A stretch of DNA of 59,996 bases, counting the filler, from Squatina squatina (Eukaryota), in assembly GCA_031763465.1 (NCBI GenBank). It is 4 parts of 3 records of this genome, joined end to end, with 100 filler letters (N's around TTAATTAATTAA, not from the genome) between each part and the next. Parts side by side here need not be neighbours in the genome. Positions count along the whole stretch, not along the records: positions 31,606 to 45,732 come from JARFOE010000162.1; 3 more parts are not named here. One strand, written 5' to 3'. The notes beneath the pieces are model-generated. The model was not told the origin of the DNA. It did no database searches and saw nothing but the letters and a program-made list of their open reading frames with translations. A program made the position numbers and the translations under genes. This document shows, piece after piece, positions 1 through 59,996 of this stretch. The first letter of the stretch is position 1; each line of letters opens with the position of its first letter.

Positions 1-2839
1 TAAATGCTGGTCTTGCCAGCGACACCGACAGCCTGAGAATGGATAAAATCCTGGTGACCCTGCAAAATGGCCAGTCTTTGCTGATCAATTCTACCCTCCT
101 ATAACCAGCTCTCCTTCCGGAGAAGTGGATTTTTTCCTATTCTGCCACATCCTGGAGGCCGGATGATGAAATCTGCAGTTTTTTTTTAAAAAAGCTACAT
201 GCATGGGAGTATTGTGTGTGTGCGCGCACGTGATGGATGCACTTACATAAGCAGTTTTTAAAAAAATAATAAAGTTAACTGTGGATTTCTTTAGGTTATC
301 TCCACTTGGAAATCAAGGAGAAAAGAAGTAGGGATGAGCATCATCAGGAGAGGCAACATATTTCTCTCTTCCTACTGGCCCTGAAACCTTTATTGGATTT
401 GCATATCTTTCAGATAATAAATGCAGCATATAAATTGTATTCCAATACTGATTGTTGCAGTTTGTTACACCATTAAGGTTGACCCTATCCAGGTGATTCC
501 CTGCTAACCACACATTCCTTTCTGCAATATCTGGAATTTGTATACAAGAGCTTATATTAAATTGGACTAGAACAACATAGTCAAACTATTCAACGTTCCT
601 TTGTTTCTTTTGCCCATTAGAGCATGCATGTCAATAGATTTTGCACACATCCGTTTGCATGCAAGTAAATTCTACTTCACTGGTTACTACATACTGCTCC
701 AAATACAGGGTGGTGGGGGGAAAAGAGAAAGTAATTTTCAGATGATGGGATCAGTACCAGCTGATTTTTCCAATGGCACCACCTGGCCCTCTCCATGTTG
801 CCGTGTGCCTACACAAACAGCAATGGCTTCAACAGGTATAGCTGAATTACGTTAACCCAGGGGCAGACTTTCAAACGCACCTGCTTTTCCACTTTAATAA
901 CTTTGTACAATGATCAGGGCTATGTACGAATATGTAGTCTTTAAATATGCTGAAAAACTGCAGAAAGGTTACTGAAGGCTGAGTATTAAATCCCTGAGGA
1001 ATAGTAAATGTGGAAACTTTGGATAAAAGAAAATGGAGAGTCTTTGAAATGCATTTGAGTGTTAATGTGCTCAAAACATATAAAATTTTATCTGTCAGGG
1101 TTAAATGGTAAAACATGATCTGATAAGTGCCAACCAGATCAACAGTACAGGAAATATGACACAATACAGAGTAAGTTTAGGGTAACAGAAACCTTATTGT
1201 GCGAGAGAGAAACATGCAGGTTCTACTCATAAGCATAGAAATGAATGTTCAGCGACTTGACAAATTATTCTGTTTATGCCTCCAACTTGGCTTATCAGTG
1301 GGAGTTCAATGTAATAACTGTTTACAAGAGTTTCTGCAAGATACCATGCTTGCGAAGGTCAGCCTCAAACTTCCTGGGACTTGAGAGGGCAAAAAGCCCG
1401 GGAGAGAGCAGGAATTTGGAGCAGAATCTGGTTACCTGGATTTCTTCCCCCCACCCCCTTAAATTAGAGTGTATGTTGGGAGTGGAGGGGGTTGGGGTAT
1501 GAGGGGGAAGAAGGTCAGATCTCCTGTCCAACCACCCATGTCAAGGGTGCAGGAGTTTTCAGGCTTCCCCGGGAAATGTTGCACCACTCCGACATTCTGA
1601 GTCAGCATTGAGACAGTCGCTGTTGGTGCACTCTTGCCTATGGTAATGACCCTGTCTCAAATCTTCTGGAGTTTGGAACAGGGTCTAGGGTTACTGCCGT
1701 GCCTGAATTTCTAGGCCTACGTGTCAAGACCTGAGCTGACTCTGATGTGAAGTGGAGTGAGCCCATCTCCTCCAGGAATTCTGACTCCCCTTCACTCATT
1801 GTGTTCTGATTGTGGCTTCAGGTGGCATTGGCACATTAACTGCAGTGTTGTTGCAAAGTGAAATCCACACCACAGCTATAGTGTAAATCTACTCTTCAGT
1901 GCAACACAAATTTTGCCACCACTATATATTCTATTAACTCAGGATAGTGAAAGGCCAAATAGATGATTAAAATAATCTGAAAGACAACTAAGGCACTTAA
2001 TAGACACCCTCACATCCGAACCACTTGTTGTTTAGTAATACCTATGGCACAGAACATTACTGACTTCAGACAATGATCTCAATCTTGCTCCGATTCCAAA
2101 ATAAATTGCTTTTCGCAGGCAGCTGATTTTTTTTCCAGGATATGTTGATTAATTTGCAGACGAACTGGTATCTGACCCCAGTAGGAAGTACTCAGCCCGG
2201 AATGTGAACTGCAGCCCATTCTGTCTCAGGAGTGTATTTAAATTAAAACAATTTTAAAGTTTTAGAACATCCAGGAACAGTCAAACAATTGATTGAGAAA
2301 GTATTAATTCCCCCAACAACAAGATGAATACATCCAAATATTACTTGAGTGCAGGCAAAGAACCAGATACTTTCAAATGGAATGATTAAAGAAAGACATT
2401 CGTTTGAAATATATATTATTTATGACAATTTCTTTCCCTTTTTTGTTTAGCCTGGAGGAACCCATTAATCTTGTTATTTAGTTTTGTTATTTACCGTTGT
2501 TTATAGAAAGTTTTCAGAAGCTGTATTTTAGCAGCTTACTTGTTCTACAGTATAACTTCTACTGGGACAATCACTAACTAAAAATACCCTTNNNNNNNNN
2601 NNNNNNNNNNNNNNNNNNNNNNNNNNNNNNNNNNNNNNNNNNNNNNNNNNNNNNNNNNNNNNNNNNNNNNNNNNNNNNNNNNNNNNNNNNNCCCCGCACA
2701 CCCTCCTCCCACCCCACCACGTCTTCTTGCATTCATTTCTGTTGCAGCAGAAACAAACACTAGATCAAATATCTCGAGTCGTCTACTTCAGAGAGTTGTC
2801 TCCGACGCCAGTTTTTGGATCCCGGTCGAAGCAGGCATC

Positions 2840-2865
2840 AGAGAGAGAGAGAGAGAGAGAGAGAG
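2840..2865. repeat. (AG)13 microsatellite
   Basis: Perfect AG dinucleotide run read directly. Confidence 0.95.
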
Positions 2866-3318
2866 CCAAATATGCTGTCTAATGTGGAGTGACGTAAATC
2901 GTTTGGGAAAGCAGCCAAGAGCGGAACTCTATTGTGGTGTTGGCAATTTACACTGCCTTACATGTCTTTGCATGAGCATGCATCTCAGCTGTGCGAACAG
3001 CTACTCTGCCTTGAAGTATAAAGGTCTTTTTTTCACTTTTGCTGCCAAAATTAATGAGGCCAGATGATCACCGCCTACAAGTCGGAGAGCGAAGCTATAT
3101 GTGCAGTCTCCCTATATTCAGTATGTTCCTAGTTTAAAGTTGAAATTCTGTTGAGAGCACCGTATCTTCATGTTTTGTCTGGGCATTAGGGTAACTCAAG
3201 GCTTTGTGTTCTTCTGTCNNNNNNNNNNNNNNNNNNNNNNNNNNNNNNNNNNNNNNNNNNNNNNNNNNNNNNNNNNNNNNNNNNNNNNNNNNNNNNNNNN
3301 NNNNNNNNNNNNNNNNNN

Positions 3319-4378
3319 TTCCCTTCGAGTATTCATCCGATTCTCTTTTGAAAGTTATTATTGAATCTGCTTCCTTCGCTCTTACAGGCAGTGCAATCCA
3401 GATCACAACAACTCGCTGCGTAAATTAGATTTTCCTTTTGTCATCTCTCGTTCTTTTGCCAATTATCTTTAAATCTGTGTCCTCTGGTTACCGATCCTTC
3501 TGCCACTGGAAACAGTTTTTACTTTTTTACTCTATTAAAACCATGATTTTGAACATCGTTATCTAATCTCCTTTTAAAGTTCTCTGCTCTAAGAAGAACA
3601 ATTCCAGCTTCTCTAGTCTCTCCACAAACCTGAAGTCCCTCATCCCTAAATTCATTCTAGCAAATCTCTTCTGCACCCGCTCTAAGACCTTGACATCCTT
3701 CCTAAAGTTTGGTTGCCCCGAATTGAACACAATACTCAAGCTGGGGCTGAACCAGTGTTTTATAAAGATTTAGCATACCTTCCTTGCTTTTTGTACTCTG
3801 TGCCTCTATTTATAAAGCCAAGGATCCCATATGTTTTTTTAGCAGCCTTCTTAACTTGACCTGACACCTTCAAAGATTTGTTTACATACATCCCCAAATC
3901 TTTCTGTTGCTGCATCCCCTTTAAAATTGTATCATTTGGTTCACATTGCCCCCACGCATTCTTCCCATCAAGATGTATCACTTCACACTTCTCTGTGTTA
4001 AATTTCATCTGCCACGTGTCTGCCCATTTCACCAGTCTGTCTATGTCCTCCTGAAGTCTGTCACTATCCTCCTCATTGTTTACTACATTTCCAAGTTTCA
4101 TATTATCTGCAAACTTTGAAATTTTGTCTCCTATACCCAAGTGCAGATCATTAAAATCTATCAAAAAGAGCAGTTGTCCCAATACCGATCCCTTGGGAAC
4201 ACCACTGCACACTTCCCTCTCGTCTGAAAAACAACGTTCACCACTACTCTGCATTCTGTCCCTTACTCAATTTTGCATCCATACTGCCACTCTCCCTCTA
4301 ATCCCACGGGCTTCAATTTTACTAACAAGTCTATTATGTAGCACTTTGCCACAGACCTTTTGAAAGTCCATACACACA
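3319..4378 (-). mobile_element. CR1-clade LINE, 5'-truncated degenerate 3' portion (reverse transcriptase C-terminal half)
   Basis: ORF 3760-4254 has SGVPKGSVLGQLLFLI..ISKFADNMKL..LQEDIDRLVKWADTWQMKFN..KC, the CR1 RT signature (GVPQGSVLGP, FADD decayed). ORF 3134-3406 has the CR1 tail IWIALP..EADSIITFKRE. Confidence 0.93.
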
Positions 4379-6811
4379 GCAACGACACTACCTTTACCGT
4401 TGCCAATTTATTTTGAAAAGGGCCCAAAATCAATTTAGTAAATTTACACATGGTATAAATGGCTTGCAAATCTTGCAGTGGGTGCTTTACAATATGTAGT
4501 GAAATTGCAAACATGTTTTATTTATCACACATTTACGATTTTGCTATAAGCATCTAACAGAAGAAGCCTTCCCCCATTTGTGAATCCATCTGAATTAGCC
4601 AACCCCCAGTGTGGTTGGCTAATTCAGATGGATTAGGCTTCACTTCTAAAATAAATATTGTGAATAGCTGCCTAGAGTTTGTATCTGAAAGCAATGTTGA
4701 TCATTTCAAACTAGAAGTGAAACACAGAGCAGGATTAATATATATGTATACATTTTCCACGAGAAACATTTTACAGGTGTACAATTTGGCCACTCTTCCA
4801 CTTGTTATGATGTTTATTGCGTGTGGACATTTTTTTTTCGACCCCCTACTGTAACATTCCAAGTAGACTGCTGATTAGTGGCAATAACAGAAAGCAGGTT
4901 CCCAGTTGAGAAATGCTGGTTGGCACAGGAATGATCAGGATATTGCAGCTGTGGCTTTATGACTCAACATTAAAAAAGTTTTATTAGCATTTGAATTTCT
5001 GAAACATGACTTGATAATGTAAATGTACCTATGATCTCCTTAAGCTTCCAACAAAACAGAGCAAAGAATGTCAATATTATTATTTTAATGGCTGATTGTA
5101 AGAGGACAGTAACAAGAGCTACAGAAAGAAATCGAGGGATAATATGCACATTCATTCGTTTGCACGGAACGTCTGCCTTTGCTCCAGGCCTGCCTGGCTG
5201 TCACATGCTGCTGGTGCCAATGTGCATGGTTCCTCTCGTCCCCTCATCCCCAAGAACCTGACTATTTAGAAGTAGAACTATCTACCGTCATAATCACCGA
5301 CTCCCTTCACCAACCAGCTTGAGCTATGCAGATTCTGTCAAAAAGGTACGGGCGCCCAATTGGCATTTTTATAGTCAGTGGCTATATGGGGCCAATAGGT
5401 GTAATTTTAGCGCCCTAATAGAGCTGTCCCTNNNNNNNNNNNNNNNNNNNNNNNNNNNNNNNNNNNNNNNNNNNNNNNNNNNNNNNNNNNNNNNNNNNNN
5501 NNNNNNNNNNNNNNNNNNNNNNNNNNNNNNNGAGCAGGAAAATGGGACTAAATGGTGTGGAGCTAGCAGTGGCACAGGCATAAGGTGCTGAATGGGATTC
5601 TTCTGTATTTTCTGTTTTTAAGATTTCTTCACACTAACTCTTTAATTACCTTCTTGCGACTACAGAGAATCTCTGAATACAATATTATTCTATGGTTGTT
5701 ATGAAAGTATTTTAATAGCATTAATTTATTAAGTTAAAACATTTGGTGAAGATGAAAATGCCACTTTCTACATTAAAAGGTAAGAAATAATTCAGAGTTA
5801 TCGTCATTCTTTCTGAAAACTCATTATAAAGTTTTGTGAATGAAAAAGACAGTCATTTCATTTTGAAAGTGACAAGCTTCCTTATGTCGCAAACTAGTGA
5901 GGTTTGTCACTTTACTTAAAAACCAAAAGGTCACCCCACTCTACATACACCAGAGTGGAGATGATAAGTCACTATACATTGTTATTCATAGTTTATAAAT
6001 AGCTACCAGTTATTAAGCACACTTTTTGATTGTACAAATACAGCTCAGAAGAATTACCACATAGGAGGAGCAAGTTTTGGTATTTTTTCCAGTAGACAGG
6101 CTTCCTTTGGAGGAAGAATAGACACATAACTTCACAAGCACAATTAAACAGAGACATCCTACAGCTCATAAATGTCATTTCCATTATGAATTAGTCAATG
6201 TTCCACCCTATCTTCATTATATGAAGTTCCTGCAAACTTTAAGTCATGCTTAACTCTACCGTCCCCATCTCTATTTGCTGCATTTATATTGACACCCAGA
6301 ATTTTGAATTTTATTCAAACATGGGGTGTTGGCCCACCTGGATCAGGCTGGAAACCTCACTAATCTATGCAAATCTGGGTCCTTTGACATGCTTAGTCCT
6401 ATCATACAGGTCCTATGCTACATTAACTCTCTATTAGATGGAGCGGCTACTCAGTATAGCCTGACAGTACAGAAGAAGAGGCCCAAAAAGGGCCAACAGT
6501 GCCCCTGCACACACCCCGCCTTTCACCCCGCCCCCCGCTCCACCCCTCCCTCCCCCATCCCCGTCCCTTCACTTTGCAATCACATTTCCCCCTCTCAGAC
6601 CAGCCTTATTCCTGCATGGGTCGGTGGAGAAGGAGTTTGATGAGGTTGTGTTTAATGATGGTGACACTTGAATTAAGTTAAATGTTTTGATATAAAATGG
6701 CAAATAGATAGCACAATCAGAAAAAGTACATACATTGTTAACCTCTAAAGACTGGACAGTATGCCTAATAGGCAACAAGAGTTAGTTCAGACAGTCAACA
6801 CAAACATATTT

Positions 6812-7296
6812 ATGGCCTGTATTTTTCGGTGGGTAATGATGGCAAACTGTTACCCTTCGTTGCCATTACCCCTCTGAAACTGAACGCAACTTCAGGATTT
6901 AGTGCATGCGTGTCTAAACGCAAAAATCCTGAAGCTGCAGTCATTCACTGCTCTGACACTTAGCCAGCAATCAGTGAGATCAGTAGAACTGACAAAAACT
7001 TGTGCTTTTCTGCCTTAATATCACAGTTAAATACCCCATTAAATGTTAAGCCTTGTTGGAATATGTGTAACTGGGGTTTTAACAGCATATTGACTGCTAA
7101 GCAACTGTTCTGGCCCTGAAAAGCTCATATTTATATTTGTGGAATGTCAATTTTCTCCATTATGATAAAAAATGACTAGATTTTAAAAGAAATTTAAAGT
7201 TTGTTCATAATGTTTCATCGTCTACCTTAACCCCATGTGTATGTCTCAATCTTTATTTCTCTCTTTTTAACATTTAAAAAAAGTGCAGATAATCAG
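6812..7296. mobile_element. Probable non-autonomous DNA transposon (MITE-like) fragment
   Basis: Begins tatggcctgtattttt and has an internal inverted repeat TTCAGGATT...AATCCTGAA (6891-6933). Truncated by the gap at 7297. Confidence 0.35.
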
Positions 7297-9775
7297 NNNN
7301 NNNNNNNNNNNNNNNNNNNNNNNNNNNNNNNNNNNNNNNNNNNNNNNNNNNNNNNNNNNNNNNNNNNNNNNNNNNNNNNNNNNNNNNNNNNNNNNNGGTG
7401 GAACCAGCTCAATGTGCTGAATGGCCTACTCCTGTTCCTATGTTCCCATTAAGCAAGACTCTGGTACTTATGTCTCCACAGAAGACATTGACATTCTTGG
7501 GTAAGATCAACAATAAATATTGTAATCTCATAGGAGGAGGTGCCTAAAGGCATGAAGGCTAAAGGGATTAAATTAAGTCCACATGGAGGACACACTTCAA
7601 TCATAATTATGCAGCAAGGCGAATCCCTTATATCAAGATGCCCTCCACAGGACCAACAGAGGTAAGAATAGTCAGCCAGGTTTCCTTCATTATTTCCACT
7701 CAGTTTTAGAACATACGGAGGCAGAACACAGCCCCATATTTCAGAGCTGCATAGACTTATAGAAACTATACAATGTGTGTTCAATCACATAAGTGTATTG
7801 TAAGTGTTTTTGCAGTACGATGGAGCAGTTTGTCACAGCATATCTTCTCTCTAATGAATATAAACTTATAAAACAAAATTGTATTCCCAGTGCCATGCCT
7901 TACCTGGTAGCAGCACATATAGCAAATTTGGGAAAGCTCCTCCACCTCACAGCTTTCTATGTAATTTGTAAAATTATCCCTTCCAGCTTCTGCTTACAAT
8001 GGTAGCTTGTCAACAATCAGACCTCCATAAGATCAACTGAAGACCTCTTCAGGAGTCTGTCCAGGCATCATCTGGTGGCACTGAGGTGATGTGTCACTCA
8101 TCCTGACAAGGGCAATTTCACTGTGCATTCCTCCCAAAACTTATTTGACAGTGATATGTAAATATACAAATGTTATTACAACTTGCTGTTTAAAATGTTT
8201 TCATGTATCTTACCTCACAATTAATATTATGTAGCTGCATATACGCAGTTCCCATTTTTATCTTTAATGTTGCATCTATTTACTTAATAGTATTTTGGTA
8301 CTTTTAAATATAGTCAGTGTATTCGGGTATTTCCATGTTGATATATATTTTAAAATTAAAAGTTATGTATTGAAGACAACTTCACTTAGCTTTCACCAAG
8401 TTTAGATTCTAGATATTCATTTACTTATATTAGAGCTACTAGATTTTCTGCTAATGCAGTCAATTCTAGTCTCAATTGTTTTATGTATTTGGAATTTTAA
8501 AAAGTTTGTAATTAATCATTTCATAGTTCTGTATCTTTTTCTTAGCCATCATAATCTAATTTCATTTAGAATAGTTATGAGTCCCAATGTTCTAGTATTA
8601 GCTGTTTTATACCCTCTTTTATACTCGCCTTCATCTTCATTTTAACATAGTTAAATGCTAGATTACATTTCAATACATGTAATAATTGATTGATCAGAAC
8701 TATGAATTTTCACAAGCACATTTTCCAAAGATGTTCTTTACATTTAAAGTAGTGATATTACAACAGAGACAAGACGTACATTATAAAAAAAACTCAGGTT
8801 ATTGTTTTGCTGCACTTATTTAAATATTTTTTATCATCAATATTCCCCTTCACTTTCCCTCTGAAGACATTGAATCCTTGCTGAGGTACATAGTTCCACA
8901 CACATCAAATGCCAAGATGGCCTTTATACATGTTTGACATTTGTCACAGCCCAGCCCAATCCTGTTGCCACTTGATATCNNNNNNNNNNGGGGCACTAAC
9001 ACCAATTGAACGGCATCAAACCTGGAACCTTCCTGGTTTGTATGGCACGGCTGCTTAGTCAACAGACTCACTGGATCATTGGGGGAGCTATTCAATTTAT
9101 TTTATTTTACATAAAATATATGTATACATACATTTCCACTACTAGTAAATCTCTCATGACATTGTTCATGGTACTTCAAGAGTGGCGCCTGGGTGACAGT
9201 CAGATCTCCAGATAAAAATGAAAGAGGGAAAGTTGATGGTCACAAATGTAGATATGATCTTAAAATTAATCACAGAAAGTTCAAGAAAGGCTTCCAAAGA
9301 TTGGGGACTTACAGGAATTTAAAAAAGAGAGACTTCAATGGGACGAAGAAGTTTCACAGGTAAACGTTCTAAGCTGCTGGGAGACGAATAGAAGAGCTGC
9401 CACAACACCACCTATTGGAAGGATGCCTGAGTCATAACAGTCCATTGTTGACAGAGGAAACTCCCATTTATAAACGTTGGCTTGGAACATTATCAGAGGT
9501 TTTGACATTAAAGTGTTATCAAAAATCATGACGACAGGAAATACACGCATACACAAGATTCTTAATATAATATAGATGTTTCAGATAATTATTTTCCTGC
9601 TCTGCCTTGGAGATGGTGTGATTTTTTTTTAAAACCTGGCCTGAAAAAGTCTAAATTCTTCCCTTGGCGGAGGGCTTTAGTTGTGGTGGACAATCCTCCG
9701 GTTTCCTGATTAAAGTGAATTTGAATAATTTGTTAAATTATTGGATTTTGCTAATTCGATAAATAATTGGAAATT

Positions 9776-10404
9776 AGGGGGAGTAATTGGCTGCATTATG
9801 CCTCCTGTTTGTGCCCACTGGACGCAAATGCCTTTACGACTGGACCCGGCGCTGACATCGACTCCTGCCATACTGGGCGGGAGTTTAGCGGTGCTACTGC
9901 ATTGCGCCCCAATCTTTTCAACTTAAGGATATAGATCGTGATGTCATCACTGTGCACATCTCCCTGTTAGCACCCCAGACCCGGAATTCACTTCCGTCCC
10001 CTGCAGCAACACTAGGCGAAAACATCGGCAGCTGCAGGAGGCGTGGATCGGCCGGCCGGCCGCTGCCGGGGCGCTGATTAAAGGCGAGGTGGCTGAGGTA
10101 ATTTTAAAAAAAAACCTTACCTTCTCTCTTGCAGCTGTTTTCGGGCGTTCCCGCCCATGAGCGATCAGCCTGGCACTCTGCTGCCGTCGTTGAGAAGTTT
10201 TTATTTTCTTTGCCGACCCTGCAGCGATGGCCCCTCCCTTTAAGGGAGGGAAGGAGCCTTTCAACACGGCATCGCTGCATGGTCCAGTGCGCAACGCTGC
10301 TCCACTCACCGCCCCGCCTGCTGCCGATTGTGCTCCAGGAAGGAAGTGGAGCTCCTGATTTAGTGCTGCACTTCATTCTTGGGGCGCAAATGTCGAATTT
10401 TTTT
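9776..10404. mobile_element. GC/CpG-rich non-autonomous transposon-like insert
   Basis: Sharp GC/CpG-rich block in an AT-rich intron, with ggggagtaattg and cgaattt type ends. Its ORFs are not recognisable. A CR1 3' end abuts its right side. Confidence 0.45.
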
Positions 10405-10670
10405 TAGAAACATAGAAACATAGAAAATAGGTGCAGGATTAGGCCATTAGGCCCTTCGAGCCTGCACCGCCATTCAATATGATCATNNNNNNNNNNNNNN
10501 NNNNNNNNNNNNNNNNNNNNNNNNNNNNNNNNNNNNNNNNNNNNNNNNNNNNNNNNNNNNNNNNNNNNNNNNNNNNNNNNNNNNNNTGAATATAGCTAAT
10601 GAACTGGCCTCAACAGCTTTCTGTGGTAGAGAATTCCACAGGTTCACAACTCTCTGGGTGAAAGAGAGTT
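10405..10670 (-). mobile_element. CR1 LINE 3' end with short tandem tail
   Basis: tagaaacatagaaacatagaaaatagg (reverse of a (TTTCTATG)n tail), followed by ggccattaggcccttcgagcctgcaccgccattcaatatgatcat and gtagagaattccacaggttcacaactctctgggtgaa. Confidence 0.85.
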
Positions 10671-11549
10671 TAAGAGATGCGTTCCCATTTTATAGAAGCC
10701 TTGGGAGGCCTCTCCCAGAAATTGCACAGAGAAAATGGATAGGCTGCCTGTTTCCTGACACAATTGGGTAAGCAGCCCTTCAAACATATTAAAATGAGGC
10801 CTGGGCCTCATGTGAGGGCAACATTGTGGGGGCTTCCCACTTGCTCCGCCCCTGCCTGTTAAAATTGGGGCTTTTAAAACAAAATGCAATATCTTGCACC
10901 TTAATCCAAAATAATAATGGCACATTAAATAAAAAGGATGTAACAGTTTTGAAAGTCAGCAATTTAGGATCCACAAAAGGGAAAGAAAATCATGTTTTTA
11001 AGGTTATCAAGGTTATGCTGGTTGTCATTGAAGCGGCAGAGAGAGTAGAGTACATGAAGTTACTGTAACTGCTCTGCTGACAAAATGCAGTAGATTAAGA
11101 GAAACTGGTAAAAACATGAAGAGGTAACGAGCAACTCAAAATTTAACCTTCATCGCACTTAAATTTTATTCACAAAGAATGACGATAGTTCAGTAACCGA
11201 GGGTTGTGGATATTTTGAACTCCGTTTCAAGCTGTTATGTGCAGAAACCTAAGAATAGTTCGCCCTCTGTTTTTAAGTGAGAATGCTTAACTGCTTCTGA
11301 AACACTCTTTATTTATACATTTTGTTTGCACTGTTATTTTATTCACTTGGGTTTAAGTGGTCAAAAACTTTGCCAACAAACCGATGCATATGTTTCCTTT
11401 ATGTCCAAGTTATGGTAGATATGAGGCAATAATACCTGGGGTTATTTATNNNNNNNNNNNNNNNNNNNNNNNNNNNNNNNNNNNNNNNNNNNNNNNNNNN
11501 NNNNNNNNNNNNNNNNNNNNNNNNNNNNNNNNNNNNNNNNNNNNNNNNN

Positions 11550-12153
11550 AGCGTGGCCGAAGCATCGTTGCAGCTAGAACAGCCTCTCTGAAAGCGCAGC
11601 TGTCATTTCAGAAAGTATTATTGGTTTCTTAAAGGGGCAATGCCTCCTGAAATGAAAAAAAAAATAAAAATCATGTTAAAAATATGCAGTTTTTAGCCCT
11701 TACAGCTCAACTGCCTTCTGAAAAAAAAATTAAAATGAAGTCCCAAATGGGAGTTGTCAGCTCTTAAAGCTGAATTCTCTTCTGCACCTTAAAAAAAAGG
11801 AAGAAGTACTTGCTTAATGCAAACTTACCTGAAAGATGTGTGTGTCCCTTTAAGAGGTGCTGACAGCGTCTCTGTTAATCCACTGAACGTTGGATTTTCG
11901 TAGCGAGCTTAGGACCCAGCGCTGAACTCAGCACTAAGGTCAAAGTTTGATGAACTGACGGTAAGTCAGCGTGATGTCACCCTCTCTTCATTTACATTTT
12001 CAGGGCCACTGCTGCTGTCGCCAGTACTAAGACCCTAACCAAAATATCGTCTGTCAAGTCCTGCACCAAAGAAGTACGCTAGAGTGGCGCTGCCATTGTT
12101 CGCCAAGATTGCTGAAATAACTCGTGGCAGCAATGGCCCAATTTCTAGGCCCA
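11550..12153. mobile_element. MITE-like repeat fragment
   Basis: CpG-containing block ending caatttctaggccca, the same style of terminus as other inserts here. The left end is lost in a gap. Confidence 0.3.
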
Positions 12154-13093
12154 AAGCTTTCACTAAATTTCACTCATCCTATTTGTGAGATTATCTAAAA
12201 CTAATTTGGAATAGAGATCTCAAATGGTAAAAAGAAAACTGTCCATTGTTTTGTGTGTGTAGTTGCCNNNNNNNNNNNNNGGGGGAACCATAGATCCATA
12301 TTTTGTTTCCCACTGACAGGTAATAAATTAAAATGTTATCGTGTGAGTTAGCAGAACTTCTAACAGCCTTGTCTCAATAACAATAAGTTGGCAAGAACTA
12401 GTATTCTGTGCTAATACTGTTCAGGGTAGGCATTTAATATCATTGTGGATAAAGGAATGATTGCGTAAAAGAACATTTTGCTTGTGAGTGTGTTCCTTGT
12501 ACGACTATACGACCTCACTGGCTTACATTTTTAGAATTTTGTAACTTAAAATACAGTACAAACATTTTGTCCCTGGTTCTAACCATTTATCAAACAACCA
12601 GATATAAAGTTGTTTTACAATGTAAACTTTTATATTCCAAAATAAATCAACAGCACGGTTTACAAAAAATGTTTTGACTGCTTTCTTCATTCCAAACACA
12701 GCTGCTGCTTAAAGGCAGCATTCCTATGTTACAGACACACACACTGACCTTGACATTAATTGCTATTTGACTGCGGCCTATAATGTGTGTGATGTTTCAG
12801 TATCTTTGAGCTGTGAGCTGTCTGCCGTATGTACTCCACCCTTAATGACAGTTAGACATGATTCAGGGTGAACTTTGTCATCAAACAGGAACTATGTTTA
12901 TATACAGACACCACTGGGATATGCCAAGTAGCCAAACATCCTTTCAGGAAATGTCCCTGTTGGGAGGTTCAGTTGATGTCTGTAGACCTAGGCTGCAGCA
13001 GAAGCAGCTATGCTTACTTACAGGAATGTTATTCCATAGTTTTTTATCTAGAATGGATAGACATGTTGTCTAGGAGCTTGCAAAGAAATAGGT

Positions 13094-13252
13094 GTCAGCC
13101 TTGGCACATTGTAGCGCTCTCGCCTCTAAATCAGAAGGTTGAGGGTTCAAGTCTCTCTCTAGAGACATGAGTACAAAATCTTGGCTGACACTTGGGTGCA
13201 GTACTGTGGGTGTTTGGGGGCGGGGGGGGACGCATCTTTCAAATGAGACATC
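13094..13252 (+). mobile_element. 5' fragment of the tRNA-derived SINE seen full length at 28106-28568
   Basis: gtcagccttggc..gtagcgctctcgcctctaaatcagaaggttgagggttcaagtc matches the head of the 28106 element, including a B-box-like GGTTCAAGTC. Confidence 0.75.
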
Positions 13253-14769
13253 GGCTGGAATTCCGTCCAGGTAGGCGGGTAAGGGGGTCTCCAATCGTGG
13301 GGGTTGGGCTAGGTAGTGACCCTGGATCCAGGAGGTAGGTATAAAGCCACTTAGCTCCTGGATGCAGCAGTCCCCACCTCTGTTCAACTGCTGAGTTTCA
13401 CAAATTGTGTGAAACCTGTCTCCATGCAATTAAACACAAAATGGAGGGGAAAAAAGAGGCTTCCAGCCATATTACCATATTTAAGTTGCAGCAATGTCCC
13501 CTGGGAGTGGGTTGGTCGCCTGCCACCATACCCCGGTTTCGGTAAAACTGGAAGTGGCTGGGTTGGAGGCGAGATCGGGTCAGGAATCTCATTTGTAACA
13601 ATTTGACTGCCCCACGCTCCAAACCCAACTGTTTTTTTGGGGGGGAAAATTCAGACCAATGTTTATTCTACAGCAACTTTATAGAAACTTACTGAATTTC
13701 CTCTTAACCTTCTGTCATTTCCAAGATGGCCTCTATAATGTTTGGCCATGCTCCTGGTTAGACTTTCTGAACAGACTTCCAACAGTTGTCCGTACAAGTC
13801 CCCTCCGTCTGTAGCACAGAGCTGACTCAGCTCGTCCCAGCTTGGCCAGCCAACCAGACTCCAGTATTTCCTTAGAAGTGTTCACTGCCGGGGACACTGG
13901 CTCAGAATGCAATGTATTCTCGGNNNNNNNNNNNNNNNNNNNNNNNNNNNNNNNNNNNNNNNNNNNNNNNNNNNNNNNNNNNNNNNNNNNNNNNNNNNNN
14001 NNNNNNNNNNNNNNNNNNNNNNNNNNNNNNNNNNNNNNNNNNNNNNNNNNNNNNNNNNNNNNNNNNNNNNNNNNNNNNNNNNNNNNNNNNNNNNNNNNNN
14101 NNNNNNNNNNNNNNNNNNNNNNNNNNNNNNNNNNNNNNNNNNNNNNNNNNNNNNNNNNNNNNNNNNNNNNNNNNNNNNNNNNNNNNNNNNNNNNNNNNNN
14201 NNNNNNNNNNNNNNNNNNNNNNNNNNNNNNNNNNNNNNNNNNNNNNNNNNNNNNNNNNNNNNNNNNNNNNNNNNNNNNNNNNNNNNNNNNNNNNNNNNNN
14301 NNNNNNNNNNNNNNNNNNNNNNNNNNNNNNNNNNNNNNNNNNNNNNNNNNNNNNNNNNNNNNNNNNNNNNNNNNNNNNNNNNNNNNNNNNNNNNNNNNNN
14401 NNNNNNNNNNNNNNNNNNNNNNNNNNNNNNNNNNNNNNNNNNNNNNNNNNNNNNNNNNNNNNNNNNNNNNNNNNNNNNNNNNNNNNNNNNNNNNNNNNNN
14501 NNNNNNNNNNNNNNNNNNNNNNNNNNNNNNNNNNNNNNNNNNNNNNNNNNNNNNNNNNNNNNNNNNNNNNNNNNNNNNNNNNNNNNNNNNNNNNNNNNNN
14601 NNNNNNNNNNNNNNNNNNNNNNNNNNNNNNNNNNNNNNNNNNNNNNNNNNNNNNNNNNNNNNNNNNNNNNNNNNNNNNNNNNNNNNNNNNNNNNNNNNNN
14701 NNNNNNNNNNNNGGCTCGAGGGGCCGTATGGCCTGCTCCTGTTCCTATTTCTTATGATCTTAGATGGTA

Positions 14770-15090
14770 CACACTGCAACTACGTTGTGCCGGTGGTGGA
14801 GGGAGTGAATGTTTAAGGTCGTGGAAGGGGTGCTGATCAAGCGGGCTACTTTGTCCTGGATGGTGCTGAGCTTCTTGACTGTTGTTGGAGCTGCACTCAT
14901 CCAGGCAAGTGGAGAGTATTCCACCACACTCCTGACTTGTGCCTTGGGAAGTCAGGAGGCGAGACACTCGCCACAGAATACCCAGCCTCTGGCCTGCTCT
15001 TGTTGCCACAGTATTTATGTAGCTGGTCCAGTTTCTGGTCAATGGTGATCCCAAGATATTGATGGTAGTGGATTTAGCGATAGTAATTCT
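14770..15090 (-). mobile_element. LINE (CR1/L2-type) ORF2 C-terminal fragment, second family
   Basis: ORF 14752-15054 contains WTSYINTVATRAGQRLGILWRVS, the W..HI..A.Q.LG.L.R motif of the post-RT region. Probable 3' ends of the same family lie at 1-45, 18355-18492 and 30205-30290. Confidence 0.8.
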
Positions 15091-15661
15091 CTACATAGAT
15101 ACTGCCCCGCCTGCTGAGCGTTTCCAGAATCTTTTGCTTTTCTTTTAGATTTCCAGCATCTGCAGCTTTTTGCTTTTTGGACATTAAATCCTGTTTCGCT
15201 ACTATGATTTCTACCTACCCTAGCATCTGCGTCCAGTCACAAATGGATCTTTCATTGGGTGTCCACCATTGCGCACGCATATTAGCTGACCCTTTAAAGC
15301 AAGTGCATGTGGTGGGCGTAATTGCACATCTGCTGTAGTTCCACCAGCGTGTTAGCCTAGAGAAAACCTAGATCTGATCTCTTCAAGAAAATCTTTATTA
15401 ATGGCTGACAACACTGATAATATACACTAGTCATTTTATTTAGTGAATTACTTTAGAGCCTACTTTTGTTTTGTAGATATCATGTTCAACATTTTAGCTT
15501 TATCAAAACATGGAATATTTATCCAATTATGTCTACATCATGTGAAGATTTTTTAAATGCGGTGCAAAAGAAAAAGGGGCAGTGATAGCAGAACAGAATA
15601 CTAATGCTGAACAATAAAACCAGTATTTGTTAATGTTTCTCTTGAATTTGTGTTTTCCCAG

Positions 15662-15745
15662 GAAATGCACGAGTGAGAGGGCAAGCAGGGCTTCTCTCTG
15701 AGCGCCGAGGGTCGTACCCAGTCATTGATTTTCGCCTGCTGAATA
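15662..15745 (+). CDS. PDE7B: Phosphodiesterase 7B internal coding exon (84 nt, phase 1 to phase 1)
   Basis: Acceptor tgtgttttcccag|GA and donor AATA|gtaagt. Translates (G)NARVRGQAGLLSERRGSYPVIDFRLLN(S/T). Recalled human PDE7B is GDIRLRGQTGVRAERRGSYPFIDFRLLNS; PDE7A has RRGSHPYIDFRIFH. Not in the ORF track. Confidence 0.92.
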
Positions 15746-16072
15746 GTAAGTACTAACAAAACTCATGAGACAAAGGCCCATAGAGTCCAGAGTCTCTATT
15801 CACAGGACAGTCGCTGCTGTTTTTGCTGAATTCCTGGAAGTGGATTTGCAGCAAAATTAAAGTAAGGAAGTTTACTGCCTGGCCATTCACCATAGATTTC
15901 CCTTTTAAAACAAAATTGCATCTGCATCGGAAATTGACTTCACTATTTGACCGCATGTATCCAATTACGTCGAGGCACTTAAAATATAAATTTAAATAAG
16001 AGATGTGTCCCATATATGAAATATAAATGGCAACTCTTCTGAAGAAAAACCTCTGGCCTGTGAGGTAATACA

Positions 16073-16535
16073 GAATCATAGAATTGTTACAGCACAGAAG
16101 GAGGCCATTCAGTCCAACGAGCCCGTGCTGACTCTCTGCAAGAGCACTNNNNNNNNNNNNNNNNNNNNNNNNNNNNNNNNNNNNNNNNNNNNNNNNNNNN
16201 NNNNNNNNNNNNNNNNNNNNNNNNNNNNNNNNNNNNNNNNNNNNNNNNTCAGGTGCTTATCCAGTTCCCTTTTGAAAGCCATGATTGAGTCTGCCTCCAC
16301 CACCCTGTCTGGCAGTGCATTCCAGATCCTGAACACTCGCTGAGTTAAAAAGCTTTTCCTCATGTCGCCTTTGGTTCTTTTGCCAATCACCTTAAATCTG
16401 TGTCCTCTATCAAGTTAGTTAAACATGATCATGCTGGCTTTTCTTAATTAATCCACACTTGTCTACGTGACTGTTAACCTTGTCCCTGATTATCATTTCT
16501 AAAAGCTTCCCCACTACCGAGCTTAAACTGACTGT
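16073..16535 (-). mobile_element. CR1 LINE 3' fragment
   Basis: ORF 16109-16390 has GDMRKSFLTQRVFRIWNALPDRVVEADSIMAFKRELDKHL. Tail agaatcatagaat at the left edge. Confidence 0.9.
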
Positions 16536-18492
16536 AGTTGCTGAGTTTATCCTTCTACCCTTTTATGAACAAGTAGTTGTGTATTGCCTCACATCTTCCA
16601 AATTACTCATGGGTTTAGCTTTTATTACCTCAACAGCTGGGGATTTTCTCTCAAAGAGAAGTACGTTTGGAAAGGGGTTGACCGCAGTTTGTCATCCTGA
16701 ATACCTTTACTAACTAAAATTTGGTTTGACCATCCCGTAGTTCATCTAATAAACGTCTTAAAGTGCTGTTCACGGAGAACCCAGTCAATGTTTCTTGTTT
16801 GGGAAAGGGGAAGCAAAGAAAGAGGGCTAGGTCATACAAACAGTAGGGATATTAGATCAGATAAACAGTAGGAAGCTAATGACTATGTTTAGGTCCATTT
16901 GTGGAAAATTAATGGGGAGCCCATGATGACTTTCACAGTGTCTATAGATCAGCCCTACAATTTACAGCTAATAATAGTTACTTGTGTTATTTTCAATGGT
17001 AGTGTACCATACTATATTAAATCAATAGTGAATTGAACACAAACACTTTTTTAAAAAAAAACACTGACTGTGTGTATAATCAGCAGAAACTGTTAGAATA
17101 TTGCTGGTCTGCTTTACAGCAAAGTGACGCTCATATTAATGTTGGCCCTGGCAGTGACATCCATACCAATGAACTCAATAATAGCAATCAGTTGTGTGTG
17201 ACAATTACTGTACTCTAATCCATTTTCAACCACATGCAATTCTTGGCTTATATGCTTTGAAGTGTAATTCTGGATCTTTCCAAATATCTTGGAAAATGTT
17301 CATGTCAAATAATCTCTGCTATTGGCAAAAGTACAAAATTAAAGCACTCGAATGATTAAAATCCATTTTCTATGCTGACTTTGTAGCATTCATATGCACA
17401 CAGCACTGTTGCACCTGTTTCCTGCTTTATGTAGTGCAAGCTTCAAATAGGAAAGCTTCAAAGAGAATGAAGCACACACATTGACTTTATTAAATTGCTG
17501 GAANNNNNNNNNNCTTTTGACGTATTAGAGGCTTTATTTGTTTTAGGTTGCTCAAAATGCAAATTTTCAATGTCCCATTTAAACAGCACCAACCAGATAT
17601 TTTTAATAACCTAAATTCCTTAAATTTGTAAGAAACAATTTTTCCGACTTTGCATGCATTATTATATTTAATTTCTGCATAACATGTTAACTATCTATCA
17701 AAAAGCCACTTTAAGTGGAATTCCTCTACGCATTATGTATTGTGAACTCTTAAAAGCATTCACTTTCACAGTTTCACTACATGTACTATATGGACGACGT
17801 CTTCCCTTATTGCATCTCAAAATATGAAAATGTCTAACATTTTTTATTTCATTAAAATGTTATGATGTCAAGGAAGATTATTTTGGACTAAATTGTTTAA
17901 AAAGCTTTGCAAAAGTTCAAGTCCATATTTCAGAAGACTATGACTTTCTCTACTTTCTGTGCCTGCCTCCCTCTTTCTATCTCCAATAGTTGTTCGGGTC
18001 CCAAGTGTAATTAACATGGATAGTGTTCAGTCCAGTTCCCAGCAGGTTTCAAGCACAAAACTGCAAATCACATTTTGAAAAGCCATGAAGCTGGCTACTG
18101 TGATATATAAAAATGTCAGAGTGATGCAAACGAGTATAAGTTTGGGGTTACAGATGGCACATTGATGAGATAGTGTAAAGTGAGCCTTATCCTGTATGGG
18201 ACGCATGCTGTACCTGAACAAGGTCGCTTAATGCTTACGATAGTTCCTAAAAAATGGAAAATGCCTTATCCCACAGCATTCTATACATGTATGGATTTCA
18301 TTGCATTTCAGCACAACACATGCTAATGGCATCAGATTTATTTATTTATATTTGTTCCTGGGATCTGGGCGTTACTGGCAAGGCCAGTATTTATTGCCCA
18401 TCCCTAACTACCCAGAGAAGGTGGTAATGAGCCACCTTCTTGAACTGTTGCAGTCCTTGTGGAACTCCCACAGTGCGGTTGGGAGGGCGTTC

Positions 18493-18592
18493 NNNNNNNN
18501 NNNNNNNNNNNNNNNNNNNNNNNNNNNNNNNNNNNNTTAATTAATTAANNNNNNNNNNNNNNNNNNNNNNNNNNNNNNNNNNNNNNNNNNNN
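18493..18592. other. Artificial scaffold-concatenation spacer (N44-TTAATTAATTAA-N44)
   Basis: TTAATTAATTAA (stops in all six frames) at 18537-18548, centred in exactly 100 nt. Gene content differs on the two sides. Confidence 0.97.
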
Positions 18593-18978
18593 CCCTCATC
18601 CAAATCATTGGGCTGGGGCCCAAGCACTGATCCCTGCGATACCCCACTAGTCACAGCCTGCCAATCTGAAAATGACCCATTTATTCCTATTCTCTGTTTT
18701 CTGTCTATTAACCAATTCTCAATCCATGCCAGTATATTACCCCCAATCCCATGTTCACCACCCTCCTGTGGGACCTTATCAAAAGCTTTCTGAAAATCCA
18801 AATACACCACATCCACTGGTTCCCCCTTTTTTATTCTACTAGTTACATCCTCAAAGAACTCCAATAGATTTATCAAACATCATTTCCCTTTCATAAATCC
18901 ACATTGACTCTGTCCAATCTTATTATTGTTTTCTAAGTGTCCTGTTACCACATCCTTAATAATAGATTCTACCATTTT
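18593..18978 (-). mobile_element. CR1 LINE reverse transcriptase fragment (internally deleted)
   Basis: ORF 18541-18876: NLLEFFEDVTSRIKKGEPVDVVYLDFQKAFDKVP..WIENWLIDRKQRIGINGSFSDWQAVTSGVSQGSVLGP. Confidence 0.93.
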
Positions 18979-21051
18979 CTCTAGAATGGCCTCTTTCTGT
19001 GCTGGAGACTTCTATGATTCTGTGATTTACAACAGTGACTACATTTCAAAATTGCTGTCAAGCACTTTGGGATGTCCTGAGGTCCTGAAAAGTCTGTATA
19101 AATCGCAAGCCTTTCTTTTCTTTACACAAAACTCTACAATAGAGCAGAGCTTCAGGCATTATCGCATCCTGTATATATTTCAATATTATTACACCATTAA
19201 ATCTGCCTAAGATGAACACTACAGGGACTGATTTTAAATGTCTTCAAGACAGATTGCGGTTGCAATCACTGTGAGAATGAATTGGGTTGGAGAAACCTTT
19301 TTTTTGTTAAATAAAATATCAAGGAAATGCTGACAGAACGACTTTCTCTGTATTTTCCAGTTCCTGGGCCAGCTCAGCTCCGCCGTTGTTAATCTACATT
19401 TGGGAGGTCACTGTGTTCAAAGATGACCCTGAGGTGGGTTTCAGTGTTGGTGATAATGGGCAGGTTCATGGTACAAGACAAAATGTAGTGCGTTAAGCCT
19501 TGCCAGCTAACCTGCAGATAATTATGAGTTTGCCGGGATGAACTCATTGCATTTCAACCTTTATCAGTCAACAGTGAAATAAAATGTTCAATAAACCATG
19601 AATTTTAAGTACCTCTTTAAAAAATGACCATCACCAGGATAACGTTCANNNNNNNNNNNNNNNNNNNNNNNNNNNNNNNNNNNNNNNNNNNNNNNNNNNN
19701 NNNNNNNNNNNNNNNNNNNNNNNNNNNNNNNNNNNNNNNNNNNNNNNNATCAAACCTGAAGCCTCTTGTATTGGTGATACTGCTCTTTCTTCCCTTTCTA
19801 ATGAGTCCCATTATGAAGGTTCACGCGCCAAAGATCGATAACATCCTGAATAGAACTGACACAAACCGTAAAAGCAGCATGCGCGATCAATAATGCACAG
19901 CTTGTAAAGCACAAGGTACAGAATGAAAATTCAGCAGGAAGTCAGTGCAGGGCAGTCTGGTAATGACAACTGTTTTCTGGCTGCAGTTATAGTTCCAAGG
20001 AATCAGATAGCGTCAGCATCTTGGCCCACATCCTCACTGTGAGTATAAATCTCTACGTACAGCCCATCAAACCTGTTCCAGAATTTTGTTAACTATAGCA
20101 GTTCATTATCCTTTCAGTCCCAATCCTGGACCAATTTTCCCCTCGGTGTCAGGTTGGCTCAGTGTGTTGCACTCATAGTACTGCAGCCTCTGAATGAGAA
20201 GATTGTGGTTTTAAGCCCCGAGTCCAGGGTTTATAAGCCCCAGGCTAACATTCCAGGGCAGTCCAATGTTGCAGACGGGATATGAAACCACCGTCCAATC
20301 CTGTTCAGGTAAATATTGTAGANNNNNNNNNNNNNNNNNNNNNNNNNNNNNNNNNNNNNNNNNNNNNNNNNNNNNNNNNNNNNNNNNNNNNNNNNNNNNN
20401 NNNNNNNNNNNNNNNNNNNNNNAACCAATTTTTTTTTTTTAAAAATGAATCGGGCACATAACACATGTGACACTAACAATAAAATCAAGGCCAAATATTA
20501 AGGGCTAATACTATTCTCTATTCAAAGTTTTTACACAAGGTGCCATAAGCAGATATCCAACAGGGAGCTTGCGGAGAGGAACTTGCACCTTCCAATACGT
20601 AGGCAGGAGCTTTTACCCCTTTCACATACCAATTAGAAAGTACATGGTATCCTTCAAAGCCTTTATTGAGTTACGAGGCACTTCTGCTTCTATTAGGAAC
20701 CTCATCATTCAATGTTCTGTATAATTTCAGGTTTACAAGATGAATGTAAGGGATTCCAGCAAATGAATCTGTGCAATTTAATAGGTTTTTTTTTACAGCG
20801 CAGTTACGTGCTGTCTGAACGGATCAGTACATAGTTGTAAATTACAGAGCCTTTTCCACAAATGTATTTTGTGCCAGACCTCAGATTCTTAAGCAGCCTG
20901 ACAGCTACCTCAAGCAGCAAAAACACATGCTTAGTGAAGGAATCAGTATTACTTCTCCCTACCAGGGTCGAATGAACCAGAATATGAGAAACGACTAGAC
21001 ATAGACTGCTGCAAAATATTAGGCCCAATTTTAGCTCCACCCACGCCAGGC

Positions 21052-21323
21052 TAGGGTGACCAGATGTCCCGGTTTTGCCGAGACAGTCCCAGTTTTTGAG
21101 GGAGTGTCCCGACACTTGCCTCAAAATTGATCAAATGTCCTGGTTTTTCGTGCCCACTCGACTGCGCATAAGTCCCAGCGAAGAAAGCACTGCGCATGCA
21201 CAGTTCCGGCAAACAGCGGCCTGTGCATGCGCAATATTGGTGAAGATTGGACTGCGCAGTTCCGGCAAAGAACGAACTGCGCATGCACAGACCGATTGTC
21301 CCAATATGGGACTCTTCCGATCT
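21052..21323 (+). mobile_element. hAT (Blackjack/Tip100-like) non-autonomous element, left end
   Basis: Starts TAGGGTGACCAGATGTCCCG, the recalled Blackjack-type TIR. Repeated GTCCC subterminal motifs and repeated ACTGCGCA(TG) units follow. Runs into a gap. Confidence 0.7.
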
Positions 21324-22235
21324 NNNNNNNNNNNNNNNNNNNNNNNNNNNNNNNNNNNNNNNNNNNNNNNNNNNNNNNNNNNNNNNNNNNNNNNNNNNNN
21401 NNNNNNNNNNNNNNNNNNNNNNNTCTGGATAAGTTGTTTCCAACTAAAATAAATTTTCAATCAAGGTTAAAAATAAGAGAGCCCCATCTGGTAGCATCCA
21501 TGTTAATTCCTGTATCCGTGTGACTGAGGGCAGTGTTCCAACAGGCACATTTGCCAACATTTGGAACAATGCACTGAATGATCATTTTTAGAAAGTTAGG
21601 AACATAATTGCAAAGGCTTTTCAATGGCCACTCACGAATTTAACTCTAAACTGGGCCATTAAGCCTTTATCGGGAAAGGCATAGAAGTGCACCAAATTGC
21701 TTTGGAGTGATGCCAAGGATGTCGATATAACAAATGAGCACAATAGATGCATAAGCAGTTGTCAATCCCTGTGTCAAATGGGGACCCTTCCTAGGGACGA
21801 GCACTTGACTGAATTCTAGCCTTTTAACTCATTGTCATTCATCTACTGTCCTATACTAACTTACTAGAACAGTTTCCAGTATTTTATTCCAGCAGGTCAG
21901 TTCCTTGTAATTAGAGTTTCTTTTATTGGATCATTTTACCACCCACTGTGACAAACATAATGTTCAAAAAGCATAAAGTGGATTATTCATAACAACAGAG
22001 AACCTCAAGAAATCATAAGGTGACAGCAATGTAATTTTACACAGACACAGCTTTAGTCGTCTAAATAAGCTCAACATTTTTAGACTATTTACAAAGTACA
22101 GTTTAAAAATACTAACACTCACAGAGTTCTTATGTNNNNNNNNNNNNNNNNNNNNNNNNNNNNNNNNNNNNNNNNNNNNNNNNNNNNNNNNNNNNNNNNN
22201 NNNNNNNNNNNNNNNNNNNNNNNNNNNNNNNNNNN

Positions 22236-22520
22236 CCAGAGGGCTGTAGATGATGAGTCTCTGAGTATATTCAATGCTGAGATGAATAGATTTTTGGACT
22301 CCTGGGGAATCCAGGGATATGGAGATCGGGCAGGAAAGTGGAGTTGAGGTCGATGATCGACCATGATCTTATTGAATGGCGGAGCAGGCTCAAGGTGCCG
22401 TATGGCCTACTCCTGCTCCTATTTCTTATGTTCTTAGGTCGCAGAGCAGCCACGATCTCATTGAATTGCAGAGCAGGCTCGAGGGGCTGAATGGCTTACT
22501 CTTGATCCTATGTTCCTGTT
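22236..22520 (+). mobile_element. CR1 LINE 3' end(s)
   Basis: QRAVDDESLSIFNAEMNRFLDSWGIQGYG, then a 3' UTR ending cctatttcttatgttctta. A second partial tail follows. Confidence 0.85.
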
Positions 22521-22529
22521 ACTTTGTTC

Positions 22530-22790
22530 ATATAGCACCTTTCATGACTTCAGGACGTCCCAAAGCACGTAAGAGCCAATTGCATTCTTTTTGAAGTGTA
22601 GTCACAGTTGCAATGTAGGAAACACATTAGCCAATATGTACACAGCAAGACTCCACAAACAGCAATGAGACAAATGACCAGATCCTCTGCTTTAGTGATG
22701 TTAGTTAAGGGATAAATATTGGCCAGGACACTGGGGAGAATCCCCTGATCTTCTTCAAAGTAGTGCCATGGAATCTTCTCTACATCTACC
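22530..22790 (-). mobile_element. 3' half of the Deu-type SINE (reverse orientation)
   Basis: gggataaatattggccaggacactggggagaa..ttcaaagtagtgccatggaatc is the reverse complement of the core of the 28106 element. Other tail fragments lie at about 19030-19120, 23665-23790 and 34255-34397. Confidence 0.8.
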
Positions 22791-23029
22791 CTTTTGAGCC
22801 CTTTCATAATTTTAAAGACCTCTATCAGGTCACTGCTTAGCCTTCTCTTTTCTAGAGAAAAGACCCCCAACATATTCAGTCTTTCCTGACAGTTACAACC
22901 TGTCAGTTTTGGTAACTTCCTTTGTGCATTTCTCTATTGCCTCTGTATCCTTTTTATGAGTATGGAGACCAGAAACGTACACAGTTCCAAGTGCGGTCTA
23001 ACTAAGATTCTCTGAAAGTNNNNNNNNNN

Positions 23030-23151
23030 GCGCAGACTCGGTGGAGAACTGACTGTGCGTGCGCAGACTCGGTGGAGAACTGACTGTGCGTGCGCGCAGA
23101 CTAGAAGGTAAGTTTGTCCCAGTTTTCAGTTTTAAATATCTGGCCACCCTA
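23030..23151 (-). mobile_element. hAT Blackjack-like element end with a 31-bp tandem duplication, nested in a CR1 fragment (about 22790-23180)
   Basis: Ends tctggccacccta (reverse TAGGGTGGCCAGA). Unit gcgcagactcggtggagaactgactgtgcgt occurs twice (23030-23091). CR1 sequence resumes after it (aagttcaacataacttctct). Confidence 0.65.
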
Positions 23152-24815
23152 TTTAAACCAAAGTTCAACATAACTTCTCTTATCGAGGCATAAGGAAACA
23201 TACATCTGTAAATTTATTTTTTGCAGTACCTCCTTCTTTCTCTGAGCAAGTATGGGTTCTAATCATTCTGTTCTACCTGTGCGCCTTTAAAGGTCACCGA
23301 TCAGCACTAAAATCCTATTCATTAGATAAACCCTGGCGTCCTCGCTTTCCATCTTAACAAGTTAATTACACCGCTATCAGATTCGCCTTCCAGGAACATC
23401 CACAGCTGACATTGTTTCGTGTTAAATTATTCAGAGTTGAAAGGAGCCATTGATTAGACCATGCTTCAGCACCATCAGGGCAAACGCCAGCATGAATATC
23501 TTGAGTGCTGCATTGGAATCTGAATTTATCTCAACGTTGGAGGGAAGTGGCAATGAAACCACCTTGTTCTGTAATGACAAGCGGCTCTCAATACGGCAGA
23601 TATAGAATGGAGAGTGGGGTGGGTGTGGGGAATTTTAGTTGTGCTGGTGCCTAACAAATAAAGAACAAACCTGTGTTTATATAATGACTTTCACAACCTC
23701 AAGACGTCCCAAAGCACTTTCCAGCCAATGAGGTGCAGTAAATTATTTTTAAATGTGTAGTTACTGTTGTAATGTAGGAAACGCAGCAGCNNNNNNNNNN
23801 NNNNNNNNNNNNNNNNNNNNNNNNNNNNNNNNNNNNNNNNNNNNNNNNNNNNNNNNNNNNNNNNNNNNNNNNNNNNNNNNNNNNNNNNNNATGGGACTGG
23901 AGCATGTTCACAGTAAGGAGCTTAACAAGATCCGGAGCAGGAAATCCTCCCTAATTTAGGGGACTGGGATCAATCGCAGTAACCCCTGAGCAGCAGCAGT
24001 TAACTCAACACTTGGGACCCTCTTGCTGGGAACATAGGAATTGCTAGACAAAAAAAAAGACCAAATTCCATCTAGCTCACCTTCGACCTGGTGATCAGTT
24101 GATACAACGATAGTTGAGTTGTTGATTAATCCTCGCAATCGGTCTCTATCAATTGGTCCACAACAGACCCAGAAAATAGGCAAGGAAAAGCCCAGTGGTG
24201 GAGAGCTTTGGGATCCATAGGTCCAAAGTCACTTGTTCCTCCCAAGCAATGTTACACTTACCACACGTCATGTCTCAAATTACTCATATATTGTATCTCA
24301 AAATGTTATGTTCTGATAGAAATCTATCTAATTTGCATTTGAATGAATCAATACTAACTCCCACCAGCTCCCTAAGGAGTCTGCTCCATAGATTTACCAA
24401 TTGCTCATTGAAATATCATTTCTGCAAATTAGTCTTGAATTTACCCCGCTTCAAGTGCAGGCTGTGCACTTGGATGGACAAGTTAAACAGATAGTCATAG
24501 TCTACATTATCTAATCAGTNNNNNNNNNNNNNNNNNNNNNNNNNNNNNNNNNNNNNNNNNNNNNNNNNNNNNNNNNNNNNNNNNNNNNNNNNNNNNNNNN
24601 NNNNNNNNNNNNNNNNNNNTAAGATGTGATGTCAGTAATGACCTAGAGTAACCTAGTGCAACAGAATAATAAAGAAAAAAAATTCATGCATTATTACATT
24701 TGCTTCTCTTCTGCAATGATCCTCGTCCGGCTTAAGGCTTAATTGTTAAGACCGTGACACCCTCCCCCGTCTCACCTCGAGGGGTATGTGCAGAGTGCAC
24801 AGAGTCCCATGTCAG

Positions 24816-25802
<987 letters not shown>

Positions 25803-26081
25803 TTACATCTATCATCATCCTTTTTTAAAAAAAACTTTTTCAACTTTCCCAAATTTCACAATTTGTTGCCTAAACCACTATAAATTTCAGGCTTTATTGA
25901 CTATGTGCAAGAAAATCCCACAAGGCCTGTTCATCCCATCGGCCCCACTCCACCCAGAGTCCGTGTATGATTATTCCAACGGGACCTCTTCTGCATCACT
26001 CCCTGCTGATCCTCTATTTCAAGAAACTCAACTTCCCTGAAAAGAATGTCAACGAGAGTGTCATTAGTATCTCCATAACCC

Positions 26082-26175
26082 TACAATATACAAGGGACAT
26101 AGAGGCACTGGAGAGGGTGCCGAGAAGATTTACAAGGATGATACCAGAAATGCAAGGTTGGTTCTCTTTTCTCTT
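26082..26175 (+). mobile_element. CR1 LINE fragment at contig edge
   Basis: YTRDIEALERVPRRFTRMIPEM is the CR1 post-RT motif. Confidence 0.8.
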
Positions 26176-27053
26176 NNNNNNNNNNNNNNNNNNNNNNNNN
26201 NNNNNNNNNNNNNNNNNNNNNNNNNNNNNNNNNNNNNNNNNNNNNNNNNNNNNNNNNNNNNNNNNNNNNNNNNNNTGAGATCATGGCTGATCTGATTCTG
26301 GCCTCAACTCCACTTCATTAAAAGACATTCTTTTTTTTTTAAAAAAAAGAAAAACAGGATGGATAAAATGTGATTCCTCCACAAACTGCGAACCCCCAGC
26401 CTCCAATGATTTCTGGCTTGTTAAAACATCAGAAAAGTGCTCTTTCCTTGAAATTTTGATTTTGGTTTAGTGCTTCCGTGTTTGGCGCATATCGTGGGCA
26501 GTCTGCTCTCAGTGTAGACCTCACACACGGAATCCCTCGTAACGCGGGAAACTGCCTGCTCCGGTGGCGACGGTGTACCCACAAAGCGAGATCCCTGGGG
26601 CCATTCAGCTTTCCAGGTGTAAAAGTGGTTAGGAGTTCCAGAAAATGAGCAGAGCTGAATTTAAAGCAAACCCCACAAGGCTATTCCGTAGAAGATGCGA
26701 CAACCTGGAGGCGCGTGTGCAGGAGATGGCTTGCTTCAGTGCGATCCAGGAGACACCAACAAATCAATGAATGAGCAAAGTGGTTCAATTGTGGCAAAAA
26801 TAACCACTTATATACCTATTTTACCGCCGCCACTAGATCTCCATCCTTTAATAGCGCATCTCAACAAAAAATAATCTTAAAACATGGGAATATTTAGGTA
26901 TAGACTTTTTTCTTTTAGTAGCGAGCATCAGGTTTAATAATAAAGTGGGCCACTTCTGACAAACGCCTACATCAATGCAGCTTTCAGGGCCAACTGAACT
27001 GCTGAAAGATGCCATGTTTTTTTCCTTCTGCGACGCTGAAATCTTTGGAGCGG

Positions 27054-27200
27054 TCAGATTGCTGTGCTCTTTAACAGGTGGACCTCTTCCTCACTTTCCT
27101 CGGGATCCTCCGCTATAGTGTTCAGTTGAACATGATTGACTCCGGATCTTGGTCTGCCATTTGAGCCATGTGACGGAGGATGTCGTTTTTTGTTATAATG
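27054..27200 (-). CDS. CLCN3: CLCN3 terminal exon, alternative (ClC-3B) frame ending in a class I PDZ ligand
   Basis: Translates [48 protein letters not shown]. Recalled human ClC-3B is HYNKKRYPPAYGPDGKPRPRFNNVQLNLTDEEREETEEEVYLLNSTTL*, same length. Confidence 0.85.
27122..27199 (-). CDS. CLCN3: CLCN3 terminal exon, canonical (ClC-3A-type) frame; first ~13 nt and acceptor unrecognisable in this assembly
   Basis: Translates [25 protein letters not shown], the C-terminus of ClC-3/4/5 exchangers. Assigned to CLCN3 by the ClC-3B cassette exon and linkage to MFAP3L. Not in the ORF track. Confidence 0.88.
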
Positions 27201-27220
27201 GAAAGGACAAAGGGAACAAA

Positions 27221-27325
27221 AATTCTCTACCCCAGAGGGCTGTGGAGGCTCAGACGTTGAGTATATTCAAGACAGAGATCGATAGGTTTTTAGATATTAA
27301 AGGCGCCAAGGGGTATGGGGATAGT
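27221..27325 (+). mobile_element. CR1 LINE 3' fragment
   Basis: [33 protein letters not shown]. Confidence 0.85.
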
Positions 27326-28105
27326 NNNNNNNNNNNNNNNNNNNNNNNNNNNNNNNNNNNNNNNNNNNNNNNNNNNNNNNNNNNNNNNNNNNNNNNNNNN
27401 NNNNNNNNNNNNNNNNNNNNNNNNNNNNNNNNNNNNNNNNNNNNNNNNNNNNNNNNNNNNNNNNNNNNNNNNNNNNNNNNNNNNNNNNNNNNNNNNNNNN
27501 NNNNNNNNNNNNNNNNNNNNNNNNNNNNNNNNNNNNNNNNNNNNNNNNNNNNNNNNNNNNNNNNNNNNNNNNNNNNNNNNNNNNNNNNNNNNNNNNNNNN
27601 NNNNNNNNNNNNNNNNNNNNNNNNNNNNNNNNNNNNNNNNNNNNNNNNNNNNNNNNNNNNNNNNNNNNNNNNNNNNNNNNNNNNNNNNNNNNNNNNNNNN
27701 NNNNNNNNNNNNNNNNNNNNNNNNNNNNNNNNNNNNNNNNNNNNNNNNNNNNNNNNNNNNNNNNNNNNNNNNNNNNNNNNNNNNNNNNNNNNNNNNNNNN
27801 NNNNNNNNNNNNNNNNNNNNNNNNNNNNNNNNNNNNNNNNNNNNNNNNNNNNNNNNNNNNNNNNNNNNNNNNNNNNNNNNNNNNNNNNNNNNNNNNNNNN
27901 NNNNNNNNNNNNNNNNNNNNNNNNNNNNNNNNNNNNNNNNNNNNNNNNNNNNNNNNNNNNNNNNNNNNNNNNNNNNNNNNNNNNNNNNNNNNNNNNNNNN
28001 NNNNNNNNNNNNNNNNNNNNNNNNNNNNNNNNNNNNNNGACTGATCTTCTTCTTAAGCAGTCCCTCAGTGTCAAGGATGACTTGCAAGACTGATAAACCT
28101 TCAGT

Positions 28106-28568
28106 GTCAGCTGTGGCTCAATGGGTAGCATGCTGGCCTCTGAGTCAGAAGGTTGTGGGTTCAAGTCCCACTCCAGGAACTTGAGCACATAAATCTAGGC
28201 TGACTCTCCAGTGCAGTGCTGAGGGAGCGCTACACTGTCAGAGGAGCTGTCTTCTCGATGAGATGTTAAACCGCGGCCCCGTCTGCTCTCTCAGGTGGAT
28301 GTAAAAGATCCTATGGCACTATTTTGAAGCAGAGCAGGGGAGTTATCCCAGTGTCCTGGCCAATATTTATCCCTCAATCAACATAACTAAAACAGTTCAT
28401 TTGGTTATCAAATTGCTGTTTGTGGGAGCTTGCTTTGTGCAAATTGGTTGCCCCGTTTCCCACATTACAACAGTGACTAAACCCGAAAAAGTACTTCTTT
28501 GGCTGTAAAGCACTTTGAGATGTCTGGTGGCCATGAAAGGCACGACATAAATGCAAGTCTTTCTTTTA
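28106..28568 (+). mobile_element. Full-length tRNA-derived Deu-domain SINE (SacSINE1/AmnSINE1-related)
   Basis: Pol III head with A box TGGCTCAATGGG and B box GGTTCAAGTCC. Central gatgagatgttaaaccg..ggatgtaaaagatcctatggcact..gtgtcctggccaatatttatccctca. L2-like tail ending ataaatgcaagtctttctttt. Confidence 0.85.
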
Positions 28569-28827
28569 GTACTCTATAAGATCCATATGCAGACTCGAGG
28601 ACAGCTCCATACAATATAGTGTGTAGGCAATACACAAGGAGCAGAAACAAGTCTTTGTGACAGTGCAGCAGAGCACAGCGGGAGAGCGGAGCATTTAAAA
28701 ACAGCGCGGGAACCCGGCGGCAGAGGCAGTGCAGCGGAGCACATCGGGAGAGCAGATTCAAAACCAACAAAAAAAACAAGGAGTGATGTCCCAGGACAGC
28801 AAGGTAGGTGATTGGTTGGTGAGATTT

Positions 28828-29460
28828 GGGGGTGAAATTTCCCTGTTGTGCACCTCGCGTTAGCGCCACCTGTGGGTGCTAAGGGCGCATGGACCTGTTT
28901 TCTCACGGGGCGGGGGGTCGGTACTGTCTCCTGAGAAATTATGCAGGAGTTAGCGAATGCGCTAACACTGTAGCGCCGCACCCTGCTATTAGTATCCCAG
29001 GCTACCTCACAGCTTGTAATGATGTCAGCACCATACGCAGTGACCCCTTAGCACACTGCGGTGACTACTTTCTGCCCCACGGCAGAAATTGGCCAGCGCC
29101 CCGTGAGGCCGCCGTGGGCAATGTCAGCGCCAGCCTTGCAAGTCGCGAACCGGCCCGCACTCCACTCGCGGGGCGCACCTGCACAGTGCCATTTTGTGTC
29201 GTCCTTTGACTTACGGCCTCCGTGTGACTTTTGTTTTGCGGCGATGGCGCAGCCCGGCACCCAGCATCCCCGGTGGCCGATTGGAACCCCTGAAACCCAT
29301 GCAGAGCTTGCAGCATGCCTTGAACAGAAGGTGAGGGCCTTGCGAACGTGCCAGCACCATGAGGAGAGGCCATGTAGCGCTCCAACTTGCGCCACAGAGC
29401 CGCACCCCCCGAGAGGAAGTGGAAAAGTTCCACCATTTCCACCAGAACCGCACCTGATTT
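28828..29460. mobile_element. GC-rich non-autonomous transposon-like insert
   Basis: Begins gggggtgaaatttccc. CpG-rich block whose overlapping ORFs are low-information and unrecognisable. Confidence 0.4.
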
Positions 29461-29568
29461 AAATACAACTTGTAGAAAAGAGGGGCAAGTTGCCTGCATG
29501 ACTTTTCAAATCAGGAAATGATTGAGCTCAAAGACTTTGAATGTCCATAAACTTTATCTGAAAAATTA

Positions 29569-29750
29569 GGAGGCCACTTTTAACCAAACGGGACTTTGAC
29601 GGGATCCAGTGCAACACTGGTTTTACAACCCGTCCCGATTTTACTCTCCATTGAAGGCAGCGGTAAGTAATATTGGGCGGGGTGTAAAACTGGCATTCCA
29701 CCTGATCCCGAAGGTTCCCCGCCTGGCGGGTTAGGTTAAAATTGCCCCCG
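29569..29750. mobile_element. 182-bp PIF/Harbinger-like MITE
   Basis: Imperfect TIRs (ggaggccacttttaaccaaacggg vs reverse cgggggcaattttaacctaacccg, 17/24 identical), flanked by TTA on both sides (29566-29568, 29751-29753). Confidence 0.65.
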
Positions 29751-31022
29751 TTATTCGACACGTGCGCAAGTTACTTTTTAAAGGCACGGAAGATTTTCAG
29801 CACTGCAGATGTTTTACACTCAAAAGTCACTAAGACAATTCCAGCATTGAGCTGCGCTGTAGGTACAGCATGGTTGGGTCACTGTGCGTAACTGCATCAT
29901 GGCATCAGCATGTTGACTCACTGGACTGATCCAACGCATGTGCAAGGCGATAGAGTGTAGATGTACTATATATAGGGCAGGAAAAGACCAGCTGGTCCAG
30001 CAAGCCTGCCTCACACCATGATGGACAAAACATCATGACTACACACTTCTACCTCCAGCTCCACCCACCCACTTCTCCCCACCTGCAGCCACGTAATCTC
30101 CCGGAAGAGGCAAAAAAGAAAAAATCCAGGGCCGATAAGGGAAAAAATACTCTTGAAAATTCCTCTCCAGAAAACCATGCCTCCCTCTATACTTAACTCA
30201 ACGTGGACTGCCAGTGGTTCAAGCAGGCAGCTCACCGTTTCAAGGGACTAACTAGGGATGGGCAATAAATGCCAGCCTTGCCAGCGACCTAAGATGAATT
30301 AGAAAAAAGATTTACAGTTAATACTGCTGGGCCTGACATATTGAGAGTGAACAGCTCGGCTGCAGCCCCCTCGGGTGCGATTCTGAGATCTTCTAACAGC
30401 ATGGAGCAAGTGCCACTAAATTAACCTTGCTGTGCCAGCAGTCCAAAACAAGCTTATACTTTTAGCTGTCAATAAATAACAAGTTAAAATATATACATAC
30501 ACACAGTGGCTTATAAATCAACAGAGGTCGAACTGCAGAAAAACAAGAGCCACAGACACAGCATCTAGTTACTCGCTTTTCTTTCGTTGCAGCACTGGCC
30601 AAGCAAGCAGGGCAGAGGGAAGTTAGCACACAGTCAGGCTGGGTGGGTGTGTTTTCGCTCACTTAAAGCCCATGGCAGGGAGAAAAAGACAGGAAAGAGT
30701 AAACAATTTGCACCCTGCATCTGTCTCAGCGGATAATAAAATGTCACCGATAGTTGGTTGATCTATTCCAGTCTTAGTAGGGAGTATTCAAAAATCAGAC
30801 AAAGACTTCTTCACAGCTTATACCAATTTTGACAAGACTATAAGATTATTACAGTTCCAGTTTTGTAGTCAATTAGGACACGTGACCTCAGCTACTCCCA
30901 TATACAAAAGAATTTTAAGTAAATGGGGTTTTTAATAGTTTTCACATCACAGGTTTCATGCTTCCTCTCACTGCAGTTTACAGTTTACTCCTCTAATTAG
31001 TAGATCTGCCATGACTAATCAC

Positions 31023-31098
31023 CAAAGGTTCGACGCGCTGTTTTAGTTGCTCGAGGTGTTCTAATATGTTCTTCTTTGTGATGATCCCCAAGATATTC
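31023..31098 (-). CDS. CLCN3: CLCN3 76-nt alternative cassette exon (ClC-3B-specific)
   Basis: Acceptor ggtctgtttcag|G and donor TTG|gtgatt. Translates (G)NILGIITKKNILEHLEQLKQRVEPL; recalled human ClC-3B is GIVLGIITKKNILEHLEQLKQHVEPL. Exactly 76 nt. Not in the ORF track. Confidence 0.92.
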
Positions 31099-31505
31099 CT
31101 GAAACAGACCATGTTATGCTAATGACTGCGTTTTGCAATAAAATGAAGCAAATCATGTTTGTACAGCAGGAAAACAGGTTGCAGAAAATAATTAAAAGTA
31201 AAATTGCATGATAAAAATGCAGCAAATGAAATGCTTAAAAGCTAAGAAGAAAAATAACATGACTTCCCAGGTGCAGTTTTAAACTTTTGAATCAAGCATT
31301 AAGCCCTGCAGTCAAGAGAAATGGACAGTTGTGTCTCAGTAATTTACAATGCTTCAGGTGATTTACAAGAGGCTGACGGGACAAGTTTGCACTGTTAGTG
31401 TTGCACCAGTTACAGTGTTGTCGTCTCCAGGCCTCAGCCTCATAATTGTGAGTGTTACTGGCAGAGCCATCAGCTGCACTGTTAGCCTTTGAAATGATGC
31501 TGTGC

Positions 31506-31605
31506 NNNNNNNNNNNNNNNNNNNNNNNNNNNNNNNNNNNNNNNNNNNNTTAATTAATTAANNNNNNNNNNNNNNNNNNNNNNNNNNNNNNNNNNNNNNN
31601 NNNNN
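31506..31605. other. Artificial scaffold-concatenation spacer
   Basis: TTAATTAATTAA at 31550-31561 within N44 flanks. Confidence 0.97.
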
Positions 31606-33564
31606 TGATCTGAACTTGAGTCTTATCACTATCTGTTGAGGGATGAAGTGATTAAAGGGGTTAAAAGAAAACTTTACTCTTCCTCAGCATGCTAATGGCT
31701 TGTTTTCTTTCTTCTTCATTTGACTGGGATGATGTGTTACTAATTGGATGTGATTTCTCTCGATCTGTACCAATGCCTAGGTGTAACAGCCTTGTTAAAT
31801 TTGTGCACTTTGCTAGCTAACATTCTTGTTTGAAGAATTTCTGTAAGGTGCTTGAAAATTAAGAACTTTTTTTTTTGTGAAAGTTTGTGTATGTTGATAT
31901 GTAGACCATTTATTGTAGTTTAGATTATCTGTGTGACACCCAAGAGCACCAAGACAGATTAAAATCATCGCTAGTGACTTGCATTTTAAAATTTCAGCAG
32001 CTGATGGGTTTCACATTAAAACCCAGCATCCAGAAATCTAATCCGCCCCATAAATTCAATTTAACAAAATGTTCTCTTCACGCTAACACTTCCACTGAAT
32101 GTTGCGATGAGTTTGAACAGAGATTCAACCCATGACCTCACCAGAGCAACAATCCCCTGGGATCACGGGGAGCAGCAGAAATTTGGCATCAAAATCCAAA
32201 GCATGTCTTCAGAATTTTAAACATTTTGAACAATATGTTAGTAAGTAACGCATTACTTGTCAGGATTTTAGACGACTTAGCAATTTTAGTTGTGGATTTA
32301 AAACAACACCGTTTTTGTCCAGTTACTAAATTTTCATGTATTCCTATTGACGGTACGGGAGTGGGACTTCGCTGTATTTTGGGTAATTGATTGGGTGCAG
32401 CACACCACCTTGTGACAATTCCTGCAAATTTCTCCACTTATTGCAGTTTGTTGCCAAATATCTTGATTGTCCACTTCAAGGTGAAAATCCCACTGTCTGA
32501 GTGGATCTGAGCAATCGCCATTCAGATATCACATCAAGGGTTGAACATAGGAACAGGAACAGGACCTCGAGCCTGTTCCACCAGTCAGTTAGATCATGGC
32601 TGATCTGTATCTTAACTCCACCGTAGCTCTGTAACCCTAAATACCTTTACCTAACAAATCTATTGGATTTGTACAGAATGTATCAGCTCCCCAACTTGCC
32701 TCTAACCATCCATTTTAAGGTGTGTAATAAAGGTCAGTAAGGCATTGGTAAGTGTACCTTTATAACATTTAGTATTGTGCGACCAATAGAGTACACCGCT
32801 CCTTTCAGTAAAAGTAATTTTTAAAAAACCATCTTTTTAGTCTGGAATATTTTTGCCCATGGGTAATGTAGGTTTCCTAGCCAATATACTTACTTATTAA
32901 TGTAGTGTTTTTAAAACATTGATTTCAAGGAGAAAATGTATATAAACTGAGACTTTAGTTTCAGCTCCTTAAGGACAATACTCGTATTGTTAAATATTTA
33001 TATATATGTATATGTGTTTGTTTTAGAGGTTGGATACATGCAATCAATCTGCCTTATTCTTCCTTTTTAAAAGTGCTGAGCTTTTTAAAAAGCAAGCAGT
33101 TATAAGTGCTTCCCCTCACCCCTACCCNNNNNNNNNNCCCTACCCTAGGAAATATGCACCATAAAAACTGAACTGATTTGCAGGTCAGTTTACATAGAGT
33201 ATGGGATGTCCAAACTGTGGGACACATCCAGCTCTTGAAGCCCAAGCTGTTCAGTCCTATTTGGGCAGGTATTTCTTTATATTCTTGGGTTTGCCCTGCT
33301 TGAATTTCAAGGGGCTGGGGTTTCATAAAGCAGCGCTGTTGCCTCATTGATGAATAAGTCCTAAATTACATTGCCAATCTTAATTAGTATCAGCAGCTTG
33401 AGATAGATGTATGCAAATTAATGGTAGATGTCGAGAAGATGTTTCCACCTGTGAGGGAGACCAANNNNNNNNNNNNNNNNNNNNNNNNNNNNNNNNNNNN
33501 NNNNNNNNNNNNNNNNNNNNNNNNNNNNNNNNNNNNNNNNNNNNNNNNNNNNNNNNNNNNNNNN

Positions 33565-34108
33565 CACTGGGATCACGTGGGCCAGCCCAACCAATCAGAA
33601 AGCGGATTCCCATTATTTGTGTGGGGATTCCATTTACGTACGGAATCCCACAAGCATAATAGGAATCACCCAAAAAATGCATGTACATAACACTGAAATA
33701 AAATAAAAATACACTACTAAAATTAATTAAAATACAATTTAATTTAACATTTAAAACAAAAATTAAATTTTTTGAAAAATAAATTTAAACATTTTTCAAG
33801 GGGCCAAAAATAACCTAAACTACTTTTACAGGTTTTTGAATGTTAAAATGATTTTTAAAGATTTATTTAAGCCCTTACGCTGGTAAAAGAAGGCCTTATG
33901 CCTGCTTTTACCGGGCGTCTGCTGGGCAGTAGTTATAAATAGCCCCACTGTCCACCCGCAGATCTCCATTTCCCGGGGATGCAGAGGATCTGTCAAGAAG
34001 ATTCTTGATGGATCGCAAGTTTCGCGCAGGCACAGCCCCAGATCTTGCGGGGCACTTATGGCCGCGTATGCTCAGCGTACATGGTCATAGGCCCCGGAAA
34101 ATTTGGAT
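33565..34108. mobile_element. Non-autonomous repeat with internal palindrome, related to 59634-59996
   Basis: Shares TTACGCTGGTAAAA (opposite orientation) and the GATCTGTCAAGA-N4-TCTTGA(C/T)(A/G)GATC palindrome with the element at the window end. Confidence 0.55.
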
Positions 34109-34911
34109 CAGTGTGTTTCTCATTTATATAATATAGGAAAGGAGAGGTGGATAAATTTCCGGTAAGGGCAGAATTAAAGAATGAAGGTTCAAGTATGAGA
34201 GATCTGTGGAATATGTTTAGCTCAGTTGAATGGTGTGAGTTATAAGGGAAAGGAAGAGCTTGCATTTATATAGCGCCTTTCACAACCTGGGGACGTCCCA
34301 AAGCGTTTTACAGCCAATGGAATACCTTTTGAAGTGTAGTCACCGTTGTAATGTATGAAACGTGGCAACCAATTTGCTCACAGTAAGCTCCCACAAAGTT
34401 GGACTACAGTTGGAATATCTTGGAGTTTTATTAACTTAAGGGTCAGAGAAAGGATTTACAAACCTTAATCATCTGGGAGATTGAACTGTGGTTGGTTAAT
34501 TGCGCTAGTAAAGTGAGCTGGGTAGAACCAGTTTACGGACAAATTGTACAGTCTGGCAGAGCGTGCTTGATAGGCAGAGTGCCGTTTTCTTATTCTGTAC
34601 TGTAACTGCAAAATGCTAGAAGCATGCAACAGGATTTTTTCATTAGCTTTCAGCAGTCTTTTTATTTCATTTGTAATCTGGTTCAGAGGTCCACAAGAAC
34701 GAATGTTAGTTGAGACTGGGCTAGCTTTGGTGATCTAGCAGTCAACTCTAATGTTGCTATCTCACTTTGAATCTGTGCCTCAACTAATGTTGGTGTTCTC
34801 CTCACCGGTGGTTGTCAATCGCTCCATCTCGGGTGGGGGTGCATGTTACATCACGAGGGAAACCTCTTAAATGTCATTAATGTTTTCCTCCATTTGTGTT
34901 TTTCTTTCCAG

Positions 34912-35058
34912 TTTGGTAATGAAGAGCAGCAGCTGGAATGGGCGAAAAGGGAGAGTGAAAGAGCAGAACATGAGAGATTAGAGCGGTTACAAAGGCAAGA
35001 GCAAGAGGACCTGGAGCTTGCCATAGCACTCAGCAAAGCAGAAATGTCAAATGTGTAA
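34912..35058 (+). CDS. EPS15L1: EPS15-like 1 last coding exon (tandem UIM motifs)
   Basis: Acceptor tttttctttccag|TTT. FGNEEQQLEWAKRESERAEHERLERLQRQEQEDLELAIALSKAEMSNV*; recalled human is FGNEEQQLAWAKRESEKAEQERLARLRRQEQEDLELAIALSKADMPAA. Convergent with KLF2, as in human. Confidence 0.94.
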   Translation, partial: FGNEEQQLEWAKRESERAEHERLERLQRQEQEDLELAIALSKAEMSNV

Positions 35059-35911
35059 ATAGTGCTCTGGTCCACTCAATCGAAGGCCTGCGAGCTGTCA
35101 AAAAAAAAGGGCAGAAGAAATGGGAAGGAAAGAGAAAGTGGTTGGACACTGGGTATCCTGAATGTACTGGACAGTAACTGGCTCAAAAACCCCTTCCTCT
35201 CCAGATGGCATCTAAACAATCACTTTATGGGCCAGTGGAATAAATCGCATGGACTCCGTTGGGGACACAGAAGGTGATGATGCACAAAGAATGCACTGTG
35301 TAATTAAAAAGGAGATCGAAACCTGTACCATTCTCAGTGAATCGGCAATTCCAGCTCTTGTGTTCATGCACATGAAAGACTTGAAAGCTTTGATACTGAT
35401 GCTAACTAACTTCAACTGCGGTATTGGAGAGAAGCAAAGCCAAACCCCTCCCACCCTCTCTCCCAAAAGGAAAAAATATATAATATATATAAACTNNNNN
35501 NNNNNNNNNNNNNNNNNNNNNNNNNNNNNNNNNNNNNNNNNNNNNNNNNNNNNNNNNNNNNNNNNNNNNNNNNNNNNNNNNNNNNNNNNNNNNNNAATAT
35601 ATATAAACTGCCCGGTTTATTATTCTTTGTGTTGCAAAATACCTCGTGGTGTTTTTGCAGACTCCAAATGTACAGTGTCCTGTTTCATGTTTTATAACAA
35701 CTCGCCCATTACCTCCCCATCAAACATGCCTTAGTGTTACTGCGAGATTGCAGTAAACTTAAAAACCCTGGACAGGAACCACCCTGTTCAGTACAGCTTA
35801 TTAACCTGTAAGGATTTGTACATTATGTCAGTTATATTTGTCCGATAGAATGTTGTGTAACTTAAAAATCTATCAGATTTTAACTCATTGCACATTGCTT
35901 TTCTTTAATAT

Positions 35912-35917
35912 AATAAA
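35912..35917 (+). terminator. EPS15L1: Candidate EPS15L1 polyadenylation signal
   Basis: AATAAA about 850 nt after the stop, at the end of an AU-rich UTR-like tract. Confidence 0.5.
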
Positions 35918-36901
35918 TGTGAGGAGACATTCCTGTACAACTGGACAATGCAGCGCGCTCCCTGATGTTTCAGTACTTTTTGATTGTAGTATAATGAAAG
36001 TCTGTGCAGGGTATCCAAGCTCTCTCATTGTCCTGTGTGTTCTTGTAGCCTGTGATGATAATGTGCAGATTCTTTTCCTGCAACACTGGCCAGAATTNNN
36101 NNNNNNNNNNNNNNNNNNNNNNNNNNNNNNNNNNNNNNNNNNNNNNNNNNNNNNNNNNNNNNNNNNNNNNNNNNNNNNNNNNNNNNNNNNNNNNNNNGGT
36201 CTCCTCAAAACTGGTTGTCCCCAAGCTGGTCCAATCACTGTTTGAGCTGTGCAGGTGAGTCGAACCCATTCCAAGCACAGCAGTGAGCCTGAACACATGG
36301 CAGCCCAGGAGGGTAAAATCCCCATGGGTCCAGGTGAAAACACCAACAGGATAACTAGTAATTCTGTGTAATTCTTGTGAATTACAACAGGAAACAGATA
36401 ACTGGCTGTACTGTGAAGGTTATGGGTCTGTTTTTGGGTGAGGCACAGAATCACCAAATCTCCCAATTGATTCACACATGTGTTACAAATTAATGACATT
36501 TTAAAGAATTTAATGAACTGAAAATGGAATATTTTTGTGCAGATTGCCTTTTGCCAGTTATGTGGTGATGTTAATCATCGTGGAGGCCGATGTATTTAAT
36601 CAGCTGCTCTCTCAGTTTATTGGTCACTGGTGAGTAATTGTGCGAAGGGGAGGTTTCAGAACCTTGGCACAGAGCAGGATTTTCCAGCAGTTACATCGGA
36701 GTTTCAGGGGGACTGGGATTAATATATCCAGATGCCACCAGTCTTGTGCCAACAGATCTTTCTCAGAAAGAAAGTGGTGATTGGAGGGGGGTTTGGGGGT
36801 TNNNNNNNNNNNNNNNNNNNNNNNNNNNNNNNNNNNNNNNNNNNNNNNNNNNNNNNNNNNNNNNNNNNNNNNNNNNNNNNNNNNNNNNNNNNNNNNNNNN
36901 N

Positions 36902-37200
<299 letters not shown>

Positions 37201-37340
37201 AGATTTATATTTAACCAATGATGTGCAATTATACTGTACTGAATTAAAACACTTCAAAAAGCGCTTTGGGATGACCCGGGGTGCTAATATCAATGCAAGT
37301 TGTCTTTCTTTACTGAGTGCGGCGCTACCTTTGCCCTTAC

Positions 37341-38301
37341 CTGTGTGTGTCCTGAGGTGGGCCTTGAGGTGCGAGCTCTTGGTGTAGGTCTTGCCGCAGC
37401 CGCTGTAGGTACAGGTGTGAGTGGCCGTCCTCTTCCTGGGCCAGGAACGCCGGCCCCTCTTGGGTTTGCTGTCCAGGAGCTCGAGGGGCGACGAAGGAGG
37501 GGTGAGCNNNNNNNNNNNNNNNNNNNNNNNNNNNNNNNNNNNNNNNNNNNNNNNNNNNNNNNNNNNNNNNNNNNNNNNNNNNNNNNNNNNNNNNNNNNNN
37601 NNNNNNNGGCCGGGCTGCAGGGCCACTGGGTCGTCGAAGAGGCCGTACTGGTTGGGGTAGTGCATGTGGGGCTGGGCGAAGGGGTAGCCGGGCTGGTAGG
37701 GCAGGCCGGGGTGGCACAGCAGCTGGCAGTCGGCGTTCATCAGGTCCCCGGGGCTGAGCGGAGGGGTGACGGTGCCCCCGGGGTGCGGGGGCGAGTTCTG
37801 CAGCCTCTGCTGCTCGCTGTAAGCCACCATGCACGACCCGCTGTCCTCCCGTTTGATCCGCAGGCAGGCCGGGCTGGGCACCATGCCCACGCCCATGCCC
37901 AGCGCCGGGCCGTAGCCCTCCGCGGCCGGCTCCGGCTCGGTCTTGGGTACCTTGGCCAGATCCTGGCCGGGGAAGACTGGGGCGAGCAGGAAGCGGCCCT
38001 GGACGGCGCAGTAGTCGGTCTCCGAGCCCGAGCCCAGCAGCTCGGCCATCAGACTGTAGGCCGGGGGCTCCCCGGCCCCGGGCTGCTGGTAAAACTGGCC
38101 GGGCTCCTGGCCGGGCACCGCATAGTCCGAGGCGCCGGCAGGGTCGCTGCACATGCTGTTCGACAAGATAAAGTCCACATCCAGCAAACTCAGGTCATCA
38201 TCCGCATCGCTGGCCCATGAGAAATTCTCCAAATACTGCATAAAATCCGTCATTGGGCAGTGGCTCTGAGGCTGTTTGGCCCCATGGTCATTTTTCCATT
38301 T
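37341..38301 (-). CDS. KLF2: KLF2 exon 2 (activation/repression regions, NLS, zinc finger 1); CpG-island-like; contains gap 37508-37607
   Basis: Acceptor ttttgttgcag|AAA and donor ACAG|gtaagg. Motifs [29 protein letters not shown] and [55 protein letters not shown]. Confidence 0.95.
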
Positions 38302-38529
38302 CTGCAACAAAAAAAAATTGAGAGGAAAAAATATTAATATTAGGGTCATTTTAATTTTTGCAAAAAAACAATTGCAAAGTTTTTAAAAAAGTTTTTAGAA
38401 TCTTTAATATTTATTAAATCACTGCATTCAATTAGTCTTTAAATCAGGGGAGAAGTGTGTGTGAGTGTGTGTGTTTACATCACTTCCAAGTGCATAGGCT
38501 GCTGTAAAAAAGTTGAAAACATGACTTAC

Positions 38530-38610
38530 GTTGCAATAGTCTTGCTTGTCCCACATCTTGGGAGTTGCAAATGTAGAAATGGACGGTAAGATGGTGCCGC
38601 TCAATGCCAT
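38530..38610 (-). CDS. KLF2: KLF2 exon 1 coding part (27 codons, phase 0)
   Basis: MALSGTILPSISTFATPKMWDKQDYCN|gtaagt matches the KLF2 N-terminus (MALS..ILPS.STFA) and is in phase with exon 2. Confidence 0.93.
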
Positions 38611-38758
38611 CTGTGCCTCTCAAACTTCACTCAAAGGGTTTTTCCCACCCCCCCCCAGTTTGCATGAAAGTTGTCCTGGGCACGCCGCTTGGTACGAGAG
38701 ACAGACTCCGGCAGAGTTTCACAGCACAGGGAGGCTGCGAGCTCCGGTTAAGTACTGG

Positions 38759-38790
38759 TTTTAAGTTGTGCAGCGGGTGCCTGCGATTGG
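38759..38790 (-). promoter_or_regulatory. KLF2: KLF2 core promoter: TATA-like CTTAAAA (38759-38765) and CCAAT box (38786-38790)
   Basis: Motifs read directly, 150-180 nt upstream of the ATG. The TSS is not determined. Confidence 0.5.
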
Positions 38791-38880
38791 TAGGATATCG
38801 GCGAGTTAGCCGAGAACTTGAACCAATTGCAGTGGGCTCAGGAAACACGTTCAGGATGAGAATCGTACGCGAGTAAATGT

Positions 38881-38906
38881 CCTAAATTTAGCCGGAGTAT
38901 ATAAAG
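38881..38906 (-). promoter_or_regulatory. KLF2: KLF2 proximal conserved element: TTATATAC-N5-CTAAATTTAG (MEF2 site)
   Basis: Minus strand reads CTTTATATACTCCGGCTAAATTTAGG. The recalled mammalian shear-responsive element is GCTTATATACCGCGGCTAAATTTAGG. The MEF2 consensus YTAWWWWTAR is perfect. Confidence 0.85.
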
Positions 38907-39011
38907 CGAGCACTGGTCGGGAGAGCGAGAGGCCGAGTGGACCATCTCCAGGCGCCTTCCCCTCTTCTTAAAGCTGTCAGGGTTGTGCCGTCTCCATAGG
39001 GACGCTGCACA

Positions 39012-39136
39012 ACACACACACACACTCACTCACTCACTCACATCCAACAGCACGGCTGGACTGACGCCAGCACTGACGCAGGAACTCCCCAGGACAGCCC
39101 AGAACCCCCCCAGACACACACACACACACACACACA
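39012..39136. repeat. (CA)n and (CACT)n microsatellites upstream of KLF2
   Basis: acacacacacacactcactcactcactcaca at 39012-39042 and a (CA)n run at 39114-39136. Confidence 0.85.
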
Positions 39137-39453
39137 GCCAGTGTTAGACTGCACACACAGAGAAATATATAAATAAACCCCCAGTTACTGTTTGTAAATA
39201 ATCGTGTGGCAGCTGCAGCCTCGCCAGGTCGGTCCTATGAAAAATTAACAATACATTGCACATGTGCAAAACAATTAAACTGGGGATTCCAGCCCTCAAA
39301 CTAAAGTCTCAGGCAATTCAGAGCCCGAATTTCAAACTCTGCAACCGGACCACNNNNNNNNNNNNNNNNNNNNNNNNNNNNNNNNNNNNNNNNNNNNNNN
39401 NNNNNNNNNNNNNNNNNNNNNNNNNNNNNNNNNNNNNNNNNNNNNNNNNNNNN

Positions 39454-39480
39454 CCTTATATACCTGGGTTATTTTTAACC
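39454..39480 (+). promoter_or_regulatory. KLF2: Second, inverted TTATATAC-N5-MEF2 composite element
   Basis: CC TTATATAC CTGGG TTATTTTTAA CC: same octamer, same 5-nt spacer ending GG, and a YTAWWWWTAR match. Confidence 0.6.
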
Positions 39481-42400
39481 AAGGGCTCCCTGCTCATTAG
39501 CGCGTTTCCTCTCTTTTCCTCAGCTCAGGAAGCTGACTCGGGCCTGTTTCCTGCTCACACGTAACAGAGGCTCAAAGAATCGCTGAGAACCACCAGCCTG
39601 AGACAGCTCGGCCCTGGAGAGTAAGCTTGGCAACATTTCAAAGTTGACAAAAAGAAGAGAGAAAAAAAAAAACCCGAGAACCCACTGAAGGGATGGAAAA
39701 TTTCCCAATCGCTGTCGGGAAGTCTGAACTATTATTAAAGAGATTTCTTGGTATAATTAGCACTGAAAGCTGGACAGAATAACCCACCTGACCACCGTGA
39801 AGAAGGCTTGAAACAAACTCAAGCCCTGAACCTCGAATTAGTGCTTCGAAAGAACTATAGCGACAGTGTGATTGCTAGATTGCGAACCTTTTCATAATGT
39901 CCCCGAAAGGTTCCCCCAAATTACTGTGTTGAGTGCCAAGAAGCATTTATCTCCCGTTCAAATACAAATCAGAATTACAGGCAGTCACATTTAGACATTG
40001 GAGGGAGCCTGGCTGGTAGGCACCAGCCAAAATGTCCTCCATCAAGCCTCAACTAACCGCAGAGTGTACATACATACACAGGCCTGTCTAAACAAGGCCA
40101 GCTGTCAAAATATTGTCAGCCAGTCTAGGACACAGCTTCTTTCAACTGAACAACAGGATGACGGAAGCCATTTATATCCGTCCCTGCCATAAACTCCACT
40201 CCCTTGGCGCTCAACAGTGGCAGGGAAATTCTGTATCCAAAGCATAAATGCTAGTTTTAACTTCTGCCAATAATAACCCTCTTAGGAAGTAAAAAGTGAC
40301 AAATCTTCATTAAATTCAAATAAAATAGCTCCCACAAAGTAAATTCTCTATGGCTATTATATTTTCATTATGTTAACGTTGTATTCCTACATAAATTAAT
40401 TTTGAAAATAAACCTCGATAATTTAACCTTGGTTGCANNNNNNNNNNNNNNNNNNNNNNNNNNNNNNNNNNNNNNNNNNNNNNNNNNNNNNNNNNNNNNN
40501 NNNNNNNNNNNNNNNNNNNNNNNNNNNNNNNNNNNNNCACAGTGCCACAAGTAGAGAAAAAAATGTTGGCTGCCTCTACTACATTGCTTCTCTGCCCTTT
40601 GATTAAGTACGTTTTTAGTTGCTATGATCAGTAAAAGATTGATGCACAGATGTATTTAAAAAAAGTGGAGTCAGGCTGCTGATTTTAAAAAGATAACACA
40701 TTACAGCAATGTTTTAACCATTTCAGTGGAGGACTTGCAGTTAAAAGCCAGGTGGGAAAATGGAGAGAGCAGTGTGTGTAGGTCAGCTGGCAAGGGCGAA
40801 GTACAAGGATCCTGGGTGACACGCACCTCCCTCGCTTGGCTCACAGGGCTTTCTGCGATCAGACCTGATGAGGTCTCACACACACACACACGACTGCTAG
40901 CAAGCTCAGATGGTCGGGCTGCGTAGCTGATGGACAAGCACATGCTGTTGAGATTTAGGGCGAGTGTGGGGGTTCTTCGGGAGTGTGCGCGTAGAGGGTC
41001 TGAGTATTGGGGGAAGGTGATTTGCAAAGGAACAAAAATGAAAAGTTCAGCCCAGAAGTGAAGCAGAGGTAGAGGTAGGTGTGGGTTCCTCAAGTGTCAC
41101 ATTTGGGTGCTTGAGGAAACCTGGGCTCCTTGAAATCAGCAAGCATCAAGTGGAGCTGCAGGTTTCTGCAGCTAATGACTGCCGTTCCAAGGAGATGGTA
41201 ATCCACTCACTTCAGAATTCAGACCATTTTTTTTCTTTAAAGCAAAGCTATTATGAAAAGCTTTCCTCTTTAAGACTGGGTGGGGAGCACCATGGCTGCT
41301 GAATGTCGGAGAATGTTTATTTGGCAATGAGATGGATAGAAAATTGAAATTGGGGAGAAAACCTGTGTAGTGCGATTGGTGAACAAACAGAAAATTAACT
41401 AGATAGGAGAAAATCAGGTACAGAACCAAGGAAGAAGAAAACAACGAAGGAAGAAGGAAGTGTGGGCACTGATTGTCAGCCTGCTGTGTTGGCACGTGGA
41501 TTCTGCCATATTCGGGAAATGCTTCATCAGATCAGATGTGCTTTCTACAATGTCATTGGGCAGGCCACTGTTAAAATGACTGCATCAGCACCTCCTCCCC
41601 TCAGACTCTCAGAAGCTACATTAAAGGACTTCAGAAAAATTGACAGCAGTTTCAATCAGCTCCCAGCGTTGCCCCAACCATAGAGTCCCCCGAATACACC
41701 TCGTGGTTAATAGCCTAAAGTAAATTGTTCTGTGGCTGTTTAACATCCATTACTTGGCAGACTTTCTTTCTCTTCCTCACTAATTTTCTTCCCCCTTCTT
41801 CAGAGCCTGACTCGATCTGCAGTACTGCCCCACAGGTGGTAGCAATCTTCTGATATCTCAGCCAACTGGCTGCGCAATACAGCGCTCTGGAATGGGAACC
41901 CTGGCTGGAATTATTCCTTCCTTAGTCCAAGGGTGTTGACGTGAATTGTAGCATGCCCCCTGACACTTGGCAGAAATGCGCTAACTCAACACAGACCAGG
42001 GATCAAATCTCCGGCCTTCCTGGTCTCGATGGCTCTATACCACCAGGGTCAGTGTATCTCCAAGTCAGACAGCAGCTGTATTCTGCAGGATTTTCATCAG
42101 GTCTTTAGTTTATTCACCCAACACAAAATTTGTGATGGAAAAGAAGTAGACTACATCCAGATTGTAACCAGATTGGAGTGCGGCATCCCAATGGACCATT
42201 TACTTCCTACTCAATTTACTGTACAGAACTCTCAACCAANNNNNNNNNNNNNNNNNNNNNNNNNNNNNNNNNNNNNNNNNNNNNNNNNNNNNNNNNNNNN
42301 NNNNNNNNNNNNNNNNNNNNNNNNNNNNNNNNNNNNNNNTGGAAATACGTTTATTCTGCATTTCAAAGGCCATAAACTATGTAGCACTTTGCACTTGGTG

Positions 42401-43811
42401 AATATCAGATTTAAGTGAATGTACATGTTCTAGTTTTTAATCAGCAGATTTAGCAGCAAATGGAGTTGTTGGCTGATGATTATGATCAGTGGAGCATTCC
42501 CTGTAGAGATCGGAGATTTGATAGAACAGCCACTATTCATGAATTTCTACAGGGAGAAAAAAGTAGAAGCAACTTAAAATGAAAAATGTCTACTAGTTTG
42601 TTGCAGATTATTAAATCCACTTTTAAACATCAGTTAGATTGGGAAATACTCCTAAACTCCCATTATGATTTGTGTTCTGTAATAAGCAACTTGCTGACAA
42701 TGTATGAATAGCTTTTGCACACCTTTTTTCTAAATGTATGCAGTGTTTCAGCAATTTGAAAAGTCGTGCCGCTATCCCGACACGGTTTCTAATGACCTGT
42801 AAAAATTCATTTTCATTTTTTTCAAATGCTTTTTTTCTGCAATGGAGCAAAAACTGTTTTCTGCATACTAAAAACAGAGTGATTCATAACCATGTCCGAA
42901 GTTTGTGGTGGCCCAGCAATGAATGTCACTGTCCTATAGTCGGAGGCCAGTCAGTCCATCATTTCTGTGCTTTGCTAAAGCACTCTAAAACTAATTCTAC
43001 AGTCCCTTTCTTTCTGTAAAGCCCTGTAACTTGTGCTTCAGAACTTTATTCACTTTCTCTTGAGATGCAGTGGCCACTGCCTCAGCAACTCTGCGGTGAA
43101 GCACTCCATGCCCAGATAACTGTACAGCTCTTTTTTTCTAACCCCTCAGTGACCATTTTAATTTGTGTTTCTCATCACTGACTCCCCAACCAAAGGAAAT
43201 ATTCATCTTTCACCACATCAAAACCTGTCATAATTTGAAAAACATCCATTAAATGTCCTCCGAGCTTTCTCTGCTCCAGAGGAAATGCCCCCTTTTTCAA
43301 GCTGCTCCTCATAACTCTGTAGTATCATCCTGGAAGGTCTCTTTTTACAATTGCCAATGAATCTTGAATTAATAAGTTGCTAAAAAGATGGAGTCTGAAT
43401 CACCGTGTAACTGGCAGAATCTTTTATTATTCTAAGTTAACATTTATCCATTGCTACATGTTCACCTCAAGTTGATTTTAGTTATTTGTTTAATGATTTC
43501 TCAAGTTGTCGATCTTTGTGTGTATCTTTTTTTAATTAGAAGATGTCAATTTTAAATTTCATTTTGCACGGGATGCAAGTCCCAAAGCAGTTCTGGTTAT
43601 GCTGAGAATGTTAAATTAATCTTTAGAGAGTGTTGCAAATAGTATTTGTCTTAACCCTAAAGTAGTTAAATAAATGTGTTTATCTATTCATAGTTGTTAA
43701 TTACCATTTGTATCATAGCAACCAATTACCTCATCTGTAATCTAACTCCAGTAGTTAATGCTTCATCTGGAAAATGAGCATAGAAGGATCATGAAAGCCA
43801 TGATGTGATTT

Positions 43812-44066
43812 ACTTTTCTAGAGAAAAGAGTCCCAGCCTGTTCAATCTTTCCTGATCGATATAACTTCTTAGTACTGGTATAATTCCAGTAAATCATCTT
43901 TACACCATCTCCAGTGTCTCTATATCCTTTTTATAATTATGGTGATCAGAACTTTTCACAGTACTCCAAGTGTGGTCTAACTAAGGTTCTATACAAGTTA
44001 AACATAATTTCTCTGCTTTGCAATTCTATCCCTCGAGAAATGAACCCCTGTGCTATATTTGCTTTG
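43812..44066 (-). mobile_element. CR1 LINE fragment (an older CR1 relic also lies at about 42900-43370)
   Basis: tctagagaaaagagtcccagcctgttcaatctttcctga..cagtactccaagtgtggtctaactaaggttctatacaag is the same family as 22790-23180. Confidence 0.8.
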
Positions 44067-45732
44067 ATATAAAAAATACTTTTTAAAACATAATTTAATC
44101 CAACCATGGCAAAGTATGAAATATCTGCAACATATAACTCCCAATGGTCTATCAGTCAAGTGTAACACCGAGTTTGGTGGGGAGGGGCAGTCGCTCCTGG
44201 TAAGATAGTCCATGAAACAATGGCTGCTTAGTTCACGTCGAATGTAAACAATGTTTAAACTCTGGGACATTGCACACTGTGGTTGAACATTAAGACTTGC
44301 ATCAGACAGCCGATGGGTGTGGAAGTTAAATGATGATGCTGGCAAAAAATAATTTAAATATCCCATTATCCAGGGTTGATAACTCTCATTTTGATGGAGC
44401 CCACTATTTCGCTACGTAATACATTTCCATTAGCACTGACCTAGAGTGGGAGAAAGCAAGACGTTGAGAAGTCTAGAACTTGTTCTAGTGGGTTTCCATT
44501 TCAAACTAAGTGCGTAAAATGATTTACTAAAATAGTCTGGATTAGAGGAACATCAAGTCACTAAATATTCAGCAGTCTGTGACTGGTGATTACATTTTAA
44601 TAAACATTCCAGAAATAAGGTTTAGCTTTTTAAAAAAAAATGCTCAAGGTGAGGAGCATCAGTATTGAGAATAGGAACTTTCTAATCCCCTTGTTGGCAC
44701 TTTAAGGTCAGTCACTTTTACACAACCATTGAATATCCACCTCGACTCCACCCCAACCTCTACACAAGTCCAACTGCCCCTGGTGACACATTGCCTGCAC
44801 TTGTCCCTCTTGAGGATGACATTACCAATTTGCAAGTATGATTGGCAGTCTTGCTGATTAACAGTCTGAGCTCATGCAGATAGGATTCTTACAGCTTGTA
44901 CTTTCATCCAGTTCGTATGGGGTAGAATCAAACCCAGGACCCAGAGGCAATGTCAGTGCACTAATGGACTACAGAAGCCCGCCACAAGCACTGCTTGAAA
45001 GTGATTCTTTCCCTCTCTCCCATCCTGTCTCCAAGTTATCCACACGTCACACAGTTCCTTGGCCAAGCAGGCAGGCTGAAGGGAAAAAGCCACCAGGTCA
45101 CTCCAAACACATACAAATGGCCTGTTCGGGTGAAGCAGTCAGAAAGCTTTGCAAGCAGATCATCACACTCATCTGAGGAATGGTGCACGTGCCTTAAAAA
45201 AGGCACAGGCGAGGTGAAAACGTTCACATTCATGCTGAAGCATCCTGCAGAATTAACAGCACCTGGTGTATGAGTTAAGGGTGCTGCGTGTTCAAAGATT
45301 GGAGTGTCCTCCCCTCCCTCACCTGTGCATCCCAACCCTCCGCCCCCGAGCTGAACAGGCAGTCTTGTAGGTTTGCTAAGCACTTGTCTAGGGAAAAGAA
45401 CTCACCAAAAGGTTGACAGATTCAATAACATCGAGAAATACTTCATTTTTCCGATACTTGATCCCCTCTGATCTCCAAGACACAGCATTGGTAACTGTTG
45501 CTGGTGGGCGGGGAGCACCAGTGTCTAGTTTATGACCTTCCTGCGTGATGTACCTAAGATCGGAAGAAACAGGTTGGAGACTGATCCAACAGAGGCAGAT
45601 TCAGCACATGACACCCAAATGTTGAACTTGTACAGCAGCCACTTTCTGCATTCTGAACCCAGTGATCATATTGAATCGGCAGCAGACTCGAAGGGCGTAC
45701 TCCTACTCTGTGTGCTCTTATTTCTTATGTAG

Positions 45733-45832
45733 NNNNNNNNNNNNNNNNNNNNNNNNNNNNNNNNNNNNNNNNNNNNTTAATTAATTAANNNNNNNNNNNN
45801 NNNNNNNNNNNNNNNNNNNNNNNNNNNNNNNN
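45733..45832. other. Artificial scaffold-concatenation spacer
   Basis: TTAATTAATTAA at 45777-45788 within N44 flanks. Confidence 0.97.
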
Positions 45833-45938
45833 GTGACAATTCTAACTTTTTTTTTTAACAGCCAGTCAAGAACATAATCTCCGGACACGTTATGAACGAT
45901 AATGCATACTTACTAGAAATGTTGTGTTTCAATGGTAA

Positions 45939-46502
45939 TTAAATAAAAATCTTCCTGTTTCTAAGGCGATGCATGGATATGTCATGCCTTTGCATGAAGA
46001 GGTCGCACCATTTTAGAGATGCTTTAAAGGTGCTATTGGGACCCAAACCTTTCATGATATAAAGGGCTTTCAAATGAATTTCTACAGTGCTGACTGCACA
46101 TCCACTTGCTCGACGTTGGTGAATATATTCCAGAAGTTGTTGCTCGAGCTGTGGGTGCTGAGCCTTCCTTCTACATCCAGGAGCCTTGGCTTGCTCGCCT
46201 TGGGACTTTAGCTTGTCCTCTGAGTTTTGCCAAAGTTGAACGTTTGCCTCGTTAACATCGAATTCTCTGTTCCCATGGTTTTCAGCAACTTCTATCACCT
46301 TAAGTTTGAAGGCTGGCATGTAACTTGCTCGTTTTGCTGCCATCGTAGTTTAACCATTACAATGGTACAAAGAATCCCAACTTGTATACCGCGAAAGTCT
46401 AGGTGCGTATTATACATGGTGATAAGGCAAATTTGACTCTTCGTTCATGAAAATCGGAGTGCGTGTTATATATGGGTGCACATTATATTTGGAAAATTAC
46501 TG
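45939..46502 (-). mobile_element. pogo-superfamily (Passer/Tc2, POGK-like) DNA transposon relic: 5' TIR plus N-terminal DNA-binding ORF, no DDE domain
   Basis: ORF 45939-46343: KRASYMPAFKLKVIEVAE..GNREFDVNEANVQLW (Brinker-type HTH), then HPQLEQQLLEYIHQRRASGCAVS..FKASLKWCDLFMQRHDIS (CENP-B HTH). The terminus TA|CAGTAATTTTCC is at 46502, with three GTGC....TTATA subterminal repeats. Confidence 0.85.
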
Positions 46503-47179
46503 TAATTGCTACATAGTTAATCCACTTACTTTGATTAAATACCTAAAGACAGATAAATTGAAACTAGTAAAGAGAATAAAATGATCCGACCACTGCAACT
46601 TGCAGCCTCTGTACAGTTTCTTTACTAATATGTCTTTATAAAAAGACATGAGGTCTCCAAATTGTGGCCCGTCAATCTTGGCAACCCGGGCAATAAAGCC
46701 CTGGAAACTCCGCTCTGTTTCTGCTCTTCTTTCTCATTGGTTTGACCAATTAAATGTTGTGAGGCTGCAGGTTTGGAAAAGACTGTGTCTGATTGGTGGA
46801 AAATCCCTAACTGGGAACGCCAAGATCGGTTAAGTGTCAACAGCTTGGAATATATGCAGATTAACGGGAACATTGATTTTAAACTTTACATATAGCCCCC
46901 ATGGTATGAACCTATGTGACCCACAGAGACAAAAAGCTTACGCATTATTGGTCTAGAGGGCCAGTCAACTACAATTGACTTGATTTGGGGATTGCTCCTT
47001 ATTTATGTCTGATTTAGGATTTTTGATTAAGTCCTTCCACAAGGTGCACATTTCTTTCTTGTCTTCCTTATGGCCATTCAAATCCTTGTGTTCTTGTATT
47101 TGAGAGTGTTAGCTGCCTTTGTGGTGGTAGGGAAAAAAGAGTTGGAACTACCATCACAAAACATCAATCCCCCTAATGA

Positions 47180-47470
47180 TTCAGTGAGTTTATTCAATGA
47201 GTAGCTAAGCTATTCAGACCAAGGAGGACTTGGGTTTGACTCCAGTCTGTGCTTATTTAGCCAGTCTCACTGGGATGGAGGCGCTACAAATTGGCCTCCT
47301 TGATTCTGGATTGGGAGGATTATCGGACAAACTCTCGATCGTGGGCATTATCCAGCAACTCCTGCTGAAAGTGTGCTTGTGTTAACAATAACTGATAACT
47401 GAGTCTGGCTCGACTATAATGCTCAGTCATTGTCCAGGCTCGCGCATGCATAATGGCCACTTGGGGAGGT
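47180..47470 (+). mobile_element. Degenerate SINE-like repeat (possible relatives at about 8990-9090, 41960-42060, 53600-53750)
   Basis: Recurring module ..cagaccaaggaggacttgggtttgactccagtctgtgcttatttagcc..ctacaaattggcctc with a B-box-like segment. Confidence 0.4.
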
Positions 47471-47734
47471 GACTGAGGGCAAGCAGTGTCTGTGGAAGAA
47501 AAAGTCAAGACCTTCAGGAGAGGATGAGGAAGAACAAAATTGGTATGGAATAAATAATCAGAGCATAGTGAGACCTGAAATGTGAAATAATGGTTATCTA
47601 CAACAGCAGACAAATCTGGTTGATATTTGGGCCGAGTTTGGAAATGCAGCTTGACAACCCAAATGCTGTGATATGTCACATGGCTTAATCTATAGACTTA
47701 ATTATTCAGCCATCCCAAGGGCCCTAACTCTATA

Positions 47735-48030
47735 CACTTGTTGTATCCAATGATCCCTGTCGACACTTCCTTTGCTGTCTTCAAAATTGTAGGCATCCTC
47801 TGCCTCGCTCTGCATGGCTACCTTTTCCTGTGTTTTCCAAATTGCTGCTGTTTTGAAACTAGTAGCCTAAATTCTAATTTTGTGATGTATGCAAATTTTA
47901 ATATTGTGCCGCCTAAACCCAAGTCCACGTCATTTACATATATTGAGAAAAGCAATTGTCTCAACACTGACTCTTGGGGGACAGCCCCCCAGACTCGAAA
48001 AAATCTATTAACCAGGACTCGGTTTTCCAT
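47735..48030 (-). mobile_element. Old CR1 RT fragment
   Basis: ORF 47818-48030: GAVPQESVLRQLLFSIYVNDVDLGLGGTILKFAYITKL. Confidence 0.8.
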
Positions 48031-48087
48031 TCTTTAACCAACTTCATAAGCTTGCTACCACATTCCCATTAATATTAGGGCTGTTAA

Positions 48088-48205
48088 ACCGCAAGCGCAA
48101 GGCATTTTTGAATTGGAAGCACGACCAAAGGGAAAGAAAACAGGTCTACAGACAAATGAAGGCCGAGGTCCAACAAAAAACCCGGGACCTAAAGAATAGA
48201 TGGTG
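48088..48205 (+). mobile_element. RTE-clade (BovB-like) LINE ORF fragment
   Basis: RKRKAFLNWKHDQRERKQVYRQMKAEVQQKTRDLKNRW(W) resembles the inter-domain region of RTE ORFs. It is unrelated to PLAG zinc fingers. Confidence 0.55.
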
Positions 48206-48805
48206 NNNNNNNNNNNNNNNNNNNNNNNNNNNNNNNNNNNNNNNNNNNNNNNNNNNNNNNNNNNNNNNNNNNNNNNNNNNNNNNNNNNNNNNNNNNNNNN
48301 NNNNNNNNNNNNNNNNNNNNNNNNNNNNNNNNNNNNNNNNNNNNNNNNNNNNNNNNNNNNNNNNNNNNNNNNNNNNNNNNNNNNNNNNNNNNNNNNNNNN
48401 NNNNNNNNNNNNNNNNNNNNNNNNNNNNNNNNNNNNNNNNNNNNNNNNNNNNNNNNNNNNNNNNNNNNNNNNNNNNNNNNNNNNNNNNNNNNNNNNNNNN
48501 NNNNNNNNNNNNNNNNNNNNNNNNNNNNNNNNNNNNNNNNNNNNNNNNNNNNNNNNNNNNNNNNNNNNNNNNNNNNNNNNNNNNNNNNNNNNNNNNNNNN
48601 NNNNNNNNNNNNNNNNNNNNNNNNNNNNNNNNNNNNNNNNNNNNNNNNNNNNNNNNNNNNNNNNNNNNNNNNNNNNNNNNNNNNNNNNNNNNNNNNNNNN
48701 NNNNNNNNNNNNNNNNNNNNNNNNNNNNNNNNNNNNNNNNNNNNNNNNNNNNNNNNNNNNNNNNNNNNNNNNNNNNNNNNNNNNNNNNNNNNNNNNNNNN
48801 NNNNA

Positions 48806-49420
48806 CATGGTAGTCCACACAGGTAGGAAAGACTTCCTTTGTCAGTATGGTGCTCAGAGATTTGGCAGAAAGGACCACCTGACAAGACATATGAAGAAGA
48901 GCCATTCACAGGAATTGTTGAAAATTAAGACTGAGCCATCCGATATGATGGGTCTGCTTCACTCCAGTCCACCTATAACAGTGAAGGAAGAACTTAGTCC
49001 AATGATGTGCATGGCTTCTAAGGAGGCAGTAGGTAAGCCATTTACTAGTTTGCCAATGAACATGTACAGTCCACACATTCAAACCATGACAAATTCAGGA
49101 TCATCGCATAGTCTGGTTGCGAGTTCTCTAGCTATGGGAATGGGTTGCCAAATGGAGTCCCCATCCTCAATTCATTCAGCACCTCCTCAACCCCCTTCTA
49201 AATATCAGCTTGGATCTACCTCATACGCCACTGGCTTGCCTGAGAAGCCAACAAAAATTGAGATGGAAAGTTACTTAATGGACTTGCACAGCAGTTTGCC
49301 ACTTTCATCCCATGAATCTTCATCTAAAGTAGGCTTAGATTCGCAAACTGGGCCTCTGGATGACATTTCTGGTGAACATTTGCTTTCCAAAAGCCCTGCT
49401 ATAATTACTGAATCCCTCTG
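48806..49420 (+). CDS. PLAGL2: PLAG-family zinc finger protein PLAGL2, part of terminal exon (end of finger 6, finger 7, transactivation domain); both ends in gaps
   Basis: HMVVHTGRKDFLCQYGAQRFGRKDHLTRHMKKSHSQELLKIKTEP..VKEELSPMMCMAS..KYQLGSTSY..LLSKSPA. PLAGL2-type motifs, SUMO consensus IKTE and VKEE, and tail-to-tail synteny with TM9SF4. Confidence 0.9.
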
Positions 49421-51238
49421 NNNNNNNNNNNNNNNNNNNNNNNNNNNNNNNNNNNNNNNNNNNNNNNNNNNNNNNNNNNNNNNNNNNNNNNNNNNNNNNN
49501 NNNNNNNNNNNNNNNNNNNNNNNNNNNNNNNNNNNNNNNNNNNNNNNNNNNNNNNNNNNNNNNNNNNNNNNNNNNNNNNNNNNNNNNNNNNNNNNNNNNN
49601 NNNNNNNNNNNNNNNNNNNNNNNNNNNNNNNNNNNNNNNNNNNNNNNNNNNNNNNNNNNNNNNNNNNNNNNNNNNNNNNNNNNNNNNNNTGAACTGTCGG
49701 ATCTTTTATTCAGTAATCTGTGCTTGGAGTGGAATTTTCTGAAGCGCACAAAGCTTTCTAGAACTCAAGGGAAGCTAAAGCTTTGAAGAAGCTTTTATAA
49801 GGCAATTTCCGTTATTCAATTTAATCCATAATATGGAGGTTTTTAAATTAACAACTGACGAGGCATATACAAACAATGAGCCTTTTGCTTTCTACACTCT
49901 AACATGGATACAAATCCACAAGGGCTGAACATATCAGAACTCTTGAGAAATGGATGAGTTTTAATGTGAAAATTACTCCCCAGACAGCTTACATGCTTCA
50001 TATGTTTATAACATATATGGAGACCTGTTACGATTGAGAAGTTACTTCATGAGCTAAATGTCTGAAATAGAATTACAGGGAAAAATTAGTGAAGGATGGG
50101 AAAAAATAACAGTTATTAATCTCTGCTTTGTTGATCATGCTTGGGTGTCTGTCCAAATTTTGTGTCACGCAAAGGTGTCTATGTGAAACAGAAGTTGCAC
50201 AGTGAAGCAGACTTAGATTATGCCCGCAATGTGAGTTGTGCAGTCAATTGCCCTCTTAATAATAAAGTATTGGCTTATTTCATTATTAAAATACCTTTTT
50301 GTTTTCCTAAAAATTCAGATTTTTGTGAGAATTGGGATGATAATATGTGCAAAGTAATGCTGATCCTCCTTTAATCATTCAAAGAGCTGTAGCCTAGAAA
50401 TTACTGTTCGTAATATCAGTCAGCAAATGCTTAGCACATCCATATGACTTTTTCTCTTATATTTTAATGGTGACATTAACCCATTTTAAGTAAACTGGTC
50501 AATACAGGTTAAAATATCAGACAGAAAACATTCTTATGGACACCAAGTTGTGAATGTTGGCAACAGTAATTTCACTTGCAGCCATGTATCCTTGATGCTG
50601 GTAATGTCAGCATTTGCACGAGCCACATGTATTTCTGATCCCAAAAGCTTATTCCAAACATTTCTTGCATTACTGTAAAGCAACTTGCTCATCAGCAAGA
50701 TGCTAAATCAAGCAGCAAGAAATTCTTCCCAAGTGAACNNNNNNNNNNNNNNNNNNNNNNNNNNNNNNNNNNNNNNNNNNNNNNNNNNNNNNNNNNNNNN
50801 NNNNNNNNNNNNNNNNNNNNNNNNNNNNNNNNNNNNNNNNNNNNNNNNNNNNNNNNNNNNNNNNNNNNNNNNNNNNNNNNNNNNNNNNNNNNNNNNNNNN
50901 NNNNNNNNNNNNNNNNNNNNNNNNNNNNNNNNNNNNNNNNNNNNNNNNNNNNNNNNNNNNNNNNNNNNNNNNNNNNNNNNNNNNNNNNNNNNNNNNNNNN
51001 NNNNNNNNNNNNNNNNNNNNNNNNNNNNNNNNNNNNNNNNNGAATAGCTTAAGGCAAGATAGACTTGAACGTTAGTTTGTAACAAAGGTACATACATGCA
51101 CAAAAATAATCACAGCCGTTCGATCAAAGTTAGCATGATGCACATTTTTACACAAGTCTGGTTCTATTTTACTAAACTATTATTGTAGAATTATTCTTTG
51201 CTTCCACATTTGTGGCACAATTAAAACTTAGCATTTTG

Positions 51239-51244
51239 AATAAA
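51239..51244 (+). terminator. PLAGL2: Candidate PLAGL2 polyadenylation signal (another AATAAA at 50261-50266)
   Basis: AATAAA in an AT-rich, repeat-free tract downstream of the coding region. Confidence 0.35.
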
Positions 51245-52131
51245 ATTCAGTGTCATAATAGGCAGTAGGTAAATGCGTGTTTTCCTTCCAACACTAATTT
51301 TGCTTTTTAAAAAAATCAGCTAAAAGAACACTGAACACTCTCAGCTTAATGGGGAGATATTGTGGCTTAATTATAATGCAGTTGCTTCTGATATTGTAAT
51401 CATCCTGCCTTTTACATCTGAGTAATAATCCTAAATTTTGTTTGTGTATTCATTTAAACCCCAAACATATCCTCAAGAAAAGACATTATGATATACATCT
51501 ATGTATAAATACTATAATGCATATTTTACAAGATTTAGCTCCAAATTAAGTAGTTAAAACACATCAAGCTAATTAAATTCTTAACCATCGTCTGCAAGAA
51601 ATGCATTGTTGGCTAGTAGATATAGTAATCTTAAAATGCATTGAGTATCACTAGACGTTTATTGTAGTGAATATGTACTTTGAAAATATTGTACCTTTCC
51701 TTGTATTTAGGAGCTGAGAGATCTAGAAAGGATACAGAACAGGGTGTTTGATTTAAGAATACCTTGATTATATTAAGTCAGGGTCTCGCAAAGAAAGATT
51801 TTTATGTTACGCTTGTGTTTCAGTGTAAAAGATTTTCATTCTGTTACTGTTTTTGCCTCTCCTGACAGTGCCTTATTCTGGCCACCAGAGGCTTTGAGCT
51901 ATTTGAATCCTTATTTCACAGTTCTGAGCAGGACCTCACAAAGACACATCACCTCATGCATGCTTCTTGCTATAAGCCTAGGAGAAAACCAAACCTGCCT
52001 TACAGTGAAAATGGACACAACTTCAATTCTGNNNNNNNNNNNNNNNNNNNNNNNNNNNNNNNNNNNNNNNNNNNNNNNNNNNNNNNNNNNNNNNNNNNNN
52101 NNNNNNNNNNNNNNNNNNNNNNNNNNNNNNN

Positions 52132-52510
52132 AGATTTGATAGAGGTGTTCAAAATCATGAATGGTTTTGATAGAGTAAATAAGGAGCACCTGTTTCCAGT
52201 GGCAGAAAGGTTGGTAACCAGAGGATGTCAATTTAAAGTGATAGGCAAAAAACGAGAGTTGACATGAGAAAAACATTTTTTTATGCAGCGAGTTGTGATC
52301 TGGAATACACTGCCTGAAAAGGTGACGGAAGCTGTTTAAATTGTAACTTTCATAGGGAATTTAATAAATACTTGAAGGGAAAAAAAATTACAGGGTATGA
52401 GGACATATCCAGGGAGTAGGACTAATTGCACAGCTCTTTCAAGGAACCGGCATAGGACGTGATGGCCAAATGGCCTCCTTCCGTACTGTAACATTCTATG
52501 ATTCTACGAT
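52132..52510 (+). mobile_element. CR1 LINE 3' end with (ATTCTATG)n-type tail
   Basis: DLIEVFKIMNGFDRVNKEHLFPVAERLVTRG..; ends ggcctccttccgtactgtaacattctatgattctacgat. Confidence 0.9.
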
Positions 52511-55500
52511 ACTACTGCAGTACAAGTTACAGCTAACCAAGTTTGAAGGATGGGAATCCCATGAGTTGGATGAGAAGGACCAAATCATGAGGACACATTA
52601 CCTTCAGGTAGAAGACACCTTTGGAGTTTTATTCACACCAATCGCTACCTAAAGGCACATGTTTACTCAGTGCACATGGAGGATTGAGCCTGAAACACCC
52701 CTGTCTACATGATTCAATAACCTTTACATACCCAGGGGAATTCTAATAGAATTTTAGTTCTCATTTCCCACCATGATGAAAAGTTTGATGAAGTGAATTA
52801 ACTAACGTGGGGACATTAAAAACCAACTACTTTATACTGATTAACAATTATAAGATATAAAATGTCGTAAATGTTATTTTTTTTCTGCACAATTACACCT
52901 TCCGGGTGTAAAATCCATAGCGTTTTTCTTGAGTATGATTTTATCTCTTTAGAGCCTTATCACATTTTCCTGTTCTGTAATGTCGAGATGTGTGTTAAAA
53001 TTTGGCTGCAACCGTAGAATGTGGTCACCTGACTGGCAACACTGAGCCAATGGGTTTGTGAGACATTAACCATTAAACTAAATATCAAGTGTCAAAACCA
53101 CAATCATAGTAAGCCAGCCACCTCAAGTCCATTAAATGACATCCAGGTTCCCCTTGGGCTGGAGTTCGCTAATCTTGGCCACGTCAGCTTTGGCACAAAG
53201 TAAAGACTGTCAGAGGCACAGTGTTGAAACAAGCCTGCTTGTGGAATAGTGCTGATGCCCTGTCCCCACTAAGGAAAACAATGTGGAAGTGGGGAGATAA
53301 CACTGGGGAGAATGATGGACGGAATTACAAAGCACCGGGAGGTAAGATTCACCTTGGTCGGGCAGTGTCGCAAAAGGGGTGCTGGCAAAGCAGCAGTTGT
53401 ACACTCTGCCCGATTCTCTATTCTGTTGATGCCAACCTTTTTAAAACGTGAAAAAACACGTCACTACTAAATGGGAATTTTTGGGCGCCTGACAGCGCGC
53501 AGGTGTTTTGAGGTTGTAAAACACAATCCTCGAATCTTGGTGACTGTTTGAGCACTTCAAAAGCTGCTCCCCTGATGCTCAGTGGGGACATACGTCACAC
53601 GGGGAGGTGCTGAGCCACACTGAACATGGAAGTCCGACAGCAGGACCTCCGGATCTGTGCCAATTTGGCTGATTTCAACTTGAGTGGTAATGCGGGTTGT
53701 ACAGTTGGCTTCTGCGCCCCAGGCTTATTGGGAAAAATTAGTCACGACTCTTGTGTTGACTCTCTGTCCAGTGTCCAGTGTTGAAAATTCAAGTGTGGAA
53801 GAAAAATCAGGTCAGGAGAAGGATTAGGCTCTCACCGCAAGTAATACCTTCTAGGAGAAAGGAGGAGAAACAAAAATCCTTCAATACCTGTGGTTCAAAA
53901 TCTCTTCAGCTCCGAAGGTCCATCCAGTACACTCGACAGAAGTTCAGAATTCACCTGGGCATAGAATGTGAGATGATACAGTGGAAGTCCACCAGGAAAT
54001 GAATTGCTTTTAAAATCTGCACATGCTTAACCAAATGATGCACTTACTTTGAGAGGTCCTTGGCTTCGACCTCCCTTGAAGACAGTGGACAGCACTCAAC
54101 TGGATCATGGACAATGCAGCCACCTGCTCCACAAGTGGAAGAATGAGGGACAACCCAAAGTGCGACTTTGACCATAGAAAACATCACATCAACCTGCCCA
54201 CTAAGATCTGTTGCAAGAGGCACCTCATTTCTCCACTCGGCATCTCAGGAGGACATTGAATGGATAGCCAAACTACACATCCCATTATAAACTTATGTCA
54301 TACGATAAAACAACAATCTAGTTCTGCATGACTAAATACATTAAAAACTCCTTGCAAATCAACCATATATATTTTAATAATATATAGAAACTTATTTTTA
54401 TGAAATTAAGGGTTGAGTAATATCACTACAAAATTACTATATTGCAGAACTCTAATGCTATTCCTCTCAAGCAAGAGTGGTTTATTTTTAATACAGATAA
54501 AGCATTATAGCAATATTATAGTGTGGCATGACTAAACATTTTATTCTAAATATTTTAGTGGAGTTCCTGAGTTTGCTATTTTAGGAGGAAATTAAAATGT
54601 AGACTATTGTGGTACCAATGGAAAAATTGTTAATTTGTTCCGTGTTCCATTCTACCCTGCAACAAAAGGAAATAGTTTATATCACAGATTTTTTGGAAGG
54701 AAATGAGTGAAGGCAACTCTGTACTACCTGTGGATAGATATTTCCTAGTTAACCTTAAACTACTTCTGGTTTAGGTCAAATTGACAGTAAGAACTTCATT
54801 GGTGTGAATAAACAACTGCACAATGATCAAATACACATTTTTCAATGAACTTTAATTGCTGTATTCATTGTAAGGCTAATTGTTCCTCTATGGCTGGTTA
54901 ACTCGCTATGTTCTAGCACTTTCAGAAACCCTTGTAGAAGAGTATCTCTTCAGCACCATAAATTGATAATGAATCTTTTATAAAATTAAGTGCCATTAGA
55001 TTTTTGTTAAATGTATTAGTATTACTTATGATAAAATAGAGCATTAGTGTTTTGTATTACTACCATTCTGCTGCTCTGTGNNNNNNNNNNNNNNNNNNNN
55101 NNNNNNNNNNNNNNNNNNNNNNNNNNNNNNNNNNNNNNNNNNNNNNNNNNNNNNNNNNNNNNNNNNNNNNNNNNNNNNNNNNNNNNNNNNNNNNNNNNNN
55201 NNNNNNNNNNNNNNNNNNNNNNNNNNNNNNNNNNNNNNNNNNNNNNNNNNNNNNNNNNNNNNNNNNNNNNNNNNNNNNNNNNNNNNNNNNNNNNNNNNNN
55301 NNNNNNNNNNNNNNNNNNNNNNNNNNNNNNNNNNNNNNNNNNNNNNNNNNNNNNNNNNNNNNNNNNNNNNNNNNNNNNNNNNNNNNNNNNNNNNNNNNNN
55401 NNNNNNNNNNNNNNNNNNNNNNNNNNNNNNNNNNNNNNNNNNNNNNNNNNNNNNNNNNNNNNNNNNNNNNNNNNNNNNNNNNNNNNNNNNNNNNNNNNNN

Positions 55501-56840
55501 NNNNNNNNNNNNNNNNNNNNNNNNNNNNNNNNNNNNNNNNNNNNNNNNNNNNNNNNNNATGACCGAAGACTGAAACAGTTTTGCTTCCTCACAAATCACT
55601 AAATACTGTCAAGATGATTTTCCTCTCAAACTTCCATGTGCCAAGCTTCACCCAGGACTAAAATGAATGTGTAAAACACTTAATGCATAGAGTCCACGTA
55701 AAGTGTCAAAACATCATTAGTGATAGCAAAAAGTTATTGCAGTTGGAAAAATTGCAGTCCATTTCTGTCCTTTATACGTTGTGTAGTAAATAGTAATTTT
55801 TTCCTGCATTTTGTTTTTAAATTACTGCATTCTGTCATGACAGGATGCTTATTGCATATGGTAATCATTATTTTTATATAGCATTTTATTTACATACTAC
55901 TGGTATTTGTACAAAATGTATTTCAGGTAAAGAGCAACATAATCACATTTTTACATGAGTGTTTGATCAGGTTTCATTTGCAATCTGTTGCTGCAGTTGA
56001 ATTTGTTGGACATTTGTATTGGTAGATCCAAAGAAGTATTTCGGCAAACATATTTACTTATTGTACATTATACTTTGACTGCTACCATGTTACTTTTGAA
56101 CAATTAAACTATGGAGCTTGAACTGCTAAATGCTCATTTACATTCATTCTGATTCCAACACATAATTTCATGAGGAAAGTGCTGCATGAAATATGAACAT
56201 TGAAACTTCTTGTTTTGTAGTTTTGGTAAAGAAAGGAAACCATGCAGTGACATTAACAATCTAAAGCATATTTGTTTTTTGATTCCTACTTGAAGCTAAC
56301 TTCACTGCTGAATCTGTTCAGTCTTATGTTTGCCTGTGTCTCCATTCACCCGTTAGCTGTAAAACCCCTTTATAGCTGCATCCAGAAATATTATCGCATC
56401 TATTTCTATTTGCAGATCATCATAAGATAATAAACTAAGGCAGAACATTTGTTTTTGATCATATTTCCCCACAATCCATTAATCCAGTCTGGCTTGATTT
56501 ATTTACTGGCTCCTTTATTTCTGTATAAGTTGAACCCAATAATATATTTGGAATGAATTGAGATTTTTTTTGCGGTATTNNNNNNNNNNNNNNNNNNNNN
56601 NNNNNNNNNNNNNNNNNNNNNNNNNNNNNNNNNNNNNNNNNNNNNNNNNNNNNNNNNNNNNNNNNNNNNNNNNNNNNNNATACTATAAACAGCACAAGCA
56701 TATCAAAATATATTTTACTTGCAACATTTACTAAAACATAAAAGCTTCCTGCAGTTTTCCTCAGATTTAAAACGGAAACATTACATGAAAAAAGCGCAAG
56801 TCACACCACTGCAAAATGTATAAAGGAAAGTTTACACACT

Positions 56841-56846
56841 TTTATT
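56841..56846 (-). terminator. TM9SF4: Candidate TM9SF4 polyadenylation signal
   Basis: tttatt on plus (AATAAA on minus) about 2.1 kb downstream of the TM9SF4 stop, after a U-rich UTR-like tract. Confidence 0.45.
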
Positions 56847-58939
56847 TTATATTGGACATTATATAAAGAGTAACATGCCTTCTGAAACAATTACATAATC
56901 AGTACATACAGTGCCTATGACCAAAAAGCCAAAGTACAAAATTGCATTTATTTACACCATTAAGTCACAAAAATTAAATGAATGAAACCACGGAGGGAAA
57001 AAAATCTGATGCAGAATTTCAAAAGGAGTATTTAAATATTTAGAAATGTACAAAACATAAAAGTTAAATCACAGTAAGTGTCATCACCCCTCCCACCTTC
57101 GAGGGCTATTTTACCACTAATTGTTGGAGAAACATGTACAGAAAAGCAAATCAACAGGTTTATCATATGTTGAAGAACAGCCAGAGACCAGGAGGTGTCT
57201 GTACTGGATGAAGTCAGTGCAGTATTTTGTAATACTTCATCAGTAGACTAGTAAATATAAGCATGGCAGCAGCCACTTGATAACTTCCATCTCTTTTATT
57301 GTTTTCATTTTCTATACAGTATTTCTCATTACAATTGCTCTGCAAAACTGCTCTTCCTCCTCCCTCAGTTCCTGTTTATTTAACATGTCTATTCTCTTTA
57401 GTCTGTCCTTTTGCCAACCTGCCAGTTTCCATGGCCCAATTCTTTCACAGTTCTTACAGCTGTCTCCTCTGACTGTATGTACTGCCAGGCGTGGAGGTTC
57501 TCTGAATTAGGAGCAGCCCATGGCTATAGGTTTTTCAGTGCTTAAGGGTAGCTTTGAAGCGAGCATGAATAAGTATACAAGAGAAGCCTATGGTGATTTA
57601 ACAGCAAGTTATTCTCCCCTCTGCCCATTGCTGTGTATTCAGAATTTGCACTGGTTTGAGCCAGTCTTCTTCGTTCACTTTTCTCAATTTGTCTNNNNNN
57701 NNNNNNNNNNNNNNNNNNNNNNNNNNNNNNNNNNNNNNNNNNNNNNNNNNNNNNNNNNNNNNNNNNNNNNNNNNNNNNNNNNNNNNNNNNNNNNNNNNNN
57801 NNNNNNNNNNNNNNNNNNNNNNNNNNNNNNNNNNNNNNNNNNNNNNNNNNNNNNNNNNNNNNNNNNNNNNNNNNNNNNNNNNNNNNNNNNNNNNNNNNNN
57901 NNNNNNNNNNNNNNNNNNNNNNNNNNNNNNNNNNNNNNNNNNNNNNNNNNNNNNNNNNNNNNNNNNNNNNNNNNNNNNNNNNNNNNNNATCAGCTTTTTG
58001 GTGTATAATCCACTTCAGTTGTTTGGCCCAACTGTAATTGTAGTAACAAATGTGTTCAGACAAGGTACACTTCAACTGAATCTGAAAACATTAAGAGTGA
58101 GTGGGAAATCCATCAACCAAATTCTAGGCATTCCATCTCTAGGACATTCCTCTCTGCGAGCAACTCTGCTTTCTTTTGTATTTGAGTACTTATGCGAGTA
58201 CTCAAATAGAATGGACATTGTCTGTTTACGAATACACTCACGTAAAGTTAGCCACCCTGGTGCTTCTTGTATATTACAAGTATTCTGTACTCATTAAAAA
58301 AGATAACTTTTTTCAAATTAGTGGAGCTACATACAAAGGACAAGTAGTGAATTTCTCTGATCAAACAAAAAAATGGCACTCAACAGACATTCCCTGGATC
58401 TCTCTTTGCAAACTGCCTCTGGCCTCAAATCTGTTGCAATTGTACACAAAAATTTCCATATCCTACTTAACTGCAAAATGCATGAACGTTTAAGATGCAA
58501 CTGCTTAAGGGGTAACAAGTATTTCCAGTAATAGATTTCTTTTTAAGTGTCCGGCACAATAACACTCAATGTGATGAAGTAGGTAAAAGCTAGTTTAATT
58601 CTTTATGTACAATGTTCACAATGACACATACTGGAACAAAGCTGGGAATGGATATCTCTGCATTTTATAATTGATGCCTATGCAGCATCCTAAATGTGTT
58701 TTTCTCCAGAAAGGGCATTTGTTTTCAAAACAAAACTGGCATATAAAAACTACCTCTTCGAAACTCCAATATTGTTGCCTAATCGCTCCAAAAGTGAACA
58801 CCGTGCAATTACCTAAATTGAAGGAATTTTTCAGAATTATATTCTTCGGAATCAAGAGGTGCTTGCCAACATGTCCATTAACATTTACAGTTAGAAGGCC
58901 CATCACATATATGAACTCCATATTGAGAGGCTGGTCTTT

Positions 58940-59089
58940 TCAGTCTATTTTTACAGCAGCGTAGATTTTTCTTATGAACATGTATGCAGCATAGAATCCA
59001 ATAGTTCCAGTTAGCAGCCAGAAAGAAAGCACCATCAGAGTTGTGTAGCCAAAATACAACAATGATGGGATGAATTCCACAATATCCAA
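58940..59089 (-). CDS. TM9SF4: Transmembrane 9 superfamily member 4, last coding exon
   Basis: Acceptor ttcttattcttttctag|[52 protein letters not shown] is nearly identical to the recalled human C-terminus with its KxD Golgi-retention motif. The ORF track shows only an off-frame ORF here. Confidence 0.95.
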
Positions 59090-59633
59090 CTAGAAAAGAA
59101 TAAGAACATGTGTTGAATTCTATGTCTAACATGTTTTGAACTTCAGTGCCAAAGAATAAACTGTAAAAAGTTTTTAAAATATCAAACTTCATCAGCAAAT
59201 CCATAATTTGTCAAAATTTAAAAAAGCAAATTTAGTCAGGTTTGATTTTTCATCATTCATACCTTATTAACAAAATAAAACATGGCTCTTGATGTCCTGA
59301 AAATGTCAAAGCTTTCTGTAGTACTAAGATTTTCCTTTAGAAGGTGCTCAACCATAGCTCTTATTACAAAGCCAGTAACAAAAATATGAAAGGGGAAACT
59401 GACTAGAATGTTTTATAACAAAGGACTTCAAAATAAAGTGGATTAAATGTGATAGTGTTTTGATTTGCATTTGCATACACAACATTACAATTAAATCATG
59501 ATCAAATTACTTCACAAAATGCTCTGTGATCTAATGCATCATGATCCTATTTTTTCCTACTATTGCATCCTTATGTTAACATTAAACTGATCACATTTCA
59601 AAAGCCAAATTTATGACTTGATGTGGACACAAT

Positions 59634-59996
59634 GACCCTGAAATTGCGATCTCCCCGGGCGGGTACGATGTTCCCACGTACCCGGGGAGACATCACAAAT
59701 GCCGGTTCTCAGGCTGCAATGCGCAAGCCCGCAGATCAGGCATTTGTGATCTGTCAAGAAAAATCTTGACAGATCCAACGCTTAGGCTGAAAAACAGATT
59801 TCCAGCACTGAGATTTTCTCAACGCTAACACTGGAAATCTGTGAAGTTTTTTTACACATGGTAAATCCTAGCGTATATGCTTGGTTTTACCAGCGTAAAG
59901 AGTTTTTAAAAAATTTAAAATAATAAAAATTAATGGTACATTACTTTAAAACCATTCCCAGTACGGTAAGTATGTTTTTAAACATTTCAAAAGAGT
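59634..59996. mobile_element. Non-autonomous repeat (left end) in the TM9SF4 last intron
   Basis: Begins gaccctgaaattgcg. Perfect 12-bp palindrome at 59748-59775. Related to 33565-34108. Confidence 0.55.

What the first reader, a model, noticed from the sequence alone, without database searches (positions are those of the whole stretch)
38881..39480. KLF2 promoter has two inverted copies of a TTATATAC-N5-MEF2 composite element with identical spacing
Seen: the minus strand at 38882-38904 reads TTATATAC-TCCGG-CTAAATTTAG, and the plus strand at 39456-39478 reads TTATATAC-CTGGG-TTATTTTTAA. The octamer is the same, the spacer is 5 nt ending GG in both, and the two 10-mers differ but both fit YTAWWWWTAR. 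Established, from recall: the mammalian KLF2 flow-response element is TTATATAC-CGCGG-CTAAATTTAG and is bound by MEF2 downstream of MEK5-ERK5. Inference: divergent spacer and MEF2 bases with a fixed octamer and distance suggest a spacing-constrained grammar (MEF2 plus an unidentified TTATATAC-binding partner), not a recent duplication. I know of no description of the distal copy.
Basis: partly seen in the sequence, partly recalled or inferred. Interest (0 to 1): 0.72.

Follow-up and report, generated by a model that had tools for sequence, protein, structure and literature searches.

The report
Known KLF2 flow switch, distal copy
Both short motifs are in the sequence and fit a MEF2-plus-TATA-binding-protein switch already described for human and mouse KLF2; the second copy lies beyond an assembly gap, is kept in related species, and is likely a separate KLF2 enhancer rather than a second copy inside the promoter.

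Summary
Both 23-base motifs are exactly as reported. A second copy this close in the scaffold is unlikely by chance (expected about 1e-4). But it starts 2 bases after a 100-N gap of unknown size. Relatives' contigs imply at least about 620 more bases there, and gaps in this stretch hide most AP1M1 exons. So the 574-base distance and the 'inverted pair in the promoter' are not shown. The distal block is single-copy and present in 5 of 6 related organisms. In the three tested it is more conserved than nearby sequence. The octamer read on the other strand is a TATA box. [quoted passage not shown] The grammar and the partner are therefore known. The distal copy is likely this genome's counterpart of one of those enhancers. 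A near-match upstream of a KLF17-like gene is not in the preprint's main text. The scan's earlier notes held nothing on this element.

The parts
38882..38906 (+). Proximal MEF2-TATA double motif of the KLF2 promoter: MEF2 10-mer 38882-38891, TATA box 38898-38905 pointing away from KLF2
   Evidence: Sequence; the same MEF2 10-mer is the mutated site in the mouse Klf2 reporter in PMC4108324
39455..39478 (-). Distal MEF2-TATA double motif: MEF2 10-mer 39478-39469, TATA box 39462-39455; points towards KLF2 if the scaffold orientation is right
   Evidence: Sequence; no difference inside the motif in organism D (3 of 3 differences listed lie outside)
39454..39575 (.). Conserved non-coding block holding the distal motif, four ETS-type cores (39510, 39520, 39527, 39552) and one AP-1-like site (39534); likely enhancer core, its other side lies in the gap
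   Evidence: 3, 3 and 6 differences in 122 bases in organisms D, E, F; more conserved than nearby sequence, p 0.033, 0.002, 0.007; motifs, no chance control for them
39354..39453 (.). 100-N assembly gap of unknown size between the promoter contig and the distal contig
   Evidence: contigs of relatives run 346-396 bases past its left edge and 285-340 bases before its right edge without joining
38759..38845 (.). KLF2 core promoter: TATA-like TTAAAA (38764-38759, minus strand), two CCAAT boxes (38790 minus, 38823 plus), ETS core (38840)
   Evidence: Sequence and motif scan; the start site is inferred, not measured
38531..38610 (-). KLF2 coding exon 1 (approximate 3' boundary)
   Evidence: Translation MALSGTILPS...; name recalled from the family, supported by neighbours
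37342..38302 (-). KLF2 exon 2, interrupted by a 100-N gap at 37508-37607, ending in zinc finger 1
   Evidence: zf-C2H2, E 3.4e-6
36904..37011 (-). Sequenced part of KLF2 exon 3 (zinc finger 2 and start of 3)
   Evidence: zf-C2H2, E 9.2e-7
45397..45555 (-). AP1M1 exon (residues about 133-185 of 423); the exons for residues 186-423 should lie between here and KLF2 and are missing, which shows the gaps are not to scale
   Evidence: AP-1 mu-1, E 3.3e-28
34912..35058 (+). Last coding exon of an EPS15L1-like gene, convergent with KLF2
   Evidence: Translation; name recalled, Pfam gave no family

Best explanation
Each copy is a MEF2 consensus site followed six bases later by a TATA box, the layout of the published MEF2-TBP double motif; the proximal copy is in the KLF2 promoter, and the distal copy is likely the core of a separate KLF2 enhancer that is predicted to bind MEF2, TBP and ETS factors and would help switch KLF2 on under blood flow. 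Shown here: the sequence, the TATA reading, the gap, single copy, conservation in relatives. Shown in the preprint for human and mouse: MEF2 and TBP binding, flow-increased TBP binding, need for both halves. Inferred: that the same proteins act here, that the distal block serves KLF2, and that it is the counterpart of KLF2-41 or KLF2-66 (about 60%; -41 slightly favoured because no GATA site is seen on the sequenced side). Its true distance is at least about 1.1 kb from the proximal motif and may be tens of kb.
For: The TATAWAWR match is on the strand opposite the octamer in both copies. A 10-base MEF2 site, 3 spacer bases and a 12-base TATA motif give 25 bases, the span the preprint gives for the KLF2 promoter motif (110-134 upstream); this arithmetic is mine, the figures were not seen. 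The preprint reports the motif in two upstream KLF2 enhancers with ETS sites, conserved to zebrafish. The distal block has four ETS cores within 100 bases. It is covered from its first base in 6 of 8 runs, 5 of 6 organisms, and is more conserved than nearby sequence in D, E and F. AP1M1 exons are missing between KLF2 and 45397, so at least one of the three gaps hides many kb.
Against: No contig bridges the gap in 8 of 8 runs, so the link to KLF2 rests on the scaffold. No human, mouse or zebrafish enhancer sequence could be aligned. Only one distal copy was found in 200 kb of scaffold (110 kb non-N), whereas mammals have two; the assembly is very incomplete. In E one and in F two differences were not listed and could lie in the motif. 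Organism B showed no cover of the motif in 2 of 2 runs. Some 100-N gaps here are probably small (the one inside exon 2), so a location within a few kb is not excluded. The key source is a preprint whose figures and supplements I could not see.
Confidence: 0.7

Rival explanations
1. The distal copy is a lineage-specific promoter-proximal element only 1-3 kb upstream of KLF2, not the counterpart of either mammalian enhancer.
For: It is the first contig after the promoter contig in the scaffold. The minimum gap implied by relatives is only about 620-670 bases, so a single repeat between the two contig ends could close it.
Against: The preprint finds no marks or human-mouse conservation directly upstream of the promoter and places the other double motifs at -41 and -66 kb. 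Gaps in this stretch hide most of a gene.
Confidence: 0.2
2. The double motifs are MEF2-driven core promoters (TATA plus initiator) that fire non-coding RNA: away from KLF2 at the promoter, towards it at the distal block. TBP would then act in ordinary initiation. This can hold together with the enhancer reading.
For: In D, E and F the loose ends next to the distal motif put a BBCABW initiator match 30 bases from the first T of the TATA box (counted by hand; consensus recalled). L060 has one at position 32, and 0 of 26 background matches have one at 29-34. A human 'KLF2 divergent transcript' is annotated (PMC13377820; its start site was not given).
Against: The proximal copy and the KLF17-like copy lack the initiator match. 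The distal match is the start of a CA repeat, which makes such matches easily. The test was post hoc. The preprint found only weak Pol II, TFIIB and TFIIE at the enhancers against strong TBP, though it does not rule out enhancer RNA initiation.
Confidence: 0.2
3. The distal contig is misplaced and belongs to another locus, for example an enhancer of another KLF gene.
For: Heavily gapped scaffold (92 gaps in 200 kb); no bridging contig; the same motif occurs at other KLF genes.
Against: The placement between KLF2 and AP1M1 is where the mammalian enhancers are expected (gene order recalled; neighbours shown). A chance placement of 1 of 16 other strict matches next to KLF2 is very unlikely.
Confidence: 0.06
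4. The distal copy is a chance match or a neutral remnant of an inverted duplication.
For: Genome-wide matches do not exceed the reversed control (17 against 20; 55 against 57), so most matches elsewhere are background.
Against: Expected count near KLF2 about 1e-4; conserved above nearby sequence in three organisms; flanks unrelated to the promoter.
Confidence: 0.03

Closest known systems
MEF2-TBP double motif of KLF2, KLF4, KLF6 and KLF7 regulatory elements (Fleisinger et al., bioRxiv 10.64898/2026.02.04.703710; main text read in large part, figures and supplements not seen)
   Same: MEF2 site next to a TATA/TBP motif at fixed spacing; present in the KLF2 promoter and again upstream; ETS sites nearby; conserved more than its surroundings; rare as a functional element
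   Different: [quoted passage not shown] No binding or activity data exist for this genome, and only one distal copy is in this assembly.
KLF2-41 and KLF2-66 enhancers (mouse Klf2 -50 kb enhancer of bioRxiv 10.1101/2022.09.29.510167, passages seen, is the stated orthologue of KLF2-66)
   Same: Distal conserved block upstream of KLF2 with the double motif and several ETS cores
   Different: Distance unknown here; orthology not tested by alignment. No GATA site in 39454-39800 (a KLF2-66 feature); two RBPJ-like hexamers at 39584 and 39707 (a KLF2-41 feature), without a chance control.
Mouse Klf2 proximal promoter MEF2 site (PMC4108324, passages seen; the original papers by Kumar 2005 and Parmar 2006 were not held)
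   Same: Identical MEF2 10-mer in the proximal copy; its mutation strongly lowers reporter activity in mouse cells
   Different: That paper does not address the neighbouring A/T-rich half in the passages seen

Membership tests
KLF-type MEF2-TBP double motif | MEF2 consensus site directly beside a TBP/TATA motif | tested here: met
   Both copies: YTAWWWWTAR and TATAWAWR
KLF-type MEF2-TBP double motif | Fixed spacer (3 bp in the preprint's motif definition) | tested here: met
   The distal spacing equals the promoter spacing exactly. 10+3+12 = 25 bases fits the published span; the motif boundaries are in figures not seen, so the conversion is inferred.
KLF-type MEF2-TBP double motif | Lies in a regulatory element of a KLF gene | tested here: inconclusive
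   Met for the proximal copy (same contig as KLF2 exon 1); the distal copy is linked by scaffold only
KLF-type MEF2-TBP double motif | Conserved more deeply than surrounding sequence | tested here: met
   122-base block against nearby sequence: D 3/122 vs 7/63, F 6/122 vs 11/62, E 3/122 vs 64/573 (two runs of one sample); p 0.033, 0.007, 0.002. Base-level identity of the motif itself is shown for D only.
KLF-type MEF2-TBP double motif | ETS motifs in the same element | tested here: met
   Four ETS cores at 39510-39552; one CAGGAAA at 38839-38845; presence only, no chance control
KLF-type MEF2-TBP double motif | MEF2 and TBP bind, TBP more under flow; both halves needed for activity | not testable with these tools
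   Shown for human and mouse elements in the preprint
Orthologue of KLF2-41 or KLF2-66 | Sequence alignment and position relative to KLF2 | not testable with these tools
   No vertebrate reference genomes are offered; the gap is not bridged
Orthologue of KLF2-41 or KLF2-66 | GATA motifs (KLF2-66) or RBPJ motifs without GATA (KLF2-41) | tested here: inconclusive
   0 GATA and 2 RBPJ-like hexamers in 39454-39800; the other side of the element is in the gap
TATA-initiator core promoter | Initiator about 30 bases downstream of the TATA box | tested here: inconclusive
   Match beside the distal copy in 3 of 3 relatives with loose ends shown (by hand) and in L060; none in the proximal or KLF17-like copies; 0 of 26 background
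TATA-initiator core promoter | Transcripts start there | not testable with these tools
   Only contigs were on offer, which cannot show a start site
Recent inverted duplication | Similar flanks around both copies | tested here: not met
   Best blastn E 2.8; 95 of 500 shuffles reach the flank score

The most novel reading that the evidence does not exclude
The MEF2-TBP code is older and wider than published: it sits at KLF2 twice and upstream of KLF17 in this early-branching jawed vertebrate, and each unit is a MEF2-gated TATA-initiator core promoter that fires a non-coding RNA, so flow-induced TBP loading would be real initiation at a fixed start 30 bases downstream rather than TBP acting as an ordinary transcription factor.
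Probability: 0.15. Interest if true: 0.55.

Novelty: new member of a known kind. Interest (0 to 1): 0.22.

Why it matters
KLF2 is the main flow-induced protective factor of blood-vessel lining. If the units also start non-coding RNA at a fixed site, that would bear on the preprint's open question of what TBP does there.

Tried and rejected
Bridging the gap: 8 public runs laid, none joins across it; the degenerate promoter copy L002 does not reach the distal block. Organism B: no cover of the distal motif in 2 runs, which proves nothing. RNA: no RNA holder listed. Genome-wide spacing: N4 44 (control 59), N5 55 (57), N6 30 (62); N5 against N4 p 0.31, N5 against control p 0.92; the three-way chi-square (p 0.026) comes from the low N6 count. 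N3 and N7 were not run genome-wide. Second distal copy: none with up to one mismatch in either half in 200 kb of scaffold. KLF6 promoter: in a gap. KLF4 and KLF7: not identified among 16 matches, 11 of the other 15 translated; the C235 stretch gave no motif and no KLF exon. Placing L060 by overlap failed; only a repeat matched. Pfam on 146 of 198 open frames near the C176 gene gave one uninformative hit; RAD23-type search found only C162. The protein atlas gave no result for either KLF exon. A CArG/SRF reading of the octamer was considered by eye and dropped: the closing GG is missing in both copies. Papers: three not held; searches found nothing; one search (KLF2, shark, MEF2, enhancer) listed 6 papers, none on this topic by title and abstract start. 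Earlier scan notes: nothing relevant.

Full report
Observation. The two motifs are present letter for letter at 38882-38904 (minus) and 39456-39478 (plus). The stretch is G000:C162. The gene below them is KLF2-like: exon 1, exon 2 and the zinc fingers translate. It lies between an EPS15L1-like last exon (name recalled) and an AP-1 mu-1 exon, the gene order I recall for human KLF2.

Chance. The strict pattern has 17 matches in the 1.52-Gb assembly against 20 for the reversed control, and 2 of the 17 are these copies (counts may be lower bounds). A further copy in the 13,317 sequenced bases of this stretch is expected 1.3-1.4e-4 times. The pair is not chance, but the pattern is not enriched genome-wide. 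A broader MEF2-N-TATA pattern gave 44, 55 and 30 matches for N4, N5 and N6 against controls of 59, 57 and 62. Of 30 of the 55 N5 matches examined, 7 lie in the same repeat end.

The gap. The distal octamer begins 2 bases after a 100-N gap. Contigs from 8 public runs of six related organisms were laid on the region; none joins across it. In organisms A and D one contig runs 346 and 396 bases past the left edge and another starts 307 bases before the right edge, so the gap holds at least about 620-670 bases there if the contigs overlap by at most 30. The scaffold is also strongly compressed. An AP1M1 exon for residues 133-185 of 423 lies at 45397-45555 on the minus strand. No exon for the remaining residues was found between it and KLF2, either by the family search or among stop-free frames of 35 residues or more. 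At least one of the three gaps therefore hides many kb. The copies are at least about 1.1 kb apart, with no upper bound, and their inverted orientation rests on the scaffold.

Conservation. The distal contig is single-copy in G000. It is covered from its first base in 6 of 8 runs, organisms A, C, D, E and F; organism B gave no cover in 2 runs. In the first 122 bases D, E and F differ at 3, 3 and 6 places, against 7 of 63 (D) and 11 of 62 (F) just left of the gap and 64 of 573 further along the contig (E); Fisher p 0.033, 0.002 and 0.007 for D, E and F. All three differences in D lie outside the motif; one in E and two in F were not listed and could lie in it; the tables for A and C were cut. 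The flanks of the two copies do not align, so this is not a recent duplication.

What the octamer is. Read on the other strand it is G followed by TATATAA, continuing to a TATAWAWR match in both copies. I noted this before finding the literature (note). The preprint 10.64898/2026.02.04.703710 describes exactly this element. I read its abstract, introduction, results, discussion and two methods sections but not its figures or supplements. [quoted passage not shown] It also reports loss of reliable enhancer activity on mutating either half, TBP binding that rises with shear, and the same motif at KLF4-148 and the KLF6 and KLF7 promoters. Its alignment runs from human to zebrafish; 'shark' and 'KLF17' do not occur in the main text. 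PMC4108324 (passages) confirms the same MEF2 10-mer in the mouse promoter and the effect of mutating it.

Mechanism. Inferred from the mammalian work: shear activates MEK5-ERK5, MEF2 occupies the 10-mer, TBP is loaded on the adjacent TATA sequence at a fixed distance, and ETS factors restrict activity to endothelium. The distal block has the needed parts, including four ETS cores within 100 bases. I put about 0.9 on both copies being this double motif, about 0.85 on the distal block serving KLF2, and about 0.6 on it being the counterpart of KLF2-41 or KLF2-66. The sequenced side has no GATA site and two RBPJ-like hexamers, which leans weakly to KLF2-41.

Other copies. Unplaced contig L060 has a strict MEF2 site, five bases and a TATA box in a CpG-rich promoter-like sequence whose upstream flank resembles the KLF2 promoter flank (3 of 500 shuffles reach the score); its gene is unknown. 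The nearest upstream contig of a second KLF gene on C176 has a near-match with one MEF2 mismatch and the same spacing. It was one of 6 hits of a relaxed scan over 60,561 sequenced bases and was singled out afterwards; the tighter pattern is expected 0.017 times there. DMAP1 lies 0.7 Mb away on the same scaffold, which suggests KLF17 by recalled gene order; a 5.9-kb gap separates the motif from the gene. The KLF6 promoter is in a gap.

Core-promoter rival. An initiator match lies 30 bases from the TATA start beside the distal copy in three relatives (by hand) and at position 32 in L060, against 0 of 26 background matches. The proximal and KLF17-like copies lack it, the distal match is the start of a CA repeat, and the preprint found weak Pol II and TFIIB at the enhancers. 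A human KLF2 divergent transcript is annotated (PMC13377820, passages). This remains a weak, testable lead.

Verdict. Real and conserved, but a new instance of a published element. I found no description of this copy in the searches, which cover open-access papers and preprints only. Interest 0.22.

Noticed in passing
L002 (G000:C426191) 100-540: Unplaced contig about 75-79% identical to the KLF2 promoter region, with CpG loss, a 6-base deletion in the double motif and loss of one CCAAT box; looks like a decayed duplicate of the promoter.
   Followed up: partly
L060 (G000:C353129) 281-304: Strict MEF2-N5-TATA motif in a CpG-rich promoter-like contig whose flank resembles the KLF2 promoter; about 330 bases further on are GC-box, CRE-like and ETS motifs. 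Candidate promoter of another KLF gene (KLF4 or KLF7 not excluded); gene not identified.
   Followed up: partly
L082 6875-6898 (G000:C176:10086874): Near-match double motif with ETS and CCAAT sites upstream, on the contig nearest the 5' side of a KLF17-like gene; KLF17 is not in the preprint's main text.
   Followed up: partly
L010, L011, L044, L050, L053, L054, L061: The 3' end of a common short repeat yields MEF2-N5-TATA matches (7 of 30 matches examined), so this repeat can create the double motif by point changes and inflates background counts.
   Followed up: no
L047 (G000:C91:589191-589214): Another MEF2-N5-TATA match in a 50% GC flank with a CCAAT box upstream; neighbouring gene not checked.
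   Followed up: no
L023 53-850 (G000:C162 about 9590050-9590850): Paralemmin-like exons (name recalled) about 15 kb nominal beyond the AP1M1 exon; a RAD23-type XPC-binding exon lies at C162:9510495.
   Followed up: no
window 37090-37200: Short tandem copies of a roughly 33-base unit in KLF2 intron 2 (seen).
   Followed up: no
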